Shown: positions 1 through 24,000, numbered from the stretch's first letter. The stretch is 24,000 nt of DNA from Verrucomicrobia bacterium LP2A (GCA_000526255.1 JAFS01000001.1:1243035-1267034); one strand, 5' to 3'. Notes: generated from the letters alone by a model not told the origin. Numbers and translations: made by a program.

Positions 1-65
1 CCTCATGGCATCGAGGCGAGCGCCTCCTGAGGCTCCCCTGGCGCTATCGGTCTTTTTCGGCTATT

Positions 66-1802
66 GTGAATCAAAAGGATAGAATCGTCCGGCCAGCGAA
101 CAAGGGGAAGGATATGTTGCAACCCGTCGGAAGAAGAAAGAGGTCGGGCTGGCTGATCCTGCTCGCCGTAGCAGCTCTCGCCGCTACCGGGAGCCTGCTG
201 CTTCTCCAAAAGCGCGGTGCCGGACCGGCTCAGCACTACGACTTCTCCGTCGACCCCGACGCCTATCCGGACACGAAGCCTTCTGAGGTCGTCCACCTGA
301 AGGACGGGGAGAGCTTCTCGCTTTCGGCGGTCAAGGTGCAGGAGACCATCGCAGGAGCGAAGGTCAAGCAGCTCGCCTACAACGGCTCGATTCCCGGACC
401 CTTCTTCTGGGTTCCGCAGGGGGCCCATATCACCGTCTCTTTCGCCAACCAGACCGGGATCGCGACTACGATCCACTCCCACGGCTTGCGCCAGGACAAC
501 GCGCAGGATGGAGTACCGGATGTGACCCAGCCGGCAATCGCTCCGGGAGCCAGCTACGTCTACCATTTCCGCTTCCCCGATCCCGGGTTCTACTGGTATC
601 ACCCCCATTTCCGGGATGATTTCGAGCAGGAGCTCGGTCTCTTCGGGGTCTACATGGTCGAGCCCACCGAGAAGGACTATTGGGGCCCGGCCAACCGCGA
701 AGTTCCGCTGGTCCTTTCCGACATCCTGATCAAGGACGGCGTGATCCCCGAATATCATGCCGACTATATCAATTTCGCGTTCATGGGAAGATACGGGAAC
801 ATCCCGCTCGTCAACGGAAAAACCCATCTCGTGATCGACGTCAAGAAGGGAGAGGTCCTTCGCCTCTACCTGGTTGACAGCGCCTCGGCCCGCCCCTTCC
901 GGATCCAGACGCCCGGCGTCCAGATGAAGCTGGTAGGCACCGATGGGGGACGCTACGAGCGCGAGCAGTGGGCCGACGCCGTAGTTGTCTCCCCCTCGGA
1001 GCGGCAGATCGTCGAGTGCTACTTCCCGAAGGAGGGCGAGTACAAGCTCATCCACCACGCGGTCGATCCGCTGGTCGGCGCACGGACCTACGAGCTCGTG
1101 ACCTTCCGCGTCGGCTCGGAGGAGGCGAGCCCCTCCTTCGCCAAGGAGTTCGCAACCCTTCGGGAGAACAAGGCGACCATCGACGAGATGGAAGCACTGG
1201 CTACCCGCTTCCGCGACACGCCTCCCGACAAGACGATCCGTTTCCTCGTGTCGGTCTCGAGGCAGGCCGCCAAGGGGCTCGAGGAGCCGGGAAGCGCCCC
1301 TTCTGGCGCTCCGAAGCCGGGTGCGGCCTTTCCGGGACTCCTGACGATCCTGGCCAAAACCGGCGCCAAGGTCGAATGGGAAGACCACATGTACAATCAG
1401 AACAAGGCATCGACCTCGCGTGAAGTACACTGGCAGATCGTCGACCTCGACACGGGTAAGGTCCTGGGACAGAAGATGGAAAAGGGCATGGGCGACATGG
1501 GCGGCAACATCGACTGGACCTTCAAGCAGGGAAGCTTCGCCAAGTTCCGGATCATCAACGACATCCATTCGCTCCACCCGATGCAGCATCCCTTTCACAT
1601 CCATGGACAGCGTTTTCTCGTCCTCAACACCAACGGAGAGGACAACCCGAACAAGGCTTGGAAAGACACGGTTCTCGTCGGCGCGGGCGACACGGTGGAT
1701 ATTCTGGTCGAGATGAGCAATCCGGGAGCCTGGATGGCCCACTGCCATATCCTGGAGCATCTCCACAGCGGAATGATGTTTACCTTCGCCGTCGCGCCCT
1801 AG
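66..1802 (+). CDS. Secreted three-domain multicopper oxidase (CopA/PcoA/CueO-like copper oxidase)
   Basis: All four MCO copper-ligand motifs are readable in the translation: TIHSHG (HxH), WYHPH (HxH), HPFHIHG (HxxHxH) and HCHILEHLHSGMM (HCH..H....M). It has a hydrophobic N-terminal signal-like segment (WLILLAVAALAATG) and a Met-rich stretch (MEKGMGDMGG) typical of copper-resistance MCOs. The track start is GTG at 66; an ATG at 114 preceded by GGGGAAGGA is an alternative start. Confidence 0.9.
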   Translation: MNQKDRIVRPANKGKDMLQPVGRRKRSGWLILLAVAALAATGSLLLLQKRGAGPAQHYDFSVDPDAYPDTKPSEVVHLKDGESFSLSAVKVQETIAGAKVKQLAYNGSIPGPFFWVPQGAHITVSFANQTGIATTIHSHGLRQDNAQDGVPDVTQPAIAPGASYVYHFRFPDPGFYWYHPHFRDDFEQELGLFGVYMVEPTEKDYWGPANREVPLVLSDILIKDGVIPEYHADYINFAFMGRYGNIPLVNGKTHLVIDVKKGEVLRLYLVDSASARPFRIQTPGVQMKLVGTDGGRYEREQWADAVVVSPSERQIVECYFPKEGEYKLIHHAVDPLVGARTYELVTFRVGSEEASPSFAKEFATLRENKATIDEMEALATRFRDTPPDKTIRFLVSVSRQAAKGLEEPGSAPSGAPKPGAAFPGLLTILAKTGAKVEWEDHMYNQNKASTSREVHWQIVDLDTGKVLGQKMEKGMGDMGGNIDWTFKQGSFAKFRIINDIHSLHPMQHPFHIHGQRFLVLNTNGEDNPNKAWKDTVLVGAGDTVDILVEMSNPGAWMAHCHILEHLHSGMMFTFAVAP

Positions 1803-1961
1803 CTAGCCCTAGTACGCAGCGATCCTATTGCTTCGCGCGGTTCCCGCCATTATGCTCTCTTGGATAGTCCGGGGAAGAGGACGGCGTGATCGCGCGATCG
1901 CCCTCTGGGGCCTGCGGACCGCGGCCCGACGAAGACGGAGAGCGCAGAGCAAGAGGAGCCT

Positions 1962-2435
1962 ATGAGAGGAAGTAGAGCAAGTCATCGAATCCTGGTGGTC
2001 GTCTGGACCGTAGCGGCTTGGGCATCGGCGGCCGTTGCCGCACCCCTTCCTGCAGACCTCGACTCGGTGATGCCCCCCTACCTCGCGATGGGAAAGGCGC
2101 TCGCGGACGACTCGCTCAAAGAAATTAGCTCCCAGGCGACCGCCATGAAAGGCCTCGTCGAGCGCGCAGGAAGCGGCTTCTTCCCGAAGGAGCTGCCCCA
2201 AGACCTCGTTCGGCTCTCCAAGGCGAACGATCTCGATGCCGCTCGTCTCGCGTACAAGGACGTCAGCGACCGGCTGATCGCCCTCTTCCGGGAGCATAAG
2301 GTCCAGACCGGCCGCTATTTCGTCTGCACCTGCCCGATGGCGCAAGCGAGCTGGATTCAAGCCGACAAGGAGATCAAGAATCCCTATTACGGTTCGGCCA
2401 TGCTTCTCTGCGGCGATGTAACGGAAACCTTCTAG
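1962..2435 (+). CDS. DUF3347-like secreted protein (metal-associated family)
   Basis: N-terminal signal peptide (ILVVVWTVAAWASAAVA). The C-terminal motif YFVCTCPMAQASWIQADKEIKNPYYGSAMLLCGDV matches my recollection of the DUF3347 signature (CPM...W.Q....NPY.G..ML.CG). GAGGAG lies upstream of the ATG. It sits directly downstream of the MCO on the same strand. Confidence 0.7.
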   Translation: MRGSRASHRILVVVWTVAAWASAAVAAPLPADLDSVMPPYLAMGKALADDSLKEISSQATAMKGLVERAGSGFFPKELPQDLVRLSKANDLDAARLAYKDVSDRLIALFREHKVQTGRYFVCTCPMAQASWIQADKEIKNPYYGSAMLLCGDVTETF

Positions 2436-2503
2436 CCTGGTCGCCTTCTGTTACGGGTTGCGGCGCGAAGAGCAGCACTCTCCTCAACTGGAGGCTAAGA
2501 GAC

Positions 2504-2548
2504 AAAAAAGGCCCATCGGCTCTCTGTTCGTGACTCGATGGAGCCGAT
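2504..2548 (-). terminator. Candidate intrinsic terminator (minus-strand sense)
   Basis: 8-bp stem ATCGGCTC (2515-2522) / GAGCCGAT (2541-2548) with an 18-nt loop. On the minus strand it is followed by GGGCC and then T6 (the A-run at 2504-2509 on the plus strand). The U-tract is offset 5 nt from the stem, so this call is weak. Confidence 0.3.
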
Positions 2549-2734
2549 TGTCTTGAAGACGAACTGAACTACGTTTTGATCCTTAAGTGGGTACGCCAGA
2601 TTTGGCAACACCCTCTTAAGTTATCGCCTTGCGCTACTCGCGCCAAGGGCCACAGACCGCCTGCCCGTTTCGAGCTATTTCTACTCGATCCGGGCAGACC
2701 GCCTGCAAAATCGTTCCGACTTGCGCGAAGGTGG

Positions 2735-2803
2735 TTAGCCCTTGATCGCAAAAGCCGCGACGAAAATCAGCATCCAACAAAGGACGAGCCAGATTGCACC
2801 CAT
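2735..2803 (-). CDS. Unannotated 22-codon hydrophobic sORF (MGAIWLVLCWMLIFVAAFAIKG)
   Basis: Found by hand translation of the minus strand. The context is aagaGGAGGAGagatatATG, with the SD core about 8 nt from the ATG, followed by 22 sense codons and TAA at 2735-2737. The peptide is a single predicted TM helix. It is too short for the supplied ORF track and lies in an otherwise non-coding stretch of about 900 bp. Confidence 0.3.
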   Translation of the reverse strand: MGAIWLVLCWMLIFVAAFAIKG

Positions 2804-3355
2804 ATATCTCTCCTCCTCTTCCTGCAGCGGGTTGCGTGCTTTTCCTCCCACTTCTGGTGGGCGATGCCGCAGCCCGTTCCGATGCGCTTAACTTTGCCTA
2901 ACGGACGCGCGGCGCGCAAGAAATTTGTGCTCTTGGACTGCAACGAAGGGAATGGAGCGAGCCGACCTTCCGGAGGGTCCCGGTGAGCGAGATTGAATCT
3001 ACGGGAAAACTGCCGCTACGGGAGGGGACCTTCCCCGAGGCAGCCGCCTCCCCCGCGGAAGCCGTCCGAAAGGCCAACTTTCTTCCTCGTCAGGATCATT
3101 CTTGCATTTCCAAGCCGGGAAACTTTGCTAGGTTAGTCCTTATGGTTGCCAATCCTAAATGGCCGCCCCCGGGGGGAGACGGAAGCGACACGAATTTTCG
3201 CAACCTCTTGATCTTTCTTTTCGTCGTGATCACCCTCACGGTCATTCGATTAGCCTACGAGCTGACGGGCGGATTGGGCTTATTTTCGCCCGCCCAGTGG
3301 TAGCTCAGCAGTTCCACCGGCGGAGCTCGGAGCGTCCTGGCCTCGCCGCAGGCAA

Positions 3356-3553
3356 TTATGGGCGGTGGCTTCGCGCGAGGAAGGCGAGCAGGGCTAGCAG
3401 AAAGCAAAGGCCAAGGATCACAGCCAGATCGCCGCGAAGCCGTGCCGGCTCACGCTTCCAACTGTAGGCCGCCCGCAGTCCGTAAGCGGCCAAAAGAAAG
3501 AGCAGGAAGCCGCCGGCACCACTGAGGAGGAGACGCCAAAGCCTCTCGCTCAT
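3356..3553 (-). CDS. Small two-TM membrane protein, hypothetical
   Basis: 65-aa ORF with two hydrophobic segments (LLLSGAGGFLLFLLAAYGL; LAVILGLCFLLALLAFLA). A weak GAGAGGG lies upstream of the ATG. It begins 42 nt downstream of the preceding minus-strand gene. I recognise no family. Confidence 0.4.
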   Translation of the reverse strand: MSERLWRLLLSGAGGFLLFLLAAYGLRAAYSWKREPARLRGDLAVILGLCFLLALLAFLARSHRP

Positions 3554-3595
3554 CAGCGCCCTCTCGGCCTGCGCGGAAAACCCGGTCCGACGAGC

Positions 3596-4210
3596 CTACT
3601 TCGCCTCATTCGGAGCCGCAATCGGCCCTTTCTTCGCAGAGCCGTCCGCTCCGATCGTAAGCTCCTCTCCGCCATGGAGCCCATATTGCTCCTTCTTCGC
3701 CCCGACCGTCACCGCTGCCTCTCCCGTTAGGACCTCCATAACTTCCTTTCCCTGCTTAAGGAAGATCGAGTAGCTTCCCGCCTGCTTGCTCGTCATCGTC
3801 GACTGAGGGGTAGCTACCTCCACATCCTTGCCGGTGAAGCGGATCTTGCCCGCCGCGAGCCGGAAGCGGATCGGATTTTCTCCTACCAGCTCGGCGTTGC
3901 TCGATGGCTCGACAACGATCTTGTCCGGGCTACCCGCCCAGCCAAGCGTGCAGGTAGCGAAGCTGTTCGTCCGGATGATCCGGCCCGCTTCCAAGGCGTC
4001 ACCCTCGCTGAGCTGAACCGCGTAGTTGGACGTCGCCAAGCCGGTCCCCTCGATTGAAAGCACCTGCGCCCCGAACGCGGCGCAAGGGGCAAGCAGCAGC
4101 GCGAGCATTCCCGCCACCGACACGCAGGGCGATCGTCTTCCACCGCTTCGGTCCGACGGATGATTCCTCTCTCCACTTCTCTTCCCCGCCATTCGCGTTT
4201 CCCATTCCAT
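3596..4210 (-). CDS. Secreted protein, FecR-domain-like, hypothetical
   Basis: I trimmed the track ORF (3596-4444) to the ATG at 4210, which follows AAGGAGG with a 7-nt spacer. A signal-like segment (MLALLLAPCAAFGA) is followed by a beta-rich region whose pattern (LSEGDALEAGRIIRT...FRLAAGKIRFTG...) resembles FecR/DUF4974-type domains. The family assignment is from memory only. Confidence 0.55.
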   Translation of the reverse strand: MEWETRMAGKRSGERNHPSDRSGGRRSPCVSVAGMLALLLAPCAAFGAQVLSIEGTGLATSNYAVQLSEGDALEAGRIIRTNSFATCTLGWAGSPDKIVVEPSSNAELVGENPIRFRLAAGKIRFTGKDVEVATPQSTMTSKQAGSYSIFLKQGKEVMEVLTGEAAVTVGAKKEQYGLHGGEELTIGADGSAKKGPIAAPNEAK

Positions 4211-4432
4211 CGCACTTCCTCCTTTATTTCTTTTCGGCGCCCGCCTCAGCCCTAGACGAGATTGCACGATCGGGCCGATCCCAGACTCCATACCGGGAAC
4301 GTTCCTAATGCATTTGCACGCAACATAGCAATCACGACGTGCATTCTTGGCGCTCTTTCCGAGCGTCCGTCGCGGCCATCGCGCTCCATTCTTTTCGGGT
4401 TTCCGCCGATCGGTGCCCAATGTCGAGGCGAA

Positions 4433-4484
4433 CCAAAAAAGCACGCGCCCTTCGTCCCCCGGAAAGGGAGGCGAAGGGCGCGCT
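4433..4484 (-). terminator. Rho-independent terminator downstream of pmoB (copy 1)
   Basis: GC-rich stem CGCGCCCTTCG (4444-4454) / CGAAGGGCGCG (4472-4482), about 35 nt past the pmoB stop. The plus-strand A-run at 4435-4440 gives a U-tract on the minus-strand transcript. An identical element follows pmoB copy 2. Confidence 0.75.
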
Positions 4485-4516
4485 TGTTTCAGTTCTTTCG
4501 AATGAACCGGAGGAAC

Positions 4517-5764
4517 TTACATCTGCGTCACGCCGAACCTCGGAATCACGAGCTGATCGGCGACAGCGATGATGCTCCGCGCCCCGGTCGGGTCGCTGAA
4601 GAAGAGCAGACCGCCGAAACGATTCGTCGTCTCGTGGTACATCGTCAATCGCTGGTTCTCCCACTCCGCACTCGCCAGCACCACTTCGAGCACCTTGGTC
4701 TCTCCGGGCGCAACCGGCTCGGAGGGAGTGATCTTCATCGCACCTCCATAGACCTCGGGGAAGTCCGGATTCCAGGTATTCCCCGGAACCTGCTCGTTGA
4801 GGAAGCGTACATTGGCGGTGGTGAACTCCTTGAGAACCAAGGGCCGATCTCCGGTGTTGTGCACTTCCACCCGGAAGGCGAGCGTACGGCTCGGCACATC
4901 GTAGGTCGCATCCAGCACCTTCGCCTCCACGCGGGAAGGCTCGGGCGGAAGCGGCGCGTTACGGATGATCGTCTCCTGAATCGGAATCGTATGCGGGAAC
5001 TGCGACGCGGTCATCACGTTCGCCACCACGATCAGGCCGATCGTGCCCAGAGCAAAGACTACCGCCACGGTCTTATCCGCACCGCTGATCAGCTCCTTTG
5101 CCCGTCCAGCCGCGACCACTCCCAACCGCGAGGTGAAGGGCCTTCCCACCCAGAACCCAAGCCAGGCCACCCCAATCAGGGTGGTCACCAGGGTCCACAT
5201 GAGCATCCGGCTCTGTCCGTAGTTCTCCAGGTTGACCGTGTTGCCCAAGAGCGTCTTGATCGGATTGGTGAAGCCCTCGTGGCTTCCCTCGACGTCGACG
5301 TAGATGGACGGCCCGATGAGCGGACCCGCATCCTTCATGCTCAGCATGATCCCAACCGGCCAGTGACCCGGATACCGCGCCTTGGCGATCGTCTTGTACT
5401 CATAGGTGCCGCCAAGCTCCAGCAGCTCCGAGCAGGACATGAACCGATTGTTGATCCATGTACCTTCCCGCAGAAACTGGGGCCCGGGGACGAAGAAGTT
5501 GAGCCAGGAAATGCCCGAGAAGGCGATCTCCTTTGGCCAGATCGGCAGAAGCTGAAACTTCCCCGTCACCGTCATGTCGTCCCCAACCTTGAACTTCCGT
5601 CCGGAAAACTGGGTGTCGTAGAAGATCACCGTCCGCATCCGAAGGAAGCCCTCCTGCGACTTTTCGCCCAGAGCCCAAAGGCGGTTCGTCGGACCTGCCA
5701 GGATCATCCCCAGCAGGGCCAAGGCGCCCGCTCTCCCCATCATCCGCATTACTCTCTTTCTCAT
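4517..5764 (-). CDS. pmoB: Particulate methane monooxygenase subunit B (PmoB), copy 1
   Basis: Start set at the ATG at 5764 (MRKRVMRMMGR...), preceded by GAGGAGGAAGG. A signal peptide is followed by ALGEKSQEGFLRMRT, compared with AHGEKSQAAFMRMRT in Methylococcus PmoB. The protein has two cupredoxin-like halves separated by two TM helices. It is the last gene of a C-A-B arrangement. Confidence 0.95.
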   Translation of the reverse strand: MRKRVMRMMGRAGALALLGMILAGPTNRLWALGEKSQEGFLRMRTVIFYDTQFSGRKFKVGDDMTVTGKFQLLPIWPKEIAFSGISWLNFFVPGPQFLREGTWINNRFMSCSELLELGGTYEYKTIAKARYPGHWPVGIMLSMKDAGPLIGPSIYVDVEGSHEGFTNPIKTLLGNTVNLENYGQSRMLMWTLVTTLIGVAWLGFWVGRPFTSRLGVVAAGRAKELISGADKTVAVVFALGTIGLIVVANVMTASQFPHTIPIQETIIRNAPLPPEPSRVEAKVLDATYDVPSRTLAFRVEVHNTGDRPLVLKEFTTANVRFLNEQVPGNTWNPDFPEVYGGAMKITPSEPVAPGETKVLEVVLASAEWENQRLTMYHETTNRFGGLLFFSDPTGARSIIAVADQLVIPRFGVTQM

Positions 5765-5781
5765 CGTCTTCCTTCCTCCTC

Positions 5782-6546
5782 TTAGGCGTGCTTGACCTCG
5801 GTAGAAGCCGACTCGTAGGTCTTGAAGAACTTCGTGCTGCCGAAGAAGTGAGCACCCATGAGCCACCAGGGCACGTACATGCAGACCGAGACGAAGGCCG
5901 AGAAGAAGGCGGCCACGCCGGTCACCCCTCCCGCGAAGCTTCGCATCGTTCCCGTCTCCACGATCCGGAGATATTCCGGCGTCGAGGTACGGACATACAT
6001 GTAGTTGATCACGTCAGCGACGCTCATCAGTGAGCCCTGATACTCGACCGGCAGGTGGAACGGCGCAATCATCACCCAGTTGGTCGGGTAGAAGAGCCAG
6101 CCCCAGAGCTCGCCTCCCACCAGAGCGGTCACAATCCAGTTGCCGGTCAGCATCAACACGATGTCGAGCACGACCGCCGCCGGGATGAAGGTCTCCGGGA
6201 AGACGAAGTTGAGCGGATAGTGGGTCCATCCATTGAAGTTGATGTACCGGTTCATCCACTCGCCAAAGAGCAGGCCCAGGCAGCAGAGCGTAGCCCCGAT
6301 CGGCATCCGGAACCTCGTCCACAGAACCGCCTGCACCGCCGCCGGGAAGGTGATCTCCATGATCGGAGCCACGATCGGCCACCAGTTCCGATCTTTCCAG
6401 TCCACCCAGAACGACCAGTCTCCCGCCACCAGCATCTGATGGACATGGAAGCCCGCGATGAGCGCCAGGAAGGTCGACAGGAGAACGACGACGTCGAACT
6501 TGCGTGCGACCGCCTTCGCCTCCGCGTCTACTTGCGAATATTGCAT
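5782..6546 (-). CDS. pmoA: Particulate methane monooxygenase subunit A (PmoA), copy 1
   Basis: 254 aa. Segments conserved in PmoA/AmoA are present: GDWSFWVDWKDR, FPAAVQ, GEWMNRY, NFVFP, HLPVEYQG, RTSTPEYLR. The SD GAGGAGGAAAG lies 6 nt upstream of the ATG. Confidence 0.97.
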   Translation of the reverse strand: MQYSQVDAEAKAVARKFDVVVLLSTFLALIAGFHVHQMLVAGDWSFWVDWKDRNWWPIVAPIMEITFPAAVQAVLWTRFRMPIGATLCCLGLLFGEWMNRYINFNGWTHYPLNFVFPETFIPAAVVLDIVLMLTGNWIVTALVGGELWGWLFYPTNWVMIAPFHLPVEYQGSLMSVADVINYMYVRTSTPEYLRIVETGTMRSFAGGVTGVAAFFSAFVSVCMYVPWWLMGAHFFGSTKFFKTYESASTEVKHA

Positions 6547-6573
6547 TGGTTACTTTCCTCCTCTGCAAGAGTG

Positions 6574-6596
6574 GGGGCGGGGTGGCACCCCGCCCC
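6574..6596 (-). promoter_or_regulatory. Intercistronic GC-rich stem-loop between pmoC and pmoA (copy 1)
   Basis: GGGGCGGGGTggcACCCCGCCCC forms a perfect 10-bp stem with a 3-nt loop in the 106-nt pmoC-pmoA spacer. No U-tract follows in the sense orientation, so it is more likely an mRNA processing or stability element than a terminator. It is identical in copy 2. Confidence 0.55.
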
Positions 6597-6652
6597 TCTT
6601 CTTGCTTTCGTGTTTTCTTCTTTTTCCGATTCTCTCGGTCCCTTACGTGGGC

Positions 6653-7492
6653 CTACATCGCGCAGGCGACGCAAGCAGCGGGATCGCACGAGCTTTGCGG
6701 ATCCTTCATCACCTCAGCCGGGCTCTGAATCGGCTTGCCGTAGTAGATGTGGTTGATCAACGCCAGGACCCGCGGGCAAATCTGCAACCAGGTTCCGAGG
6801 ATCGCCAGCGCACCCCAGCCGAACGTCACGAAGCCCCAGTGGAGTGGAGCCACGAAGAGCTCCTCCATGAACCACCGGGTGTGGCCGAACTCGTTGAGTC
6901 CGACATTCGGGAAGATCATCGCCGGAGAGCCCACCAGGATCACATAGGGCAACGAAAATGCCTTAGCGAACTGGGGCAATCGGGTCATCGCGTAGACAAG
7001 CGAGCCCACACCGAAGATGATGTAGATGGGATAGCTCTGGTAGAACTCGATCACGTGGCTCGGGGTGAAGTCGGTATCCCGAATCACCGTCTGGTGCCAA
7101 GTACCGTCCTGCTCCGTGAAGTAGCTGGCACCCGCATACGCCGCATAGGTATAGGTCACGACAAAGAGTGCCAAGGCCCAATACCGCTTGAGCTCTTCTG
7201 CCGGGGAGAGGCGGTCGAGCGCCCGATCCCGCGTCATCCAGAGCCAGCCCCACAGCGCACCCGCCGTGATCGCTTCCATCACAAGCTCCGCGAAGAGCAT
7301 GCTCATCCAGTAGGTTTCATAATCCGCCGACGTGTAGTCGAGGCCCTTCGTCAAGGCAAAGAGCCTTTCGTACACATTGATCAGGACGTCAAAGACAATC
7401 AACGCGCCGATCGCAATCCCCGCACTTTTCCAGGAAAAGGCGGTAAGCGGCGGACGCGCGACAGCCGTTGCCGTCGTTTGTGTCTGTGCCAT
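6653..7492 (-). CDS. pmoC: Particulate methane monooxygenase subunit C (PmoC), copy 1
   Basis: Start set at the ATG at 7492 (MAQTQTT...), preceded by AGGGAGA. Conserved PmoC/AmoC blocks are present: WHQTVIRDTDFTPSHVIEFY and FGHTRWFMEELFVAPLHWGF, which contain the Asp/His/His metal-site residues. It is a multi-TM protein and the first gene of the operon. Confidence 0.95.
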   Translation of the reverse strand: MAQTQTTATAVARPPLTAFSWKSAGIAIGALIVFDVLINVYERLFALTKGLDYTSADYETYWMSMLFAELVMEAITAGALWGWLWMTRDRALDRLSPAEELKRYWALALFVVTYTYAAYAGASYFTEQDGTWHQTVIRDTDFTPSHVIEFYQSYPIYIIFGVGSLVYAMTRLPQFAKAFSLPYVILVGSPAMIFPNVGLNEFGHTRWFMEELFVAPLHWGFVTFGWGALAILGTWLQICPRVLALINHIYYGKPIQSPAEVMKDPQSSCDPAACVACAM

Positions 7493-7663
7493 ATCGTTTT
7501 TTTCTCCCTTTCTACCACTCTGCTTCTCTGCGCCCCGGATGCACCCTCCAAGGCGCGACCGCCAACCTACAGGGAGGACGGTCAAAAACCGCCCGGCCTT
7601 TCGCCAAACGGTATTTCGCAAGCAACCGTAACGCAAGACGGTCTTATGGCAAGGAAATTTCCG

Positions 7664-7692
7664 TATATAACGTATAAACTGTTTAGGGACAA
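7664..7692 (-). promoter_or_regulatory. Candidate sigma70-type promoter for pmoCAB copy 1
   Basis: On the minus strand, TTGTCC (7692-7687), a 17-nt spacer and TATATA (7669-7664) lie inside an AT-rich island in otherwise GC-rich DNA. This would give a leader of about 165 nt. Other -10-like hexamers exist nearby, so this is only one candidate. Confidence 0.3.
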
Positions 7693-7819
7693 TATGATGC
7701 TAATATATATCTCCTTGGCGCACGCTGTCGCTTGTCGCAATCATATTAAGGAGTTTCCATGAGCAGCATTAAGGATATTGCCCGATCTTCCGGTGCGTGT
7801 TTCCCTGATTGTAACATTG

Positions 7820-7870
7820 GTAAAAAGCACGCGCCCTTCGTCCCCCGGAAAGGGAGGCGAAGGGCGCGCT
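7820..7870 (-). terminator. Rho-independent terminator downstream of pmoB (copy 2)
   Basis: Same hairpin as copy 1: stem 7830-7840 / 7858-7868. The plus-strand A-run at 7822-7826 gives the U-tract on the minus-strand transcript. Confidence 0.75.
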
Positions 7871-7902
7871 TGTTTCGGTTCTTTCGAATGAACCGGAGGA
7901 AC

Positions 7903-9150
7903 TTACATCTGCGTCACGCCGAACCTCGGAATCACGAGCTGATCGGCGACAGCGATGATGCTCCGCGCCCCGGTCGGGTCGCTGAAGAAGAGCAGACCGC
8001 CGAAACGATTCGTCGTCTCGTGGTACATCGTCAATCGCTGGTTCTCCCACTCCGCACTCGCCAGCACCACTTCGAGCACCTTGGTCTCTCCGGGCGCAAC
8101 CGGCTCGGAGGGAGTGATCTTCATCGCACCTCCATAGACCTCGGGGAAGTCCGGATTCCAGGTATTTCCGGGAATCTGCTCGTTGAGGAAGCGTACGTTG
8201 GCGGTGGTGAACTCCTTGAGAACCAAGGGCCGATCTCCGGTGTTGTGCACTTCCACCCGGAAGGCAAGCGTACGGCTCGGCACATCGTAGGTCGCATCCA
8301 GCACCTTCGCCTCCACGCGGGAAGGCTCGGGCGGAAGCGGCTCGTTACGGATGATCGTCTCCTGAATCGGAATCGTATGCGGGAACTGCGAGGCGGTCAT
8401 CACGTTCGCCACTGCGACCAAGCCGATCGTGCCCAGAGCAAAGATCACCGCCACGGTCTTATCCGCACCGCTGATCAGCTCCTTCGCCCGTCCAGCCGCA
8501 ACCACTCCCAACCGCGAGGTGAAGGGCCTCCCCAGCCAGAACCCGAGCCAGGCCACCCCAATCAGGGTGGTCACCAGGGTCCAGATGAGCATCCGGCTCT
8601 GCCCGTAGTCCTCCAGGTTGATCGTGTTGCCCAAGAGCGTCTTGATCGGGTTGGTGAAGCCCTCGTGGCTTCCCTCGACGTCGACGTAGATGGACGGCCC
8701 GATGAGCGGACCCGCATCCTTCATGCTCAGCATGATCCCAACCGGCCAGTGACCCGGATACCGCGCCTTGGCGATCGTCTTGTACTCATAGGTGCCGCCA
8801 AGCTCCAGCAGCTCCGAGCAGGACATGAACCGATTGTTGATCCATGTACCTTCCCGCAGGAACTGGGGCCCGGGGACGAAGAAGTTGAGCCAGGAAATGC
8901 CCGAGAAGGCGATCTCCTTTGGCCAGATCGGCAGAAGCTGAAACTTCCCCGTCACCGTCATGTCGTCCCCAACCTTGAACTTCCGTCCGGAAAACTGGGT
9001 GTCGTAGAAGATCACCGTCCGCATCCGAAGGAAGCCCTCCTGCGACTTTTCGCCCAGAGCCCAAAGGCGGTTCGTCGGACCTGCCAGGATCATCCCCAGC
9101 AGGGCCAAGGCGCCCGCTCTCCCCATCATCCGCATTACTCTCTTTCTCAT
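7903..9150 (-). CDS. pmoB: Particulate methane monooxygenase subunit B (PmoB), copy 2
   Basis: Same start context as copy 1 (ATG at 9150). It differs from copy 1 at 9 of 415 residues, all in the central part of the protein. Confidence 0.95.
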   Translation of the reverse strand: MRKRVMRMMGRAGALALLGMILAGPTNRLWALGEKSQEGFLRMRTVIFYDTQFSGRKFKVGDDMTVTGKFQLLPIWPKEIAFSGISWLNFFVPGPQFLREGTWINNRFMSCSELLELGGTYEYKTIAKARYPGHWPVGIMLSMKDAGPLIGPSIYVDVEGSHEGFTNPIKTLLGNTINLEDYGQSRMLIWTLVTTLIGVAWLGFWLGRPFTSRLGVVAAGRAKELISGADKTVAVIFALGTIGLVAVANVMTASQFPHTIPIQETIIRNEPLPPEPSRVEAKVLDATYDVPSRTLAFRVEVHNTGDRPLVLKEFTTANVRFLNEQIPGNTWNPDFPEVYGGAMKITPSEPVAPGETKVLEVVLASAEWENQRLTMYHETTNRFGGLLFFSDPTGARSIIAVADQLVIPRFGVTQM

Positions 9151-9167
9151 CGTCTTCCTTCCTCCTC

Positions 9168-9932
9168 TTAGGCGTGCTTGACCTCGGTAGAAGCCGACTC
9201 GTAGGTCTTGAAGAACTTCGTGCTGCCGAAGAAGTGAGCACCCATGAGCCACCAGGGCACGTACATGCAGACCGAGACGAAGGCCGAGAAGAAGGCGGCC
9301 ACGCCGGTCACCCCTCCCGCGAAGCTTCGCATCGTTCCCGTCTCCACGATCCGGAGATATTCCGGCGTCGAGGTGCGGACATACATGTAGTTGATCACGT
9401 CAGCGACGCTCATCAGTGAGCCCTGATACTCGACCGGCAGGTGGTACGGCGCAATCATCACCCAGTTGGTCGGGTAGAAGAGCCAGCCCCAGAGCTCGCC
9501 TCCCACCAGAGCGGTCACAATCCAGTTGCCGGTCAGCATCAACACGATGTCGAGCACGACCGCCGCCGGGATGAAGGTCTCCGGGAAGACGAAGTTGAGC
9601 GGATAGTGGGTCCATCCATTGAAGTTGATGTACCGGTTCATCCACTCGCCAAAGAGCAGGCCCAGGCAGCAGAACGTAGCCCCGATCGGCATCCGGAACC
9701 TCGTCCACAGAACCGCCTGCACCGCCGCCGGGAAGGTGATCTCCATGATCGGAGCCACGATCGGCCACCAGTTCCGATCTTTCCAGTCCACCCAGAACGA
9801 CCAGTCTCCCGCCACCAGCATCTGATGGACATGAAAGCCCGCGATAAGCGCCAGGAAGGTCGACATGATGACGACCAGGTCGAACTTGCGTGCGACCGCC
9901 TTCGCCTCCGCGTCTACTTGCGAATATTGCAT
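9168..9932 (-). CDS. pmoA: Particulate methane monooxygenase subunit A (PmoA), copy 2
   Basis: 254 aa with 5 substitutions relative to copy 1 (V/L, L/I, L/M, L/F, F/Y). Confidence 0.97.
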   Translation of the reverse strand: MQYSQVDAEAKAVARKFDLVVIMSTFLALIAGFHVHQMLVAGDWSFWVDWKDRNWWPIVAPIMEITFPAAVQAVLWTRFRMPIGATFCCLGLLFGEWMNRYINFNGWTHYPLNFVFPETFIPAAVVLDIVLMLTGNWIVTALVGGELWGWLFYPTNWVMIAPYHLPVEYQGSLMSVADVINYMYVRTSTPEYLRIVETGTMRSFAGGVTGVAAFFSAFVSVCMYVPWWLMGAHFFGSTKFFKTYESASTEVKHA

Positions 9933-9959
9933 TGGTTACTTTCCCCCTCTGCAAGAGTG

Positions 9960-9982
9960 GGGGCGGGGTGGCACCCCGCCCC
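9960..9982 (-). promoter_or_regulatory. Intercistronic GC-rich stem-loop between pmoC and pmoA (copy 2)
   Basis: Identical 23-nt hairpin to 6574-6596. Confidence 0.55.
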
Positions 9983-10038
9983 TCTTCTTGCTTTCGTGTT
10001 TTCTTCTTTTTCCGATTCTCTCGGTCCCTTATGTGGGC

Positions 10039-10878
10039 CTACATCGCGCAGGCGGCACAAGCAGCGGGATTCACCGAGCTTTGCGGATCCTTCATCACCT
10101 CAGCCGGGCTCTGAATCGGCTTGCCATAGTAGACATGGTTCACCAGCGCCAGGACCCGCGGGCAAATCTGCAACCAGGTTCCGAGGATCGCCAGCGCACC
10201 CCAGCCGAACGTCACGAAGCCCCAGTGGAGCGGAGCCACGAAGAGCTCCTCCATGAACCACCGGGTGTGGCCGAACTCGTTGAGTCCGACATTCGGGAAG
10301 ATCATCGCCGGAGAGCCCACCAGTACCACGTAGGGCAACGAAAATGCCTTAGCGAACTGGGGCAATCGGGTCATCGCGTAGACAAGCGAGCCCACACCGA
10401 AGATGATGTAGATGGGATAGCTCTGGTAGAACTCGATCACGTGGCTCGGGGTGAAGTCGGTATCCCGAATCACCGTCTGGTGCCAAGTACCGTCCTGCTC
10501 CGTGAAGTAGCTCGCGCCGGCATACGCCGCATAGGTATAGGTCAGGACAAAGAGTCCCAAGGCCCAATACCGCTTGAGCTCTTCTGCCGGGGAGAGGCGG
10601 TCGAGCGCCCGATCCCGCGTCATCCAGAGCCAGCCCCACAGCGCACCCGCCGTGACCGCTTCCAAAACGAGCTCCGCGAAGAGCATGCCCATCCAGTAGC
10701 TCTCATAATCTGCCGACGTGTAGTCGAGACCCTTCGAAAAGGCGTAGAGCCTCTCGTACACGTTGATCAGGACGTCAAAGACAATCAACGCGCCGATCGC
10801 AATCCCCGCACTTTTCCAGGAAAAGGCGGTAAGCGGCGGACGCGCGACAGCCGTTGCCGTCGTTTGTGTCTGTGCCAT
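10039..10878 (-). CDS. pmoC: Particulate methane monooxygenase subunit C (PmoC), copy 2
   Basis: Start at the ATG at 10878 with the same SD context as copy 1. It has 15 substitutions relative to copy 1, three of them in the C-terminal Cys-containing tail. Confidence 0.95.
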   Translation of the reverse strand: MAQTQTTATAVARPPLTAFSWKSAGIAIGALIVFDVLINVYERLYAFSKGLDYTSADYESYWMGMLFAELVLEAVTAGALWGWLWMTRDRALDRLSPAEELKRYWALGLFVLTYTYAAYAGASYFTEQDGTWHQTVIRDTDFTPSHVIEFYQSYPIYIIFGVGSLVYAMTRLPQFAKAFSLPYVVLVGSPAMIFPNVGLNEFGHTRWFMEELFVAPLHWGFVTFGWGALAILGTWLQICPRVLALVNHVYYGKPIQSPAEVMKDPQSSVNPAACAACAM

Positions 10879-11233
10879 ATCGTTTTTTTCTCCCTTTCTA
10901 CCACTCTGCTTCTCTGCGCCCCGGATGCACCCTCCAAGGCGCGACCGCCAACCTACAGGGATGGCGGTCAAAAGACCGATCGGATTTACACGAAACGGCC
11001 TTTTAGCAGTGATCGTAGTCCAAAGGATAGGGATGGCAAGTAGATTTACGGTCCTTTTTCTAAGCCGTTCCCCTACGGAATATTCAGTGCTCTTCCCTCG
11101 CGATCGAACGGGATCACCCGGGAAGGCGCGGACGTCCTGGCACGAAAGAAAATGCGTCGTTCGCCGGCATTCCTCCGTACCTGGATGGGGATAGTTCTAG
11201 ACAGGGTGCTCCGCCCTTGTTGCAATCGCTGCC

Positions 11234-11866
11234 ATGAAGGGAATGCCGTCATCGGTACGCTACTTCGAGGAAGTGGCCGCGGAATGGGATACGCTCCGGA
11301 AGGGGTATTTTCGAGACGAGGTTCGGGAGAAGGCGCTCGATCTGGCGAAGGTCCAAGCGGGCGAGCGAGCAGCGGATGTCGGAGCGGGGACGGGTTTCCT
11401 GACCGAAGCCCTTCTGGGGCGGGGCCTGGAGGTCGTCGCCGTCGACCGTTCCCCCGCTATGCTTGCGGAGCTGACGAGGAAGTTCGGCGGTCGATCCGGC
11501 TTCCGGTGCATGCCAGGCGAGACCGATGCGCTGCCGCTCGAGGCGTCTACTGTGGACTGCTGCTTTGCCAACATGGTGCTCCACCATGTCGAGAGCCCGG
11601 AAGCGATGATCCGCGAGCTCTTTCGGATCCTGAAGCCCGGCGGCCGGGCGGTCCTCACCGATTTCGAGCGGCACGGCTTCGATTTTTTCCTGAGCGAGTA
11701 CTACGACCGCTGGCCCGGATTCTCTCCGGCCGAGGTGGCTTCCCTCTTCCGGGCGGCGGGCTTCGCTACCGTGGAGGCAGGCCCTCTTGGCGAAGTCTGC
11801 CAGGCGGAAAGCTCCACCGGCATCCGGGCGGTGGTGCCGATCTTCTTCGTCCGGGCGGAGCGATAG
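11234..11866 (+). CDS. Class I SAM-dependent methyltransferase (Methyltransf_11/UbiE-like)
   Basis: Contains SAM-binding motif I (DVGAGTGFLTE), the acidic post-I residue (VVAVD), and the later motifs FANMVLHHV and LKPGGRAV. It is divergent from pmoC copy 2. The substrate cannot be inferred. Confidence 0.85.
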   Translation: MKGMPSSVRYFEEVAAEWDTLRKGYFRDEVREKALDLAKVQAGERAADVGAGTGFLTEALLGRGLEVVAVDRSPAMLAELTRKFGGRSGFRCMPGETDALPLEASTVDCCFANMVLHHVESPEAMIRELFRILKPGGRAVLTDFERHGFDFFLSEYYDRWPGFSPAEVASLFRAAGFATVEAGPLGEVCQAESSTGIRAVVPIFFVRAER

Positions 11867-11901
11867 ACGTCTTTGCGATCGGGCTCCGATCGAAAAGGCA
11901 T

Positions 11902-11930
11902 TTGCGGACGACGCACCCGGGTTTTATAAT
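11902..11930 (+). promoter_or_regulatory. Candidate sigma70-type promoter (TTGCGG-N17-TATAAT)
   Basis: A perfect TATAAT at 11925-11930 lies 17 nt after TTGCGG (11902-11907). The ATG of the next ORF is only 8 nt past the -10 box, which would imply a leaderless or near-leaderless mRNA. Confidence 0.3.
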
Positions 11931-11938
11931 AGTTTTCG

Positions 11939-12160
11939 ATGGAGAACAGCGAACCTTCCGAAGAACAGGGAGAGGCCGAGCGCAACAAAGCTCCACGCCC
12001 CCAACCGAGCCCCCCCCAACCGGACCCAAAATCAAGCCGAAGCGAAGGGAAGCCGGCCGACAAGGTCTTCTATTGGGTCATCGCAGTGGCTGCTCTCTTT
12101 TTCCTCTATCTTTTCTATTCGGTCTTCACACACAACACCGTCAATATTCACGGACATTGA
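11939..12160 (+). CDS. Small tail-anchored membrane protein, hypothetical
   Basis: 73-aa ORF with a Pro/Glu/Ser-rich N-terminal half and one C-terminal TM helix (FYWVIAVAALFFLYLFYSVF). No SD is present, which is consistent with the leaderless idea but is otherwise weak support. I recognise no family. Confidence 0.35.
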   Translation: MENSEPSEEQGEAERNKAPRPQPSPPQPDPKSSRSEGKPADKVFYWVIAVAALFFLYLFYSVFTHNTVNIHGH

Positions 12161-12169
12161 TCTTGGTGC

Positions 12170-13012
12170 GCATCAAGCCCCGTCCTTCAGGGCGGGGAAG
12201 GATAGGTGCGCCGTCTTTGGCTTTGGCTGGGTGTCTGTTGCTGGGTGGAGTCGCCGCCGGACATTCCACAGAGACCAAATGGACGTTTGCATCGATCATA
12301 ATACGCCCGTATGATTGAGCACAATGCGGCGGCTCCAAGCGTTCAAGTTTGAGCTCAGGGCGGATGGCCGCCAGGAGCGGCGGATGCGTCGTTTTGCCGG
12401 AGCATGCCGCTTCGTGTTCAACGAGGCGCTGGCGTTGCAGAAGAGGCGTCAGGAGCAGGGTGAGAAGAGGCTTGGCTACGCCGGGCTCTGCAAGCTGCTT
12501 ACCGGCTGGCGCAACGGATCTCCGTTCCCGAGCGGGCGTGTCGCGGCATGGCTGGCCGATGCGCCTGTTCATCCCTTGCAACAGACCGTCTGGCACGGTT
12601 GAGAATCCGGGAAGGAATGTTCGGGCCAAGTCTGGCCTGAACAAGTCGATTCTCGACCAGGGATGGTCCGAGTTCCGGCGGCAGCTGGAGTACAAGATGG
12701 AGTGGAGAGGCGGCTGGCTTGTTGTCGTGCCGCCGCGGAACACGAGCCGGACCTGTCCGTGTTGCGGCCATGGGTCGGCGGACAACCGTCGGACGCAAGC
12801 CCGGTTCGAGTGTGTGGAGTGCGGTTTTTGATGAGAACGCCGACGTGGTCGGCGCGATCAATGTTCTAAGGGCGGGACACGCCCGGATCGCCTGTGAAGT
12901 GAGCGGCACCGAGTCGCCAGCAGCAGGAACCCGCCGAAGCGGCTCATTCCGGTTCAAGCCCGGATTGAGCGCCGTAGGAATCTCCGGACTTTACGCCGGG
13001 GAGGATGTCAAC
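12170..13012 (+). mobile_element. Decayed IS200/IS605-family (tnpB-only, IS1341-like) element remnant
   Basis: It contains the tnpB pseudogene and no tnpA. It is bracketed by two related hairpin motifs, each followed by AGGAT: 12178-12197 (CCCCGTCC ttca GGGCGGGG) and about 12982-13005. The exact ends are not determinable by eye. Confidence 0.5.
12315..13012 (+). pseudogene. tnpB: tnpB (IS605 OrfB / RNA-guided nuclease family) pseudogene with an internal deletion and frameshifts
   Basis: Three different frames carry consecutive TnpB-like segments. The first is N-terminal (RLQAFKFELR...RRFAGACRFVFNEALALQKRR...APVHPLQQ, frame of 12315). The second is C-terminal with the zinc finger (GTVENPGRNVRAKSGLNKSILDQGWSEFRRQLEYK...NTSRTCPCCGH...FECVECGF, frame of 12349). 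The third is the tail (ENADVVGAINVLRAGHARIACEV...GISGLYAGEDVN, frame of 12719). The whole central part, roughly 200 aa including the first two RuvC catalytic segments, is missing, with the junction near 12585-12592. Confidence 0.8.
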
Positions 13013-13126
13013 GCCCCCGGAGCCTCGGGTCCGGCGGGACGAAGTGCGAGTGGGTATTGCGCCGGGCCGGGCTAGGCTTATATTGCGTCGTAGAGCAATG
13101 GTCAGGGCAGAGCAAAAGGAGGTCCT

Positions 13127-13699
13127 ATGGTCGGCCCGCTTGGTTATTGCGTGGTGCTCAGACGGCTCCGTCTCGGCGGAGCGAGGACGTTCCTTGCGAT
13201 TTTCTGCTTGGTTGGGGCCGCCTCTTGGTTGCAGGCGGCCTCCGGTCCCTCTCCCTCATCGGGCGGCGTCTCTCCGGAAGCCGAGATCCGGACCCTGATC
13301 GCGAAAGATCTCTATCCCGGAGAAAAGATCGAAGGGCTAACGGTCCTCCCGGAGTTGGAGCAATCCCGAATCTCCGCGCGGTGGGAAGCTCACCTGATCG
13401 ATGATGGGAAGCACTTCCATCCCCTCTTTCATCCCCCCACGATCATTCTTTTTGAGGCTCTGCCCGGAGAGGCCCACTTCCCCGCTCATGGGACCGCACT
13501 CGCGGAAAACGCCGACTCCTCGCCCGAGTTCCAGACATGGCGAAAGAAGCTCTCCCTCACCCGGAGCCTGATGCGCCAAGTCGTCGTGCTCCGCTGCATG
13601 CTCTACTGCCGCCACCAGATGGACACGCTCGACCAGGACAACTTGAAGGCGGCCGAGCAGGAGCTATCGGCGCTGACGACAAAGCATCCGCAACCGTGA
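13127..13699 (+). CDS. Secreted hypothetical protein
   Basis: AAGGAGG lies 5 nt upstream of the ATG. It has a signal-like N-terminus (TFLAIFCLVGAASWLQAAS). I recognise no family. Confidence 0.6.
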   Translation: MVGPLGYCVVLRRLRLGGARTFLAIFCLVGAASWLQAASGPSPSSGGVSPEAEIRTLIAKDLYPGEKIEGLTVLPELEQSRISARWEAHLIDDGKHFHPLFHPPTIILFEALPGEAHFPAHGTALAENADSSPEFQTWRKKLSLTRSLMRQVVVLRCMLYCRHQMDTLDQDNLKAAEQELSALTTKHPQP

Positions 13700-13824
13700 T
13701 GGCCGGCAATCTCATTTATCAACCAGCCGTCTTGCGGCGGCTGCCAGAAGGGAAAGGGCTCGAGCGCCGACCGTAATCGGCAAGACGCTCGGAGCCCCTT
13801 CTCTCCCTCCCCCAGTCGTCGAGA

Positions 13825-14226
13825 TTACTTGGTCGAGTGCATCTCCTCAAGCCGATCGATGTAGGCGAGTGCCGCCTCCGCTAACTTGTGGGTGTAGGTC
13901 ATCTCCTTGCCTTCCCCCGCTCCCTTTTCGTGGAGCTCCGTCATCGCCTTGCTCTGTAACACGCTCTTTATGAGCGCCTTCCCTTCTCGAATCATCCCTT
14001 TTCCATGCTCGACGGCCTGATCGTCAATGCCGGGAGCCATATTCATCTCGCCGAGCATGGCGAGGTTGCAGCCCTCAGCCGCCATTTGCACCGCATGATT
14101 GATGACCAGATGCATGTGATGGAGCTCCATCGAGACCCCGTGATGCTCTTGCGCGTTGAGAGGACGGACGCCCGATCCGAGGCTCAGGAGCGCAATCGCA
14201 GCCGCGAGCAGCGTCATTCTTTTCAT
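13825..14226 (-). CDS. Periplasmic His/Met-rich helical protein, candidate metal-binding
   Basis: Start set at the ATG at 14226 (MKRMTLLAAA...), preceded by GGAGGGAGA. A signal peptide ends in LNA. The mature protein is rich in His and Met (QEHHGVSMELHHMHLVINHAVQM, GEMNMAPG, EEMH) and is predicted to be helical. I cannot assign a family with confidence. Confidence 0.7.
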   Translation of the reverse strand: MKRMTLLAAAIALLSLGSGVRPLNAQEHHGVSMELHHMHLVINHAVQMAAEGCNLAMLGEMNMAPGIDDQAVEHGKGMIREGKALIKSVLQSKAMTELHEKGAGEGKEMTYTHKLAEAALAYIDRLEEMHSTK

Positions 14227-14312
14227 TCTTTCTCCCTCCATTGAGTGGTTGCATCTCTCCCTTCCGCCTGGAAAGGAAGGACTTGATTGTCATCTTAGCA
14301 CAAATCATTATC

Positions 14313-14332
14313 TTACAAGGAAAAAGTTGTAA
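14313..14332. promoter_or_regulatory. Inverted repeat TTACAA-N8-TTGTAA in a divergent intergenic region
   Basis: Perfect 6-bp arms (14313-18 / 14327-32) lie in the AT-rich part of the 342-bp spacer between the His/Met-rich protein gene (minus) and the DUF3455 gene (plus). It is a candidate operator; the arms are short enough to arise by chance. Confidence 0.25.
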
Positions 14333-14568
14333 ACGCTTCCTATCTTCCGGGAGCCCGCCGCAGAGGGCCCGGCGCGAAGGTACAGCCGCAGATCTGCCGC
14401 ACGTCGATCCACACTGGTGACGTCCCGGTCCGTTTCGCGGCAGACGGCCGATCCTTCCCAATCCGCCCGCTGTGGCCATAGAGACCGAGCCCGGGGAAGG
14501 ACTTGACAGTGCTGGCCTCTTTCGGTTTCCTCCTCTTCGGGGGAATCCCCGCAAGAGAGGAGGTTTCC

Positions 14569-15126
14569 ATGTTCACAAGACCGCGTCGGCTCCTTGCCGG
14601 CTGCCTTTGCTCTTTCCTGTTCGCCCTGCCGCTCTTCGCGGAAAACCTTCCGCCAGCGCCGGGCCTCCCGCTGCCCGCCTCCGCCCGACTCGTCTGGGTA
14701 GCCCACGCGACCGGCTTCCAGATTTACAAGGCGCAGGCGCCGGCAGGCCCCCCGGCCCCTCTCCGCTGGGTCTTCCAAGAGCCGGAGGCGACCCTCCACG
14801 ATGCGGCGGGTTTCAAGGTGGGCCGCCATTTCCGCGGCCCCTGCTGGGAGGCGGCGGATGGAAGCCGGATCGAGGGATCGGTCCCTCCGCTGGCCCAAGC
14901 GCCCGGCCGCGCTCCGGCGGACGTCCCTTGGCTGGTGATCTCCGTCCATAGCACCGGAACCGCCGGGGTCCTGGCCTCCGTTACCCATGTCCTTCGGATC
15001 GACACCCTGGGCGGTGCCGCGCCCGCAACGCCGCCTTCCCACGCGGGCCAGACCGTTCGCGTTCCCTACCGGGCCGTCTATCTCTTCCTGGCTCCGGGCA
15101 CGGAATCGACCCCTTCCCCGCGCTGA
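14569..15126 (+). CDS. DUF3455-family secreted protein
   Basis: Start set at the ATG at 14569, which follows GAGGAGG with a 5-nt spacer. It has a signal peptide (LLAGCLCSFLFALPLFA). The pattern GFQIYKA...W.F.EPEATL.D..G..VGRHF.GP.WEA.DGS.I.G...PWL...GVL..VT.V.R.DT.GG.AP....G....VPY.A.Y.F matches my recollection of DUF3455. Confidence 0.7.
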   Translation: MFTRPRRLLAGCLCSFLFALPLFAENLPPAPGLPLPASARLVWVAHATGFQIYKAQAPAGPPAPLRWVFQEPEATLHDAAGFKVGRHFRGPCWEAADGSRIEGSVPPLAQAPGRAPADVPWLVISVHSTGTAGVLASVTHVLRIDTLGGAAPATPPSHAGQTVRVPYRAVYLFLAPGTESTPSPR

Positions 15127-15140
15127 GGGACCTCCCGCAA

Positions 15141-15623
15141 CTAGCGTTCCCTCCGCCCGGCGAGGAAGAAGGCGTCGACCCGGTAATGCGGCTTTGCGGG
15201 ACCGAACTCCTCCATCGGACGCCAACCGCGCATCCCGGAGGAGAGCGGAATATCCCTCGGGTTGCCCGAACTGCCGAGATAGGTGAGGTTCCGGTTGATC
15301 AACACCAGGGTGTCGCAGCCGTGCTCCTTGGCCACCGCGCAGAGCCGGCCTCGTCCCAAAGGGGACGCCCAGGCCTCGGTTTGCCCCTGGTAGTAGAGCC
15401 TTCCCAGGACCTTCCAGCGGAAGGAGGGCGCGGCCCCATAGAAGGAGACTCCCTCATGTTTCTCGAAGGAGCTGGCTGGCGGGCCAACGGTAATGACCGG
15501 ACCCGGAAAGGGCTCCTTTTCGGCCACCCAGCGCACGCTCCCCGCCGGGGCCTCAAAGGCAAAGCCCGCAAGAACGGAAGCGAGGAGCGCCAGCCAAAGC
15601 GCCGACTGTTGGCTCCGCCTCAT
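15141..15623 (-). CDS. Secreted hypothetical protein closely coupled to nirK
   Basis: The ATG at 15623 lies 4 nt after the nirK TAG (sense strand reads TAGAGGGATG). It has a signal-like N-terminus (ALWLALLASVLAGFA). The protein is 160 aa, and I recognise no family. Confidence 0.6.
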   Translation of the reverse strand: MRRSQQSALWLALLASVLAGFAFEAPAGSVRWVAEKEPFPGPVITVGPPASSFEKHEGVSFYGAAPSFRWKVLGRLYYQGQTEAWASPLGRGRLCAVAKEHGCDTLVLINRNLTYLGSSGNPRDIPLSSGMRGWRPMEEFGPAKPHYRVDAFFLAGRRER

Positions 15624-15627
15624 CCCT

Positions 15628-16710
15628 CTACCGGGCCTTTCCTTCGTGGATAATCGAGGGATCGAGGGGACCCTCGACCACGAGGCTCCCTCCCAGTCCT
15701 CTCTCCTGCTTGACAAAAAAGTGATCGACGAGCGGATAGCTTCCAGGAACCCTGGGAACGAATTCGATGAATCCGGCGCCCCCGGCCGGGACGAAAATCG
15801 AGCAGCTATTCTCCATGGGGGGAGTCGCCAGGCTTCCATCCTCGTAGATCCGTTCGAAGATCGCTCCGAGGGCGTGAAGGTTGGAGGAATCGTTGGGGCC
15901 CGCGTTCCCGAAGAAGATCCGGACAGCCTGGCCGACGCGGGCTTGCAGGGGGTGGCGAATCAGAGAGCCGACCGAGCCGTTGAAGACGTAGTAATTGGGC
16001 TTTCTCTCGAGGATCTTCGCAAGGTCCGGCTCCTGGGGGCCGGCTGCGCCAAAGGGGCCGGACGTGTAGATCTCCCCCTCCATGAAATAGAACTCCTTGT
16101 CCACCTTCGGAAGTCCCCCGGCCGGTTCCACGAGGATCAGGCCGTACATTCCGTTGGCAATATGCTGGGCGATCACGGGCGTCCCGCAGTGGTAGAGGTA
16201 GAGGCCCGCGTTGAGCGCCCGAAAGGTAAACACCCTCTCCCCGCCCGGAAGAGTCTGGCTCAGCATCGCCCCGCCCGAATACCCCCATGCCGCATGGAGG
16301 TCGACGGAGTGGACCATCCGGCTGCTCGGATCGTTGCGGAAGCGAACTTCGACCGTGTCGCCCACCCGGACACGCAGGAAGGGGCCCGGAACCTTCCCGT
16401 TGAACGTCCAGTAGCGGAAGGTAGCCCCGTCGGTCAGCCGCCCTTCGAGTTCCCGAGCCAGCAGCTCAATCTTGACGAGCTTGGGGGCGCGTCGGGGCAG
16501 AGGTCCGGGGAGGTCGGAAGGTTCACGGCTGATGTCGGGGACTCCGCCCTCCGCAGCCCGGCAGGCGACAGGACGGTTGCCGGCAAGAAGGCCCACGAGC
16601 AGGAGGAGAATCCCGGCGACAGACCAAGCGGAGGCCGGGGTCCGCCAGCCTTCCTTCATGCCTTTGAGCATAGCTTGGCCAAGAGGCCACGCAAGTCCGA
16701 ATAGCGGCAT
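15628..16710 (-). CDS. nirK: Copper-containing nitrite reductase NirK (class II, AniA-like)
   Basis: The T1/T2 copper ligand blocks are readable: HSVDLHAA, LYLYHCGTPVIAQHIANGMYG (H-C-x7-H-x4-M) and SSNLHALGAIFERIY, compared with SSFHVIGEIFDKVY in AniA. It has an N-terminal hydrophobic anchor or signal. The start is uncertain among 16710 (GGAGA upstream), 16671 and 16659. Confidence 0.92.
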   Translation of the reverse strand: MPLFGLAWPLGQAMLKGMKEGWRTPASAWSVAGILLLLVGLLAGNRPVACRAAEGGVPDISREPSDLPGPLPRRAPKLVKIELLARELEGRLTDGATFRYWTFNGKVPGPFLRVRVGDTVEVRFRNDPSSRMVHSVDLHAAWGYSGGAMLSQTLPGGERVFTFRALNAGLYLYHCGTPVIAQHIANGMYGLILVEPAGGLPKVDKEFYFMEGEIYTSGPFGAAGPQEPDLAKILERKPNYYVFNGSVGSLIRHPLQARVGQAVRIFFGNAGPNDSSNLHALGAIFERIYEDGSLATPPMENSCSIFVPAGGAGFIEFVPRVPGSYPLVDHFFVKQERGLGGSLVVEGPLDPSIIHEGKAR

Positions 16711-16749
16711 CCGCCGATCTCCGGCAGCAAAGCCCCTGCCGCTCGCTCG

Positions 16750-18024
16750 CTATTCCGGCTCGCTTTTTTCCGGCTCGCTCTTCGCGGGCGGCTCGCCTGC
16801 CTGGGGCTCATCCCGCTCCTCGGTCTGCGGGCAAAGGACGAAGGGGAGCACGACAACAGCCCAGAGGGCCAGGGCTCCCATCCAGAGAAGGGCCGAAAAG
16901 GAAAGGAGCGGGGACCGCCAGCTGGGGAGGTGGTCCGCCCCGATCCTCGTGATCATCGCCACCATCACTCCGCCGATGGCAAACTCGAAAGGAATGAAGC
17001 GGAACCGAAGCAGGAAGCCCCTCCCGCTCAGGCCGTAAATGACCTGCGCGCCCACCGACAGGATCATCAGCCCGACTCCGCCGAGGAAGAAGAGGTGGAG
17101 AGAGCCGGCCGGGGCGAGGAAAGAGGCGAGCAGCAACCCCAGGAGCGACAACGCAAGCGCGAGCCGGGAAGCGGCTGCGACGGTTCCCCGAGCCAAGAGC
17201 TCCGGGGAGGCGGGCAAGGTAAGAGCCAGATAGCCGGCGGACGTAGCCACCTTGAGCAGCCCCCCCAGGAGCCGCTTGCCGCTCGCCTCGAGAAAAAAGC
17301 TGGCGAGGATCAGCAGACCCGCTCCCGTGGCCACAAAAGCGGACCGGTTCCCTTTGCCGGAGGGACGGCCTGCCGCCGGCTGGGCGTCCGCACTCTCCCT
17401 GACGTAGAGCCGCGGGAGGAAGAAGGCGGTCAACCCGAGCAGCGGAAGCAGGGGCAGCCCCTGAAAGAGCAGAAGCGAGCTGAGCTGCTGGACCAGAGGG
17501 CTCATTCGGCTCCCGGCCGCCTTCTCCGCTTGCAGGAAGGCTCCCGCCACCGCTCCCGCCACTCCCAGCAGGACCAGAATGAAGCTCGGAGGTGCATTGT
17601 CCTTGCGGTGTCGAAAGCGCAAGGTAAAAAAAACCAGAGGCAGGAGAAGCGTGAAGGCAAAAAGCAGGTCGCCCGCCCACTGGCCTCCCAGAAGCTGGAG
17701 GACTCCGCCTGTCAAGAGGGTGACGGACACAAGGAGGAGCAGGTTTCCGCTGAGCGGCTTGATCCCGAGAAGGCGCGGCAGGGAGGTTCCGAGGAAACCG
17801 AGAAGAAAGGACGCGACGAAGCCTTCGATCATGAGTCGGGGATGGCTCTGGGCCGGCGGAGAGGGAGCCCATCCCAGGGACGCCAGCGGCCAGACCGCGA
17901 CGCCCAGAAACCCGAGGACCGTGCCCAAGGGAAAGAGGATCCGGTAGGGCTCCCGCGCGCAGCGACGCAGGTAAGCGCCCGGCGGGAGCGGCCCGGTCAG
18001 CTCAGGTGTCGTGTCCATTTCCAT
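16750..18024 (-). CDS. nnrS: NnrS-family membrane protein (NO-response, heme/copper membrane protein family)
   Basis: About 420 aa with about 12 predicted TM segments. The N-terminal EPYRILFPLG..LG...V.W motif is typical of NnrS, and the position immediately upstream of nirK on the same strand is the classical context. The family call is from memory of the motif and that context. Confidence 0.75.
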   Translation of the reverse strand: MEMDTTPELTGPLPPGAYLRRCAREPYRILFPLGTVLGFLGVAVWPLASLGWAPSPPAQSHPRLMIEGFVASFLLGFLGTSLPRLLGIKPLSGNLLLLVSVTLLTGGVLQLLGGQWAGDLLFAFTLLLPLVFFTLRFRHRKDNAPPSFILVLLGVAGAVAGAFLQAEKAAGSRMSPLVQQLSSLLLFQGLPLLPLLGLTAFFLPRLYVRESADAQPAAGRPSGKGNRSAFVATGAGLLILASFFLEASGKRLLGGLLKVATSAGYLALTLPASPELLARGTVAAASRLALALSLLGLLLASFLAPAGSLHLFFLGGVGLMILSVGAQVIYGLSGRGFLLRFRFIPFEFAIGGVMVAMITRIGADHLPSWRSPLLSFSALLWMGALALWAVVVLPFVLCPQTEERDEPQAGEPPAKSEPEKSEPE

Positions 18025-18385
18025 GATCCACTACTATTTTCTCTAGGGGCGGGCTTGCGCTGCGGATCGCCCTTATACCACGCCCTTCCGGCTGCGATCC
18101 TTCTTTTTCTCCGAGTCTTGCAGAATTTGCCAAGCTCTTGCTCCGACCCGACTTCCAACCTTTACCCGCCCGATGAGGCTGGCAAAAGGCGCTTCCTCGG
18201 GTCCCCGCGCACCGGTTGTCGAGCCGCGGTCTCTTGTCCATTTTGCCGCATTGTTGCCTCGACTGCGGGGCCGCATTCGCTCCATTCTTGTGCTCCGCCC
18301 GCCACGGGAGGCGAGCAAGCCGGCAGGTCGTGCCGCTCTACGCCCCACGTTGCTGGGAGGCCGCCGGGCCTTGTCCCGTGAACGG

Positions 18386-18988
18386 ATGGGGATCGTGATG
18401 TTGCGGAGCTTCGGTTTTCTGGTGATCGGCGGACTCGCCCTCATGGGCGTGCTGACCCTGGTTGGGGTCGTTCTCTCCATCCGCCAGGGGTTCGGCTCCC
18501 GCGAAGCTCCTCCCGCCTGGGAGGCCTTCGTCGCGAAACGGATCTACCGGCTCTCGATCCCCGAGGAGGCGCGCTTTCAGCAGAATCCCTTTCCGCCGAG
18601 CCGCGGCTGGCTCAAGCAGGGGATGGAGCACTACGCCGACCATTGCGCCCAATGCCACGCGAACAACGGAAGCGGGGAGACCGAGATGGGCAAGAGCCTC
18701 TACCCGCGGCCCCCGGACATGCGGAAGCCGGCAACTCAGCGCCTCACCGACGGGGAGCTCTACTACATCATCCATAACGGCATCCGGCTCACGGGAATGC
18801 CGGCCTGGGGAGAAAACGGCCACGATGCGGAGAGCTGGAAGCTCGTCCTCTTTCTCCGCCACCTGCCCAAGCTCACCCGGGAAGAGGAGCTCCAGATGGA
18901 GCAACTCAACCCGAAGGGTCCGAAGGAGCGGGCGGAGGAGCAGGACGAGGAGCACTTCCTCGAAGGAGAGGACAAAAGCTCTCCTTGA
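18386..18988 (+). CDS. Membrane-anchored monoheme c-type cytochrome
   Basis: It has a single CAQCH heme-binding motif with a downstream Met-ligand block (IRLTGMPAWG), an N-terminal TM anchor (FGFLVIGGLALMGVLTLVGVVL) and an acidic C-terminal tail. The start is at 18386 or 18398. It is divergent from nnrS-nirK. Confidence 0.85.
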   Translation: MGIVMLRSFGFLVIGGLALMGVLTLVGVVLSIRQGFGSREAPPAWEAFVAKRIYRLSIPEEARFQQNPFPPSRGWLKQGMEHYADHCAQCHANNGSGETEMGKSLYPRPPDMRKPATQRLTDGELYYIIHNGIRLTGMPAWGENGHDAESWKLVLFLRHLPKLTREEELQMEQLNPKGPKERAEEQDEEHFLEGEDKSSP

Positions 18989-19092
18989 ATAAGCGTCGGG
19001 GAACCGGTAGGCTCGTAATCGGGGTCGGCTTTCCGCAACAGCGGGGAAGCGAGAACAGACGGCGAAAAGATTTGAAAATCGGAGGAAATACG

Positions 19093-19437
19093 ATGCGCGG
19101 CGCGGTTGGAGTTCTGCTTTCCTGCTTGCTCTTCAGTTTCGGTACGTTTTCGACCTTTGCGCACGGCAACGAGATCCATGTCATCGGGGAGATCGCTTCC
19201 GTGGAAGGGAACGTGCTCACGGTCAAGTCGCGGGACGGCAAATCGGTTCCCGTCGAGCTGACCGACCGTTCGCAGATTTCCAAGGGGAAGACGAAGGAGC
19301 CCGCCACGGTCGCCGATCTTCTTCCCGGGGAGCGCGTCGTGATCCATGCCCGCAAGGCGGGCGACAAGCTCCAGGCCAATACGGTGCAGATCGGGAAAGG
19401 CAAAGCGGGCACAGAGAAGGCCAAAACGGAGCCTTGA
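19093..19437 (+). CDS. Small secreted protein, DUF5666-like/OB-fold-like, hypothetical
   Basis: GGAGGA lies 7 nt upstream of the ATG at 19093. It has a signal peptide (VLLSCLLFSFGTFSTFA). The repeating 'GxVxSVxGNxLTVKxxDGKxVxVxLT' pattern resembles DUF5666. The family call is tentative. Confidence 0.55.
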   Translation: MRGAVGVLLSCLLFSFGTFSTFAHGNEIHVIGEIASVEGNVLTVKSRDGKSVPVELTDRSQISKGKTKEPATVADLLPGERVVIHARKAGDKLQANTVQIGKGKAGTEKAKTEP

Positions 19438-19454
19438 CGGTGCCTCGAGCTTAG

Positions 19455-19477
19455 CCGGAGGCGAGCCAAGCCTCCGG
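19455..19477. terminator. Hairpin between convergent genes (candidate bidirectional terminator)
   Basis: CCGGAGGC (19455-62) / GCCTCCGG (19470-77) with a 7-nt loop, between the stop of the small secreted protein gene and the stop of katG. There is no clear U-tract on either side. Confidence 0.35.
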
Positions 19478-19502
19478 ATTCCTGCGGGTCGCCCTCACGC
19501 CC

Positions 19503-21707
<2,205 letters not shown>

Positions 21708-21740
21708 CTACGCAACTTCACGTTGCCTTTGCTAGGCTAG

Positions 21741-21764
21741 ATTGTATTAGCGGATCGGTACAAT
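21741..21764. promoter_or_regulatory. Inverted repeat ATTGTA-N12-TACAAT in the katG / LysR-regulator divergent region
   Basis: Perfect 6-bp arms. Each arm reads TACAAT (-10-like) towards one of the two divergent genes. The repeat lies 52 bp upstream of the katG ATG, where a LysR/OxyR-type operator would be expected. Confidence 0.35.
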
Positions 21765-21900
21765 TCATTTTTCGGGTGAATGCAACCAGCCTGCCCGTGA
21801 GCCTCTTTCGGCCGCTTCGCCGGAGCAAGCTGCGGATTGGGCAGCACGCCCTCCTTCGAGGCTTTCGGTTGCCTTGGCAAAGGGAGAGGGGAGAGATACG

Positions 21901-22926
21901 ATGTCATCTTCCGTGGACACCATCCCCGATTCGCATGGCCGGGACGGGCGCGGCCCGGGCGCAGGCTCCGGTGGGGAAGCCTCCGACCTCCCCGATCTGC
22001 AACCGAGCCACCTTGTGGCCTTCGCGCTGGTGGCCGAGCTCGGCAGCGTAAGCTTGGCCGCCCGGCGCCTCCATGTCGTTCAAGCGGCGGTCTCGGCACA
22101 GCTGCGCCGCCTACGGGAGGCCGTCGGAGATCCTCTCTGCCATTTCGAGCAGGGCCATGTCCATCTCACTCCTGCTGGTGTGGAGCTCCGGAAGCATGCC
22201 CTCCGGGTGGCCGAAGGGGTCGCAGCGGCCCGAGAATTCGCCTGGAGGCTGCAAAGGCGGATCGAAGGCCGGCTCCGGATCGCCCTGACCGTCACGATCG
22301 GGAGCTACTACCTCCCCTGCCCTCTCGTCGCCTTTCAGGATCGGTATCCGGGCATCCGGGTCGAGATTGAGACCGGATCCTCCCGGGAGATCGTCGGGCG
22401 CGCAGAGGCGTTCGACCTCGTCTTCGTCGAGGAGCCGCTGGAGGGGCGCCCTCCGCCCGATTACGTCCGCAAGCCTTGGATCGAGGAAGAGATTCTGCTG
22501 GTGACCCCTCGGGAGAGCCGCCTCGCGCGCGACTTTCCCAAGGGGGTGGCGCTCGGTCACCTGCAAGGGGAGAAGGTTCTCTGGCGGGAAGCCGATTCCG
22601 GTGTCCGCCGAGCGGTCGAGAGAGCGTTCAGCGCGCTGCGGATCGAGCCTCCGGGCCATGTCGAGCTGCCGAGTGCTCAGGGAGTCATCGAGGCCGCCCG
22701 GGCCGGGCTCGGGATCGGCTTCATTGCGACCAGCGTGCTGCCGGAGGAGGATCCTGGGCTAGCCGCGCTGCGGATCAACCCTCCCGAGGGGCTCTGGTGG
22801 AGCCTCGCCATCCTTGCCCCCCCTCCGGCGCAACGCTCCGCCGGCGCCGCCGCGTTCCTGGCCCTGCTCGAGCAAATCCCCGGCAGGATGGCCCGCGGCG
22901 GCATCCCGGCTCCGAAAGGCGGCTAG
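21901..22926 (+). CDS. LysR-family transcriptional regulator (possibly OxyR-like by context)
   Basis: N-terminal wHTH (LVAFALVAELGSVSLAARRLHVVQAAVSAQLRRLREAVGDPL) followed by a LysR substrate-binding-type C-terminal domain. Start set at the ATG at 21901, preceded by GGGGAGAG; the track start is a TTG at 21874. It is divergent from katG. Confidence 0.85.
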   Translation: MSSSVDTIPDSHGRDGRGPGAGSGGEASDLPDLQPSHLVAFALVAELGSVSLAARRLHVVQAAVSAQLRRLREAVGDPLCHFEQGHVHLTPAGVELRKHALRVAEGVAAAREFAWRLQRRIEGRLRIALTVTIGSYYLPCPLVAFQDRYPGIRVEIETGSSREIVGRAEAFDLVFVEEPLEGRPPPDYVRKPWIEEEILLVTPRESRLARDFPKGVALGHLQGEKVLWREADSGVRRAVERAFSALRIEPPGHVELPSAQGVIEAARAGLGIGFIATSVLPEEDPGLAALRINPPEGLWWSLAILAPPPAQRSAGAAAFLALLEQIPGRMARGGIPAPKGG

Positions 22927-24000
22927 ACGCTGTACGAGCGGGCACCCACGCCGGCCAGCCTTCCCCCTTCGGTGATCAGGTACTCCTTGCGGATCGGCTT
23001 ACCTGCGAACCAGCATTCGAGGATCTCGCGGACTCCCGCCGCATACCGCGCCTGGGCCGAGAGGGTCGTTCCCGAGATGTGGGGAGTCATCCCCTCATGG
23101 GGCATCGCCCTCCACGGATGATCCTTGGGAGCCGGCTGCGGGAACCAGACATCCCCGGCATAGCCCGCGAGCTGGCCGCTCTCCAGGGCCCGGACGATCG
23201 CATCCCGGTCGCAGATCTTGGCGCGGGCCGTGTTCACCAGGTAGGTGCCCCGCTTCATCTTGGCCAACAGCGTCTCATTGAAGAGATGCTCGGTCTCGGG
23301 ATGGAGGGGACAGTTGATGGTGACGATGTCGCAGTGCGGCACCATCGAGGCCGCGTCGGGATGGTAGGTGAGGCCCAGCTCCGCCTCGATCTCCGAAGGC
23401 AGGCGATGCCGATCGGTGTAATGGAGGCCGACATCGAACGGCTTGAGCCGCCGCAAGACGGCAAGACCGATCCGGCCCGCCGCCACGGTTCCTACTTGCA
23501 TGCCTTCGAGGTCGTAGGCCCTCTCCACGCAGTCGGCGATGTTCCACCCGCCCCGCCGTGCCCAGTCATGGGAAGGAAGATAGTTTCGGACGAGGGAGAG
23601 GATCATCATCACCACATGCTCGGCCACGCTGATGCTGTTGCAGAAGGTCACCTCCGCCACCGTGATGTTCCGATCGTTCGCCGCCTTCAGGTCGACATGG
23701 TCCGATCCGATGCCCGCGGTGATCGCCAGCTTGAGCTTGGGCGCCTTGGCAATCCGCTCCCGGGTCAGGTAGGCCGGCCAGAATGGCTGCGAAATCACCA
23801 CATCGCTATCCGGCAGCTCCTGCTCGAAGCGCGACTTCGGGCCTTCCTTGTCCGAGATCACGACGAGGGTGTGCCCCCGCTCCTCGAGAAACCGCCGCAG
23901 GCCCAGCTCCCCTGAAACGCTGCCCAGGAGCTCGCCCGGCCGAAAGTCGATTCGCTCGGGATTGGGCACCGTCTGCCCATCCGGGTAGCGCTCGATCACC
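22923..24000 (-). CDS. fdh: NAD+-dependent formate dehydrogenase (D-2-hydroxyacid dehydrogenase family), 5'-truncated by the window edge
   Basis: It is near-collinear with classical soluble FDH (Pseudomonas sp. 101 type): VISQPFWPAYLT.ERI.KA..LKLA.TAGIGSDHVDL, TVAEVT.CNSISVAEHVVMMILSLVRNY, GTVAAGRIGLAVLRRL, PLHPETEH, AGYAGDVWFPQPAPKDHPWR.MP..GMTPHISGTTL.AQARYA. About 25-30 N-terminal residues lie beyond position 24000. Confidence 0.93.
   Translation of the reverse strand, partial: VIERYPDGQTVPNPERIDFRPGELLGSVSGELGLRRFLEERGHTLVVISDKEGPKSRFEQELPDSDVVISQPFWPAYLTRERIAKAPKLKLAITAGIGSDHVDLKAANDRNITVAEVTFCNSISVAEHVVMMILSLVRNYLPSHDWARRGGWNIADCVERAYDLEGMQVGTVAAGRIGLAVLRRLKPFDVGLHYTDRHRLPSEIEAELGLTYHPDAASMVPHCDIVTINCPLHPETEHLFNETLLAKMKRGTYLVNTARAKICDRDAIVRALESGQLAGYAGDVWFPQPAPKDHPWRAMPHEGMTPHISGTTLSAQARYAAGVREILECWFAGKPIRKEYLITEGGRLAGVGARSYSV

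Follow-up and report, generated by a model that had tools for sequence, protein, structure and literature searches.

The window analyzed here, a stretch of 24,000 nucleotides from the genome of Verrucomicrobia bacterium LP2A, contains two complete pmoCAB operons that follow each other on the minus strand. The order C-A-B occurs twice, and the families AmoC, AMO and Monooxygenase_B (PF04896, PF02461 and PF04744, each E<1e-94 and over the full family length) were matched in both gene sets. In the downstream operon, pmoC is found at 6653-7492 (279 aa; PF04896, E=1.6e-94; solved pMMO PmoC, 7ev9_C and related entries, E=1.7e-83), pmoA at 5782-6546 (254 aa; PF02461, E=4.4e-101) and pmoB at 4517-5764 (415 aa; PF04744, E=1.5e-112; alignment with 3RGB_A, E=3.8e-89). 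The upstream operon comprises pmoC (10039-10878), pmoA (9168-9932) and pmoB (7903-9150), whose translations differ from their downstream counterparts at 15, 5 and 9 residues, respectively, and the two pmoA variants of this genome are 10 nt apart in sequence. The differences are unevenly placed, as had been claimed in a preliminary description of this DNA, and all PmoB changes indeed fall within 4787-5236, that is, residues 177-326.

For the metal sites of Methylococcus capsulatus PmoC, we take CuC to be Asp/His/His and CuD to be Asn/His/His. By alignment, the corresponding residues of the window PmoC (DGTWH...PSH and N..H...H) are identical to those of the solved pMMO PmoC, with the stretches 'TEQDGTWHQT..DFTPSH' and 'NVGLNE.GHT.WFMEELFVAPLH' conserved relative to M. 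capsulatus (7ev9_C, 7s4h). As no amino-acid difference falls there, these stretches are the same in both window copies. Loss of the CuB histidines is a known hallmark of verrucomicrobial PmoB. In the alignment with 3RGB_A, the histidines equivalent to His33, His137 and His139 of M. capsulatus PmoB are replaced (H33L, H137P, H139G), which places the window PmoB in the verrucomicrobial subgroup while it is still a pMMO. Judged by gene order, protein families and PmoC metal-site residues, the two operons are pMMO/CuMMO operons, and for cultured Methylacidimicrobium strains grown on methane, no methane monooxygenase other than their close homologues has been reported (PMC7907005, PMC8498564). Upstream of the first operon lies a divergent class I methyltransferase gene (11234-11866, plus strand; Pfam Methyltransf_11, E=1.7e-22), a synteny anchor that is also present in AP8, B4 and 4AC.

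The two operons form a direct repeat with a period of 3386 nt. An ungapped comparison of the downstream unit (4436-7575, minus strand; copy 1 of the preliminary description) with the upstream unit (7822-10961, minus strand; copy 2) gave 73 mismatches in 3140 nt (97.7% identity) and 0 indels, so that the head-to-tail arrangement with an exact period and without indels is borne out. The downstream unit consists of the 3' part of the leader (83 nt), pmoC, pmoA, pmoB and the terminator, and the units are separated by a unique, non-repeat stretch of 246 nt. Both edges were found where they had been placed earlier: the 3' edge is the T that ends the T-tract of the terminator (4436/7822), and the 5' edge (7575/10961) precedes the pmoC ATG (at 7492/10878) by 83 nt. 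Positions 7377-7575 are 100% identical between copies, followed by differences at 11 of the next 23 positions, and divergence steps sharply from 0% to ~38% at -83. Within the unit, divergence is strongly non-uniform and clustered, not evenly spread as had been proposed for a simple recent duplication. The pattern is a mosaic in which dense patches with 5-16% differences lie between identical runs of up to 514 nt (longest run expected, 204 nt; P=1e-4), and the clustering holds for all sites (P<=1e-4) as well as when only third-codon positions are counted (three statistics, P=0.017, 0.0007 and 0.0001). The initial observation was thus correct in every detail checked. Moreover, a strong terminator is predicted 3' of each pmoB, including the one between the operons: the upstream pmoB is followed by an intrinsic terminator (7822-7869, minus strand; 17-bp GC-rich stem, then UGCUUUUU; MFE -42.7 kcal/mol, z=-5.6) and the downstream pmoB by a matching one (4436-4483, minus strand; MFE -43.4 kcal/mol, z=-5.0).

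The promoters had been described as excluded by the homology boundary and the upstream regions as unrelated, which applies in part. Near-identity does stop at -83, but a decayed and significant homology continues to ~-175 and includes the promoter boxes, and only beyond that point are the upstream regions unrelated. From -84 to -183, the copies align with a score of 20 (shuffle mean 2.9 +/- 1.8, shuffle maximum 13, P<0.0005), whereas neither the sequence further upstream than -183 (P=0.23) nor that past the 3' edge (P=0.92) showed any detectable similarity between copies. The patch of similarity cited earlier (7646-7663 versus 11033-11051) is real. In the downstream copy, the decayed zone (7576-7668, minus strand; -84 to ~-176) contains the first leader hairpin, a -10-like TACGGT (7625-7630) and a -35-like TTGCCA (7647-7652), boxes that are conserved across the genus; in the upstream copy (10962-11055, minus strand), a promoter-like match TTGCCA-16-TACGAT is formed by TTGCCA at 11034-11039 and TACGAT at 11012-11017. 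A -35-like TTGCCA and a -10-like TACGRT are therefore common to both copies, inside the zone of decayed homology. The boxes are weak consensus matches (9/12; 4 found versus 2.0 +/- 1.4 in shuffles) and, like a transcription start near -126, are candidates; the predicted core promoters of the two operons are diverged homologues.

A structured pmoC leader is predicted for both operons. The downstream one (7493-7620, minus strand; MFE -51.8 kcal/mol, z=-3.0; covariance model, 155 bits) would fold into three hairpins (~7588-7612, 7557-7583, 7530-7556), with a purine-rich Shine-Dalgarno region after them. In the upstream one (10879-11007, minus strand; MFE -52.2 kcal/mol, z=-4.1; 142 bits), the first hairpin has diverged in sequence with its predicted pairing kept. 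In the consensus structure, 93% of cells are paired and 10 of the 28 pairs show compensatory changes, a result equaled by 0 of 500 shuffles. The -83 edge cuts this conserved leader within the second hairpin, on its 5' arm. The Methylacidimicrobium covariance model found no match in the regions upstream of Methylacidiphilum pmoCAB operons; the predicted three-hairpin leader is genus-specific, and its first hairpin differs between copies. The remainder of the inter-operon spacer (7669-7821, minus strand) is unique and AT-rich, with GC down to 0.536, and has no similarity to 11062-11161, upstream of the upstream operon.

The window had been taken to represent a high-GC relative of Methylacidiphilum, and it belongs to a high-GC, acid-loving Methylacidimicrobium methanotroph. 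The tandem pair is present in all three complete genomes, with identities between copies of 97.6% (window), 98.9% (AP8) and 97.9% (B4) over ~3.1 kb. Between window and B4, the flanks are positional orthologues (upstream, 88% over 449 nt; spacer, 83% over 409 nt; downstream, 81% over 339 nt), and the informative sites in flanks and spacer group by position in 129 cases and by genome in 1. The repeat unit behaves in the opposite way, with a grouping by genome at 146 sites, against 13 positional sites and 1 crosswise. In nucleotide trees of pmoC, pmoA and pmoB, the within-genome pairs of window, B4 and AP8 received 100% bootstrap. This is the clustering that had been proposed as a sign of gene conversion; grouping of each copy with its orthologues by position, which would have spoken against it, received 0%. 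The per-gene comparison of substitution rates that had also been suggested places paralog dS (0.104, 0.029 and 0.051 for pmoC, pmoA and pmoB) below ortholog dS (0.14-0.24 for B4, 0.35-0.49 for AP8), with dN/dS of 0.10-0.29 in all comparisons. Trees, flank orthology and dS hence strongly support the view, first put forward in the preliminary description, of an older duplication whose coding part is homogenized by gene conversion. The pre-speciation age applies to the window/B4 split directly and to 3C, 3B and STB62 via spacer similarity, the AP8 flanks beyond the leader being too diverged to show positional orthology with the window.

The 13 sites that group by position are clustered and encode 8 amino-acid differences common to window and B4 (PmoC F47L, G64S, L72M, V269C, N270D and A275V; PmoB V245I and A246V). 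In PmoC, the first three of these lie near the N-terminal membrane helix and the last three in a Cys-rich C-terminal CxxC tail. The edges differ between genomes as well. The 5' edge is at -83 in the window, ~-55 in AP8, ~-100 in B4 and ~-154 in 3C, and the 3' edge of B4 is the pmoB stop codon; B4 has kept a distinct downstream 3'UTR which is overwritten in window and AP8. Since its position varies by lineage, the edge is read as the endpoint of a conversion tract and not as a fixed feature. In the metagenome-assembled genome STB62, the copy in the downstream position combines diverged pmoC' and pmoA' (85% nt) with a homogenized pmoB', and in the trees its C'A' clade branches outside all other sequences of the genus, which speaks for a still greater age of the duplication.

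Several other explanations for the similarity of the copies were considered. Recent independent tandem duplications in each lineage, with copies alike because they are young and without any conversion, would agree with the high identity and 0 indels in the window, and the M. capsulatus genome paper took its own pmo copies as recent (PMC517821). However, the upstream flank, the spacer and the downstream flank of window and B4 are positional orthologues, the two genomes share 13 clustered paralog-specific sites against 1 crosswise, a leader/promoter zone with ~38% divergence lies directly beside 100% identical sequence, and the divergence is strongly non-uniform; at least three identical events with one junction sequence would be needed, which is implausible. 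Contradicted by the 83% identity of the B4 and window spacers over 409 nt, this account is very improbable. Purifying selection on the enzyme alone, without recombination, is extremely improbable, despite the high constraint on pMMO subunits and the low dN/dS throughout. Silent sites are homogenized too (paralog dS 0.03-0.10 versus 0.14-0.49 for orthologues), as is noncoding sequence from the 83 nt of leader through both spacers (pmoC-pmoA, pmoA-pmoB) to the 3'UTR, third-position differences are clustered and the trees group by genome; the synonymous and intergenic data contradict it. A falsely duplicated or mis-joined repeat could be suspected given that draft genomes of the genus clearly mishandle the pmoCAB locus, yet the copies differ at 73 sites, are joined by the unique 246-nt stretch and have the same architecture and an orthologous spacer in two independently finished genomes, AP8, assembled from Illumina and Nanopore reads (PMC7907005), and B4, so that the chance of an assembly artifact is practically negligible. 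The B4 assembly is a single contig of 2.37 Mb.

We consider it highly probable that the tandem pmoCAB pair is an old duplication homogenized by recombination between the copies, both of which retain separate promoter contexts. What was observed directly is the duplication itself, its concerted evolution, a mosaic of differences and edges that vary. As to the history behind them, the duplication is older than the window/B4 split and probably also than the radiation of the genus, and the ancestral unit would have begun ~175 nt upstream of pmoC, taken in the core promoter and finished with the pmoB terminator. Homologous recombination between the direct repeats would then have overwritten one copy by the other, repeatedly and in patches, presumably through short-tract gene conversion, possibly with cycles of unequal crossover, homogenizing synonymous and intergenic sites along with coding ones; the data fit gene conversion and expansion/contraction by unequal crossover alike. 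A few short tracts, mainly in pmoC and mid-pmoB, would be relics of the older divergence, and clusters unique to one window copy (e.g., 7358-7376) could instead have been imported from an external source. The -83 edge would be the end of the latest conversion tract, against ~38% diverged leader/promoter sequence, and the 3' edge the end of all homology, which conversion could not pass because homology ends there.

In a variant of this reading, conversion takes place but selection would fix the 5' edge, with promoter-replacing tracts purged since differential regulation is advantageous; that each copy keeps its own promoter had been proposed in the preliminary description. Near-identity never extends upstream of the -35 region in any genome, the AP8 copies are very differently expressed (PMC7907005), and the array is kept across the genus despite its deletion-prone direct repeats. 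Against this, the edge moves between -55 and -154 among genomes, inside the leader and not at the promoter boundary, and the spacers of both window and B4 contain a U-type TTGCCA -35 box, suggestive of an older tract that once overwrote the core promoter. A passive account is also enough, as conversion needs two-sided homology and is stopped where the ancestral repeat ends, at ~-175. A selected edge is therefore possible but rather doubtful.

With an old, homogenized duplication as the preferred reading, the own promoter context and terminator of each operon would make near-identical enzymes separately regulable, in the window strain as well. For AP8, RNA-seq at maximal growth rate found pmoCAB2, which is the downstream, spacer-driven copy, highly expressed and pmoCAB1 barely expressed (PMC7907005). 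This supports separate control of the operons in a relative, although the AP8 copies differ at only 31 sites and reads were mapped with CLC, so that the expression gap may be inflated by the assignment of multi-mapped reads. A stronger version, in which selection holds the conversion-resistant tracts common to window and B4, the enzymes are distinct isozymes and the three-hairpin leader is a regulatory RNA giving each operon post-transcriptional control, seems unlikely; if the isozyme part were true, the difference could concern, e.g., copper loading or membrane assembly. The locus constitutes a natural promoter-swap system, with enzymes 29 residues apart in total and diverged promoters and leaders, in which the roles of regulation and enzyme differences are separable by copy-specific SNP counting.

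The layout itself is not new. Two almost identical pmoCAB operons have already been reported for AP8 and LP2A (PMC8498564), as has differential pmoCAB expression for AP8 (PMC7907005). These strains share the genus and the adjacent C-A-B-C-A-B layout (PMC8498564, PMC7907005), with 98-99% identity between the copies of a genome, and the AP8 neighbors match those of the window, namely the methyltransferase gene on the upstream side and, downstream, genes for a hypothetical protein and a multicopper oxidase. In their available portions, the two papers cover the copies and pmoCAB2 expression only, with no discussion found there of duplication age, gene conversion, edge positions or leader, and a literature search on gene conversion with pmoCAB returned nothing relevant. 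In the same superfamily of copper membrane monooxygenases, a long-lasting concerted evolution is described for amoCAB, haoAB and cycAB of Nitrosomonadales (PMC6053082), where, like in the window, the synteny of near-identical operons is conserved, paralogues of one species cluster together, the duplication predates speciation and synteny likewise rules out recurrent recent duplication. The window locus adds a real, well-supported case of a process that this enzyme family was already known to undergo. The Nitrosomonadales amo copies are, however, dispersed around the chromosome, whereas those of the window, from the phylum Verrucomicrobiota, are head-to-tail and 246 nt apart, so that unequal crossing-over is also possible, and within the leader, conversion endpoints are resolvable to the single nucleotide.

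pmoA serves as the standard marker of methanotrophs, both in phylogenies and in environmental surveys, and these patterns bear on its use: with concerted evolution, the number and identity of copies in Verrucomicrobiota are not readable as recent duplication. The results also suggest that repeats collapsed during short-read assembly lie behind the "single pmoCAB operon" published for some strains of Methylacidimicrobium, in which case comparative statements on operon number in the family would change. Methylococcus capsulatus Bath, compared here by its description only, has two complete near-identical pmoCAB copies taken as a recent duplication (PMC517821). The sister genus Methylacidiphilum (SolV, V4, Kam1), rightly cited as context in the preliminary description, has the same head-to-tail pmoCAB1-pmoCAB2 arrangement, differentially expressed and oxygen-regulated, with copies that are clearly diverged, "complete but distinct" in the words of a review (PMC8498564), and in our trees its pmoCAB1 and pmoCAB2 fall on separate branches.

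The repeat finder returned a single direct-repeat family in the window (n=1), with a spacing of 3386 nt. It comprises two head-to-tail pmoCAB operons on the minus strand, whose downstream (4436-7575) and upstream (7822-10961) copies align ungapped with 73 mismatches over 3140 nt, in agreement with the indel-free period reported in the preliminary description. The six ORFs encode full-length AmoC, AMO and Monooxygenase_B proteins, and the copies differ, as had been counted, at 15 residues in PmoC, 5 in PmoA and 9 in PmoB, the latter confined to residues 177-326, within the interval named beforehand. Both edges of the near-identity were found where they had been placed: at the 3' side, it begins with the last T of the terminator T-tract (4436/7822), and at the 5' side, it ends abruptly 83 nt upstream of the pmoC ATG (7492/10878), with 7377-7575 being 100% identical and 11 of the next 23 positions differing. 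The duplication is confirmed in every particular that could be checked. The window PmoCAB proteins belong to 90%-identity clusters composed of Methylacidimicrobium sequences and are not identical to those of strains AP8, B4, 3B, 3C and 4AC.

An old duplication homogenised by gene conversion had been proposed, with within-genome clustering in pmo phylogenies set beforehand as the supporting outcome. The locus was compared with two complete Methylacidimicrobium genomes, AP8 (L012) and B4 (L014), both of which carry the head-to-tail pair as in the window, with copy identities of 98.9% and 97.9%, respectively. Flanks and sites were compared in a six-sequence alignment. Outside the repeat, window and B4 show positional orthology (upstream flank, 88% over 449 nt; inter-operon spacer, 83% over 409 nt; downstream flank, 81% over 339 nt), and inside one genome, the upstream region and the spacer are unrelated beyond the pmoC leader. 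The informative sites of the window/B4 flanks comprise 129 that favour grouping by position and a single one that favours grouping by genome; in the repeat unit, there are 146 by-genome sites, 13 by-position sites and 1 crosswise site. In neighbour-joining nucleotide trees built separately for pmoC, pmoA and pmoB, the within-genome pair was recovered with 100% bootstrap in window, B4 and AP8 for every gene, which is the expected outcome under conversion, and grouping of the copies by position, its opposite, is excluded (0% bootstrap). The duplication predates for certain the window/B4 split. Aligned with these two, AP8 has flanks too diverged for a clear positional signal (in the 5' flank, 15 by-genome, 13 by-position and 6 crosswise sites), and it was left out of the age argument.

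Other explanations for the likeness of the copies, and for its exceptions, were considered. Purifying selection alone is insufficient, since silent sites are homogenised (dS between window copies of 0.104 for pmoC, 0.029 for pmoA and 0.051 for pmoB; ortholog dS from the window of 0.14-0.24 to B4 and 0.35-0.49 to AP8), and so are the intergenic portions of the repeat unit. Uniform divergence, the pattern that would argue against conversion, is excluded by the patchy arrangement of the 73 differences, which reach 4.8% in 4781-5264, 15.6% in 6448-6492, 11.3% in 6646-6760 and 8.0% in 7127-7376, with identical runs of up to 514 nt between the patches. This clustering is significant whether all sites or only third-codon positions are counted. 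Homoplasy could be invoked for the 13 by-position sites of the repeat unit, which are clustered at 7352/7303, 7127-7133, 6669-6688, 5028/5032 and 4491; however, it would generate by-position and crosswise patterns equally often, and these were seen 13 to 1 (binomial estimate, P about 0.001), so it was rejected. The sites translate into eight amino-acid differences common to window and B4 (PmoC F47L, G64S, L72M, V269C, N270D and A275V; PmoB V245I and A246V), old paralog-specific states that neither lineage has lost to conversion. They are conservative, except for those in the C-terminal tail, and no sign of positive selection was found between the window copies, with dN/dS of 0.19-0.29 and nothing above the ortholog values. 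The PmoC of Methylacidimicrobium carries a Cys-rich C-terminal tail, PAAC(A/V)AC(A)M, with a CxxC motif (window 6653-6700 and 10039-10086), which is absent from the Methylacidiphilum PmoC compared. Three of the conversion-resistant differences fall within this tail, and the downstream PmoC of window and B4 has an extra cysteine, Cys269.

The edges of near-identity vary between genomes and are, therefore, lineage-specific endpoints of conversion tracts instead of fixed features. Relative to the pmoC ATG, the 5' limit is at -83 in the window; it is closer to the gene in AP8 (about -55) and farther from it in B4 (about -100) and 3C (about -154). At the 3' side, the terminator is included in window and AP8, and the limit is the pmoB stop codon in B4, where the downstream 3'UTR is a different sequence; the corresponding window sequence has a 95% match to the spacer-type 3'UTR of B4. 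Past -83, the window copies still align significantly to about -175 (score of 20 versus a null of 2.9 +/- 1.8), and no homology between them was found by this comparison beyond that point or beyond the 3' edge. The ancestral unit thus extended from about -175 to the terminator, limits which conversion cannot pass for lack of homology.

This affects the second part of the proposal, namely that promoters are excluded from the near-identity and the upstream sequences then unrelated. When 15 upstream regions and spacers from across the genus were aligned over the 230 nt preceding pmoC, a TAcGrT box proved to be almost invariant (minus strand; TACGGT at 7625-7630, TACGAT at 11012-11017), and a TTGCCA box lies 16 nt upstream of it (minus strand; 7647-7652, 11034-11039), corresponding to the residual similar patch previously noticed upstream of the edge. 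A consensus scan finds TTGCCA-16-TACGAT, such hits being only about twice as frequent as expected from shuffles. The boxes are followed by a conserved pmoC leader of about 126 nt with three predicted hairpins (minus strand; 7493-7620, 10879-11007). The -83 edge lies inside the 5' arm of hairpin 2, and the near-identical zone does not include the core promoter and hairpin 1. The exclusion holds only in part, however, as the core promoters are diverged homologues, and wholly unrelated sequence begins only at about -175, where the spacer is AT-rich (7669-7821) and the region preceding the first operon differs from it. Therefore, the core of the earlier interpretation is supported and its promoter claim corrected.

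The leader precedes every Methylacidimicrobium-type pmoC (L004 of 3C, 8137-8279; B4, 8118-8260 and 4732-4875; AP8, 8132-8274 and 4789-4934; L019 of 4AC, 1338-1480; L015, 415-555; L002 of MAG CA_2019_TPIn_140, 2995-3142). Its consensus structure pairs 93% of cells, with compensatory changes in 10 of the 28 pairs; this pairing was reached by 0 of 500 shuffles, and slid controls were at most 49% paired. The covariance model gave no significant hit in Methylacidiphilum (L020; best of 13 bits, E=0.85), so the leader cannot be claimed for the sister genus. An Rfam scan of 4300-11400 (E<=1) yielded no leader match. Its only hits, two sub-threshold ones to the Pseudomonas sRNA P35 (28 and 26 bits; gathering score, 70), lie on the terminator hairpins and were discarded as generic hairpin matches. 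From these sequences, we infer the transcription start, the promoter function of the boxes and a role for the leader, which may act as an mRNA-stabilising or regulatory 5'UTR, a 5'-proximal stabilising structure being our best guess. In the spacer, a 17-nt block conserved between window and B4 (GGAAACTCCTTAATA, about 7743-7759, minus strand) and a TATACG-N3-TATACG direct repeat just upstream of the -35-like box (about 7662-7676, minus strand; TATACG...ATACG in B4) could both be sites where a regulator of the downstream operon binds.

A GC-rich hairpin with a 17-bp stem, and after it a U-tract, lies downstream of both pmoB genes (-43 kcal/mol; z about -5), so each operon resembles its own transcription unit. 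The enzymes, which we take to be verrucomicrobial-type pMMO, have the CuC and CuD ligands of PmoC conserved and the CuB histidines of PmoB replaced by L, P and G. As both window copies are alike at these metal-site positions, the main functional difference between them would most likely be regulatory. In AP8, the published RNA-seq at maximal growth rate shows high expression for pmoCAB2 (tags 0896-0898) and barely any for pmoCAB1 (0893-0895) (PMC7907005). Given the tag order in the AP8 supplement (C1, A1, B1, C2, A2, B2) and the plus-strand orientation of the locus, the expressed operon is the downstream, spacer-driven one. The direction of this difference is probably right, its size being uncertain, as only 31 sites distinguish the AP8 copies and CLC was used for the read analysis. 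An 11-bp hairpin with nine G-C pairs is found between pmoC and pmoA in both copies (6573-6597, 9959-9983), flagged on the plus strand by the terminator scan, and may act in intercistronic processing or stability. Antisense ORFs over pmoB (4262-5785 and 7759-9171, plus strand; 507 and 470 aa) were rejected as genes. The ATG of the latter lies in the spacer after a Shine-Dalgarno AAGGAG; as it is ATT in B4, and an open frame is inherent to the GC-rich antisense strand, these ORFs are probably artefacts.

There are signs that the duplication is older than the genus. The contigs of MAG STB62 are compatible with the order upstream flank-CAB-spacer-C'A'B'-downstream flank, in which C'A' has only 85% nucleotide identity to the upstream copy and the pmoB ends are 97.8% alike. 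Its spacer resembles those of 3C (75% over 248 nt) and 3B (71% over 272 nt) far past the shared leader, and in trees, the C'A' genes of STB62 and CA_2019_TPIn_140 branch as one clade outside the rest of the pmoC/pmoA sequences of the genus. The simplest reading would be an ancestral operon pair whose downstream copy has since been overwritten in most lineages. In both MAGs (L008/L011/L009 and L001/L002), downstream pmoC'/pmoA' have 77-83% amino-acid identity to the window and pmoB' remains similar to the upstream copy, as if homogenisation had been escaped in part. For CA_2019_TPIn_140, the alternatives are three operons and two strain variants in one bin.

Tandem operons also appear, from junction contigs, to have been collapsed by short-read assembly in 3C and 3B. 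The orphan contig L007 (M. fagopyrum 3C scaffold6.6, 1-1454, 1454 nt) runs from a pmoB end through a unique spacer to a pmoC start, differing from the main 3C scaffold (L004) at 3 of 997 and 13 of 335 nt, respectively, and the M. cyclopophantes 3B contig L003 (1-3001, 3001 nt) has the order pmoA-pmoB-spacer-pmoC. For 4AC, no junction contig was found, as L019 stops after pmoA and L005 begins inside pmoB without overlap. A single operon is listed for 3B and 4AC (PMC7163025) and for the genus generally (PMC8498564); the 3C and 3B junctions appear to run counter to these statements for their own strains and suggest a correction of the literature. For AP8 and LP2A, near-identical pairs have been reported before (PMC8498564), and concerted evolution of amoCAB was shown in Nitrosomonadales via conserved synteny (PMC6053082). 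A full-text literature search returned no relevant paper on gene conversion in connection with pmoCAB. The phenomenon is known, but its demonstration in verrucomicrobial pmoCAB, together with the mapping of tract ends, seems to be new. For the field, this is a clean and useful case, if unsurprising to a specialist.

Regarding the neighbourhood, an IS605-family OrfB/TnpB gene is inserted in B4 (L014 2104-3441) upstream of the array-flanking methyltransferase, and is absent there in AP8. In all the genomes examined, the gene that comes after the second operon is a conserved hypothetical one without Pfam match (window 3596 to about 4250, minus strand). The surroundings of the array are rich in genes related to copper, redox and stress, comprising two multicopper oxidases, an NnrS-family protein, a c-type cytochrome, a catalase-peroxidase and a LysR regulator (66-1802, plus; 15628-16710, minus; 16750-18024, minus; 18173-18988, plus; 19503-21689, minus; 21874-22926, plus).
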